From a virus (Duplodnaviria > Caudoviricetes): a stretch of DNA of 41,133 bases. The stretch's first letter is position 1. Each line of letters opens with the position of its first letter. This document shows, one piece after another, positions 1 to 41,133 of this stretch. A program made the translations under genes and the position numbers. The notes below the pieces were generated by a model. It was given only the letters and a program-made list of their open reading frames with translations. It was not told the DNA's origin and searched no databases. The stretch is from IMG/VR virus record IMGVR_UViG_3300020440_000028, positions 1 through 41,133 of that record. The stretch is one strand, 5' to 3'.

Positions 1-20
1 TTGTTCTTCAGCCATTTAAC

Positions 21-881
21 TTACTCCTTCACGTATTTCGCGTATTCTTCAAGTGGCACACCCAATTTTTTAGCTATTGCAACTTGGCTAGGGGTGAGTC
101 TAACCTTTTTATTACTACTGCGCCCAGTGGTTGTGCGGGACACGGAAGCTACCGTCTGAGCGGGTCGCTTGCTTCCCCCGTTAAACTTATGCGGAAACTC
201 TGTCTGCACTCGTCTGTCAAGTTCAGTATAGTACTCATCGGAGTTCGGGTCAAACCCTTCTTCCTCAATTAATTTTTTATGAATACCAAAAGCTGCATAA
301 GTCATTGCTTCATCCTGCCCAAACCAATCATTTTTAGAAGCCCATGCTTCCGCCTTTGGAGAAGGTTTTCGTGCAGGTTGTTGTACTTGTTGTTGCGGTT
401 GGGGCTGCTCTTGTTGTTGTTTAGCCAACCGCTCCTGTTGTTGTTTAGCCTGTTGCGCTCGGTCATTCTCTATTGCTAAAGAAGTTATTTTACGTTGCGC
501 CTCAACAACAGCGTTAGTGTCGCCCACTTCCATGGCCTTAGCCATTTCTTGTTCGGCTGCCGTCATCTGAGATTCTACCCGTGTGCTATACTCAGTCACA
601 TAATTTGTGTCCAAAGTATTCATACGGTTTCTAAGTTCTGTGGATTCCGCCCGCACTTTTTGGGCATAATTTATTGCTTCTTCACGCTGACGTTCCGCCT
701 CACGGATCTTTTTAGTCAAACGATCAATACGCTTCTGTGTTTTAGATTCCGCTTTTTCAAAGTTGTCTGGTTTCTCGACCTCGACAGTCTCTACCTTATT
801 TTCTTCTTTTTCGTCCTGCTTCACCTCTACTTCGGTGTCCTGCTCTTCTTCAAGCTCAAGTTCTATTTGTTGCTCTGCCAT
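21..881 (-). CDS. probable capsid scaffolding protein
   Basis: Acidic N-terminus, long coiled coil (KRIDRLTKKIREAERQ), WASKNDWFG motif, C-terminal LTPSQVAIAKKLGVPLEEYAK tail; head-module position. Confidence 0.7.
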   Translation of the reverse strand: MAEQQIELELEEEQDTEVEVKQDEKEENKVETVEVEKPDNFEKAESKTQKRIDRLTKKIREAERQREEAINYAQKVRAESTELRNRMNTLDTNYVTEYSTRVESQMTAAEQEMAKAMEVGDTNAVVEAQRKITSLAIENDRAQQAKQQQERLAKQQQEQPQPQQQVQQPARKPSPKAEAWASKNDWFGQDEAMTYAAFGIHKKLIEEEGFDPNSDEYYTELDRRVQTEFPHKFNGGSKRPAQTVASVSRTTTGRSSNKKVRLTPSQVAIAKKLGVPLEEYAKYVKE

Positions 882-890
882 TATTTACTC

Positions 891-1307
891 CTAGAAATGC
901 AAAATGTCTTCAGGTTCTAATATCTTAGCAAGGACCTCATCGTCATTAAGTATCCTTACTTCGCCCCCATCTATCTTAAAACGCGATCCGGCATATCGAG
1001 CAAACATTACCCAATTACCGGCTTCACACCACGCCCCAGTAGGAAACTTCTCTTTGTCCTTAAAAGCTAAGTCGCCTACCTTCAATACATAGCCCACTTG
1101 TGTGGATATTGTATTTTCTTCAACAACATTTTCCGGCAGATATATTCCGCCCTCTGTTTTGCCTTTGCCTTTGTAAGGAAGTATCAAAAGTCTCCAACCT
1201 GTGGGGGTTGGCATTCTTTCTAAAAGTGTTGCGCTGAGTGCTTCTGGGTTTAAGACTTTTTCTTTTGAATCCACATACGCCTCAGCAACCGATTCTGCTT
1301 TAGTCAT
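891..1307 (-). CDS. groES: phage co-chaperonin, GroES/Cpn10 family
   Basis: PTGWRLLI, TEGGIYLP mobile loop, FARYAGSRFKIDG, RILNDDEVLA. Confidence 0.9.
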   Translation of the reverse strand: MTKAESVAEAYVDSKEKVLNPEALSATLLERMPTPTGWRLLILPYKGKGKTEGGIYLPENVVEENTISTQVGYVLKVGDLAFKDKEKFPTGAWCEAGNWVMFARYAGSRFKIDGGEVRILNDDEVLAKILEPEDILHF

Positions 1308-1497
1308 TTAAACGCTCCTGTTTATCTAGCAGGCCCTTGAGTTCCTGTTCCACGTGATTAAGAGCAGAAAGATTGCCCATCATTTCACGATATTGCTCCA
1401 TATTTTTTATCTGGTCGAAAAGTAGTTGCTCTTGCACAAAAGACTTACGGTCATTAATAATTCTGTAAATGGCCTGTGCCAGTTGTACTCCGTCCAA
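1300..1497 (-). CDS. hypothetical head-module protein (TTG start)
   Basis: GGAG SD upstream, helical 65 aa, overlaps groES start. Confidence 0.75.
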   Translation of the reverse strand: MDGVQLAQAIYRIINDRKSFVQEQLLFDQIKNMEQYREMMGNLSALNHVEQELKGLLDKQERLND

Positions 1498-1551
1498 AAT
1501 TTAACTCCAGATAAGACTTACCCTAGTATTATGCGAAAATATAAGGCTTGT

Positions 1552-2019
1552 CTAGTTCTTTTCGAAGTGAGGTCCATCGATGAACGGGCGGCGTGATTGC
1601 GAGCGACGTAAATCGATATATGCGTTCATTGCTTCCTCTGCTGTGCCCTCCCAATCCCGAAGGTCATCTATTTGCCATGCGGCGCCCCACCTAATTTTAA
1701 CGCCTTCTCGCACCGCTGCTTCTTTCATAGCATCTGCTATCTCATCATAAACTGCGATTTCCCAACATGGCTGTCCGTCTTGGTACGCCATTAAATCGAC
1801 AGCGTGTGCTGTGCCATCATCTTGCAAAAGGTGTTTACTACGCATAGTCTGGGATCGGCCCGATTTAAAAAGCTTTTCCTGTTCAGCTAAAGAACGAACC
1901 CCATAAATCACGCCAAAATCGACGGATGTCAGCTCAATCGCCTTCTTTACTGTCTCTACCAGATCCTCGCTTACGCCCTCCAGTTTCCCCAGACTCCTGT
2001 TTGATAATTTGAATGCCAT
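1552..2019 (-). CDS. endolysin, M15-family L-Ala-D-Glu peptidase
   Basis: FKLSNRSLGKLEGV, GVRSLAEQ, SKHL..AHAVDL, WGAAW, DGPHFE; start moved to MAFKLS (GGAG SD). Confidence 0.9.
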   Translation of the reverse strand: MAFKLSNRSLGKLEGVSEDLVETVKKAIELTSVDFGVIYGVRSLAEQEKLFKSGRSQTMRSKHLLQDDGTAHAVDLMAYQDGQPCWEIAVYDEIADAMKEAAVREGVKIRWGAAWQIDDLRDWEGTAEEAMNAYIDLRRSQSRRPFIDGPHFEKN

Positions 2020-2158
2020 CTTTTTTCTCCTGCTTTTTGTGGACAAAATCAATCCACTCTTTGTTCATATCATAGAAGTATTGACAATATTTACAACGCA
2101 AACTTTCGTCTACGTTTTCCATATCGTGGCCACAAACATCACACGTGGCGGTGTTTAT
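1934..2158 (-). CDS. small zinc-ribbon protein (CDVC...CKYC), probable non-ATG start
   Basis: First CxxC lies in frame upstream of the first ATG (2122); ATA at 2156-2158 overlaps the holin stop. Confidence 0.55.
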   Translation of the reverse strand: MNTATCDVCGHDMENVDESLRCKYCQYFYDMNKEWIDFVHKKQEKKDGIQIIKQESGETGGRKRGSGRDSKEGD

Positions 2159-2550
2159 TTTGTTAATCCTTTTTGCTTTTCATACGTGCGGAGTCCCCCG
2201 ATTCCAAGCATACCGCCCAAAACGGTTAGAAGCGTACCCATATCGAACTCGGGAAGCTCAGGTAATTCCACACCGGCAATTGCACAGCTAAAGATAATTA
2301 AGTCTTTAAGGATAAAATGATATAAGAAGGCAAACGCACAGCACCAACCCACTGCCGGGCGCCATCCGCCCTTAAACAATGAGCCCGACGCCGCTTCGGC
2401 CTTGTTAACTTCTATCTGTGAAAGCGCAAGCTCTTGAGCGTGTTTCTGCCCCATCGTGGCTATTTCATGCGCCAATTTTGCTTTTTCGTCCTTATCTTCT
2501 ATAAATTTATCAAGAAGACCGCTTACAGGACCTATGAGAGATTGTAACAT
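2155..2550 (-). CDS. holin, 3-TM (GTA-type) family
   Basis: LLDKFIEDKDEK, GGWRPAVGW, LGGMLGIGGLRTYEK; close to endolysin. Confidence 0.88.
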   Translation of the reverse strand: MLQSLIGPVSGLLDKFIEDKDEKAKLAHEIATMGQKHAQELALSQIEVNKAEAASGSLFKGGWRPAVGWCCAFAFLYHFILKDLIIFSCAIAGVELPELPEFDMGTLLTVLGGMLGIGGLRTYEKQKGLTK

Positions 2551-2552
2551 AA

Positions 2553-2822
2553 TTAATCCTTTGGTGGTATGGGCCTTCCGGGTGTAACTGTCCCGTCAGG
2601 ATGATATATTGGTTTAGTATAACGTATACTACCTTTGCCCTTCTCTAATTTTAATTTCTTCGCATCTTGCTCAATAATCCGTGGGACACCATAGATATTA
2701 TTTTCGAGAGAGGCTAGTTGTTTTTCAAGGGATTTTAATTCTTTATCCCCACCGCCCATCTTAACTTTTTGCCTACCCCTATGTGTTAGAGTTGCAAAAT
2801 CTCCTCTTCTACTTGCTGCCAT
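2553..2822 (-). CDS. hypothetical basic protein
   Basis: Tightly packed in operon, GGAG upstream. Confidence 0.6.
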   Translation of the reverse strand: MAASRRGDFATLTHRGRQKVKMGGGDKELKSLEKQLASLENNIYGVPRIIEQDAKKLKLEKGKGSIRYTKPIYHPDGTVTPGRPIPPKD

Positions 2823-3150
2823 CTTTTAGTTCTCCTCTTTTAGATAATTGATTAAACCCGATAAAAGAAGCCAAGACTCCCATGTTACTCAATACCCAAA
2901 TTTCGGCGATTCCTGAGAGGTGGTCAATTCTTTCAATAGGAACAAGGGGCGTCATTAGCACTATAATAAAAGCTGTTACGGTAAGTGCTGAAAACCACAC
3001 AAGATATCGTTGTTGATCTTCTTTTTTATCACGGTTCTCCAAAAGCACCATACGCTCTTTGATAGCCATCTCTTTATCGGTTACCATACCATCACCATTT
3101 GTGTCGGCTTTCTCCCAAATAGACCCTTTTTCTAACGTCTTTTGTGTCAC
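2809..3150 (-). CDS. two-TM membrane protein with EF-hand-like loop
   Basis: DTNGDGMVTDKE plus two hydrophobic helices; GTG start with GGAGG SD. Confidence 0.75.
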   Translation of the reverse strand: MTQKTLEKGSIWEKADTNGDGMVTDKEMAIKERMVLLENRDKKEDQQRYLVWFSALTVTAFIIVLMTPLVPIERIDHLSGIAEIWVLSNMGVLASFIGFNQLSKRGELKDGSK

Positions 3151-3335
3151 TCTTCCCTCCTCTCTGCTACTTTTGGTTTACAGTATGCAGAAAAAGTATT
3201 TCTTGTTTGTCGCTCATTATAAAAATTTATTTTCTCCGCATACCAGTTGCACTTATCAATACTACCATATTCTATAGAATCATCGTAAATTTCACTACCT
3301 TCAAGAATAACTAACACAAACAATAACACTTTCAT
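3147..3335 (-). CDS. small exported/membrane protein with Cys pair
   Basis: Hydrophobic N-terminus, C...C pair, 4-nt overlaps on both sides. Confidence 0.7.
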   Translation of the reverse strand: MKVLLFVLVILEGSEIYDDSIEYGSIDKCNWYAEKINFYNERQTRNTFSAYCKPKVAERREE

Positions 3336-3790
3336 TTTTTAAAACTATCATTTAACGAATCAACAACACTGTCAATATTTGGTTCTGTGCCCCCGGGCTC
3401 ATACTTACATCTATATTCTACAGGACATTGGCCCTCAACAACAAGCGAATACGTCTCGTTTGCCCCTTTATACAAACAAACCTCTTGACCGTTTTTAGCC
3501 GTTTTGCGCTTATAGCGACGGCACGTTATATACTTTGGGTCCTCTCGTATCCCTTTACGAACCTCTTGCTCCCAAGTCCAATCACTAAATTTTTTTAAAA
3601 AACAACTAAAACATTGAATAATATTTTCTGATTGTGCTAAATATATCACACCTTCATGCGCACAAAGCCATTCAAACGTTTCCTGACCGCCTTGTTTACG
3701 AACACAATTAGTTGAACCATCCTCTGTCAAGTCCCATAAGGGAGTAGACGAAGAGGCCAAGAAGACCCAAGCCAACAGCAAGCACAACGG
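3332..3790 (-). CDS. Cys-rich probably secreted protein (start uncertain)
   Basis: Signal-like LCLLLAWVFLASS overlapping the end of the upstream gene; many Cys; 5' part of the 207-aa ORF is overlap. Confidence 0.6.
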   Translation of the reverse strand, partial: PLCLLLAWVFLASSSTPLWDLTEDGSTNCVRKQGGQETFEWLCAHEGVIYLAQSENIIQCFSCFLKKFSDWTWEQEVRKGIREDPKYITCRRYKRKTAKNGQEVCLYKGANETYSLVVEGQCPVEYRCKYEPGGTEPNIDSVVDSLNDSFKK

Positions 3791-4205
3791 TAAGTGCCAC
3801 GATGCCGATAACTTTTTCCCTAAATATCTTTTTATCATATATCTCCTGCTGCCTACGCTTCCGTATCTGCCCCTCCATTCGTAATAACTCGTCCCAAGCA
3901 GCCGTTCCGTGCGTAAACTTAATAAACTGTTGTAGCTCGTATCGCTGCTCTTCAAGTTTCTTTTTTGCTGCGAAAGCTTCGATTGCCTCTTGTTCTACCG
4001 TGCCCCCACCAAATACCTTACGAAACATAGTAGGATTCTTTGCTGATTTATGTGCGGCATCCACATCAGACACAGCACCCATCCATCTTGACAGATCCTG
4101 TGACATACTTTCAAGATCGCGCCCTGCCTGAAAGGCGCGCTTAATACCTGAAAAAGCCGTACTTGCGGTAGCTACAGCAGCAGAAATAGTGATTGGATCG
4201 AACAT
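3708..4205 (-). CDS. coiled-coil membrane protein at head of lysis/membrane cluster
   Basis: MFDPITISAAVATAS start, C-terminal TM helix; leader carries AACTACGGGA box. Confidence 0.8.
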   Translation of the reverse strand: MFDPITISAAVATASTAFSGIKRAFQAGRDLESMSQDLSRWMGAVSDVDAAHKSAKNPTMFRKVFGGGTVEQEAIEAFAAKKKLEEQRYELQQFIKFTHGTAAWDELLRMEGQIRKRRQQEIYDKKIFREKVIGIVALTVVLAVGLGLLGLFVYSLMGLDRGWFN

Positions 4206-4229
4206 AGATTTTCCCGTAGTTGCATGAGA

Positions 4230-4421
4230 TTACTTCACCTTACCGCCTTTTTTCTTTTTAATAATCTTCTTTTTTAAACCTTTTGCACCCTTTGCGGCGC
4301 CTAAAAGACTACCACTTAAACCTTTGATTGGAGGCAGTGTTTTTGCTGCCGCACCTCCCAGTGTAGCGCCTGCCATTCTTCCTAAAAGATCTTTGTAATA
4401 CGACATATCTGTTTTACTCAT
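4230..4421 (-). CDS. small Lys/Gly-rich protein
   Basis: Follows portal; ends KKKGGKVK. Confidence 0.6.
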   Translation of the reverse strand: MSKTDMSYYKDLLGRMAGATLGGAAAKTLPPIKGLSGSLLGAAKGAKGLKKKIIKKKKGGKVK

Positions 4422-4423
4422 AA

Positions 4424-6829
4424 TTACTGTCCTTTCGATTTGATAAATTCTCTTTGCATTGCTGCATCTATACGTGCTGCTGTCTGTCGTTCCTGACTGG
4501 ACAACCGCTGTTGGAACTGATCGGCACGTAATCTCTGATTCTGTGCATCAAGATTAAGCTTTGCCTGATCGTTCTGCGCATCATTCTGTTCTGCCTGTGC
4601 TCTAAGCTGCAACTCTTTCTCCTTGAGCTGAACCAGTGGATCTGGTCCCTGACCCGAGGCCTGTTGTGATAGTTGCCTCAACTGCTGCATACCCTGCGCT
4701 ACAAACTTAGCTTTGATCGCCTCCATCAGCATCTCCTGCTGTTCCGGCGCCATAGGTCCCTGATTACGCATCTCCAACATCGCCATCTCTTCCGCCTGTA
4801 TCTGCACATGTTCAATACAATGCTTCTGTAACGCCATAGCCAATGCCGGCATACCACCAATCATGGGGGACGCTCCAAACACTAAATGCGCCATAATGTG
4901 GGACTCATGGTCTTGTCCCTGAAACGCTTTCAACGTTACCATATCCATAACATCTATGTTCTCTTGCGCAGGATCTTTTGGTGTAGGTTCCTCATCGGGC
5001 ACACGCTTCATAATCCTATCGGTATCTTTAACACCCAACGCATCATACATATCACGATACACTTCATACATATTATGCAGATCAGGGGCGGCTCCTGCTA
5101 ACTGTAGCTTAGTTTGCGCTAACGCAATCCTTTGTGCCTGTGAAAAGACATTTGGGTCCGATACAGGAACAACATCCACCCTATCGTCAAAGTCGGTCGC
5201 CTTTACCGCACTATCCTCACCCTCAACAGAATAGGGGTATTCACCGGGTAAACTCTCGCTCATTACCCTTGATAGGATCTTAAACTCCAAGCGCATCGCA
5301 TAATGCAATCTCTTATGCACCGCACTCATCACCCGTGAGCCCTGCTCCAATAACGCTATAGTCGTACCGACAGCGGCCTGCTGATTACCATCGCCAACCT
5401 TCATATCCGTAATCGTGGCAAACCTACGTCCTGCATCAACAACAAATCCCAATAACTGGAATAAGGTTCCGTCAGGACCTTTAAATGGCAGCGGCATCAG
5501 GCTGTCACGAATAGCCCCACCGGGAGCATCCACATCGCGGAACTCACCGGGCTGAAGCGGATCATCGTCGTCTCGGATTCGTAGTCCACGGGCCTTAAAA
5601 CCCGCAGGAAGGTTGGACAACGTACCGGCGTCGATTAGCTGCCTCAGAGCCGCTGTGGCGGTTCGTGACAACCCGCCAATCGTGTGAATAAGTCCCAACC
5701 CATAGAAACCAAAACCGGGTAGAAACTTATAGTGCACAAAATACTGTATCTTGCGCTTCATATCATCATCTTCACGATAATTACGGCGTATGGACAATAT
5801 CTGCCCATTGTCCTGACTAATTGTCACCACATACGGCACTTTTATGCCTGTGGGCTCTCCATCATCATCTGTTTCCTCATAGCCCTCAATGTCTAAATCC
5901 ACATGACATTCCAACAAAGTACAGTCATAATCTATCTGAGAGGGCGTCATACCATCAATTCTATTGATCTCATCGGTAACAGAATCGCCTTCAGACTGCC
6001 CCGGAAGCACCGGAATATCGAGATAAAACCCCGATATTTGCTTCTTTCTGAGCTCATTTAGCGATATTCTTAGCGTTTGCGTAATATTTGGGCACGTTTC
6101 GAGGTCAGAAGTCTCGTATGGCACCACTAAATGCTCTGCGGGTATAAATTTAGATACCGCTCTGCCTAAATTTTCATCATAATACACTTTTTTGAACGTA
6201 GAACCGGCCAAAGGCAGATAAAATAGCATCTGATCGAGCTCTGGCGTGTATTCTTCCATTACATTTGTGATGTAATAGTTCATAAATTGCCGTACACGCT
6301 GCGATTGCTGCTGTTTATCGCGTGTTTCGGCCCCAACTATGGCTGTTCGGACGGGACCCGAGGACGGAAGCAGCTCATTAAACGCCTGTGCCTGAAATTG
6401 TGTTGCCGCTTCGGCTAATAAAGGGTGTGTTACCCCCGAAGAACCCCGAAAAGGCTGCGTTCTCTCTTCATAATTAAACCCTAACAGCTCCAAACCGTTA
6501 GCATAAGCGTCTTCCCACTCCTGACGACTTGCTTTATTCGCGTCATACTCTCCTAAAAGCTCTCCTGCAATGCGTCCAAGCTCTCTATCGGGCATTTCTT
6601 CGGCTAAATTAGAATAAAAATCATCACTCATGCCTCTTTGATCGGTCGGCTCAAAGTCCACGGTCACACCGCCATCATCTTCCGCAGTAATCTCTATGTC
6701 CATGTTTTCCGCTTCAACATCCATATCCACCATCGCTATCGGCTCCATACTACCGGGGACCTCTAGCTCTACTTCTGCGGCCAGATCTTCTGGATCAAGC
6801 TGTGATGGTATTCCTTTTTCTATAGCCAT
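4424..6829 (-). CDS. portal protein
   Basis: 801 aa directly after TerL; HPLLAEA, FYLPLAGSTFKKVYYD, GFYGLGL, LIDAGTLSNLP; Gln-rich helical C-terminal barrel. Confidence 0.9.
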   Translation of the reverse strand: MAIEKGIPSQLDPEDLAAEVELEVPGSMEPIAMVDMDVEAENMDIEITAEDDGGVTVDFEPTDQRGMSDDFYSNLAEEMPDRELGRIAGELLGEYDANKASRQEWEDAYANGLELLGFNYEERTQPFRGSSGVTHPLLAEAATQFQAQAFNELLPSSGPVRTAIVGAETRDKQQQSQRVRQFMNYYITNVMEEYTPELDQMLFYLPLAGSTFKKVYYDENLGRAVSKFIPAEHLVVPYETSDLETCPNITQTLRISLNELRKKQISGFYLDIPVLPGQSEGDSVTDEINRIDGMTPSQIDYDCTLLECHVDLDIEGYEETDDDGEPTGIKVPYVVTISQDNGQILSIRRNYREDDDMKRKIQYFVHYKFLPGFGFYGLGLIHTIGGLSRTATAALRQLIDAGTLSNLPAGFKARGLRIRDDDDPLQPGEFRDVDAPGGAIRDSLMPLPFKGPDGTLFQLLGFVVDAGRRFATITDMKVGDGNQQAAVGTTIALLEQGSRVMSAVHKRLHYAMRLEFKILSRVMSESLPGEYPYSVEGEDSAVKATDFDDRVDVVPVSDPNVFSQAQRIALAQTKLQLAGAAPDLHNMYEVYRDMYDALGVKDTDRIMKRVPDEEPTPKDPAQENIDVMDMVTLKAFQGQDHESHIMAHLVFGASPMIGGMPALAMALQKHCIEHVQIQAEEMAMLEMRNQGPMAPEQQEMLMEAIKAKFVAQGMQQLRQLSQQASGQGPDPLVQLKEKELQLRAQAEQNDAQNDQAKLNLDAQNQRLRADQFQQRLSSQERQTAARIDAAMQREFIKSKGQ

Positions 6830-8274
6830 TAGTAATATGCCTTTACTTGAACGTTGTTATCCTCTTCTTCCCAATCGTCAGTAGGTAGCTGTACAAAGTT
6901 ACCCTGACGATACCGCATCAAAGCCTGTGTCATACTATCCACAAGGTCATCATACTCGCCATTTGGAAAAGCTGCAACCTCTTCTATCATTTCATCCGCA
7001 AACTTCGTGTCTGGTGCGTACACCATGCCTGCTTCAAAAAGAACCGATACAGAGTGCACGCGGGTCACCTTATCATTTCCTTTACTCGGTGTAAAGTTAA
7101 CAACAGGTATACCCATGTTCCGTAGTTCATGGGTCAAGGGCAGCCCCGTTGCCTTCGCTTCTATTATAATCGTATCCGGCTCCCAGTACTTATATTGCTC
7201 TAACGCTACCTGCTTTAACTCAGGAAAGTCCCACCTGTCCTTCTGACTATCAAGAAGTATCAACGCCGGGGGACCCCCTGCTTCTTCCGGATAAAATACA
7301 CCCCATGTCGTAATCGCACTATAGTCCGATGTCTCCCTCTTCGTAAACGCCGTATCATAACTTTGTATCACATACTCAAGATTGGGAATACTCTCCTTCT
7401 CCCACTTCTGCCACCACTCACGTGGTATGATCGCATTCTCCTCACCCGTCGGATTCTGCTGATATTGCGCGTTCCATTTACTAGGCGGAATAGACGCGCG
7501 TACCGCTGTTAAATCCTCAAGGCTCCAGAACTCCGGCCAACAGGGACTACCATCATCAAAAATCGCCGGCAACTCCACAACTTCCCACTGGTCCGCTAAC
7601 TCATCCTTCGCCATCGCACGCATCAACTGTCCCGTCATATCCTTCTCGGACCACCTTGTCTGAACCAAAACAATACTACCACCCGGCTGTAGTCTCTGTC
7701 GGGGGCCCCCAGTATACCAGTCCCACGCATCATCAAAACCCGTATTCGACATCGCCGTCTGCTCCGAGTGCGGGTCATCTATAATCACCAAGTCGCCACC
7801 ACGACCCGCTAAGTTCGAACCCACACCAACAGCATAATACATACCGCCCGATGTCGTGTCCCAACGACCGGATGCTTTACTGTCCGCCGACAGATTCACA
7901 GACGGAAAGATATCCTTGTAATCGTCACTATCAATAAGGTTCTTGGTCTTACGTCCAAAGTTCACGGCCAACTCCGTGGTGTGTGTCGCCTGAATAATCT
8001 TCATCTTAGGATTACGGCCCATCATCCACGCCGGAAACAGAAAGCTTGCAAACTCCGACTTTGTATGTCTCGGCGCCATATTAATAATCAAACGCTTCAG
8101 CTCACCGCGTGCCACACGCTCTAACTTCTCGGCAATAATCTTATGGTGCCGACCGACAATAAAATCCGGCCACATATTTTTTACAAAAATTAAAAAGTCC
8201 TCTTGACACCTTTCGTGCTTTTCTAATTGTGCCAGTCTTAATTTAAGCTTGGCCTCCTGCTCGGAAACATCCAT
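6829..8274 (-). CDS. terL: terminase large subunit
   Basis: INMAPRHTKS Walker A variant, IIDDP Walker B, QSYDTA and DDLVDS nuclease motifs. Confidence 0.96.
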   Translation of the reverse strand: MDVSEQEAKLKLRLAQLEKHERCQEDFLIFVKNMWPDFIVGRHHKIIAEKLERVARGELKRLIINMAPRHTKSEFASFLFPAWMMGRNPKMKIIQATHTTELAVNFGRKTKNLIDSDDYKDIFPSVNLSADSKASGRWDTTSGGMYYAVGVGSNLAGRGGDLVIIDDPHSEQTAMSNTGFDDAWDWYTGGPRQRLQPGGSIVLVQTRWSEKDMTGQLMRAMAKDELADQWEVVELPAIFDDGSPCWPEFWSLEDLTAVRASIPPSKWNAQYQQNPTGEENAIIPREWWQKWEKESIPNLEYVIQSYDTAFTKRETSDYSAITTWGVFYPEEAGGPPALILLDSQKDRWDFPELKQVALEQYKYWEPDTIIIEAKATGLPLTHELRNMGIPVVNFTPSKGNDKVTRVHSVSVLFEAGMVYAPDTKFADEMIEEVAAFPNGEYDDLVDSMTQALMRYRQGNFVQLPTDDWEEEDNNVQVKAYY

Positions 8275-8684
8275 CAGGGGGCCCCTACAATTTTAAAAAA
8301 CATATCGTCCCAACGAAACGGCTGCATGCAATGAAACTCCGGCTTCTTATCTTTCAATCCGTCCATCTTCAAATCTACCGCATCCTCTGCCTTAAACAAA
8401 AATAATTCTGCGCGTTCCGACGGCTTCTTCTGTTTCTTAATCAATATCCAACAAGAGGCGTGTTTGTGTTTCGTGAGCCACGATACCTGTGACGGGCGCA
8501 GGTCTACTTTGTCCGTCGTCGTAAACTTGAGCTCAACAAAATGAAAACAACCATGGGTATCACAGAGGAGGACGTCTGGGATTCCGGCTCCGACCCAGTT
8601 CTCAATTCGTGTTAGCGACAGCTTTCGACTTACTCTTTGCGCCGCTTCCTTCACTTGTTTGTAAAAGCCGCTCTCCTTCTTCAC
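8274..8684 (-). CDS. VRR-NUC / Holliday-junction-resolvase-like PD-(D/E)xK nuclease
   Basis: RIEN..GAGIPD...FVELK...LRPSQVSW; likely GTG start at 8684. Confidence 0.8.
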   Translation of the reverse strand: MKKESGFYKQVKEAAQRVSRKLSLTRIENWVGAGIPDVLLCDTHGCFHFVELKFTTTDKVDLRPSQVSWLTKHKHASCWILIKKQKKPSERAELFLFKAEDAVDLKMDGLKDKKPEFHCMQPFRWDDMFFKIVGAP

Positions 8685-9222
8685 GGCTATCGTTATCCTC
8701 TTCTGGGGTGATGTCGATTGTGACTGGGGCATAACTCTCCTTTATCTCCTTCAATGCTTTCATAACTTCCTCCTTAGACATACTGTCTATGCTCCCGTGT
8801 CGTATCTCTGATTTATTAACATATATATCGCCCTGCGCCATACCACGACGAAACTCTGCCTGCACCGCTGCCGAGTACGCACCATTCGCCAATGCCTCGT
8901 CCCGAATACGCTGCAAATCCCTTACGTGTCGCGAAAAGGTAATACTATATTTTTCATCCAAAGCCCGACGATATTCTTTGATCGCATGAACAACGTGCGG
9001 CGAGATATTCGGGTTCGTCAACTCATAAGCGCGTGTGTGCGCACTCGTTGCACTGTACCCGGCATTCTCTGCTGCTTCGCGTAACGTGACCTGCCCATCG
9101 CGGCTAACAAGCTCGCGGACAAACAGTTCTTGCTTTCGTGTCAAAGGGGTTTTTATGGTGGCGGGCTTTCGACCACGTGTCTCGTAACGTATGCCCGCTT
9201 TGCCTAGTTTTCGCTTCTTCAT
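8602..9222 (-). CDS. terS: terminase small subunit
   Basis: LTRKQELFV...AAENAGYS HTH, upstream of TerL. Confidence 0.8.
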   Translation of the reverse strand: MKKRKLGKAGIRYETRGRKPATIKTPLTRKQELFVRELVSRDGQVTLREAAENAGYSATSAHTRAYELTNPNISPHVVHAIKEYRRALDEKYSITFSRHVRDLQRIRDEALANGAYSAAVQAEFRRGMAQGDIYVNKSEIRHGSIDSMSKEEVMKALKEIKESYAPVTIDITPEEDNDSREEGERLLQTSEGSGAKSKSKAVANTN

Positions 9223-9314
9223 TCTCGGACCTCGGTTGATGGTTAATAAACAGCCTTAATATGCACGTTTTTTAGGCAGTTAACAAGAACCTTTTTTCTG
9301 CACAATATTTAGGC

Positions 9315-9334
9315 AATGTTTCACGTGAAACATT
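9315..9334. promoter_or_regulatory. parS: parS site (ParB-binding palindrome)
   Basis: AATGTTTCACGTGAAACATT, 20-bp perfect palindrome with canonical 16-bp core at 9317-9332. Confidence 0.8.
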
Positions 9335-9492
9335 CATACGATTTTTCTGGTAATTATTCGTGAAAAACATGGCCCATGCACTAGTGCCGACAGCCTGTGG
9401 GCGCGGTTTCTGGGGCGCTTTTTTTTGTTCTCGGTCCCCGCAACTTGACCCGATATCGGAAGGGACCCGAGCAAAAATAAAGATACTCGGCA

Positions 9493-9640
9493 CGGGGTAC
9501 GTGGTCCGCGGATCGGGGACCAGTTCCCGCGGATCACGACGGGCGGATCTTGGACGGCTGGCATAGGATCGGGGCGGGGCGGGAGCTGCTCGACGGCGGG
9601 CGGTACGTTTAGGATCAAGCGCGGACGGCGGGCCGTTGCG
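9493..9640 (+). repeat. degenerate GC-rich heptamer array, consensus ~CGCGGAT
   Basis: GGATC at 9510, 9531, 9545, 9566 (spacings 21, 14, 21); units cggggta cgtggtc cgcggat cggggac cagttcc cgcggat. Confidence 0.65.
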
Positions 9641-9663
9641 TGTTTAACTCTAAAATAGCGGAC

Positions 9664-9690
9664 AAAAAAAAGCCCGCGGTAAAGCGGGCT
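9664..9690 (-). terminator. intrinsic terminator
   Basis: AGCCCGC-tttacc-GCGGGCT followed by T tract on minus strand. Confidence 0.9.
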
Positions 9691-9711
9691 AAGTTTGAGC
9701 TGTAACGGGAT

Positions 9712-9936
9712 TTAAGTGTGTAAATAGCCGTCGGGTTCGATCCCGTAGGTTATGCCCCCGTAGACAATTAAAGCGGTGTCCCGTGCGCCTATTTCAGGAT
9801 AACAAGACCGCCGAAAATCTAAGAAGCTAATCGGAACGCGATCTTTAAGAATACCCGCGACATAAATATTAAATGTGGGCTTCTGGCGATCATATAACCG
9901 CTTCAAAGCTTTTAATTGATATTTGTTAAGTTTCAT
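9712..9936 (-). CDS. hypothetical accessory protein
   Basis: TAATG coupling; C-terminal GIEPDGYLHT. Confidence 0.8.
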   Translation of the reverse strand: MKLNKYQLKALKRLYDRQKPTFNIYVAGILKDRVPISFLDFRRSCYPEIGARDTALIVYGGITYGIEPDGYLHT

Positions 9937-10178
9937 TAGTCCGCCCCCGTTAACAATTTGTGATCGCTCCCCCTAGGATCAATTTTAATTTTTAATTCGT
10001 CGGGAATGTGGTCCACTAACTCCATAAAAAGTTTAAAACGTTTTTCGGCTAATTCTTCACGCCCGCAAGCTTGCATAGTCAAAGCAAAATCAATATTAAA
10101 TTTAATCGCTTCTCTTAAACTATTGTTTCGCTGTCGTACAGCTCCGCGCCCTCTATATGATTTTGATAAATTAGTCAT
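9936..10178 (-). CDS. hypothetical accessory protein
   Basis: AACTATGGAG RBS box and own promoter. Confidence 0.8.
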   Translation of the reverse strand: MTNLSKSYRGRGAVRQRNNSLREAIKFNIDFALTMQACGREELAEKRFKLFMELVDHIPDELKIKIDPRGSDHKLLTGAD

Positions 10179-10227
10179 AGTTTTTTTACTCCATAGTTTG
10201 AAACGGGCTTAATTACCCGCTAGGGAC

Positions 10228-10255
10228 AGTATAAGACAATCTAAGATCGAATCAA
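10228..10255 (-). promoter_or_regulatory. sigma70-type promoter with operator boxes
   Basis: TTGATT-16-TATACT containing ATCTTAGA and GTCTTATA. Confidence 0.7.
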
Positions 10256-10262
10256 GCCCCAT

Positions 10263-10287
10263 AAAAAAAAGCCCGCGTTAACGGGCT
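10263..10287 (-). terminator. intrinsic terminator
   Basis: AGCCCG-ttaacg-CGGGCT plus T tract. Confidence 0.88.
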
Positions 10288-10311
10288 TAATTTGGGCGCT
10301 GTGGGGCGGGT

Positions 10312-11031
10312 TTATTGCTTGCCAATATCCCCCGCAATGTGGTGTCTCAATATTCTACGGGGCGGAATAGTTTTGACAAACTCCCGCAATATTTCCGCGT
10401 CGGTTCGGTCTTGCTGTTTTTTTGCTAATCGTTCCCAATGTATGTTTACATTTCCGCCGTTAGCATAGCACCCGCCCCGCTCATTATTATTTATGCGGTT
10501 CTTTTGGTTCCCGTGCGCTGTAAACCCGATTATATAATCTCGATCGGATCGGGCGCATAGCGGACCAGAAACGCCCCCGCAATTCACACAACTAACAGTT
10601 GATATATATTCTTCAGGACAGCGGACAACCCGCACCCCGTCCCGCTCAATAGATCGCGCCCCGCCCCAAAAGTTTTGTGCAACTGTCAAAACTGTGGGGA
10701 TCGCGCATTCTTTAAAGAAATATAAAACGTCTTTCCAAATATCCGCGCTGTAATTGATCGTTGCGAATTTCTGAGGGGGGAAATAATCTTTAAACCATAA
10801 GATCGGGTTAAAATGCGAAAAAGTGAAAGCAAAACCGCCCGCGGGGACACTGTTGTAAATGACGTTTAAATAATCATAATCAACTTCTTTATCTTCACAC
10901 CCGCGCCCACTAGGATTTAATTGACAGCTAACGGGGCAGGTTCCGAATTTGTCCCCTGATCCCGCCCGATAAGTAACAGCTAACCCTTTAGTTTTTTTGC
11001 CCGTCGAAAATTCATTTACTAATAAAACCAT
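10312..11031 (-). CDS. Cys-rich probable Fe-S/Zn protein, DUF7227/gp88-like
   Basis: TCPVSC, FTFSH, INYSAD, RCP..SCVNC..PLCAR..IIGFTAHG, GCYA..HW, LRHHIAGD; start moved to MVLLV (GGGAG SD). Confidence 0.7.
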   Translation of the reverse strand: MVLLVNEFSTGKKTKGLAVTYRAGSGDKFGTCPVSCQLNPSGRGCEDKEVDYDYLNVIYNSVPAGGFAFTFSHFNPILWFKDYFPPQKFATINYSADIWKDVLYFFKECAIPTVLTVAQNFWGGARSIERDGVRVVRCPEEYISTVSCVNCGGVSGPLCARSDRDYIIGFTAHGNQKNRINNNERGGCYANGGNVNIHWERLAKKQQDRTDAEILREFVKTIPPRRILRHHIAGDIGKQ

Positions 11032-11065
11032 TTTTAAAAACTCCCGTGTTATAAGATTTATCCCA

Positions 11066-11104
11066 TATATACATAAAAAAAGGGCGGATGTAAACACCCG
11101 CCCC
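11066..11104 (-). promoter_or_regulatory. terminator with embedded promoter
   Basis: GGGCGG hairpin + T tract; TTTACA-17-TATATA with -35 in the hairpin; ATGGGAT-AA-ATCTTAT just downstream. Confidence 0.7.
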
Positions 11105-11127
11105 AAATAGATTAAATTTTAAAGTTT

Positions 11128-12162
11128 TTAAACTACGGCTAGTTCTTGGAAACTTTCCGAAGCTTCAACCCGTAAAACTTCCCGCTCCCGCTCAATAAGG
11201 GTTCTTTCTACGTTGTCGCGGTTGTCGGAATTTTTAACCTTGAACGTTTCGGAGTTGTGGGAGCTGTAATAGGTCAAGGCGGAATATAAAGCCCAGACAG
11301 AAGTTCCCCGATTTTGGAATTCCTTGTCTAATTGCTCCATCATGGCACGGGCTTTTCGACTCTGGATCTCTCCCGCAACCTTGCCTTTTTTCTCGGCTCT
11401 GGCTATCTCGCTTTCTGACGCGGGGTAATTTGCATCAAGAACAGCTTGTGCTTGTTCGGGTGTTATCTCCCTATTCGCCCATTGCTCCCAAACTTTCACC
11501 TTAGTTTCATAAAAGGCTATCTGCTCAGTTAACCAAGGCTTTATATATTCAGGTTTAAAACCCGCCGTATGTCCCCAGTTCTGAGCGCCTAGTTCTTTTT
11601 GGCTAGTCATGCCATTAGTACAGATAAGATCAAGCGCACCCGCTTGAACGCGGATAGCTGTTTGACCGCCAAAAGAATTTACAACCCGCACCATAAAATT
11701 TAACTGGGTTCCGCTTCCTGATAACTGGCGGATCTCATGCCCGAGCCCGTCGAAGTGATAGCCGAACCTAGCAACAGATCCCCCGTCGGCGGTACTCTCG
11801 ATTAACTTTACATTGTTCATTGCGCCTTTTGGGAGTGTGTCTTCAAGCGCTTCTTGTACAGGGACAATAAGATCATCATTATTACAAATAGCATAGCGCT
11901 TTTTCATAATACCTAAGATGTCGTTGTTATCGGTCCTGACTATAGCTTGACCGCCTTCAGGATCTATTGATTTAAAATCGGACCAAATGATCTTATCTTT
12001 TCCCTTATCGTCTTTAACAAGGGTGCTAGTTGTCCCGTACTGAATGGGTCTAAACTCAGCCTTATAAGAACATTTATCCAAAGGCGGAAAGCCCTCAAAA
12101 GATTCGTTTTGCTCCGCCTTGGCAGAAGCATTACTCAAAAGATTGTTTACAATATCGTTCAT
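11128..12162 (-). CDS. DUF932-family protein
   Basis: AIVRTD..ILG..RY..N, NSFGG, LICTNGM, HT, RGTSVWALYSALTYYSSH. Confidence 0.85.
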   Translation of the reverse strand: MNDIVNNLLSNASAKAEQNESFEGFPPLDKCSYKAEFRPIQYGTTSTLVKDDKGKDKIIWSDFKSIDPEGGQAIVRTDNNDILGIMKKRYAICNNDDLIVPVQEALEDTLPKGAMNNVKLIESTADGGSVARFGYHFDGLGHEIRQLSGSGTQLNFMVRVVNSFGGQTAIRVQAGALDLICTNGMTSQKELGAQNWGHTAGFKPEYIKPWLTEQIAFYETKVKVWEQWANREITPEQAQAVLDANYPASESEIARAEKKGKVAGEIQSRKARAMMEQLDKEFQNRGTSVWALYSALTYYSSHNSETFKVKNSDNRDNVERTLIEREREVLRVEASESFQELAVV

Positions 12163-12183
12163 AGTTTTTTCCTATAGTTAGTT

Positions 12184-12246
12184 AAAATAAAACGGGGCGA
12201 GATTACCCCGCCCCAGAAGAATATAAGATAATATGAGATGGGTCAA
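12184..12246 (-). promoter_or_regulatory. promoter-hairpin cassette copy A
   Basis: TTGACC-17-TATTCT then GGGGCGGGG-TAAT-CTCGCCCC-GTTTTATTTT. Confidence 0.8.
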
Positions 12247-12608
12247 GCCCTTAACAAGTCTTTATTCTTTCTTCTTCCTAGTCGGTCTTGGTAATCAACA
12301 AACCACCTCATAAAATCTTGGTCATTAGTCATTGAGCTAACAGAACCACTTGAGTGATTGCAATCCAAATCATCATATCGAGCGCACCATAACCACTCCC
12401 CAAAACTATATTTTTCTTCAAACGTTAAAAAATATAAATCATATACTCGATCGTTGTAGTGCCAATCTACATGAGCATAAAAAGAATACTTATGGTGCTT
12501 GCAACTATTTTCAAACTTCGGCTCATAAGAAATAACTTTGTATGGCATCCCCAGTTTTCTATTCTTAAAACCCATCTCATAATCCCAACGTATCAAATTA
12601 CTAATCAT
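12243..12608 (-). CDS. hypothetical aromatic-rich protein
   Basis: AACTATGGGAG RBS box and own cassette. Confidence 0.8.
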   Translation of the reverse strand: MISNLIRWDYEMGFKNRKLGMPYKVISYEPKFENSCKHHKYSFYAHVDWHYNDRVYDLYFLTFEEKYSFGEWLWCARYDDLDCNHSSGSVSSMTNDQDFMRWFVDYQDRLGRRKNKDLLRA

Positions 12609-12628
12609 TGTGTACTCCCATAGTTGTT

Positions 12629-12687
12629 AAAAAAAAGGGGCGAGAATACCCCGCCCCTACAGTATGAGATTATATGGGATAGGTCAA
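12629..12687 (-). promoter_or_regulatory. promoter-hairpin cassette copy B
   Basis: TTGACC-17-TACTGT then GGGGCGGGG-TATT-CTCGCCCC-T8; near duplicate of copy A. Confidence 0.8.
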
Positions 12688-12908
12688 TAATAAATATCGT
12701 CCTCAAACTTGTTCGAAACGCTATCACAATACCCGAGCTTACGAGCTAAAGTAATTGCTTCTGGGTAATGCTTCTTTAATAAAGATATGTTGAAGCTATC
12801 CATATAAGATATTGCGCTATGTAAACGATCTACCGCTTCCGCTAGTTTCGGAGCGCGGGTATCTGCAAAGCCCTGATCGATAAGTTTATTTTCAAAAGGC
12901 GTACTCAT
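12684..12908 (-). CDS. hypothetical protein
   Basis: ATGA coupling, GAGG SD. Confidence 0.75.
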   Translation of the reverse strand: MSTPFENKLIDQGFADTRAPKLAEAVDRLHSAISYMDSFNISLLKKHYPEAITLARKLGYCDSVSNKFEDDIYY

Positions 12909-13117
12909 TTATTTTCCTCAGCAATCAACTCTTCAAGCTTATCCATATCACGATCATTAAGAGCGTCCCTGACCGATTGTTTGGCCAAAAAGTTTTTAAA
13001 TTGTTCTCGGCTCATGTCCGCCCCTATACTACACTTGTTGCAGAAGTCCTGAATAAACATCTGTGTCAGCGGATCGTGTAAAGGCTGTTCGCTAAATTCG
13101 ATAGTATTTTTTGTCAT
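12905..13117 (-). CDS. hypothetical protein
   Basis: Start moved to MTKNT; AACTATAAGGAG box. Confidence 0.8.
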   Translation of the reverse strand: MTKNTIEFSEQPLHDPLTQMFIQDFCNKCSIGADMSREQFKNFLAKQSVRDALNDRDMDKLEELIAEENK

Positions 13118-13151
13118 AGTTTTTCTCCTTATAGTTAATTGACAATGTCCC

Positions 13152-13197
13152 ATACTAAACCAAAGAAAAAGCCCCGTCAACATTTTTAACGGGGCTT
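13152..13197 (-). promoter_or_regulatory. terminator with embedded promoter
   Basis: AAGCCCCGTT...GACGGGGCTTTTT; TTGACG-17-TAGTAT with -35 in the 3' stem arm. Confidence 0.8.
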
Positions 13198-13201
13198 AGT
13201 A

Positions 13202-13303
13202 TTATCTACGTTTTTTCCTTGTTGGACGGCTATTTGCTCTTCGTTCTAAATCGTCGTACTCGGACCCGTATAGCAACCATCCAATAAACCTAAATATAAA
13301 AAT
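13202..13303 (-). CDS. 33-aa peptide, probable ATT start (not in ORF track)
   Basis: AAAGGAGGTGA SD 6 nt before ATT; MFIFRFIGWLLYGSEYDDLERRANSRPTRKKRR fills gap up to terminator. Confidence 0.6.
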   Translation of the reverse strand: MFIFRFIGWLLYGSEYDDLERRANSRPTRKKRR

Positions 13304-13319
13304 TTCTACTCACCTCCTT

Positions 13320-13703
13320 TCATAAATCTATCCGACCCCAGTTCTTAATATCGAACCTATCGGCTATCGTTACCCGAACCTCGGTATAACAATCATCGCA
13401 CAGCGGAATATCTATCCAAGGGTAGGTCCAATCTTCTTTCGAAAAACTATCCTTACCAATCTCAGCAGTTTGTTCACACCCACCACACTTTATTATGTTA
13501 TCTATTTGGGGCGGTTTCCAATCTTCATTCTCTACTGTATCGTCTAAATTGCTAAAGATTAAATCTTTTAATTCTTCGTCAGTATACTTTAGTGCTTCTC
13601 GTAATTTTGCTCTTATCTCGTCCGCGGTAATGTCAAAACCATCTTCCTTGTCGTGATCGATAGAGAAACCAAGATAAGACACACTATTATATTTCTTACC
13701 CAT
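13320..13703 (-). CDS. acidic protein with C-terminal zinc finger
   Basis: CGGC...CDDC; start moved to MGKKY. Confidence 0.75.
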   Translation of the reverse strand: MGKKYNSVSYLGFSIDHDKEDGFDITADEIRAKLREALKYTDEELKDLIFSNLDDTVENEDWKPPQIDNIIKCGGCEQTAEIGKDSFSKEDWTYPWIDIPLCDDCYTEVRVTIADRFDIKNWGRIDL

Positions 13704-14094
13704 CCTGACTATCCCTCTGATACGCGACCACAAGAAAGTTAAGATCTTCAAAGTTTTCGAGATCCTCAGCGGGAACTTGATTAGCCAAAGTGGAGTGGGT
13801 CTTTCCGCCAAACCAAGCAACACCCGTTTTATGTTTTAGAGGTTTCCACCCCTCTTTGGCAATCTCGGACAACTGCTTATCGGTCAAAAACATTTTGGGT
13901 TCATTATTAAAGAACAACTCATACAGCTCCTCAATAATATCACCGCCCATGCCGAGATGATCTTCGTCCATATTATCGGCCCAATCTTTTAACTGCCACA
14001 GCAATCTCTCTGTATCGGTATTTTGTTTCAAAACGCTGTTAAGCCATTTATCAACTTCAGGCTTCTCGCCCTCGACTAATTTAACTGGTTTCAT
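13696..14094 (-). CDS. hypothetical protein
   Basis: TACTATGGAG box; start MKPVK. Confidence 0.8.
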   Translation of the reverse strand: MKPVKLVEGEKPEVDKWLNSVLKQNTDTERLLWQLKDWADNMDEDHLGMGGDIIEELYELFFNNEPKMFLTDKQLSEIAKEGWKPLKHKTGVAWFGGKTHSTLANQVPAEDLENFEDLNFLVVAYQRDSQDG

Positions 14095-14122
14095 AGTTTT
14101 CTCCATAGTATTTATACGAACC

Positions 14123-14150
14123 AGTATATGGGACTTTATCAGACTGTCAA
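14123..14150 (-). promoter_or_regulatory. sigma70-type promoter with operator boxes
   Basis: TTGACA-16-TATACT, spacer GTCTGATA-AA-GTCCCATA. Confidence 0.8.
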
Positions 14151-14159
14151 CCCCTTATT

Positions 14160-14400
14160 GTTTATTCAGCCTCTATATATACTCAGCTAAAAAAAATTAT
14201 AAAAAAAATTCTCAGACCCCTATAAGAGATTTTGGCGATTAACGATTGTGTAACATCTCTAAAATAGTGGTGTTACGGAGGCGGTACAGACAAAGTCCTT
14301 ATAATATAGGGCTTTCAGGACGCCGTACCGCCGTACCGCCTGTACCGCCAATTCTATTCAAAAAAAAATAAAAAAAAATATCTGAACATATAATAGGTGT
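14160..14400. other. putative replication origin
   Basis: Non-coding; GTACCGCC at 14325, 14333, 14342, inverted copy at 14280; GTAACATC/GGTGTTAC pair; flanking A tracts. Confidence 0.55.
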
Positions 14401-14413
14401 GATCGACAAAATT

Positions 14414-14662
14414 TCAGGAAAATTCCTTACAATCTTTTTTTAAATTTTCTAAAACTTTTTGCAGAGCGTCTACGGCGCCCCGATTATAGGAGGCCTCTTC
14501 AGCGGATATTGCCTGACTATTAATATTGATCTTTTTATGCTCCAGTATCATCTTTTCCACCTGATCTGTGATAGTTTCGATCTTTAAACTAAGCTGTCCC
14601 ATATGCTTCATGGCCTGTGTGTGGTTACCCACGACTTTTGTATTAGTGTTTTTTATGTCCAT
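14414..14662 (-). CDS. hypothetical coiled-coil protein
   Basis: GAGGA SD, overlap-coupled. Confidence 0.7.
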   Translation of the reverse strand: MDIKNTNTKVVGNHTQAMKHMGQLSLKIETITDQVEKMILEHKKININSQAISAEEASYNRGAVDALQKVLENLKKDCKEFS

Positions 14663-14834
14663 CTCGGTCCTCGTGTAAGATCATATCGGCTAAATTTTCA
14701 AAGTCTTGCGCTATATAAACTAGGTTAGTGTGCTGTACATATTTGGCTATTTTAATTATCTTCCGCGTTTCGTCATCGTCGGGGAGCAAGCCGCGCTCCC
14801 CGTATTCGATTATATATCTAAGTATCTGCTCCAT
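14643..14834 (-). CDS. hypothetical protein
   Basis: GAGGA SD, overlap-coupled. Confidence 0.7.
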   Translation of the reverse strand: MEQILRYIIEYGERGLLPDDDETRKIIKIAKYVQHTNLVYIAQDFENLADMILHEDRDGHKKH

Positions 14835-15081
14835 TGTCCTCAGATTTTAACACTAATTCATTATAAATACTATAATGCCCTTCTTCATTTTTTTTATGTT
14901 CAATCCCGAGAATATGAAACAGTTCCCATTTTAGAGACACCAAATCACAGATATCATTGTAATCGATGGGACAATGTTGAGCCGTGGCTACTTCTATGTT
15001 TGCAAGACATTTCATACTTTTACAAATCTTGACTCTCTGTTCAGGGGTAACCTCCCATGGTTTATTTTTTGTTTTACTCAT
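14818..15081 (-). CDS. hypothetical protein
   Basis: GAGGAG SD, overlap-coupled. Confidence 0.75.
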   Translation of the reverse strand: MSKTKNKPWEVTPEQRVKICKSMKCLANIEVATAQHCPIDYNDICDLVSLKWELFHILGIEHKKNEEGHYSIYNELVLKSEDNGADT

Positions 15082-15418
15082 TATCGTTCTCCTCTTCTAT
15101 GCTTATATGTCTATCGATTTCGTCAATCGCGCCTTTAAGTTCTTTTACTGTGGCGTGTATGTTAGATGGATCTTGTCGGGCCTCGGGACAATTACGGAGC
15201 GTGTCGTAAGAATCATCTATCAAGCTCAGTAGAACTTTCTTAGCTATCCTGAGTTCGCTTGGCGGTTCTTCCAAACTCTCTGTAATTATATTGTTCTTCT
15301 TCTTGGCCCATGTTGCGAGGGCCGTGATGCAGACCTCGTAATACTCCTCGCACGTAAACGTTCCGATTTCCTCGCTCCAAGAGCCCGTTTCACTTTGTAG
15401 ATGTACCCGTACTGTCAT
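15074..15418 (-). CDS. hypothetical protein
   Basis: Start MTVRV with GGAG SD and ATGA overlap. Confidence 0.75.
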   Translation of the reverse strand: MTVRVHLQSETGSWSEEIGTFTCEEYYEVCITALATWAKKKNNIITESLEEPPSELRIAKKVLLSLIDDSYDTLRNCPEARQDPSNIHATVKELKGAIDEIDRHISIEEENDNE

Positions 15419-15699
15419 TGTTTTACGCTCCATAAAAATTTTTCAAAGTTAATATTTGTGGTCCAATTTTTTTCTCCACAATCTTCGATTTCGTCACATT
15501 CATATGCAGTACAGACAATATTTCCTTCTTCATCGTCCCACAAATTTAAGTCAAACATTCGCTTATCAAATTGTATTCCGTACCACATAGACAGATCCTC
15601 AAAGCCTTGTAGCTTATCCTCTTTCCACTCCTCTAAACATTTACAACTAAATTTTGCGAGCTGTCGCATTTCTTTATTTGAAAGTTGTAGTTCAGTCAT
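15415..15699 (-). CDS. hypothetical acidic protein
   Basis: GGAGGT SD. Confidence 0.78.
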   Translation of the reverse strand: MTELQLSNKEMRQLAKFSCKCLEEWKEDKLQGFEDLSMWYGIQFDKRMFDLNLWDDEEGNIVCTAYECDEIEDCGEKNWTTNINFEKFLWSVKQ

Positions 15700-15897
15700 T
15701 TATACCTCCACCATCTCTAGTTTTTCCCAATGGAACTCTTCTTCTATTTCTGCCCACGCGGACTCATAGCAAGAGGCATACGAATTGCTAAAGGGTGTAT
15801 CGGTATAATGGTTTATTAGATCCTGTGTCCAAAGCCCGACAAGATGCTCCAAAGACCTTTCGTGGTCCATGGGCAGTTCGTTTTTGAATGTGATCAT
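15700..15897 (-). CDS. hypothetical acidic protein
   Basis: Start MITFK, GGAGGT SD, ATGA overlap. Confidence 0.72.
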   Translation of the reverse strand: MITFKNELPMDHERSLEHLVGLWTQDLINHYTDTPFSNSYASCYESAWAEIEEEFHWEKLEMVEV

Positions 15898-16085
15898 TCT
15901 TCCACCTCCCAGATATTTTCTAACGTCCAATCATGTCCATCATCGGCCTGTTCCCAATTAGGCTCTTCAGCGTCTGGGTTATCCCCCCTTGCTATTACCC
16001 ACGCTTTGTCTTTAGTGGGCGCTTCGATTATCGCGGAATATCCAACGTCTTTTGTTGCAGTTACTCTATATTTAGGCATCGTCAT
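15894..16085 (-). CDS. small acidic protein, DpnD/PcfM-like pattern
   Basis: MPKYRVTA...IIEAPTKDKAWVIA. Confidence 0.7.
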   Translation of the reverse strand: MTMPKYRVTATKDVGYSAIIEAPTKDKAWVIARGDNPDAEEPNWEQADDGHDWTLENIWEVEE

Positions 16086-16377
16086 TCTCCTTGCTCTTCC
16101 TCAACGTTTCTTCGGCCATGCTTATAACGGACGCTGTATCGGGATCAATATCTCGGGCGATATCGTACAGCTCGGCTAACTTTTCTTGTAGACCTTTTTT
16201 CTTAAACTTATATATCCAATCATGTAACTTGTTCGCTACCCAATACGCTTGTTCTATATCAAGACTACTGTCCCAACCAAAATCGTCATCATCTTCATCT
16301 CTGTAAGCGTGTTCGGTTACCACTTCTTGACACCTTTGTAAGATGCGCTTGACTATATATGTGTCATCATACTTCAT
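16072..16377 (-). CDS. hypothetical acidic protein
   Basis: GAGGAG SD, ATGA overlap (alternative start 16383). Confidence 0.75.
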   Translation of the reverse strand: MKYDDTYIVKRILQRCQEVVTEHAYRDEDDDDFGWDSSLDIEQAYWVANKLHDWIYKFKKKGLQEKLAELYDIARDIDPDTASVISMAEETLRKSKENDDA

Positions 16378-16694
16378 TGCCATTCTCCTCGGTCTGGAAA
16401 GGTATGTTTAAACAATAATACGTCACAATTATCGGGATCAGATACAACACCTCTACTCCACTCGCCGTTTTCATCTTGCAAGACGGGATAGACAAGCGCT
16501 TCGTACTCGTGTTTTTCTTCCTCGATTGATTGATCGAGGATGAGGTGTATATCATATGGCACCCCATCGTGCCAGATAGTGTGCCAGATATCGCACTCGC
16601 CCTCGTCTTTAAACTTACGAGCGGTAGCAATTACTTTTTTGTTGATGGCGTCCTTATCTTTTTCGTAATCGGCTTTAAAATCGCGTATTGTCAT
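16374..16694 (-). CDS. hypothetical acidic protein
   Basis: AACTATAGGAG box; promoter TTGACA-17-TTATAT at 16723-16751. Confidence 0.8.
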   Translation of the reverse strand: MTIRDFKADYEKDKDAINKKVIATARKFKDEGECDIWHTIWHDGVPYDIHLILDQSIEEEKHEYEALVYPVLQDENGEWSRGVVSDPDNCDVLLFKHTFPDRGEWQ

Positions 16695-16754
16695 ATTTTT
16701 CTCCTATAGTTGACATAATCTCATATAATCACAGATAAAATGGCCTGTCAACAC

Positions 16755-16823
16755 AAAAAAAGCCCCCTAGATATCTAGAGGGCTCTTCTTTAACTACGGG
16801 AGAGGGCCTATGACTTCCCTCAG
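16755..16823 (-). ncRNA. candidate ~70-nt anti-RBS sRNA
   Basis: Promoter TTGTAA-17-TATAAC (16830-16858), 5' hairpin GAGGG/CCCUC, seed UCCCGUAGUU, terminator 16755-16784, no ORF. Confidence 0.65.
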
Positions 16824-16852
16824 TATGTAGTTATACGCGACTATATAAGACT

Positions 16853-17113
16853 TTACAAGTCTTTTTTGTTTTTTATTTGTTTTTTATTATTAAATTCGTC
16901 AGGCGTGATAAATCTCTTATTTATATCGGCCCGAATACGTTTAATTGTTTCTTCGTCATCAAAAACTTTAGAGTAATCCACTTCTTTTTTCTTTTTACGG
17001 CGTGTCATACGTTTTATTGTTTCTAAAACTTCTTTACTAAAGTGCCGTATTTGGTGGTCCGTGTTTGGTTTTTTAAGAAAATTATTAATGTTCGCTAAAT
17101 ATTCTAATTTCAT
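16853..17113 (-). CDS. hypothetical basic protein
   Basis: ATGA coupling. Confidence 0.65.
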   Translation of the reverse strand: MKLEYLANINNFLKKPNTDHQIRHFSKEVLETIKRMTRRKKKKEVDYSKVFDDEETIKRIRADINKRFITPDEFNNKKQIKNKKDL

Positions 17114-17343
17114 TTCATAAACTCGGGTTTGGGTAACGGTATACGTATCTCAGGGAGATAGGTATCTACTTTAACACAGTTTTTCTTTCCGACAATAGGA
17201 TCGTTTTGTTGACCTAACATTTCTGCGTAATGTTCGCATTGGTCCGCATTCTCAAAGTAAATACGATGGATGGCCCGTTGATCGCTCTCGATATCGGGTA
17301 CAGTTATCAGGTACAATATAAAGTAAACAATATCAGGTGTCAT
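17110..17343 (-). CDS. small exported/membrane protein with Cys pair
   Basis: Hydrophobic N-terminus, F....QC...C; promoter TTGACT-16-TAATAT at 17379-17406. Confidence 0.75.
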   Translation of the reverse strand: MTPDIVYFILYLITVPDIESDQRAIHRIYFENADQCEHYAEMLGQQNDPIVGKKNCVKVDTYLPEIRIPLPKPEFMK

Positions 17344-17402
17344 ATCTCTCTCCTATGGTAATATATATAATTTATCCCATATTATAGCCAAATTTTTTTT
17401 AG

Positions 17403-17561
17403 TCAAGGCTTAGGATCAAGTTTTTCTTTCAATTTATTATAGATTTGCCAGATAATTTTTAGCTGACCGCTGATAGTCCGTCCGCGATCCGAGCTTGTTC
17501 GCTTAATTTCTTCGTAAACTTCCTTGGGAACGAGTACCGACTTCCATTTTTCTGTGTCCAT
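17403..17561 (-). CDS. ribbon-helix-helix (Arc/CopG-like) regulator, 52 aa (not in ORF track)
   Basis: MDTEKWKSVLVPKEVYEEIKRTSSDRGRTISGQLKIIWQIYNKLKEKLDPKP; AAGGA SD; strand-helix-GRTIS-helix pattern. Confidence 0.8.
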   Translation of the reverse strand: MDTEKWKSVLVPKEVYEEIKRTSSDRGRTISGQLKIIWQIYNKLKEKLDPKP

Positions 17562-17574
17562 AAGGTGTCCTTAT

Positions 17575-17618
17575 ATATTATCTTACAAGACTATATAAGA
17601 TAATATGTAAAGATGCAA
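17575..17618 (-). promoter_or_regulatory. RHH gene promoter with palindromic operator
   Basis: TTGCAT-17-TATAGT; inverted repeat ATATTATCTTA-N10-TAAGATAATAT straddling -10. Confidence 0.78.
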
Positions 17619-17619
17619 G

Positions 17620-17980
17620 AAAAAAAGCCCCCAGATGAACCAGATCTGAGGGCCGTGAGGTTAGTTTTAGAGCTTCGTTGGCAGTTTGACTACCCGAAAG
17701 CAGTTTTTCTTCGACCAAACTCAGTTCTCACCGCTCCACTCTTTACTTTTGGCATCCAAATGGGTGTTCAAACCGTGTCCTCTCAATACACACTTTAGCA
17801 AGCAGTCACTTTTTTTGCGAAATAATTCGCTTAAGATCATTGGGTAGGTCCCAACTAGCTCTCGATCACAGAGCGCTTTTGCCGCTTCCAAAGACCTTGA
17901 ACACGTGGTCAACACACTTTGTTACATCGCGCTAAGTCTGCCTTGATGTACTTCCATGGTTTTAATGGGCGATCAGTATT
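17620..17980 (-). ncRNA. candidate ~360-nt structured ncRNA
   Basis: Promoter TTGACA-16-TATTTT (17985-18012), terminator 17620-17654, many hairpins incl. UUCG loop, no credible CDS. Confidence 0.65.
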
Positions 17981-18023
17981 ATCTAAAATAATAGCTTATA
18001 AGATATTGTCAAGCCCAAAAATT

Positions 18024-18058
18024 AAAAAAAAATAAAAAAAGCCCCGCTTGGCGGGGCT
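18024..18058 (-). terminator. intrinsic terminator of replication operon
   Basis: AGCCCCGC-caa-GCGGGGCT with long T tract. Confidence 0.92.
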
Positions 18059-18089
18059 AGGGTGGGAGGAAAGTGTTAGCAGTAAAAAA

Positions 18090-19982
18090 TTATTTAGCAG
18101 TTCCCCAATCGGGGCCAACCTCAATATCACACTTGCTCGGTATCTCTAAGTCTACCGCAGTTTCCATCATCTGAGAAATAGTTTCTGCATCTTTTATGTC
18201 TTTAACAGACATAGCTATCTCATCGTGAATCTGTATAAGCGGTATACGACCTGTTTTATATATATCAATCATAGCTTTTTTGGTCATATCAGCGGCTGAT
18301 GCCTGAATTAACCTATTCAGGGCCTTGTAGGTATACGCACGTTTGAGGCGTGTCGTATCGCCATACTCTTGCACCGCTTCGCGGTACGGGAGCGCTTTGT
18401 TCATCTCAAATGTATCGGGCTCCCACAGATCAAACCGACACTTACGTCCTAACAGGGACCGAATAGAACCGCTACTGCTCTTGTCGTTGAGTCTGTTTTG
18501 CACGCCTGTCATCAACATTTTAACAAACGGCACCCGTGTGTGGTACTGACGGACCAAGTCCTTGGCTTCGTCAAGCGTGATATCCAGTTGGTCAGACATT
18601 TTACCGACCCCCATACCGTACATCAGGCCCAAGTTTATCGTCTTTGCTTGCTTACGTGGTATCTGTGCCATTTCGGCAACCATTGTATGAAAGTCCATAT
18701 CGGGATTGTTCCGATAGCCGTGGACAAATTCTTCTACACCGTCAAGCGTGAGCCCTTTACTCTTGCCATACACATACGCATAGTGAACTAAGATCCGTGG
18801 TTCCTGTTGCGAGAAGTCAATCGCGGCCCATTTTTCGCCCTCTTCGGGGAGGAACAGAGAGCGAATCATAGGACCAAGCTCAGGATCCCGTGCGGGGATC
18901 TGCTGTAGGTTCGGGTTATTCATGGATATACGTCCTGACACGGTACCGCCGTCGTCGGATCGTATTTGATTTATATGGCTGTGTATGCGTCCATCTGAGT
19001 GACAATGCTTCATAATTGTATTAATAAAGGTCCCCGAGGTCTTGTTCAGGTTACGGGCTTGAACAATTAACTGTGGGAGTTCGTGGCTATGATCGCTCAG
19101 GAATTGTTTCGTGAACGATGGTGCGCCCTTCTCGGTCCGTGGGTATTCGATACTGAGAGACTCAAAGGCCTTCGCTATGGAGGCGGCAGCCCATATTTCG
19201 ATGTCATGCCCCACAAGTTTCTTAATGTGGCTCAGTACGTCTTTCTCGCGCTTGAGTAGCGAGTTCCGTGTGCGCTCGACCTTGTCCTGATCGACCCGTA
19301 CTCCGCGCCATGTCATGTCAATAAGGCACGGTAGTAGATCGAGCTCAAGATTAGCGATAGGCCATAGGTCTTCTTTGCCGAGTTGTCCTGACAGATAGTT
19401 CCAGAGTTCAAGTGTTAGCTCGGCGTCCCCCTCGGCATACGGTCCCACATACATTGCAGGCATCTTCCAGAGCTCGCCTTTTGGGTCCAGACCAAAGCTA
19501 CGGGCCGCTTCTACCAGATTTTTCTCGGATTTTACCTTGCCAAGGTGATCGTAGGCCAGAGCATTCAAACTATAACTAAATCGATTTTCGTCCAATAGAG
19601 CCGCAATAAGCATGGTATCGATGATTCGACCGTTGAGCGTGAATCCCATGCGCCGTATCCACCCCGCATCATACTGGGCATTGTGCATTATTTTATCGGC
19701 GGGGCTCTCAAATACTTTTTGTAGCCACTTGTTTACGATACGCTCGTCCAGATTACCCCCGTATCGGTGTCGTATGGGTATGTAACCTGACCAATCGCTG
19801 ACGGCAATGGCATATCCCACCACTTCACCGTCCCCTGTGGCCCATCCCGCCCCGAGTGTTTTGATATTTGGATCACGTGTTTCAACATCGATGGCTATTT
19901 GTTTGGCCTCGAAGATGTTAGGAAGCTCGGATGGCGGTAGCCATTCCGACTTTGGCGTATCAAACGCTAACTGCAAGGCCAT
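18090..19982 (-). CDS. polA: DNA polymerase family A (3'-5' exo + pol)
   Basis: IDVET, HNAQYD, GRISMNNPNLQQIP, DFSQQEPR, KTINLGLMYGMG, IQIHDE; start moved to MALQL. Confidence 0.96.
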   Translation of the reverse strand: MALQLAFDTPKSEWLPPSELPNIFEAKQIAIDVETRDPNIKTLGAGWATGDGEVVGYAIAVSDWSGYIPIRHRYGGNLDERIVNKWLQKVFESPADKIMHNAQYDAGWIRRMGFTLNGRIIDTMLIAALLDENRFSYSLNALAYDHLGKVKSEKNLVEAARSFGLDPKGELWKMPAMYVGPYAEGDAELTLELWNYLSGQLGKEDLWPIANLELDLLPCLIDMTWRGVRVDQDKVERTRNSLLKREKDVLSHIKKLVGHDIEIWAAASIAKAFESLSIEYPRTEKGAPSFTKQFLSDHSHELPQLIVQARNLNKTSGTFINTIMKHCHSDGRIHSHINQIRSDDGGTVSGRISMNNPNLQQIPARDPELGPMIRSLFLPEEGEKWAAIDFSQQEPRILVHYAYVYGKSKGLTLDGVEEFVHGYRNNPDMDFHTMVAEMAQIPRKQAKTINLGLMYGMGVGKMSDQLDITLDEAKDLVRQYHTRVPFVKMLMTGVQNRLNDKSSSGSIRSLLGRKCRFDLWEPDTFEMNKALPYREAVQEYGDTTRLKRAYTYKALNRLIQASAADMTKKAMIDIYKTGRIPLIQIHDEIAMSVKDIKDAETISQMMETAVDLEIPSKCDIEVGPDWGTAK

Positions 19983-20236
19983 TATTTTTCTCCTGCAAGG
20001 GCGCTGTAGCCACAGATATCGAGCCAACTGTCCTCATGGTCTGGTGTTTCTATCAGGCGGGACAGCTTGACCGCTATCATACATTGATAGACTTGCGATA
20101 CGGTTACCTCTTTCTCAAGTATAACCGACCATAGTTTTGCTATGCGTTTGTGGTTTTCGTGGGCATCGCCATAATCCTTGGCCCGTGGGCCGTTAATCAT
20201 CTTCTCGGCTTTGTCTAGTATTTGCTTCCTGTTCAT
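19982..20236 (-). CDS. DUF6378-like protein
   Basis: GPRAKDYGD...RIAKLWS...KLSR...DSWLDICGY. Confidence 0.8.
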   Translation of the reverse strand: MNRKQILDKAEKMINGPRAKDYGDAHENHKRIAKLWSVILEKEVTVSQVYQCMIAVKLSRLIETPDHEDSWLDICGYSALAGEK

Positions 20237-21753
20237 ATGCTGTAACTCCTCAATGCGTCTTCTGGCTCGATTAAATATAGATTTTTTTTAGTTCGTGTTA
20301 CACCGACATAGAATACACGGTGCAGTTCGTCAGGGTCCTGTTCCGCCGCTTTGGACGCGGCGGGGGACACATCAGTAAATAGCACGACGTTCTCTGCTTC
20401 ACCACCCTTTGATCCGTGAATCGTGGATAGTGTTATACGGGGCGTGCCATTAAACTTCTCTCCGCGACGGAGTAGAGCGGTGATGTAGGCTCTTTCGCTG
20501 TCGGGTATCTTATTCATAGCCTCATGCCATATCATATCATTGGTGGCAAAAAGGCCATGATTACGCTGTAGCGCATCAAGTGTTACGGTTTCATCGTCCA
20601 TAAGGTGCGGTATTTTTTTATAGCCCCGCTTTACACGGTTGCCGACAGACATATAGCTGTAGATGACACGGGCCACAGGGGCGGTTATCTCTCGTCCTTT
20701 ACGCATTTGTTCCCATCCGTTTACCGCTTCGCTTATCTTTTGCGATATGGATCGTTGACCGTGGTACGCAAATAAGTGACCGCGACTGCGTAAACTATCT
20801 ATAAGGCCGTGTAGGAAGTAATTAGCTTGCGCGAGTACGAGCCATGTTCCTTCGGATAAATCTATGTGCGATACATCATTGATACGTTTTATTAATCCAT
20901 CTTCGGGTCTGGGCAGATAGGTTTTTGGTACACGCTTGTGTATGCGTTTGGATATACGCGAGGCCAGAGGATGTATGTTCTGTGGTACGCGGTAGGACTG
21001 TTCAAGCACCTCATACCCCCCATTAAGTCCTATGAAGTGCTCGACATCAGCCCCCGCCCACTTGTATATAGCTTGGTCATCGTCCCCCGCACAGTAAATT
21101 TTATCAGAATATTTCTCTATTATGTGCGCCACATCCCATTGCAGCGGAGATAGGTCCTGTGCTTCGTCTATAAAGCTGACGCTTAGGTGCGGACAGAACT
21201 TGGAGCTCTCGTTAACGAATATCTCTAACATATCGGTAAAATCATATACTTTTAATCTGTTTTTGTAGCTTTGTATGGACCGTGCGACGTAGGACAGGGT
21301 CATCCAGTCTATATTACTGTCGGATTGATTATACTGCTTGCGCAGAGGTATCTTCTTCAATCGCGCTAAGTTTATGATACTAAGGTAAGGGTCTGCATTA
21401 GCGCTAGACTCAAATATATTATCGCCACCCCCGTTGTCAGGTACCAGTTTTATACCGATAGTATCGGATAGTTCTTTGTAATGCTCGTTCTGCATGACTT
21501 GCTCGGCCCGTATACCAGACAAACGCAAAGCAAAGCTGTGTAATGTACGGAACCATGGTAGTTGATTTTCATCAAGACCAAAGCGCTGACACGCACGATC
21601 CACTGCTTCATAAGCCGCTTGGCGGGTAAAGGCAAAGTATCCTATCTTTGAGGGCGGTATGCCTTGACGTAGTGCCTCGTCAACTTTATTCAGTAGGGCT
21701 GTTGTTTTCCCCGTCCCCGGAGGTCCGTATATCCTGAATATCTTTGTTTGCAT
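20233..21753 (-). CDS. UvrD/Rep-like SF1 helicase
   Basis: GPPGTGKT, IDEAQD, GDDDQAIY, QSYR, STIHGSKGGE, YVGVTR. Confidence 0.95.
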   Translation of the reverse strand: MQTKIFRIYGPPGTGKTTALLNKVDEALRQGIPPSKIGYFAFTRQAAYEAVDRACQRFGLDENQLPWFRTLHSFALRLSGIRAEQVMQNEHYKELSDTIGIKLVPDNGGGDNIFESSANADPYLSIINLARLKKIPLRKQYNQSDSNIDWMTLSYVARSIQSYKNRLKVYDFTDMLEIFVNESSKFCPHLSVSFIDEAQDLSPLQWDVAHIIEKYSDKIYCAGDDDQAIYKWAGADVEHFIGLNGGYEVLEQSYRVPQNIHPLASRISKRIHKRVPKTYLPRPEDGLIKRINDVSHIDLSEGTWLVLAQANYFLHGLIDSLRSRGHLFAYHGQRSISQKISEAVNGWEQMRKGREITAPVARVIYSYMSVGNRVKRGYKKIPHLMDDETVTLDALQRNHGLFATNDMIWHEAMNKIPDSERAYITALLRRGEKFNGTPRITLSTIHGSKGGEAENVVLFTDVSPAASKAAEQDPDELHRVFYVGVTRTKKNLYLIEPEDALRSYSI

Positions 21754-21895
21754 TCTGCTCTTCTATTTTATTAACTATTACACGCACTCTTTCGCGTGTT
21801 ACACCGTAGCGTTTACCTATGGCGGTAAGCGTCATGGCTTTTTCTTTTCGGAGTCTGTGCATCTCAAGGTTTCGTTCTTTATAAATCGAGGTCAT
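21686..21895 (-). CDS. sigma70 region-4-like HTH protein
   Basis: MTLTAIGKRYGVTRERVRVI. Confidence 0.8.
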   Translation of the reverse strand: MTSIYKERNLEMHRLRKEKAMTLTAIGKRYGVTRERVRVIVNKIEEQNANKDIQDIRTSGDGENNSPTE

Positions 21896-22127
21896 CTACT
21901 GCATCCTTTATACTGCCATACTTCTTTAAAAACAGGGGCGTCTTTTCGCCTACCCATGATCCTAATACATTATAATTAAAGAACTCAACGGCATCGTCAT
22001 ACGACATATTATCACGCCGACATAGTATGGCTATGCATTCGTCCTTATCATAGGCAAATACATCCTCCATATTAAATCGCGATGCTACGCCTAAAAATGC
22101 TTTATCAAATCCGTCTGCTTTTAACAT
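21879..22127 (-). CDS. conserved phage hypothetical protein
   Basis: ADGFDKAFLG...AVEFFNYNVLGSWVGEKTP. Confidence 0.8.
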   Translation of the reverse strand: MLKADGFDKAFLGVASRFNMEDVFAYDKDECIAILCRRDNMSYDDAVEFFNYNVLGSWVGEKTPLFLKKYGSIKDAVDDLDL

Positions 22128-23671
22128 TAAAATACCTCTTTGTTTTCGTTACCACCAAACTCAGGAGCGGATAGCTCCACCTCTACCGCATCAAACGACG
22201 GTATCTTCCATACACGCACGGGGCGTCCTTTTATCCGTATCTGTAAGCTTTCGCCACCTTTGTCCCGTAGGCGTTGGGCTATCTTGTGACTCTTATATTC
22301 AAAGAACTTGTTGCGCTTCAAGTGTGCATCAAAGTCTTTTAGTCTAAAATAAGTAGCCTTACCCTCTTCATCGGTCCATGGGCGCTTCAATAGTATCTCT
22401 TCTTTATCGTCCGCCTGTTGCATACTTTGACAAAACTCTTCCAAATGGTCATAGAACTGTCCGCTGACACTAGCGTCCTGTGATACATCAATGATGGCGC
22501 TTTCGTTTTCTTTCATCTCTTGCATCAGGGCTCCAATACGGTTTTCCCATATTATTCGAGATACAGATCGCGGCATAAAGTTGAGTTGCTCCATGCACGA
22601 TCTTTGAAATATAGCTTGGTTTAGCAAGGCTTCTGTATCCATTTCCAAGGGCTCACCGTTTACATCGACAAACCATACGGGCGGTATTGAGTTGTATTTA
22701 CGTAAGTTTGCTATGACCGCGCCTTGTACAGCCGCTCCTACACCGTGTTTTCGTGTAAGACACAAGGTTTTGTTGCAGTAAGCGTTGATGGGGGCATCGC
22801 TACATTTGTACGCATACTCCTTACGCTCAAGCTGTTTGGCCACGATGTTTACCTCGCTGAGAGGCAGAGGTGGCTCAAGATACTGCATATTATAGGTAAG
22901 TATCTCTGTTTCCCAACTGTCAGGGTACGCCTTGCGTAAGTACACGCCAAGATTAAATAATCCGTTATTACGACCGCCCTCGCCTATCTTTTTACTGGCG
23001 AGTATCTGTAGACAGGGCGGACCGTCCATCATGGGCTCCTCTTTCTTAACGTCCCCTAGCTGTAGACTAGCTACCTGTTCAGGTGTTTGCTTATACTGTT
23101 CATACAGTTCTAAAAACTCACCAAGCGTGGCGCTTGTGCCGTCGTCCTTAATGGCATACCGCAGGCCTTCTTCTGCATCAAAGTACGGTAAGTTTAGAAA
23201 GTTACCAACATCATCGCGGTCTAAGTGTAATTTTATTTGCTTTGGAAATATCTCACTACCGCCGTATCCGAGTGCGGCAGACATTTGTTGTAGCGTTGCT
23301 TGCATATCTTTGGCTTCTATCCATTCTGTAGCAAACAGAAAGCAGTGCGCTCCACCTGATTTGGAGCGACAAATGACCAAAGGCAGTTTTAGCTTACGTA
23401 TTTGTTCTATTAGTTTTTTGTGGTCAAGGGGATATTGATCCACATCAATACACCCCCAGACACATTTGTTTTCTTCGTTTATGGGTATGATACCGATACC
23501 ACGACCTTTGCCTGATATGTGACCTTCCCATAGTTCTATGGACCGTGGCTCGCGAACTATCGCGGCACGGCCCGTGCTCTTACCATTTAATTGCTTCTTG
23601 TCAATCTTGAACGTGCCGTAGGCTAGTTGCAGACCATCAAAGATTGCGGCAAATTTTTCTACTGATGACAT
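22127..23671 (-). CDS. archaeo-eukaryotic-type primase with PriCT domain
   Basis: WGCIDVD, RSKSGGAH, GNFLNLPY, PPCL, EGGRNNGLF, PPLPLSEV, Cys cluster. Confidence 0.85.
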   Translation of the reverse strand: MSSVEKFAAIFDGLQLAYGTFKIDKKQLNGKSTGRAAIVREPRSIELWEGHISGKGRGIGIIPINEENKCVWGCIDVDQYPLDHKKLIEQIRKLKLPLVICRSKSGGAHCFLFATEWIEAKDMQATLQQMSAALGYGGSEIFPKQIKLHLDRDDVGNFLNLPYFDAEEGLRYAIKDDGTSATLGEFLELYEQYKQTPEQVASLQLGDVKKEEPMMDGPPCLQILASKKIGEGGRNNGLFNLGVYLRKAYPDSWETEILTYNMQYLEPPLPLSEVNIVAKQLERKEYAYKCSDAPINAYCNKTLCLTRKHGVGAAVQGAVIANLRKYNSIPPVWFVDVNGEPLEMDTEALLNQAIFQRSCMEQLNFMPRSVSRIIWENRIGALMQEMKENESAIIDVSQDASVSGQFYDHLEEFCQSMQQADDKEEILLKRPWTDEEGKATYFRLKDFDAHLKRNKFFEYKSHKIAQRLRDKGGESLQIRIKGRPVRVWKIPSFDAVEVELSAPEFGGNENKEVF

Positions 23672-23673
23672 AA

Positions 23674-24483
23674 TTAGAACGGTATTTGATCTTTTTCGCC
23701 GCTCTTAACATCTTCATTCTCACGTTTTACTTCAACGTTGCCCGACTGGACACTCTCGGAGAATGCTTTTGCCTGTTCATATGTCGCTAAGTTTTTTGCA
23801 AACTGTGCGGGATCTTTCTTTTGAGTGTCCTCATCAAGAAGCGGTCCTTCCAGTTGCATTTCCCAACCGTGCCATGAGCCCTTGTCATTGGACTCACCAA
23901 GGGTTTTCATACGGAACTTGTACGCGAACCGTGCAAACCCATCCTTGTCACACTGCGCCATAATCATGCTGTTAAATTTGCGTGACTTTTTAAGCTGTGT
24001 AGACTTCATGGGTATGAGCGCTGTTTCGCCTTTACCATCCGCACCGATAACCAACACAAAGTGCTGATGCGTTTCCTCGATGTAATCCCCACTGCCGTCG
24101 GTGCAATACTCCTTATTGTCATCCTCTGACCGTTTTACGTCAGGACACTCTGCTCGTGTCTTGTAGACAGTAGGAGCGCCGCTACCTTGGCCTCTGGGGG
24201 CCCATCGTAGAAATTCACGCTGATAAGCAACCGGAACGACTACAATGCCCTCCTTGCCGCTGTATAGCGCTTCTGTGACACTATTATATATGTCACCCTT
24301 TTTACCATCGAGTTTGTCCATCATTGGATCAACCCCAGATAGTATCTTGATAAACGGTAAGGCAAGATCGTCTTTACCGACGTTCTCGTTACCCTTTCCC
24401 GCATCTTTTTGAAGTTGTGCAAAATCAAATGCGGCAACTTCTGTGGCTTTCTTTTCAGCCACGGCCTTGCTTGCTTCAGCCAT
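23674..24483 (-). CDS. probable ssDNA-binding protein
   Basis: DLALPFIKIL, MKSTQLKKSRKFNS, NDKGSW, acidic tail ending IPF; start MAEASK. Confidence 0.7.
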   Translation of the reverse strand: MAEASKAVAEKKATEVAAFDFAQLQKDAGKGNENVGKDDLALPFIKILSGVDPMMDKLDGKKGDIYNSVTEALYSGKEGIVVVPVAYQREFLRWAPRGQGSGAPTVYKTRAECPDVKRSEDDNKEYCTDGSGDYIEETHQHFVLVIGADGKGETALIPMKSTQLKKSRKFNSMIMAQCDKDGFARFAYKFRMKTLGESNDKGSWHGWEMQLEGPLLDEDTQKKDPAQFAKNLATYEQAKAFSESVQSGNVEVKRENEDVKSGEKDQIPF

Positions 24484-25066
24484 TCTTTGCTCCTTTCGCT
24501 TTAGTAATGACGGCTCGTTGACCAACATACGCCCCAAATAACTCCATGGGGAACTCGTCCCCATTCTCAACACGTTCTTTGACAAAAGCCCGTAGTGACA
24601 TGGGTTCGATCTTTTCGGTCTGGCTTGGGACGTAGCCTTCTTTTTCGGCAAACGCCTTGAACGAAGATGCAAGATCGTCTTCTCCGCGTCCAAACTGACA
24701 AGATACTGTGTTTTTGATAATGTCGTCATGCCCATGCTCCCTTAGCCATTCAAACGCCGCAGGACGGTTATCTACCTTAATAGATGCTCCATACTGTGGC
24801 TTTATAGTTACTTTTGATCCGTCTAGCAGAGTAAACTCCATAGAGTTAGCTTCTGTCATCAATGCGGGTAAATCTTCGTCCGTCATCTTTAACAGCTTCT
24901 TTTTCTCTTCTTTAAGCTTTTCGTCTAGTTCTTTCACAAAAGCATCTTGTTTAATAATAGCTTCGGCAAATCCAGTAAGCGTGGATAAGTCTTCATTATC
25001 TAACGTATGCTTGGAAAATAAGGAGCCTTGATTGGCATCCTCTTTAAGTTTCTTCATTATGTCCAT
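24476..25066 (-). CDS. conserved replication-module protein
   Basis: Coiled coil, AFEWLREHGHDDIIKN; AAGGA SD. Confidence 0.8.
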   Translation of the reverse strand: MDIMKKLKEDANQGSLFSKHTLDNEDLSTLTGFAEAIIKQDAFVKELDEKLKEEKKKLLKMTDEDLPALMTEANSMEFTLLDGSKVTIKPQYGASIKVDNRPAAFEWLREHGHDDIIKNTVSCQFGRGEDDLASSFKAFAEKEGYVPSQTEKIEPMSLRAFVKERVENGDEFPMELFGAYVGQRAVITKAKGAKNG

Positions 25067-25108
25067 ATATCGTCCTTTCTCTTTCGCGATTAAAAACCTT
25101 TTCAGGTC

Positions 25109-25149
25109 TTGACAATTCCATATATATGCTTATAAGTTCTTATAGTCAA
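25109..25149. promoter_or_regulatory. overlapping promoters for the divergent replication operon and SNF2 gene
   Basis: TTGACA-16-TATAAG on + and TTGACT-17-TATATA on -, with TTCCATA/GCTTATA/TTCTTATA boxes. Confidence 0.7.
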
Positions 25150-25158
25150 GAGGTAAAA

Positions 25159-26607
25159 ATGAAAAAATATAAATTTAAAACGAAACCCTTCGATCATCAG
25201 ATGAAAGCGCTTCGTGATTCGTGGGACGCAAAGTATTATGCACTGTTTATGGAGATGGGTACAGGAAAATCGAAAGTGGCTATAGATACCATGGGGGCCT
25301 TATATACAGAGGGTAAACTAAACGCAGCACTAATTATATCACCCAAGGGTGTGTATGATAACTGGGTGCAAGGTGAGATACCGACACACCTATCCGATGA
25401 CATACCGATTAATATGGTGCGATGGCAACCCTCCAGTGCGCAGTGGTTCCAAAAACAAATGAAGACATTGGTGTATGAAAAGTTTGAGGGGCTTAAAATA
25501 TTTGTAATGAACACTGAAGCGCTGTCCACGCCTCGTGGTACACAGGCGGCGCATACCTTTCTTGAAACAAATTGTAATAATATTGTGATTGTGGACGAAA
25601 GCACGACTATTAAGAACAGAAGTGCAAACCGTACAAAGAATATATTAGAGATGAAAGGCCTGTCCAAGTATAGGCGTATCCTAACAGGGTCACCCGTGAC
25701 CCGCAGTCCGATGGATTTGTTTAGTCAATGTATGTTTTTGTCCGCTATGGCACTGAACTTTCAGAGTTTTTATGCGTTCCAGAACCGTTACGCTGTGGTG
25801 CAGAAGCGTGTAATGGGACCGCGATCCTTTAATGAAGTGGTAGGATACCGACGATTAGATGAGCTTAACGAAAAGCTTGAAGCGTTTAGTAATCGTGTGT
25901 TGAAAGAAGATTGTCTGGATCTGCCGGATAAAATGTATGTACGCCGTCTTGTTCCGTTATCCGAGGAGCAGAAACGGTCGTACACGGAGATGAAACGTTT
26001 AGCCCTTACCAAGCTTGACAATGGCGAATTAGCCACGACACAGAGCGTTCTGACACAGATTATGCGTCTGCAACAGATATGCTGTGGTCATATACAAGAT
26101 GATGAGGGTAATACAGTGAGTTTTGCAAACGGGCGGTTGAAAGAACTGCTCGATATATGTGAAGAAGTACAGGGAAAAGCTATCATTTGGGCGACATATA
26201 CATATGACATCCAACAGATAGCGAAGGCCCTGCGCGACCGCTTTGGGCCCGAAGCGGTTGCAACCTACTATGGTGAAACCCCACAAGAGGAGCGTCAAGA
26301 GATTGTTGAGCGTTATCAAGACCTTGAAGATCCCCTACGCTTCTTTGTGGGACAACCAAGAACGGGCGGATATGGCATCACCCTGACTGCCGCAAGCACC
26401 GTGATCTATTACAGCAATAGTTATGATCTAGAGATACGCTTGCAATCGGAGGACAGGGCGCATCGTATTGGTCAGACTAATAAGGTAACGTATGTAGATA
26501 TTATAGCCCCAGAGACTATCGATGAAAAGATACTACAGGCCCTGAGAGAAAAGATAAATCTTGCGCAACAAGTGTTGGGTGAAGACGCTAGGTCTTGGCT
26601 TTCTTAG
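25159..26607 (+). CDS. SNF2-family (SF2) helicase
   Basis: MEMGTGKS, VDEST, LTGSP, GGYGITL, QSEDRAHRIGQ; GAGGT SD before MKKYKF. Confidence 0.95.
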   Translation: MKKYKFKTKPFDHQMKALRDSWDAKYYALFMEMGTGKSKVAIDTMGALYTEGKLNAALIISPKGVYDNWVQGEIPTHLSDDIPINMVRWQPSSAQWFQKQMKTLVYEKFEGLKIFVMNTEALSTPRGTQAAHTFLETNCNNIVIVDESTTIKNRSANRTKNILEMKGLSKYRRILTGSPVTRSPMDLFSQCMFLSAMALNFQSFYAFQNRYAVVQKRVMGPRSFNEVVGYRRLDELNEKLEAFSNRVLKEDCLDLPDKMYVRRLVPLSEEQKRSYTEMKRLALTKLDNGELATTQSVLTQIMRLQQICCGHIQDDEGNTVSFANGRLKELLDICEEVQGKAIIWATYTYDIQQIAKALRDRFGPEAVATYYGETPQEERQEIVERYQDLEDPLRFFVGQPRTGGYGITLTAASTVIYYSNSYDLEIRLQSEDRAHRIGQTNKVTYVDIIAPETIDEKILQALREKINLAQQVLGEDARSWLS

Positions 26608-26713
26608 TCTTTAGCACAGAACGTAGTGTTTTGGCTTGTCGTGCGTGCGTCTTAGAGGCTTTTTTCAGACCCTTTGCTACTTTTTTTATTTTATTTCGTA
26701 TTTGCTTAGTCAT
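26588..26713 (-). CDS. 41-aa basic protein (not in ORF track)
   Basis: MTKQIRNKIKKVAKGLKKASKTHARQAKTLRSVLKTKKAKT. Confidence 0.65.
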   Translation of the reverse strand: MTKQIRNKIKKVAKGLKKASKTHARQAKTLRSVLKTKKAKT

Positions 26714-26900
26714 TCTTTTTAGGCCGTCCCCTTTTTCTTTTTATTTTTGGCTCTGATATCTTCTTTGGCCTTCCTCGCGATTTGGGCTTGTCTGTTTTTT
26801 CCTTGAACTTTGGCTCGTTGTTCGAGGACCGTGAGGATTTGGATCTTCCTAGCAAACGGTTTATTAACTCTTTTAACTTTGCGAACAGTTGCTTCGGCAT
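26706..26900 (-). CDS. possible overprinted double AT-hook protein
   Basis: KSRGRPKK and KRGRPKK; stop coupled to next ATG. Confidence 0.45.
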   Translation of the reverse strand: MPKQLFAKLKELINRLLGRSKSSRSSNNEPKFKEKTDKPKSRGRPKKISEPKIKRKRGRPKKND

Positions 26901-27015
26901 CTGCCACAGTGGCGTATTTAATAGAGATGGTGTCTTTTGGGTTTTCATCGGTATATAATCTCCTTCCTGACCCTTTTGGTTTCTTTCCAGTGCCTTTTAG
27001 GGGGTCTTTGCTCAT
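26719..27015 (-). CDS. conserved basic phage protein
   Basis: KDPLKGTGKKPKGSGRRLYTDENPKDT; ATGA overlap with upstream gene. Confidence 0.75.
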   Translation of the reverse strand: MSKDPLKGTGKKPKGSGRRLYTDENPKDTISIKYATVADAEATVRKVKRVNKPFARKIQILTVLEQRAKVQGKNRQAQIARKAKEDIRAKNKKKKGTA

Positions 27016-30000
27016 CCACGTAGGCTTCCTATACCTTCTACAAGAGCGCGGTCCTCTGGAAATGCTGCCGCATAACGGCGTCTGTCTACTTCCTGCGTGT
27101 TTGGAACTGGGTTGAGTGAGGGTGTAATCTGACCAAACATTGCAGGTGGTTGTGCTCTTTTCACGGGTGCGGGTAGAGTTGGTTCTACTTGACTTGTTAC
27201 GTTTGGAGGCTCCTCCTCTGCGATGGTTTCAGGAAATACCAGTTTGTCTTCCTCGTAAACATCGGAGCCGACTTCTTTTCCTAAGTAAGGAGCTCTTCTA
27301 CTTACTTGTTCTACAAATAAACCAGATAACATAGTGGCTAATCTATTCGCCAACCCTTGTGCCTGACTGGCTGTTTGCGCATCCTGTAAAAGAATACCGA
27401 GTTTTTTCTTGTCTTTCATCAAATCTAACATGATTTTAACTTTGGCTTGTTCGGGCATATTAAAAAATAGATTTAACATTTGTTTGGAGCCCTCACTGGC
27501 GGCAACCATACCACCTCCGATTTGAGAACCCGGACCTCCTATGCCTATCTTTGTAAGAAGATTGTTAAAAGTTTGTTGTGCTTTTGCACCAAGGGTAGCA
27601 CCTATCATTCTAGCTTGAAACATTTTTGCACCGCTAGGTTTTTTAAACAATACAGTTTCCAGATCCCCCGTTAAAAAAGCCTCTTCGACGTTAACCATTT
27701 CTTTAAGAGCTTTTTGAATTAAGTTAAGGTGCTCTCTGTCTGCAATATCGTTTTTCAGCATCCATGAAGAAAGTCTGAAACTAGCTTTTGGATCCGCTCC
27801 TTTAACCACACCAAATAAAGCATCTTGCATGGCTCGTGGGTTAAATTTATACCCAGACCCGCCTGCTTTAGTAATCGCGTAACTAAGTATTGAGGAACGT
27901 AAACCAAGTTTAGCTTGTTCTGAAGTAAACGTTTTTCCGTCTGCGTTTTTAAAACTGTCCGCTTTTTCCGTCAATTTTAAAAGACCGTTAATGGAAGCTT
28001 CCGGTTTTTTGCTATTTAAGGCTAAAGTTACAGCACTTGCAGGATTTTCTGTTTGTGATTCAAGAACAGCTTGAAATGCCTTAACCTCATCGGACTCTTT
28101 GAATAGTTTTACATCTCTACCAAAAGAAGTAAAAGTTTCTTGCGCTTTTTTCAAAGTTTTAAGGTCTTCATGCAATTTTGGAAATACTCTAAAAAGAGCC
28201 TGAGCCTCATCTGATTTCATATAGCGTTCATAAGATGCGGGATCAATAACAGGTGCGGTGATCTCAGTTCCATCAGGATCAATCGATACCACTTTATCTT
28301 TGACCATGTTTTTAAAGGTTCTTTTAACTGCATTTTCTAAAGTTTCGTGAATGGTAAATATGTTTTCAACGCCTTTTTGTCCTAAATCTTCATCTAATAC
28401 AAACTTATTGGTAGCCATAATATCTTTTATCCTTAGATACGTAGGGCTGCTACCTCCTGCAAATACTCTGTCCAACAGATTATCCGGTGTTATTTTAGTT
28501 CCACCTCTGACGTTAAAATCTTGAACGTCTCCTAAAAAACTTCTAGTAAAAAAATCATTTTTTGCTTTGGAGTATGCTCTAGCAATATTGTAACCATTAG
28601 CCACTGTAGTTTTAGATCCCACTAAATCTTGTAAAATGGCGGCGGACAAATTTTCTAACCGTAAGCCCATGTGGTCATTGCCTTGTGCTCGTAAAGCTTT
28701 TGCCTTGCTTAACAAAGATGACCTTATATCAAACAAACGACTAGCGTTCATGGGATCTCCTCTAGGAACTCTTCTCCGCGCAGCCTCACTATTGTTGAAG
28801 AGAATACTGCCGTCTATTGTATCCGCTTGCCCAAAAAATTTTATGATATCGTCAAGATCTTCTGTAAAACCTCCTAAAGCTGCCGCTAATTCGGTCTTTG
28901 ATCCTTTTGCTAAAGAAAATACCCCACCTCTATTCATAGGAGTCCTCAGAGCTTCTATTATATTAGGAAATTCAAGTTCCGTGCCCTCTTTGTTAACGAA
29001 ATCTTGAATAATAGTGTTACCCACATTATCCCATAATTGTTTTTCTCTGTTTTTGGTAAGGGTAATTTGTTCATTTAGTAGGTTATACAGCTTAGTAGAG
29101 AGGTCATACTTTGAATCAACTTTTAACTTATCTGCTGCTTTAATTAAATTATTTACTTGAAGCCTTACATTGTTTGAAATGTTGTCGTAAAACAAAGACT
29201 CTGCTAAAAATCCGGCAGCTTGTAGAGCGTCTACATCTCCATTGTTTACAGCGCCTATTATTGTTGCTTTTGCACCTTGGATATACGCCTCTCTGCCTTT
29301 CTTACTGGCAACGGCTAACTCATCACTTGTTCGACCTAATTCTTGCTCTATCCTTGCAAAAACTTTCGCCAATTTTGGTTGTTGTTTTGAGGCAAAAAAA
29401 GCAGACAAAGAAGTAGAATCAAGAACCGCCACATTCTTTTCATCTATCACAGTTCCTGTTTCATCTAAAATACCTTCACCCAACAATTTAATAGCTTGAC
29501 CTAATAAAGCAGGGTTAGCCTCTATTTCAGGAGAGTTCTGAAGAGCTTCAAATAGACGAGTTCCAACCTCCGTCATTCTTTTGCTTTGTATTGTCTCTTC
29601 AATAGTTTGCTGTGCGGGATCACCTGATGCGTACCTTTTAAATAAATCAAAAGCTCCTCTAAAACCCTTGTTAACTCCTGTTAATATAGGTTTTAATGCC
29701 AATGGAGGTAAGCCGCCTCCTGCGACTTCAAACCCTAACCGCCACCAATCACTGCCGGGAAAAACCACTTCTGCACCAAAAGCTCCCCCCGAAGCACCCG
29801 ATATGGCAACACCCTCTGTAATCAAGGTCGCACTTGGGTTCGCACGAGCACCTTTTCCCGCTGCGGCAACACCTCTCTCGAGCCCAGATAAAACACGTAA
29901 ACTTAAAGGACCTTTTCTAGGGTCAGGCTTAATAAACCGACTCAAACCAACATTTTTTTCTGCACGTAAAGCTTTAGTTAGTAAAGAATTAGTCAAGCCT

Positions 30001-30752
30001 TCACTTGCCGCCACAATGTCTAGAGCTCTATCAAAGTCATAATACCCTTTTTTAGCAAGATTGGCATTGCGTCCCATAGATATTTTTTTAAAGTTATCAA
30101 GCACTCTTACCGCCCCAATCGATCCGGTCTTGGTAGGCAGTAACCACGGTGTTCCAAGCATGGAGATACCATACGTTAATGTTTCGGCACTATTAACCAT
30201 CGGCTGAAGAGAAGGTATAACAGGATCTTCTTCGCCTAGTATAAAATCACTTGTTTCCCTACCAAGAAAATCACCTGTCAAAGCTCCTAAAACAGTGCCC
30301 CCTAAAATTACCGCGCCTTTGGCTAAGGGATGGGGTATAGGAATTTTAGCAGCCCCTTTTGCACCTGCCACAGCACCTGCTAACATTCCTGTTCCGGGGG
30401 CCGCGGTGCGTTTTGCTTTTTCTATGAAGGCTAAATAACCGGCCCCGTCCTCACCACCAAAGTCTTCGACATTAGTAAAAAAAGGAAGTATTTGTTCATC
30501 AGTGAGTTTTCTGTCTTCAACGGCTAAATCTTTAAATCCGGGTAAAAAGTTAAATAAAGGCGCTTGCCCATTACGCAATGTTTGATACGAAAATAAACCG
30601 GGAGCCGCGGTTCCTGCCTGCATTTCAACAATAGACGACGTTAGATTACTTATACCTTGTGTTTTTACGCCCTCTTTAAACTTTTCAGGAGTAAATGTGA
30701 AAGGTTCAAAAACAGGTATATCTTCTTTTTTAAACACACTTTCTTCTGCCAT
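27012..30752 (-). CDS. large internal virion / ejection protein
   Basis: 1246 aa, no Cys, Ala/Gly-rich hydrophobic segments; last of four-gene block after tail genes. Confidence 0.7.
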   Translation of the reverse strand: MAEESVFKKEDIPVFEPFTFTPEKFKEGVKTQGISNLTSSIVEMQAGTAAPGLFSYQTLRNGQAPLFNFLPGFKDLAVEDRKLTDEQILPFFTNVEDFGGEDGAGYLAFIEKAKRTAAPGTGMLAGAVAGAKGAAKIPIPHPLAKGAVILGGTVLGALTGDFLGRETSDFILGEEDPVIPSLQPMVNSAETLTYGISMLGTPWLLPTKTGSIGAVRVLDNFKKISMGRNANLAKKGYYDFDRALDIVAASEGLTNSLLTKALRAEKNVGLSRFIKPDPRKGPLSLRVLSGLERGVAAAGKGARANPSATLITEGVAISGASGGAFGAEVVFPGSDWWRLGFEVAGGGLPPLALKPILTGVNKGFRGAFDLFKRYASGDPAQQTIEETIQSKRMTEVGTRLFEALQNSPEIEANPALLGQAIKLLGEGILDETGTVIDEKNVAVLDSTSLSAFFASKQQPKLAKVFARIEQELGRTSDELAVASKKGREAYIQGAKATIIGAVNNGDVDALQAAGFLAESLFYDNISNNVRLQVNNLIKAADKLKVDSKYDLSTKLYNLLNEQITLTKNREKQLWDNVGNTIIQDFVNKEGTELEFPNIIEALRTPMNRGGVFSLAKGSKTELAAALGGFTEDLDDIIKFFGQADTIDGSILFNNSEAARRRVPRGDPMNASRLFDIRSSLLSKAKALRAQGNDHMGLRLENLSAAILQDLVGSKTTVANGYNIARAYSKAKNDFFTRSFLGDVQDFNVRGGTKITPDNLLDRVFAGGSSPTYLRIKDIMATNKFVLDEDLGQKGVENIFTIHETLENAVKRTFKNMVKDKVVSIDPDGTEITAPVIDPASYERYMKSDEAQALFRVFPKLHEDLKTLKKAQETFTSFGRDVKLFKESDEVKAFQAVLESQTENPASAVTLALNSKKPEASINGLLKLTEKADSFKNADGKTFTSEQAKLGLRSSILSYAITKAGGSGYKFNPRAMQDALFGVVKGADPKASFRLSSWMLKNDIADREHLNLIQKALKEMVNVEEAFLTGDLETVLFKKPSGAKMFQARMIGATLGAKAQQTFNNLLTKIGIGGPGSQIGGGMVAASEGSKQMLNLFFNMPEQAKVKIMLDLMKDKKKLGILLQDAQTASQAQGLANRLATMLSGLFVEQVSRRAPYLGKEVGSDVYEEDKLVFPETIAEEEPPNVTSQVEPTLPAPVKRAQPPAMFGQITPSLNPVPNTQEVDRRRYAAAFPEDRALVEGIGSLRG

Positions 30753-30756
30753 TATT

Positions 30757-33700
30757 TTATTCCCTATTTCCTCGCATCCAATCTTTTGCTTTCTTAGTTG
30801 TTTCCGGTGTAACCGCGATTGCGCCTGTCTGTAAAGCTTCTTGATAAATCTTACGCATATTTCTAATCTCAGCAGTCAATAAAACAAGCTTATCTGTAAT
30901 CGCTCTAGCTTTAGTAATTTGACTCATATTGAATTTCTGTCCCGGATCTCCTCCATATTCAGGAATTCTTTGCGCTAAAACTTGAATACTATTCGCTAGT
31001 TTACTTTCAACCGCTAAGAGTTTTGATAGAGCTGTTTCGTCCGTTGTAAACATTCCGGGTGTAAGTTTTCTTGTTTCCTCTGCAAGTTCAAGTTGAACAA
31101 ATTTTAAAATTCTTCCAACCCCCTCATCTTCATTTCCTTTGGTAATTGTTGCCAAAATATCGTTTCTTAGAGAAACGATGACGGACTCTGCTCTACTGAA
31201 ATCTTTTTGACTTTGATTTAAAGGACTACCACCAAGTTCCCTAAACTGCTCTTTAAAAAATACTTTAAGTCTTGGCAAACCGCTCGCCAATCCAGTAGTT
31301 TCAGGATAATTTAAATTCTTATCTACTAAGTTAGTAGGAATCTTATCCCAAGATGGTGAATCTAAATTAACATTACCTTGAACGGGATCAAATAATGAAA
31401 GATTAAATTGTTTAGTGCCGTATTGTAGATCTTGTTGCGGTGCAGGTTGAGTTCTTGTGTCACCACTAACACTTGGTAAATCAGTTTGTCCCGGAAGGTT
31501 TACAGTAGGTAATCCCTTAGCTCTTCTTGCAGAAATGGCTCGTTTAATTGCAGGAGATAACTGCGGTACAGAGCCAACCCTAAACTCTCCTTGAAAAGGC
31601 ACCATAGATGGTTTTGAAATAAAATTAAGTAGCTTCTGTTCAAACTCGGTTGTTTCTTGTTCTCCTAAGCTACCATCAGCATAGGCATCTAAACGTTCTT
31701 TGTTACTTATGTACTTTATACTTGCTGTTTCTGGTCTAGACCCTAACAACTCTTCATCGTCTCCGGGAACTTTTGCTACACCGGCTTTTATAGCGCCCAA
31801 TTCAATAGCTTCTTTATACGTATCTGTGCCGGGTTTAAGAGCTTTTACTGTGCCGTCTGGAAATAGAAGATTTACTTCCCCTTGGACGGTAGGCGCTTTG
31901 TATGGAATCAAAGCATCGGGCTCAAGTTTATCTACATCTGCCGCTTTTAAGTTGACAATAGTGTTTTTTGCGTAATTTTTTCCGTCAATTTCTAAAGCAC
32001 GAGCTGTTAAAAACGGAGAAGTGCTTCCGACCGTAGGAGGTGAGTAAGGCACAATTTTACCAAAAGGTATACCAGAAGCCTGACTTGCCGTTAAATTGAC
32101 AACGGTATCTTTAGAAACTTTTTCTCCGTCTATCTCTACCTCTTCCTTAACAATATAGGCCGTAAGTGTTTCACTTTCTGCTTTATAAGGTTTAATACTA
32201 TCAACCGGAAGGTTATTTACTTGCGTAGGATTTAAATTAACTATTGTATTTGCAGGTAATTTCTTTCCGTCAAGAGTAATTTCTTTCAGTGTTGTATATG
32301 GTTTTTGAGATAATCCCTCGCCTGCTCTGAATGGAATTAATATTCCTTGGGCTATGTTGGATACTTGATCTGTACTTAAATTTACGACTGTATCTTTTGG
32401 GATAGTGTTTCCGTCAAGAACAAAGTCTTTAGTAGCAGTATAAGCTTTTAAGCTCGACTCTGAAGGAGCCTTATAAGGCACTAAATCCCCAAAATTAGTG
32501 TTTCCTACTTGGGTCGGATTTAAGTTTACAACAGTATTTTTAGGAATCGTCGTTCCATCAATCGTAATCTCTTTAGTTGTTTTATAGGCCTTTTGAGCCT
32601 TTGCTGTGGTCTTACTTTTTATTGACGCTAATCTTTCTGCGGCTGCCTCTGCTTTTTCCGCCGCAAGCTTAGTTTCGGCAGACTGTAGTGCTGCTAATTC
32701 TATAGCTCTTTCCTCTTTTGCAGCTTCTTTATCAAGTTGTAGTTGCGCCTGTGCTCTTGCCCCAATCTTTTCTGGTAGTTGCGTGGACCGTGCTGCCATA
32801 GCCAATCTCTCCGCAGGACTTAAACCGGGGCGCTCTCCTTCCATCGGAGCTGCAAACGCCAAAGCAGTAGTGGCAATGTCAAACAACATCTGCGCTTTTG
32901 TCATACGTTTTTGTTGCTCGGCCATTGCTTGTCGATCAGCAACGTCACCAAGACCGACTTTTCTATACAACTCCAGATCATTAGCAAATAATTCTTGTAA
33001 TCTAGTTTTACCCGTACCCGGATTTTTGCTTTCTGCGTTTAAAGCATTATTAACCTTATTTTCAGCATCCTCATCGCCAGAGGACCCTAATAAACCCGTC
33101 ACACGAAGAAGGTTTACTGGAGATTCGCCTGTAGGTATGTAAGGAAACGCCGGATTAAACGAGAATTGGTTTCCGCCTCCTGCAACTCTATTCATGTTTG
33201 GAGGAGCGAAGTATTCTACAGGGCGGACTTCACCGCCTTTGTTAAAATTTACGGGAGCGGTCCCGCCGGCCTCCATCATTGGTGGTTCAGGAACCGTGGA
33301 CATTATGCCCCCGGCCATCGGCCCCTCCATGGGTTGCGTCATCTCTTGCTGTGCAAGCTGACCAATACCTTGATCAACATTCGCTAACATCATAACGGGC
33401 TGTACTAAGGTCAACACGGACTCTGGGGTCTGGTTTGCGTCACCGGATCCGACAACTCCGGCTAGTTCTTCGCGTCTTTCTTCTACTGTTGCCTGATCAC
33501 CACGCATTGTATTCATTACCTGTTCGTAGTTTTGTGCCTGATCTAAATCACCTATACCACCGGCAGCCTGTGCTAATGCGCTCTGCACTATGTTTGGATC
33601 AAGTTGATCTCCCATGGGCATAGGGGGCTGTTCTGGTGCAGGCATGGGCATAGGGGGCGCAGTCATCGGATCGCCGCCCATCTGCATACCCTTTACACCT

Positions 33701-34485
33701 TGCGCACCTATCTCTAAAATTTCTCTCGCCGCATCAACTCCCGGAGATAACATTCTAACAACATTCATTTGAAAATCTCTTGGGGCATTAACAAAATCAT
33801 CTAGAGTCATGTTAGTGTTTTTTAGATATTGATTAAACTCCATTAGGCCTTCTTGTTTGCGTCTTTCTTTCATAACATTATTTAAGGTGGCATCTGGAGT
33901 AGGGTATCGACCTTCTTGGTAATTTACTGAGGGTAGTTCAGAAGCAGCTTCTTTTGATGGACGGACATAGCCCATATCTACCATCATCCCCTCTCCTAAA
34001 GGCGGCCCACCTGCTTCCATACCAACAGGGCCGCCATACTCTTTCTCTATTACTCCACGCCCTATAAGTATATCTTTTTGTGTTATCTTGCCGTCACCGC
34101 TCAGATCAGGAAACGCTGCGCCTCCCTCTTTATATGCTTGCACGGGCCTGCCCACATCAAACATCGGACGTTGGCCCACAGAGCCAAGATCCACTCCAAA
34201 TCGTTGATTTGCCATATCGCCTACCTCTCCTATAAATTCATCTACCTCGCCTTGGTTTTCTTCAGCTAACTCTTGGTTTATAAATTGACCGAGTCTGTTT
34301 AAGGGACCAATGCGTCCTGCTTGTAACATACCTATGCCACCCATATCCAAGCCGGGGCGCATCGGAGGTCTTCTTTCTTCTTCAATCATTGGAACAGGCT
34401 CAGAAACAACTTCTGGCCGTAACCTCTCTTTTATTAACGGAGGCAAAGTTCCGCCCAAAAAAGGAAAAATAGGAGGCACACTCAT
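30757..34485 (-). CDS. large internal virion / ejection protein with tandem repeats
   Basis: 1242 aa, no Cys, Met/Pro/Gly-rich N-terminus, five ~48-aa repeats. Confidence 0.7.
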   Translation of the reverse strand: MSVPPIFPFLGGTLPPLIKERLRPEVVSEPVPMIEEERRPPMRPGLDMGGIGMLQAGRIGPLNRLGQFINQELAEENQGEVDEFIGEVGDMANQRFGVDLGSVGQRPMFDVGRPVQAYKEGGAAFPDLSGDGKITQKDILIGRGVIEKEYGGPVGMEAGGPPLGEGMMVDMGYVRPSKEAASELPSVNYQEGRYPTPDATLNNVMKERRKQEGLMEFNQYLKNTNMTLDDFVNAPRDFQMNVVRMLSPGVDAAREILEIGAQGVKGMQMGGDPMTAPPMPMPAPEQPPMPMGDQLDPNIVQSALAQAAGGIGDLDQAQNYEQVMNTMRGDQATVEERREELAGVVGSGDANQTPESVLTLVQPVMMLANVDQGIGQLAQQEMTQPMEGPMAGGIMSTVPEPPMMEAGGTAPVNFNKGGEVRPVEYFAPPNMNRVAGGGNQFSFNPAFPYIPTGESPVNLLRVTGLLGSSGDEDAENKVNNALNAESKNPGTGKTRLQELFANDLELYRKVGLGDVADRQAMAEQQKRMTKAQMLFDIATTALAFAAPMEGERPGLSPAERLAMAARSTQLPEKIGARAQAQLQLDKEAAKEERAIELAALQSAETKLAAEKAEAAAERLASIKSKTTAKAQKAYKTTKEITIDGTTIPKNTVVNLNPTQVGNTNFGDLVPYKAPSESSLKAYTATKDFVLDGNTIPKDTVVNLSTDQVSNIAQGILIPFRAGEGLSQKPYTTLKEITLDGKKLPANTIVNLNPTQVNNLPVDSIKPYKAESETLTAYIVKEEVEIDGEKVSKDTVVNLTASQASGIPFGKIVPYSPPTVGSTSPFLTARALEIDGKNYAKNTIVNLKAADVDKLEPDALIPYKAPTVQGEVNLLFPDGTVKALKPGTDTYKEAIELGAIKAGVAKVPGDDEELLGSRPETASIKYISNKERLDAYADGSLGEQETTEFEQKLLNFISKPSMVPFQGEFRVGSVPQLSPAIKRAISARRAKGLPTVNLPGQTDLPSVSGDTRTQPAPQQDLQYGTKQFNLSLFDPVQGNVNLDSPSWDKIPTNLVDKNLNYPETTGLASGLPRLKVFFKEQFRELGGSPLNQSQKDFSRAESVIVSLRNDILATITKGNEDEGVGRILKFVQLELAEETRKLTPGMFTTDETALSKLLAVESKLANSIQVLAQRIPEYGGDPGQKFNMSQITKARAITDKLVLLTAEIRNMRKIYQEALQTGAIAVTPETTKKAKDWMRGNRE

Positions 34486-35423
34486 TAAAATAACCCCGCC
34501 TGTTTAGCACCACCGTAAGCGGATAGACCGGCTACACCCAAACCAAATAACTGTTGCGCCGGAGACACATCAGGTCGCTGTACCTGTGATATTGTCATCT
34601 GTGAGGTTGGAGCTCCTCTGTATATATCAGACAAGAAACCAAGACGTTGATAAGGCTCATAAAGCTGCGCCATATCGCTCTTACGTTTTGCTTCCAACTC
34701 CGCCTGTTGCTGCAACTGCTGCTGTTTACCAAGCTGAAACTGTGTTTGTATGTCTCTTAACGCACTTTGTTGTGCCAACTCACCAATTCCGGCTCTTTGT
34801 ACCCCAAGCTGTCCAAGAGTGCTTGCGCCCTGTAACCCTAATGCTCCAATACCCTGTGCGGCTTGTAACTGTCTTGCTCTCTCACGCTCTGCGGCCTGCT
34901 GTGCCTGCAAAAAGTTTTGTGCTTGCGCTTGAGCTAAGGCCTGTGCTCTGTTTCTACCTATTTCTGTCTGCTGTATGCCTGCTCGACTGCCCCCAAACGC
35001 ACCGGCTTGCGCGGCCCGTAGTCCCGCTTGCGCGGATTGTGTGTCAAAAGATCGGTTTATCTCATCAAAAACAGCTTGTTGGTAAGGGTTCATGTACTGA
35101 GACATTTGATCGCTCGTTACACCACTGGCCCCTGTTCTATACATGGTGCCGGCATCACCCACCGCACTTGTCACCATTCCCGGTGCTTGGTCCATGGTTG
35201 TTTTTGCGCCTTGTAAAAACTGTTGATAGCCGCCAATTCCACCGCTTGCCGGTGACGCGGCTGATATTGCGGTGTCCTGTAGGCCTGACATACCCGCAAC
35301 AACCTGTTTAGGTACAGTTATTCTTTGATCTGCTAGTTTTTTAGCGCTTTCAAGTAGCCCCAGTTTATAGGCTTCTACCTCGGGTGCTTCACGTTGTATG
35401 ACCTGTTGTGTTTCTACTGCCAT
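34485..35423 (-). CDS. pilot/ejection protein
   Basis: Gln/Ala-rich, YMNPYQQAV, AGAFGGSR. Confidence 0.75.
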   Translation of the reverse strand: MAVETQQVIQREAPEVEAYKLGLLESAKKLADQRITVPKQVVAGMSGLQDTAISAASPASGGIGGYQQFLQGAKTTMDQAPGMVTSAVGDAGTMYRTGASGVTSDQMSQYMNPYQQAVFDEINRSFDTQSAQAGLRAAQAGAFGGSRAGIQQTEIGRNRAQALAQAQAQNFLQAQQAAERERARQLQAAQGIGALGLQGASTLGQLGVQRAGIGELAQQSALRDIQTQFQLGKQQQLQQQAELEAKRKSDMAQLYEPYQRLGFLSDIYRGAPTSQMTISQVQRPDVSPAQQLFGLGVAGLSAYGGAKQAGLF

Positions 35424-36799
35424 TACGCCCTCGCCTTTGCTTCAAAGTTACGCATCATTGCGTACATATTTTGAATACCTTTTTCATTATCGCCACCACC
35501 GGCACCGTTTACGGCATCTGTTGTCATAACAAACTCACCGGGCATCAACATAGCACGTACACTGTCTTTACCGGGTGTACCCTCATCCATACCTATACCC
35601 CCATTGCGTCTTGGAAATTCTTTTGCTTCACCACCTGCTGCCGCATACTGCACGGGTGGACTTGGAGTGAAGGGGAACCGTGTTGGCACCATAAAAGGAG
35701 GTTGTGAGGGCCTAATATCTGTGCCTTGCACAATATACTTACCTCTATTTTCATCTATAAGGTCTTGACCTGTTTTTATGTCTTCTAGCTCTTCCATTTC
35801 CGGAGCATCAAAGAAACCACCCGCTGCGGCAACTGTAGTGGCCGCTGCTGCCGGAGCAGCATACTTGGCAAAAAAGCCGGGGTTTACATCTTTTAATATT
35901 TGAGAGCTTAATTCTGGAGTTAATTTTGTTCCAAGTTGCTTGTTGTAACTTGCTAAATCAGAAGCAGTCATGGACTCTGGCATAAATTTATCTATAAACC
36001 TACCGCGTCCTGTAGGAACATTTACTGGTTGATCTAAACCCGGAAATTGTTTTTGCGTAAATTGCATATCAGGCACACCTTCAGGGGTATATGATTTTTG
36101 AATACCTTTAAGGGTTTCTCCTATTTTATCAAAAGTAGGAAACCCTTTGGGGCCGACGGGCGTAAAGCCTGCTCTTATGCCCTCAGTAAAACCTGTGCCA
36201 CCAAACATACCAGAAATGCCTGCCCCTATTGTAGCTGTAGCGCCTGCGGTCAATGCACTGCCCACGGCCTCTTCAAAACTCTCACCTTGTATCAAGCCAC
36301 CAATACCGGCACCTATAGACGCACCGGCTGTTGGACCAACAAAAGGCGCTAATACAACAGCGCCGGCCACAGTCAACACAGGCTTGGCTACTTTACGTAT
36401 AACATCGCCAACTTTGTCAAATATATCTTTCAGAAAAAACTCAGGCAATCCCGTATCAGGGTTTATAGAGTTTGCTTCTGTACCCACCACGTATCTTTCT
36501 GGGTCTTCGATACCCATATCTTTCAGATGATTAAATATAGAGTCTTTTAGTTTTGGGTTTTTATCTATTAATGCTTTCGGGACGACTAGCTCGCCTGTTT
36601 CAGCATGAACGAGCTTGTCGTCACCATAACGGCCGTAGGAGGCCATGCGCACTGCAACATCTTGGATAGCACCTAAGCCATCAGAGCCGAAGTTTTCTTG
36701 CGCCTTTTCTTTGTATAAAGCTTCTTTTTCGTGGTCTTCCAAATAAAAGTCGGCTATGCCACCGACTGGAAACGAAAAGGTTTTAAGTGCTTCGCCCAT
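35423..36799 (-). CDS. ejection/DNA-transfer protein
   Basis: GRYGDDKLVHAETGELVV, INPDTGLPEFF, Gly/Ala TM-like segment, DSVRAMLMPGEFV. Confidence 0.7.
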   Translation of the reverse strand: MGEALKTFSFPVGGIADFYLEDHEKEALYKEKAQENFGSDGLGAIQDVAVRMASYGRYGDDKLVHAETGELVVPKALIDKNPKLKDSIFNHLKDMGIEDPERYVVGTEANSINPDTGLPEFFLKDIFDKVGDVIRKVAKPVLTVAGAVVLAPFVGPTAGASIGAGIGGLIQGESFEEAVGSALTAGATATIGAGISGMFGGTGFTEGIRAGFTPVGPKGFPTFDKIGETLKGIQKSYTPEGVPDMQFTQKQFPGLDQPVNVPTGRGRFIDKFMPESMTASDLASYNKQLGTKLTPELSSQILKDVNPGFFAKYAAPAAAATTVAAAGGFFDAPEMEELEDIKTGQDLIDENRGKYIVQGTDIRPSQPPFMVPTRFPFTPSPPVQYAAAGGEAKEFPRRNGGIGMDEGTPGKDSVRAMLMPGEFVMTTDAVNGAGGGDNEKGIQNMYAMMRNFEAKARA

Positions 36800-36801
36800 A
36801 A

Positions 36802-37104
36802 CTATCCTATTGTTACTGTTACCGATCCTAACCCACTTGTGGCAGAATTACTAGCGCAATGTGGTCGGTCCACCTTACTTATCTTAACAAATCCGTCAAC
36901 TTCAAACAAGGCGCCGTTCTCTAAATCTTTATCATTACCCGATGGTAAATTAGTAAAAGTAAGTTTCGTGGCCCGTGATTCGCCGGGATTACGCTGTTGT
37001 TCTACAAACAAAGCAAACGATCTTACTATGTCAGAGAAGTAACTCGGATCATATTGCTGTGGCGGATAAGGAAAAAACGGGGCCGGTATATTACGTGTGC
37101 TCAT
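36802..37104 (-). CDS. small tail-associated protein
   Basis: TAATG coupling to tail protein. Confidence 0.7.
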   Translation of the reverse strand: MSTRNIPAPFFPYPPQQYDPSYFSDIVRSFALFVEQQRNPGESRATKLTFTNLPSGNDKDLENGALFEVDGFVKISKVDRPHCASNSATSGLGSVTVTIG

Positions 37105-39440
37105 TATCTTCGTCCATCTGGTCTTACATCAAGTCTCGGTGTGCCTAGCCTCCACATAACACCAGTAACGTCACTTTCAACCCGAAAAGCAAAAGATCGA
37201 CCGCGTAACCGTACATGAAGCTGCTCTGTAAACAACTCTACAGGTGTTGACACAGACTGCGCTACCTGATTACTTGACGTTTCGTTAAACGTGACCCCCG
37301 GAAAATTACGTGTTTTGACTACCATATTGACTCGTGGTGTCTCATTTGTACTGTCTCTAAACGTAATGTCGGGCAGAACACGCCGTACTAGAGTGAATTT
37401 GTCGCCATCGCCTATGTCTATTTGGCTTGACTCGACATTGGCTGATATAGCAGAAGGAGGATTAGTGCTACCATCGTCCTGCCCGAACTCGTGGTAATAT
37501 AATTTATTGTCAGTGCTCGCGGCTATCGGATACTGGTTAATACCGCGATCCACCCATGCGGTGCGGTTTAATGTACCAAAGTACCAGAGCTTCTCCTGAT
37601 AATTATATATAACATATCTGTCATTTGTTGTGCTGCTCTTAGATGGGTAGAACCACCATACCTCACCATACGAACTATTATGCCCCGAATATACCTTACC
37701 TATCTGGTCCCGATTAAAATCACTAAACACATAATCCAACACGGTGCAGGGTAGGCGTTGCACGGTACCACCGTATACATAGAACTCTTTTGAGCCCATC
37801 CAGAATACAAAGTCATTCACAGCAACAGCCGCGTTTGGCCCGGCTATTGTAATATTTCGTGATATCTCCGTTAGACCAAAAGTAAAAGGTGGCCCCAAGA
37901 ACTGCATACCATGAAGCGATACATCGGTATATACGAGTATTTGTTGCTTGGTTTGTATAGCTACCACAATCTCCGAACCCGTAGATATCCGAAGCTCTCC
38001 CGCTGTGTTTGTAGGTAATGTCTGAAAATCAATTAAACTTTCTTGCGAGCCAAAACGTATGAGTAGTGGGTCCTGTGTGCCAATAGAGGACTCGCCGTCA
38101 CAACCAAAGGCTATGACATGACGGTCTTGGTCCGATACCATAATCTGTTTGGCAACTGTGGGAGCAAGATTAGACCCTGATAATGAAGAAAGGGCCACGG
38201 CCCGTGTTGAGGTACCCGCTGTTCTATCCCAATAAAATATACCACCATTTTTAATGTTTAATAATAAGTCTTCCCCAAAGTTATCATGCGTCCAGTTTGT
38301 TAAGACAGCACCCGATATTGTGCCCTCTGCCGGCATACCCCAACCAAAAGCCGCTTCTATTACAGCATCATTGTCCGCATGAGTTGCCGCTGTTGTACTA
38401 AGCGAGCCCCGTATCAAACCTGTAAAGGTGGTAGATGTCTTGCCTGTGTATTCAATAATCTCGTCGTTTATCTTGATATAACCGGTGGATATAAAGTTGG
38501 CCGCTGAGTCTACTGTCACAGTAGTAGCTGTTGCGGATAAGCCACTACCATCGTTTATCAAAGTTACTGTGTCGTCGGCTGCTGTTGCGTTGCCCAAGAC
38601 TAAGCGCACAAGCGCACCATTAGAATGAACCGCTGCTGTTGTACCACCATGTCCTCGTGTCACAGTCAGTGTATTGCTTGATATACCACTAATCAGCATG
38701 AGCTCGCCACCAACATCTATTACGTCAGAGGTAGACATACCCGTGGCACTTGTGACATCTACACCTGTTTCCGACGCATCAAGCTCTTCGTTTAGTGTTG
38801 TTGTAATTTCATTAGTATCCACGCCGTTCCACACACCGGCACCCCAACCTGTACCAAAAAAGTTTGTATCGAGGCCCGTGTTTACCTGATAAGCGCCTAT
38901 AGTAGAACTACCTCCATTTCCTGAGTCCGATCCACTAGCGGTAACAGTGACTGAGATAGTGTAGCTGTTATTGTTTACAATTCCAGTTATTTGATGTTCA
39001 GCATTTAATATTGCTGCCGTTACATTACCCCCCAACGATGCAGCGGCAGAAAACGTAACAAAATCATTAAGATTAGCACCGTGATCCGTATCGGTTACGG
39101 TAATAACAGAACTACCGTTAGTAGCAGCAAAGGTAACATCCCCCGCACCGGTTGTAGAACGCACAGGCGTGATATCGTTGTACTGCCCACCGTCTGCTAT
39201 ATAGTATTTAAGGTTTGTGCCTATACCTAAAAACTTTGTAGCATCCAAAGCAACCCAACTGAACAAGGCACGACAAGTGCCCAAGAAGGTATTGTCACTG
39301 TACGTGGACCACCCGCCTATCTTTTCTACGTTACCAAAGCGAAAGCGTATTTTATCGCCATTAAACCACCCGCCCTCATTAGAATACGATGTTGATTCTC
39401 TGTTGATACCGGGTTTAAATTTAAGTGCCGTTAAGGGCAT
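37104..39440 (-). CDS. tail hub / tubular protein B-like (P22 gp10-like)
   Basis: FKPGINRE, EKIGGW, beta-propeller-like body, GEVWWFYP, WRLG; inserted beta-rich domains. Confidence 0.75.
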   Translation of the reverse strand: MPLTALKFKPGINRESTSYSNEGGWFNGDKIRFRFGNVEKIGGWSTYSDNTFLGTCRALFSWVALDATKFLGIGTNLKYYIADGGQYNDITPVRSTTGAGDVTFAATNGSSVITVTDTDHGANLNDFVTFSAAASLGGNVTAAILNAEHQITGIVNNNSYTISVTVTASGSDSGNGGSSTIGAYQVNTGLDTNFFGTGWGAGVWNGVDTNEITTTLNEELDASETGVDVTSATGMSTSDVIDVGGELMLISGISSNTLTVTRGHGGTTAAVHSNGALVRLVLGNATAADDTVTLINDGSGLSATATTVTVDSAANFISTGYIKINDEIIEYTGKTSTTFTGLIRGSLSTTAATHADNDAVIEAAFGWGMPAEGTISGAVLTNWTHDNFGEDLLLNIKNGGIFYWDRTAGTSTRAVALSSLSGSNLAPTVAKQIMVSDQDRHVIAFGCDGESSIGTQDPLLIRFGSQESLIDFQTLPTNTAGELRISTGSEIVVAIQTKQQILVYTDVSLHGMQFLGPPFTFGLTEISRNITIAGPNAAVAVNDFVFWMGSKEFYVYGGTVQRLPCTVLDYVFSDFNRDQIGKVYSGHNSSYGEVWWFYPSKSSTTNDRYVIYNYQEKLWYFGTLNRTAWVDRGINQYPIAASTDNKLYYHEFGQDDGSTNPPSAISANVESSQIDIGDGDKFTLVRRVLPDITFRDSTNETPRVNMVVKTRNFPGVTFNETSSNQVAQSVSTPVELFTEQLHVRLRGRSFAFRVESDVTGVMWRLGTPRLDVRPDGRR

Positions 39441-39449
39441 ACTATTCTC

Positions 39450-40619
39450 TTATGTTTTAATAATGTAGTTTAAGATTATTGTAGGCTGTACGTTATTGTG
39501 TGCAGACCCACTACCTGCGCTACCTGTGGTTCCGCTAATTGAGACTGATATAGAGTTGCTTGATGAGCTTGCACCACTACCTCCTCGATTAACACCTAAG
39601 CCATCATTCAAAAACGTCATAGCCGTAATACTGTCTGTATCACTAAAGCTGTGCGTGTGCGATGCTAACTGAGCTGTTGTCAAGGTATGTGTTTCAGAAC
39701 CACCTGTATCACCTAAATTATCACCATTAATACCACCAGTTTGATTGGTAAGTCTGTCTGCTGAGGAACCGCCCATGTCATCTTGACCGGCTATAACCCT
39801 ACCTCGTAAATCCGGCAGGTTAAACGTTGATGACCCATCACCTGAACCGTAGGTTGTGCTTATTGCAGAAAAAAGAGTTGCATAGGTAGATCGTGAGACA
39901 GCCTGTCCGTGACACAATAAAAATCCTGTAGGGGCAGAAGCGCCTGCAAAAGGCATCAATGCACCGGAGGGCACAATATTAGACTCATAACTAAAACTAC
40001 CATCTCCATCAGACACAATGGCCTGACCAGAGGTGCCGTTTCCTGATATGTTTATCGCTGCTGCTCCAATAGAATTATCAGCCACAGCCGCAGCACCTAT
40101 CGCATCGTCGGCTACCTTAGCGGCTGTCACCGCATCGTCGGCTATCTTAGCCGTAGTAATGGCGCTATCTGCAATAGTTGCAGTAAGAACACTAGCGTCG
40201 GCAGTGCCCGGTTTAATCTCTGTTACCGCTGCTCCAGAACCTGCACCATCTGCAAAAACTACAGCGTCACCTCCGTTAGCTATTGTTACAGTAGCTCCGG
40301 ACCCTTGCTTTATAATAGCCGATTGCCCCGAACTATTCTTTACAAAATATAGTTTATCAGCATTATTAGGCTCAATGGTAATCGTGTTTGTACCAGAGGG
40401 TGACCCTCCTAGGACGAGCACTTTAAACATGCCGTCGGACAAGCTACCATCACTGGTAGTAAGCGTGTGTGTCGTGCCTGATAAGGTTATTGTACCGACA
40501 CCATTTACAAGCCTGTCTATAATGTCAAAATTATTATTTGTTGTGGTGCCCCAAGCACCGGCTTGTTCCCCAAGACCGATCTTTTCTATGCCACCATTAT
40601 CTGTATATGTTGATCCCAT
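39450..40619 (-). CDS. tail fibre with tail-collar domain
   Basis: PSGALMPFAG..APTGFLLCHGQAVSRSTYATLF..FNLPDLRGR, HNNVQP..LNYIIK; ITTAKIADDA repeats. Confidence 0.9.
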   Translation of the reverse strand: MGSTYTDNGGIEKIGLGEQAGAWGTTTNNNFDIIDRLVNGVGTITLSGTTHTLTTSDGSLSDGMFKVLVLGGSPSGTNTITIEPNNADKLYFVKNSSGQSAIIKQGSGATVTIANGGDAVVFADGAGSGAAVTEIKPGTADASVLTATIADSAITTAKIADDAVTAAKVADDAIGAAAVADNSIGAAAINISGNGTSGQAIVSDGDGSFSYESNIVPSGALMPFAGASAPTGFLLCHGQAVSRSTYATLFSAISTTYGSGDGSSTFNLPDLRGRVIAGQDDMGGSSADRLTNQTGGINGDNLGDTGGSETHTLTTAQLASHTHSFSDTDSITAMTFLNDGLGVNRGGSGASSSSNSISVSISGTTGSAGSGSAHNNVQPTIILNYIIKT

Positions 40620-40629
40620 ATCTTACCTC

Positions 40630-40986
40630 TTATGCTACTTCTGTCCAAGTCTGCGAGACGCCTGTGGTTTTTTCGGACCACGTTGGGCTGCTCGATGGCG
40701 TTATAGCCGTGTAAGACGTTCCCGGAGCAGGAATAATCTTACCCCATACTATAACACTTGTTAATGAAAGTGTAGCAGAAATTCCTGTTAAGGTCACGTT
40801 AGCGTCTCCCGTAATCGCTATTGACCCTAAACTTGTAGTTCCGGCTACGCCCGTAACGTCTGCTGCACCTTGTCCCTCTGTTGTAACAGAGCCTACAGCA
40901 GATGTTCCATTTACACCTGATAGCGGTACAAAAGCACCGGGAAGTTCTGCAATAGAGACTTCTGATATGGCATTAAAGCCAAGCAT
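40630..40986 (-). CDS. small tail structural protein
   Basis: Thr/Gly/Val-rich beta repeats. Confidence 0.7.
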   Translation of the reverse strand: MLGFNAISEVSIAELPGAFVPLSGVNGTSAVGSVTTEGQGAADVTGVAGTTSLGSIAITGDANVTLTGISATLSLTSVIVWGKIIPAPGTSYTAITPSSSPTWSEKTTGVSQTWTEVA

Positions 40987-41132
40987 TAGTCAGCGTCCTT
41001 GATGGTCAGTGTGCCTTCCTTTACTTGTTTTAGTATCTCTGCGTAGTGTCTGTTGGCAGGGTCTAGTGGTACTGACCATACTGCACCATTTATTGTTGCC
41101 GTTACAGAGTTAACGATACCATCAATGTCTTT
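40986..41132 (-). CDS. partial tail-fibre-associated protein (C-terminus)
   Basis: Open to window edge: KDIDG...VPLDPANRHYAEILKQVKEGTLTIKDAD; TAATG coupling. Confidence 0.65.
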   Translation of the reverse strand, partial: KDIDGIVNSVTATINGAVWSVPLDPANRHYAEILKQVKEGTLTIKDAD

Positions 41133-41133
41133 T

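Follow-up and report, generated by a model that had tools for sequence, protein, structure and literature searches.

A candidate phage antisense RNA whose seed covaries with the ribosome-binding box of scattered early genes

A short minus-strand unit at positions 16755-16858 of the window (the whole 41,133-nt stretch of phage DNA analyzed here) probably encodes a trans-acting antisense RNA that represses translation of the phage's own early genes. At the level of sequence, the anatomy of the unit, its conservation, its complementarity to early leaders, and the covariation of its seed with the leader box are established. Seed and box change in step over 14 seed types, which suggests that the RNA likely silences scattered genes together. 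In lytic phages, the shut-off of early genes is usually ascribed to proteins. If a seed co-evolves with a box before many separate operons throughout a large, widespread group of uncultured marine phages, it would amount to a regulon run by a phage-made RNA.

In the mechanism we propose, the seed of a ~70-nt RNA would cover the box that spans the Shine-Dalgarno sequence of the first gene in each early cassette, ribosome loading on scattered early mRNAs would be blocked in trans, and downstream coupled genes would be silenced together with the first gene. In the window's clade, a second contact between the loop UCAUAG and CUAUGA at the start codon would offset the looser box. Host RNA polymerase would transcribe the unit along with the early cassettes, because promoter type and an operator-like motif are common to both. 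Being stable, the RNA would build up, perhaps also as the 3′-terminal part of the mRNA of a ribbon-helix-helix (RHH) gene, and would shut down early translation after a delay, acting alongside the putative RHH repressor.

The window is a linear virus record, ~70% complete, with portal, terminase, PolA, primase, and tail genes, and its phage is a marine podovirus related to HTVC023P. Its polymerase is closest to those of DSL-LC04 (56%), 023Pt_psg01 (54%), and the pelagiphages HTVC023P/027P (49-50%); the closest genome matches are phage contigs binned in MAGs, with polymerase identities of 81% and 77%. The contigs concerned (L228, L229; genome_contigs) sit in MAGs labeled Verrucomicrobiales and Halieaceae, labels that we do not trust as host assignments. 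Neither an integrase (54 ORFs scanned) nor an antirepressor was matched among the scanned ORFs of this ~70% complete genome. The variable region, from the polymerase (18090) to the small terminase (9222), is made up of short cassettes on the minus strand; each has a sigma70-type promoter and an over-conserved leader, and often a terminator hairpin. At 12636-12690 and 12188-12246, the predicted start of an early promoter lies within the preceding terminator hairpin, so that a single hairpin would end the upstream RNA and spare the new one. Elsewhere in the window, a gene for a 1242-aa virion protein contains five imperfect repeats of ~42 nt at a spacing of 141-144 nt (31947-32561), which correspond to a 47- to 48-aa protein repeat.

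Anatomy and conservation of the unit

An ORF-less unit running from promoter to terminator, as described by an earlier reading made from the letters alone (the sequence-only reading), can be read directly from the minus strand, with promoter, RNA sequence, and terminator all as claimed. The sigma70-type promoter TTGTAA-17-TATAAC (16830-16858) has its -35 hexamer TTGTAA at 16858-16853 and its -10 hexamer TATAAC at 16835-16830, with an operator-like motif at 16844-16850 in the 17-nt spacer. Promoter spacing puts the RNA start at about 16824, giving a predicted RNA of ~70 nt (16755-16824); the RNA sequence quoted in the sequence-only reading lies at 16824-16785. The RNA would begin with a 5′ hairpin, GAGGG/CCCUC (16802-16821), whose anti-start loop GUCAUAG is at 16814-16808; hairpin and loop are confined to the window's clade. 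The seed CUCCCGUAGUU follows (16792-16802); it is antisense to the leader box, Shine-Dalgarno GGAG included, and is the exact complement of AACTACGGGAG. An intrinsic terminator (16755-16786) closes the unit, with its stem at 16783-16762 and a run of seven Ts at 16761-16755, which abuts the TTGACA of the next cassette promoter. The unit thus has the marks of an sRNA: its own promoter, an intrinsic terminator, a length within 50-200 nt, and no conserved ORF. Its terminator may also stop transcripts from the upstream RHH cassette.

The predicted RNA folds into one small hairpin plus the terminator. A 75-nt version has a fold z of -3.85, largely because of the terminator. Pairing of the seed depends on the start site: in the window's RNA, the seed is predicted to pair into the 5′ stem with a start at 16824-16826, and it is open only with a start at 16822. 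Rfam returned no family at gathering for the unit, with best E values of 0.46 (RcsR1) and above.

The unit is kept in relatives amid changing neighbor genes, which answers a point on which the sequence-only reading had made its proposal depend. A 23-mer of the unit occurs exactly in 20 IMG/VR contigs that retain promoter and terminator next to different neighbors. Among 12 aligned relatives, the -35 and the TAT of the -10 are unchanged, and the terminator T run sits on the antisense strand. The terminator shows 13 pairs with one-side and double changes, and two pairs of the 5′ stem have a double change in L074. For a wider comparison, loci were fetched by way of the polymerase, so that their choice was independent of the RNA; the resulting 156 nonidentical polymerase loci include the 23-mer loci and many close strains, and 94 of them extend at least 2.6 kb downstream. 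A rule called the unit in 75 of these 94 loci, or 72 of 94 once three miscalls (the first call in L044, L046, and L048) were dropped. Most units, the window's among them, failed a stricter promoter filter that insisted on a T at the final -10 position, and this filter was abandoned. Three further units were found by hand in L055, L044, and L151, the later true L044 unit not entering the tests. Unit-bearing loci have a polymerase 69-100% identical to the window's, and their unit lies downstream of the DNA polymerase and an RHH-like gene. Among held-out loci, the unit was called in 16 of 23, and the four cultured relatives had no unit within 12 kb. Units generally share a promoter, a seed starting with CTCC, TTCC, ATCC, or CTCT, and a terminator; between promoter and seed there may be a 5′ hairpin, which can have any sequence. 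In some forms no more than ~12 nt precede the terminator, and the seed of some forms is inside a hairpin loop.

Leader boxes and their covariation with the seed

The sequence-only reading placed a box, AACUAYRGGAG, before many genes. The box is real and is exact at two of them, 16694 (AACTATAGGAG, 16701-16711) and 12608 (AACTATGGGAG, 12615-12625; all boxes are on the minus strand), but the others are mismatched or looser: one mismatch before the DUF932 gene (start 12162; box 12169-12179), and looser forms before the DUF7227 gene (start 11031; AACACGGGAG, 11041-11050) and genes 10178 (AACTATGGAG, 10189-10198), 13117 (AACTATAAGGAG, 13125-13136), 14094 (TACTATGGAG, 14101-14110), and, weakly, 17343 (TACCATAGGAG, 17350-17360). 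Apart from the DUF932 and DUF7227 genes, the box genes are unnamed ORFs. Outside the early region, AACTACGGGAA with one mismatch precedes the gene for a 165-aa protein at 4205 (4211-4221). Allowing up to one mismatch, AACTAYRGGAG has 10 matches in the window against 2.25 expected, a number reached in none of 100 shuffles, and 5 of the 10 matches lie away from gene starts and from the unit.

The seed is complementary to several unlinked translation starts, with imperfect pairing in the window's subclade. The best early target is the box of gene 12608, with 11 bp including one G-U pair, and AACTACGGGAA at gene 4205 offers a 10-bp perfect match and the best cofold score in the window. Mean cofold gain in the window was -8.4 for 10 early first genes, -5.4 for 12 internal genes, and -5.0 for 30 core genes. 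Box genes, which the sequence-only reading expected to rank top by pairing, thus scored better on average (early vs. other genes: P = 0.013), but the distributions overlap, the leaders of 26713 and 9936 score amid the box genes, and the top rank belongs to the nonearly gene 4205.

Across relatives, seeds fall into at least 14 classes (types include CCC, CC, CTCCATTG, CTCCGTGG, CTCCTTTCGG, and a CA-repeat), and the first-gene box of early cassettes varies with the seed. We defined targets without reference to the seed, as ATG genes starting at least 45 nt after the previous ORF, and used 37 loci of at least 6 kb in 14 seed classes. Leaders paired with their own seed at a centered energy of -2.59 kcal/mol compared with 0 ± 0.40 under permutation; 0 of 100,000 permutations was as good, a P value that is too small because the seed classes are related by a tree. 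The control with leaders of internal genes was not significant (P = 0.14). Own seed ranked first in 8 of the 14 classes and second in 4, and the longest exact match was longer with own than with foreign seeds in 13 of 14. In the CTCCTTTCGG class, own leaders fitted no better than foreign ones. Seed and box covariation, which the sequence-only reading had named as a check, is thus present across the 14 classes. Exact matches are short: the longest is just ~6-8 nt in the window's subclade, and 58 of 361 first-gene leaders have one of at least 8 nt. In 10 long new loci held out from the analysis, the raw ranks of own seed among 27 were 1, 2, 4, 4, 4, 5, 6, 10, 24, and 27, where the rule had anchored the last two on the wrong CTCC. 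Near-duplicates are frequent among the 27 seeds, and centered ranks were weaker (2-27).

The cleanest case is a one-base indel in the seed that is mirrored in the boxes: among distinct leaders, TACGGG occurs in 38 of 197 in CCC-seed phages and 0 of 101 in CC-seed phages, whereas TACGGA occurs in 2 of 197 and 30 of 101, respectively. Orthologous genes swap the box along with the seed (families 3 and 11), and clustering by protein family found few box-bearing families common to four or more classes. In L229, CACACACAAAA boxes were seen first, and the antisense TTTGTGTGTG was then found in L229 and L151, flanked in both by a promoter and a hairpin; in L229 the promoter reads TTGCAA-18-TAGAAT and the hairpin ends in a weak T tail. 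This clade, whose CA-repeat box is unrelated to the others, thus has the matching antisense copy. Deviations compatible with G-U pairing (C>T 28/157, A>G 19/285) exceed those that break pairs (T>C 5/112, G>A 13/266), a weak sign because C>T may reflect AT bias.

The loop of the 5′ hairpin had been proposed to pair with start contexts, and all six contexts named are present: CTATGAC at 10178 and 13117, TATGAC at 16694 and 17343, and CTATGA at 12162 and 14094. Sequence comparison supports the proposal for the window's clade, where CTATGA is found at the start of 34 of 93 first genes, as against 2 of 105 among internal genes and 10 of 389 among first genes of other clades. The 12 aligned members of this clade all carry UCAUAG unchanged, 9 of them having been picked through a 23-mer that contains it, and no other clade has it. 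For the loop CCCCCAAG, which belongs to the largest foreign class, no leader target is apparent. Boxes are loosest in the window's subclade, and this second contact (UCAUAG/CUAUGA) plausibly compensates for them.

Alternative explanations

Upstream of the unit, at 17403-17561 on the minus strand, lies a gene for a 52-aa RHH-like protein (PF07878: E = 2.3e-5, 24.5 bits against a cut-off of 26 bits; atlas 0.95 to the RHH_5 cluster), which is the first gene after the DNA polymerase in most relatives (family 0). It is a probable transcription repressor of the same early cassettes, and its probable operator is TC[CGT][CT]ATA, a motif enriched around early promoters, with 24 matches on both strands of the early region 9200-18100 (2.7 per kb vs. 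0.5 elsewhere), that is present in 66 of 79 unit promoters compared with 99 of 2951 polymerase windows. Box and inverted copy could accordingly be half-sites of a DNA operator bound by a phage protein, this one being the most plausible, and covary through drift in its specificity with no RNA pairing: three window boxes match the motif, the seed TCCCGTA is one base off, and the RHH-like gene is upstream of the unit. We consider this unlikely. The motif stays in unit promoters where seed and box have diverged (CTCCATT, 3/3; CTCCTAT, 4/4), and it therefore seems to form a layer of its own; boxes overlie the Shine-Dalgarno sequence in sense, with the inverted copy just before the terminator (mostly 8-19 nt); and half-sites leave the CA-repeat clade and the second contact at the start codon unexplained. 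The seed could instead act chiefly within the 3′ UTR of the RHH-cassette mRNA, or in a 3′ piece processed from that mRNA, and pair in cis or trans, with the internal promoter minor. This would fit the absence of any called terminator from 17626 to the unit, since upstream transcripts would then end at the unit and the seed may form the 3′ terminus of the RHH mRNA. It would also fit the several classes in which the unit lies 330-550 nt after the polymerase, directly behind the RHH gene. However, the promoter directly before the seed is conserved while upstream genes change, and the leader of the RHH gene (family 0) carries no box, so that we regard a mainly 3′-UTR role as quite unlikely.

Every seed starts with an anti-Shine-Dalgarno core and the CTCCTTTCGG class shows no preference for its own leaders, as might be seen if a real RNA acted chiefly on host RNAs, or mimicked the 16S anti-Shine-Dalgarno, with the match to phage leaders secondary. 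Yet in 13 of 14 classes the bases beyond the core follow the phage's own box, and they vary from class to class, a variation that pairing with a conserved host RNA would not require; we hold host targets or mimicry to be very improbable. The window's seed presumably resembles the antisense of 16S rRNA helix 14; targeting of that helix was rejected because other seed classes differ. The sequence-only reading had itself allowed that the unit might be an inverted decayed cassette, its plus strand reading an RBS followed by MTSLSM and a stop, and that reading frame is confirmed in the sequence. The plus strand does resemble a cassette start, with hairpin, box, 7-nt spacer, and ATG, and such a remnant, or a plus-strand gene for the MTSLSM peptide, might be kept alike by cassette recombination. 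Decay of this kind is largely ruled out, because a reverse ATG is missing from 46 of 67 distinct units, the ORFs of the others (4-108 aa) have no common sequence, and the conserved promoter and terminator point the opposite way; 9-12 nt is also short for gene conversion. We therefore give either form extremely little credence.

Known systems and neighboring elements

The c4 RNA of phages P1 and P7 targets an antirepressor operon. The available portion of one source describes it as a 77-nt, three-stem RNA of temperate-phage immunity, processed by RNase P, that pairs in trans over the ribosome-binding site of its own phage's mRNA through two contact regions; c4 and its target change together, and a 4-nt difference limits P1/P7 cross-reactivity (PMC5320573). 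As far as that portion goes, the putative antisense RNA resembles c4 in pairing with ribosome-binding sites of its own phage, in changing together with its target at the sequence level, and, in the window's clade, in having two contacts, but differs in its promoter-seed-terminator build and in having ~8 separate operons as predicted targets. The Rfam C4 model gave no match at gathering or at E ≤ 5, and the three-stem fold with a′ and b′ loops is not present; the logic of the unit is c4-like but multi-operon, and the unit is not a member of the c4 family. Like trans-encoded multi-target sRNAs as outlined in the sections available, it would be a stand-alone short RNA with a terminator and a seed over SD/AUG, the seed being single-stranded if the RNA starts at 16822. 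The phage sRNAs VpdS, PreS, DicF, and 24B_1 have host genes, one phage gene, or cis targets, and none of them, in the available part of a review that also tabulates 38 uncharacterized phage sRNAs, has a genome-wide leader box that co-evolves with a seed (PMC12197685).

On the target side, the boxes resemble start-associated sequences (SAS), an over-conserved RBS box before nonstructural genes in mycobacteriophages of Cluster K and Microbacterium phages of Cluster EF, whose role is stated to be unknown in the accessible parts of papers from 2011 to 2024; the same excerpts record a single inverted copy, untied to a gene start, in four K1 phages (PMC3203893, PMC7302621, PMC11373665). The window shares with these phages a conserved asymmetric RBS box, in ~8 copies looser than the 13-bp SAS and near-exact in other clades, although it is unrelated to the SAS sequence GGGATAGGAGCCC apart from the SD core. 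SAS has no RNA partner described in those excerpts, whereas the inverted copy in our unit has its own promoter and terminator and covaries with the box. The single inverted SAS of Angelica (L220:30540-30680) lies in the loop of a long hairpin (z -6.3) behind a -10-like hexamer, TAGACT, in a region common to 193 phage records, where it is gene 92 in some and intergenic in others. An inverted SAS in a hairpin loop was found in 4 of 7 aligned Cluster K genomes: Angelica, Validus, and Mdavu retain the loop match, Amohnition has an altered form, and Hurricane, Pixie, and Marshawn lack it. The 36.7-kb right part of AnnaSerena has no inverted SAS within 2 mismatches. We take the inverted SAS as a lead to a parallel antisense case, not as proof, and the antisense-RNA reading offers a testable account of over-conserved ribosome-binding boxes.

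PeSL cassettes of T4-like phages combine a repeated stem-loop, promoter, SD, and ATG with shuffled ORFans in the text available (PMC4122927, PMC2839356). The target cassettes of the window likewise repeat a stem-loop, sigma70 promoter, SD, and ATG in a variable region; PeSL elements correspond to target-type cassettes with no antisense regulator, and neither "antisense" nor "small RNA" appears in the available text of PMC4122927. The obtainable portions of PMC9599517 contain neither "promoter" nor "noncoding", and no such regulon is described in open-licence full texts, supplements aside, as far as these were available (including PMC10914365 and PMC8545117).

A bolder view is that seed and box form an RNA address code by which one small RNA silences a whole early programme, the 14 or more seed types being exclusion groups, and that this is an overlooked general layer of phage control that perhaps explains mycobacteriophage SAS; we offer it as a doubtful though conceivable extension. 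An established phage would then shut off incoming phages of the same type and not others. Since 5-10 leaders would have to change to match each new seed, the abundance of seed types could suggest selection, speculatively for evading a resident phage of like type that would otherwise shut the newcomer off. The seed-box pairs provide natural cognate and noncognate sets, and orthogonal translation switches might be drawn from the 14 seed types.

Seven RNA runs (X1-X4, X7, X8, and X11) yielded no contig over 16755-16824, and contigs from ordinary libraries can miss a 70-nt RNA. Depth in X1 was 0 in the bin 16378-16811, and X11 contained 31-nt pieces at 16863-16895, an A-rich tract upstream of the promoter, with 3 mismatches. 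The same runs cover another promoter-to-terminator unit of ~350 nt at 17626-17980 (minus strand): contigs from five studies lie inside it (X2, 17751-17970; X3, 17750-17958; X4, 17669-17944; X7, 17664-17956; X8, 17672-17969) and that of X11 reaches 18012, a weak hint of a discrete RNA because only runs already containing part of the stretch were selected. This unit had no Rfam or phage-database match, has a fold z of -1.66 and ~96% copies in three other contigs, and contains a weak GTG ORF without a clear SD that is frameshifted between copies; a 15-mer metagenome scan gave 120 loci, none homologous. Directly after the polymerase and just before a terminator (18040-18090), a second anti-Shine-Dalgarno run, CCTCCC, lies at 18069-18064 on the minus strand. 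Such a run near the polymerase end occurs, as a raw count, in 77 of 122 loci with a terminator there; 16 of the CCTCCC loci also have an anti-ATGAAA stretch, and some have their own promoter. The element at 18040-18090 is a candidate 3′-UTR sRNA against generic or host leaders.

Follow-up and report, generated by a model that had tools for sequence, protein, structure and literature searches.

A likely non-coding RNA in a swappable slot beside a ribbon-helix-helix gene of an HTVC023P-type phage

What occupies the stretch between the DNA polymerase A (polA) gene and a small ribbon-helix-helix (RHH) gene in this phage? A preliminary description had proposed a structured non-coding RNA of about 360 nt on the minus strand, with two similar domains and a possible kissing loop. 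The window, the whole stretch of DNA analyzed here, is a linear virus record of 41 kb, 70% complete and with 44% G+C. Our analysis supports a transcribed, non-coding and uncatalogued phage RNA. The preliminary description was right about the unit itself, but overlooked that the whole module surrounding it is either present or absent.

Recognized genes in the window include those for portal, terminase, polA, primase, helicases and tail proteins. The nearest matches of the polA product are DSL-LC04, 023Pt_psg01, HTVC023P and HTVC027P, with identities of 49-56%. Since polA is closest to those of HTVC023P-type phages, we call the window phage HTVC023P-type. Its G+C content fits the range given for this group in the available text of PMC9599517 (42.1 +/- 6.4%), where these phages are described as widespread and largely uncultured. 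We found no paper on non-coding RNAs within the literature on HTVC023P-type phages, and the available text of PMC9599517 mentions none. The window also encodes GroES-like (891-1307), DUF932 (11128-12162) and DUF7227 (10312-11106) proteins, all on the minus strand.

Table 1. Features of the locus, in window coordinates
Feature	Position	Strand	Basis or remark
Optional 414-nt module	17620..18033	-	Present/absent comparison of related loci
polA terminator-like hairpin	18034..18058	-	Upstream slot boundary
RHH-like gene, 52 aa	17403..17561	-	Downstream slot boundary; Pfam RHH_5
DNA polymerase A gene	18090..20027	-	Best matches HTVC023P-type phages
Sigma-70-type promoter-like site TTGACA-16-TATTTT	17985..18012	-	Scan; putative function
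RNA body, 324 nt	17655..17978	-	RNA contigs 17664-17970; probable start ~17978 from -10 box
Intrinsic-terminator-like hairpin	17620..17654 (hairpin 17654-17626)	-	Scan
5' domain, about 245 nt	17730..17973	-	Closed by predicted helix; contains both repeats and the 8-nt complement
3' segment	17655..17729	-	More variable than 5' domain
Repeat copy 1 (AAAGTGTGT..TTTGGA..CAAAAG)	17876..17920	-	Significance borderline
Repeat copy 2	17746..17796	-	TTTGGA and CAAAAG each one base altered in other alleles
Complementary 8-mers	17904-17897 / 17771-17764	-	Inside 5' domain
64-codon ORF inside RNA	17721..17915	-	Judged spurious

An optional module beside the RHH gene

The module is composed of a promoter-like site, about 355 nt and a terminator. 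It is located between the polA terminator and the RHH gene. We compared 25 IMG/VR loci, anchored on the promoter region of the downstream gene. The slot contains this module in three loci, another short module in six and is empty in 16. Two of 80 polA relatives have the module, and its carriers are the window, L004, L005, L085 and L148. GGGC followed by seven T is found at each end of the insert (18033-17620), and gain or loss of the module by short-homology recombination is possible. An A-rich repeat is present at 18017-18040, and no tandem array was found in the element.

In the empty alleles, the RHH gene directly follows the polA terminator. This indicates that the module is not needed in cis and that the RHH gene likely has its own promoter. 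In our reading, this promoter is likely located at about 17618-17590, below the scan threshold. The RHH gene product matches Pfam RHH_5 with an E-value of 2.3e-05 and 24.5 bits, below the cut-off of 26.

An alternative module of 107 nt occupies the same slot in L124, L127, L128, L139, L141 and L145. It consists of a promoter, a hairpin whose TTTATA loop is constant and whose stem varies, and a second hairpin that is long, GC-rich and not followed by a T-run. Across the group, RNA modules of three kinds are found near the RHH gene, and the region is a swappable slot.

The RNA had been described as lying between its own promoter and terminator, and our scans indeed found a promoter-like site and a terminator-like hairpin at its two ends. 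Taken alone, these sites are near chance. The scans yielded seven promoters in the window versus 5.0 expected, and five terminators versus 2.5 expected. The spacer of the module promoter contains TATCTTATA (17997-18005), and a second copy precedes the RHH gene. A wider TATCTTATA pattern, chosen after those sites had been seen, has eight matches versus 2.1 expected, most of them in promoter-like regions. The motif TATC(C/T)(C/T)ATA occurs in the window at 11059, 12222, 12673, 12803, 17373, 17594, 17997 and 29027; most copies lie in promoter-like stretches among the small genes. It is a candidate operator of the RHH protein.

Other short elements were observed in these phages. A short promoter-RNA-terminator module with the seed (T/C)CCCGTAGT is located at 16756-16850 (-) in the window. 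By pattern, without a shuffle control, it is found in 42 of 80 polA loci, L012, L017, L024, L042, L044, L045, L055, L068 and L070 among them. The seed complements ACTACGGGA-like ribosome-binding sites at window starts 4205, 12608 and 16694, and in L070 seed and target have changed in a matching way. The module is a candidate for a phage small RNA of the anti-RBS type that would control a regulon. A CCTCCC motif just ahead of the terminator after polA is found in 34 of the 65 loci whose flanks are long enough (18040-18075, minus strand, in the window). This region possibly gives rise to a small RNA from the 3' UTR whose seed would be anti-Shine-Dalgarno. The window also has a pair of nearly identical short hairpins (GGGGCGGGGTA..TCTCGCC) at 12190-12210 and 12630-12655 (-), each directly behind a promoter-like site. 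In L029 (6273-6491), a 30-nt sequence occurs twice in an intergenic stretch.

Seawater RNA contigs and sequence constraint

The element is represented in seawater RNA. Six RNA runs from five studies contain a fraction of 0.38-0.52 of its sampled words. We mapped four of them (X15, X16, X17 and X19), all chosen for containing the element, and each of the four has well-matching contigs within 17664-17970, with one additional polA piece. A lack of RNA sequence from the element, which would have counted against it, was not seen. In X16, a 220-nt contig on the element has a depth of 695.8 and no mismatch, and a 171-nt polA contig has a depth of 5.75 and no mismatch; such contigs reveal neither the strand nor the ends nor the true level, RNA libraries can include DNA, and the comparison was made without a DNA run as control. 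The depth in the other three runs is 2.5-4.5, thus high depth is a property of X16 only. One X17 match (record 9) is a partial match of 40 nt. Empty contig bins in the RNA runs were not counted as silence.

The element is conserved far above neutral flanking sites. Its 324-nt core differs from those of L004, L005 and L085 at 13, 14 and 13 sites, respectively. Fourfold degenerate polA sites differ at 68 of 278 and 62 of 282 positions (22-25%), also in the last 450 nt of the gene. The differences between core (13/324 and 14/324) and polA sites are significant (Fisher p 7e-14 and 3e-11). In the RHH gene, 13 and 14 of 53 third positions differ. Variation in the element is clustered, and the longest invariant run is 107 nt (p 0.015). 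Promoter and terminator are kept in at least two allele types, which differ by about 4%. The low divergence could result from recent spread of the module instead of selection.

Predicted fold and the search for relatives

The stems in the preliminary description are all present in the sequence; the fold assembled from them fared less well, as stems in its 3' part are broken by natural variation. We counted 61 pairs, comprising these stems and one long helix, in four alleles. None shows a two-sided change, in a set of only four alleles about 96% alike. Two pairs have a one-sided change and still pair, and four are broken in three of the four alleles. The broken pairs are located one each in GCGAA/TTCGC, GTGAG/CTCAC, GAGTTT/AAGCTC and ACTGCT/GGTAGT, and three of the four belong to the 3' domain. 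Inspection by eye showed one case, AGTTTG/CAAACT, in which both sides change through an insertion. Unpaired positions show no excess of variable sites (p 0.27). A related record known only as protein, P0001, implies a third base at 17692, which is against the ACTGCT/GGTAGT hairpin. The folding z-score was -1.34 in the first test; the 324-nt core gave -1.36, and inclusion of the terminator gave -2.13. The specific fold proposed is not supported.

Our prediction also revealed a long helix, ATCGC-CCATT/AGTGG-A-GCGGT, that had been overlooked. It pairs 17973-17964 with 17740-17730 and is invariant across the four alleles. Both this helix and the TTGGG/CCCAA hairpin have pairing probabilities of 0.78-1.0 in the two alleles folded.

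Both copies of AAAGTGTGT..TTTGGA..CAAAAG exist as described, but the duplication that would make the fold pseudo-dimeric is borderline. The repeated 9-mer occurs in 21.5% of 1000 dinucleotide shuffles, and the internal duplication is matched by 56 of 1000 shuffles. By eye it spans about 100 nt. Depending on the test, between 0 and 93 of 300 shuffles align as well (eight alignment tests), and the chain tests gave 134/400 and 21/400. These comparisons are suggestive of an internal duplication.

Similarly, the 8/8 complement proposed to form a kissing loop is present in the sequence, but the interaction is at chance level and its bases are invariant. A perfect 8-bp complement is found in 47% of 1000 dinucleotide shuffles. 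The minimum-energy model folds it as a nested helix, from a program that cannot score pseudoknots. The GACC/GGTC hairpin required for the kissing loop has a probability of about 0.01, but forcing it costs only 1.9 kcal/mol. P0001 implies C to T at 17764, which converts the terminal kissing pair to G-U, or to A-U if the silent partner site also changed.

The element matches no catalogued family that we searched. Rfam, including manA, GOLLD, ROOL and OLE, gives no match at gathering score in the window, and none of its 18 weak window matches at E<=10 falls within 17660-17960. The earlier description could not assign the element to tRNA, tmRNA, RNase P or a known ribozyme, in agreement with ARAGORN and Rfam, which find none in it. 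It matches no Rfam model of group I/II introns or self-cleaving ribozymes, and no acceptor stem forms. Resemblances to tmRNA, RNase P and HEARO were not confirmed by ARAGORN and Rfam. A test for type III antitoxins or their phage mimics revealed no tandem array of short repeats. No motif match was found to the candidate RNAs of Fremin et al. within supplementary files 3-6 (PMC10690425).

All searches for remote relatives returned near-identical copies only, so covariation is absent. Blastn against phages and plasmids gave no match to the element. Motif scans of IMG/VR returned the same three contigs, in one scan among the matches listed for 59 of 64 parts; other IMG/VR matches were judged unrelated by nhmmer or by eye. 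In a scan seeded with the ORF, one of 498 candidates had the element, with a core that matches the window exactly; a second such scan gave none of 402. The GTDB motif scan yielded 115 loci with a best nhmmer E-value of 0.28, and its SAR116 cluster was rejected as it sits within an open reading frame. BLAST of 50 related contigs, run without a positive control, found 0/50, a profile search of 40 records found the control alone, and a unit-level profile found no remote relative. The RNA is uncatalogued, as the suggestion of a possibly new class implied; a claim of a new class is premature because no diverged member was found.

The relative 023Pt_psg01 has a 408-nt gap adjoining its RHH gene. Homology between its RNA and the element, seen by eye, was rejected as pairwise similarity is not significant. 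A pattern derived from the resemblance retrieved 25 loci, comprising 18 with a manA-like RNA, three with the element and four unrelated. The manA-like RNA is about 170 nt and is found in L384 (8808-8983, minus strand), L386, L389 and L390-L414, on pelagiphage and larger-phage contigs. In L396 it precedes what is presumably an ssb-like gene. It covaries strongly: among 15 distinct copies, 13 of 36 pairs show two-sided change, a result reached in 0 of 500 shuffles and counted on the same alignment from which the structure was drawn. Two of six tested copies match manA at E 5e-05, below the gathering score. The variant is mostly missed by Rfam. A related RHH gene is present in the fetched flanks of 7 of the 18 manA-like loci. 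This shows that structured RNA modules do reside in the RHH-gene region of HTVC023P-type phages.

The manA model RF01745 has no match in the element at E<=10. A variant model built from 15 sequences (R1) has 14 window matches at E<=10, none in the element, and no match in 85 loci, L004 and L005 included. The element is thus not filed as manA. A remote link is possible, since the Rfam manA model misses L384, a true variant. A long-range helix apparently shared by the two RNAs was dropped: in the larger family the bases concerned form local pairs, and in the element this helix has a probability of 0.00-0.03.

Possible roles and known RNA systems

We tentatively favor a stand-alone, trans-acting folded phage RNA of about 355 nt that serves as a scaffold or decoy during infection. 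Host sigma-70 polymerase would transcribe it from 18012-17985 and stop at 17654-17620. Because TATCTTATA is present in both promoter regions, the RNA and the RHH gene are probably under the same control. The long helix is predicted to close the 5' domain of 245 nt, which would contain both of the related modules. The complementary 8-mers may pair within the molecule or between copies, by analogy with the kissing loops of manA, ROOL and GOLLD. The folded RNA could titrate a host RNA-binding factor, for example a defense or translation protein. Such titration would help on some hosts only, which would keep the module optional. The decoy role is suggested by this optional distribution, together with general knowledge of phage decoys. 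A bolder version appears doubtful. It holds that the two modules arose by internal duplication and that kissing contacts from one molecule to another build an assembly made of RNA only, perhaps matured by a cut at 17750. Carried in the swappable slot beside the RHH regulator, in a phage group that ranks among the most abundant in the ocean, this RNA would disarm a host defense and represent a new class of large phage RNA.

A cis-acting leader, a tandem riboswitch or attenuator, is possible but unlikely. Its terminator would control whether transcription continues into the RHH gene and the small genes behind it, and the abundant RNA would then, with the same low likelihood, be the terminated OFF product. 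Two similar modules followed by a terminator and a gene are the layout of tandem riboswitches, and the gene here encodes a regulator. An antiterminator pairing 17728-17712 with the terminator 5' arm can be drawn in both alleles. However, shuffled sequences do as well (57-374 of 1000, and 138 and 178 of 500 for the energy gap), and its pairs differ between the two alleles. Transcription of the short module in the same slot could continue into the RHH gene, as that module has no T-run on this strand, and manA, located near a related gene in relatives, was once proposed as a riboswitch candidate in the available text of PMC2864571. However, empty alleles do without such a leader, the element matches no riboswitch family, and the downstream gene is neither metabolic nor transport.

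A base-pairing small RNA, or a sponge, acting on host mRNAs or phage small RNAs is improbable. The phage group is rich in promoter-seed-terminator modules, and the element terminator is similar in sequence to those of short RNA modules in related phages. However, duplexes with two short RNA candidates in the window are not above shuffles (65/200 and 90/200 as good). The best duplex with 54 start regions of the phage itself is matched or beaten by 29 of 30 shuffles, and no antisense match of at least 12 nt is found elsewhere in the window.

A comparably low probability applies to a short mRNA, a moron, that encodes the 64/82-codon ORF or an 11-codon ORF at 17957-17922. A promoter and terminator of its own are typical of morons. 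In every allele the frame runs for 50 codons or more without a stop, and some amino-acid changes are conservative (E to D, L to V). However, a one-base deletion at 17760 shifts the frame of the 64-codon ORF and alters its C-terminus in three of three other alleles (L004, L005 and L085). Its first 26 codons contain no synonymous change; about a quarter of silent sites differ in the flanking genes. The codon-type conservation that would mark a real protein is therefore not kept. Among 5.8 billion proteins the ORF has one relative, the frameshifted allele. It has no PHROG match and no credible Pfam match, and no Shine-Dalgarno-like site precedes its GTG.

Even less probable is a precursor, either self-cleaving or resembling a tRNA with its CCA end, that is cut near 17750 and whose two pieces stay paired via the long helix. 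Contigs from two studies (X15 and X16) end at 17750 and 17751, with no loose end, at the sequence GCCA, which is a weak hint of processing. However, contigs from the other two (X17 and X19) span this position, contigs cannot show ends, and neither an acceptor stem nor, by ARAGORN and Rfam, a tRNA, tmRNA or ribozyme is found. We give the least credence to a remnant without function, derived from a captured RNA or a mobile element, transcribed from a strong promoter and recently spread by recombination, which would explain the weak folding signal, the lack of covariation and remote relatives and the broken 3' stems, but not the non-uniform variation with its 107-nt invariant run or the retention of promoter and terminator in at least two allele types.

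Phage RNA decoys exist, for example pseudo-ToxI of phage PhiTE. Like pseudo-ToxI, the favored trans-acting RNA would be optional for the phage, has A-rich linkers and might titrate a defense protein of the host. Unlike it, the element has no tandem array. Compared to tandem riboswitches and attenuators, it shares the order of modules, terminator and gene, but has no known aptamer and no conserved antiterminator.

Like manA (RF01745), described in the available text of PMC2864571 as a marine-phage structured RNA without an assigned role, the element comes from a marine phage group, and a short 5' motif in it resembles the manA-like variant. Unlike manA, it is nearly twice as long and ends in its own terminator. 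manA RNAs assemble via kissing loops, according to the available part of 10.64898/2026.07.01.735769. GOLLD and ROOL are phage-borne, cage-forming RNAs in which kissing loops build oligomers, and in one strain ROOL, though abundant, is not essential, as given in the accessible text of PMC12286853. They are often located near tRNA islands in the sources available, whereas ARAGORN finds no tRNA in the window, a 70%-complete record. The function of such abundant phage RNAs is a standing question, to which close relatives with and without the element bring a built-in comparison of natural alleles. Similar to GOLLD and ROOL (PMC12286853, available text), the element is a large phage-borne RNA of unassigned function. 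At about 355 nt, compared to 659 and over 800 for these two, and known here from its sequence, it is short enough for synthesis, probing and cryo-EM.
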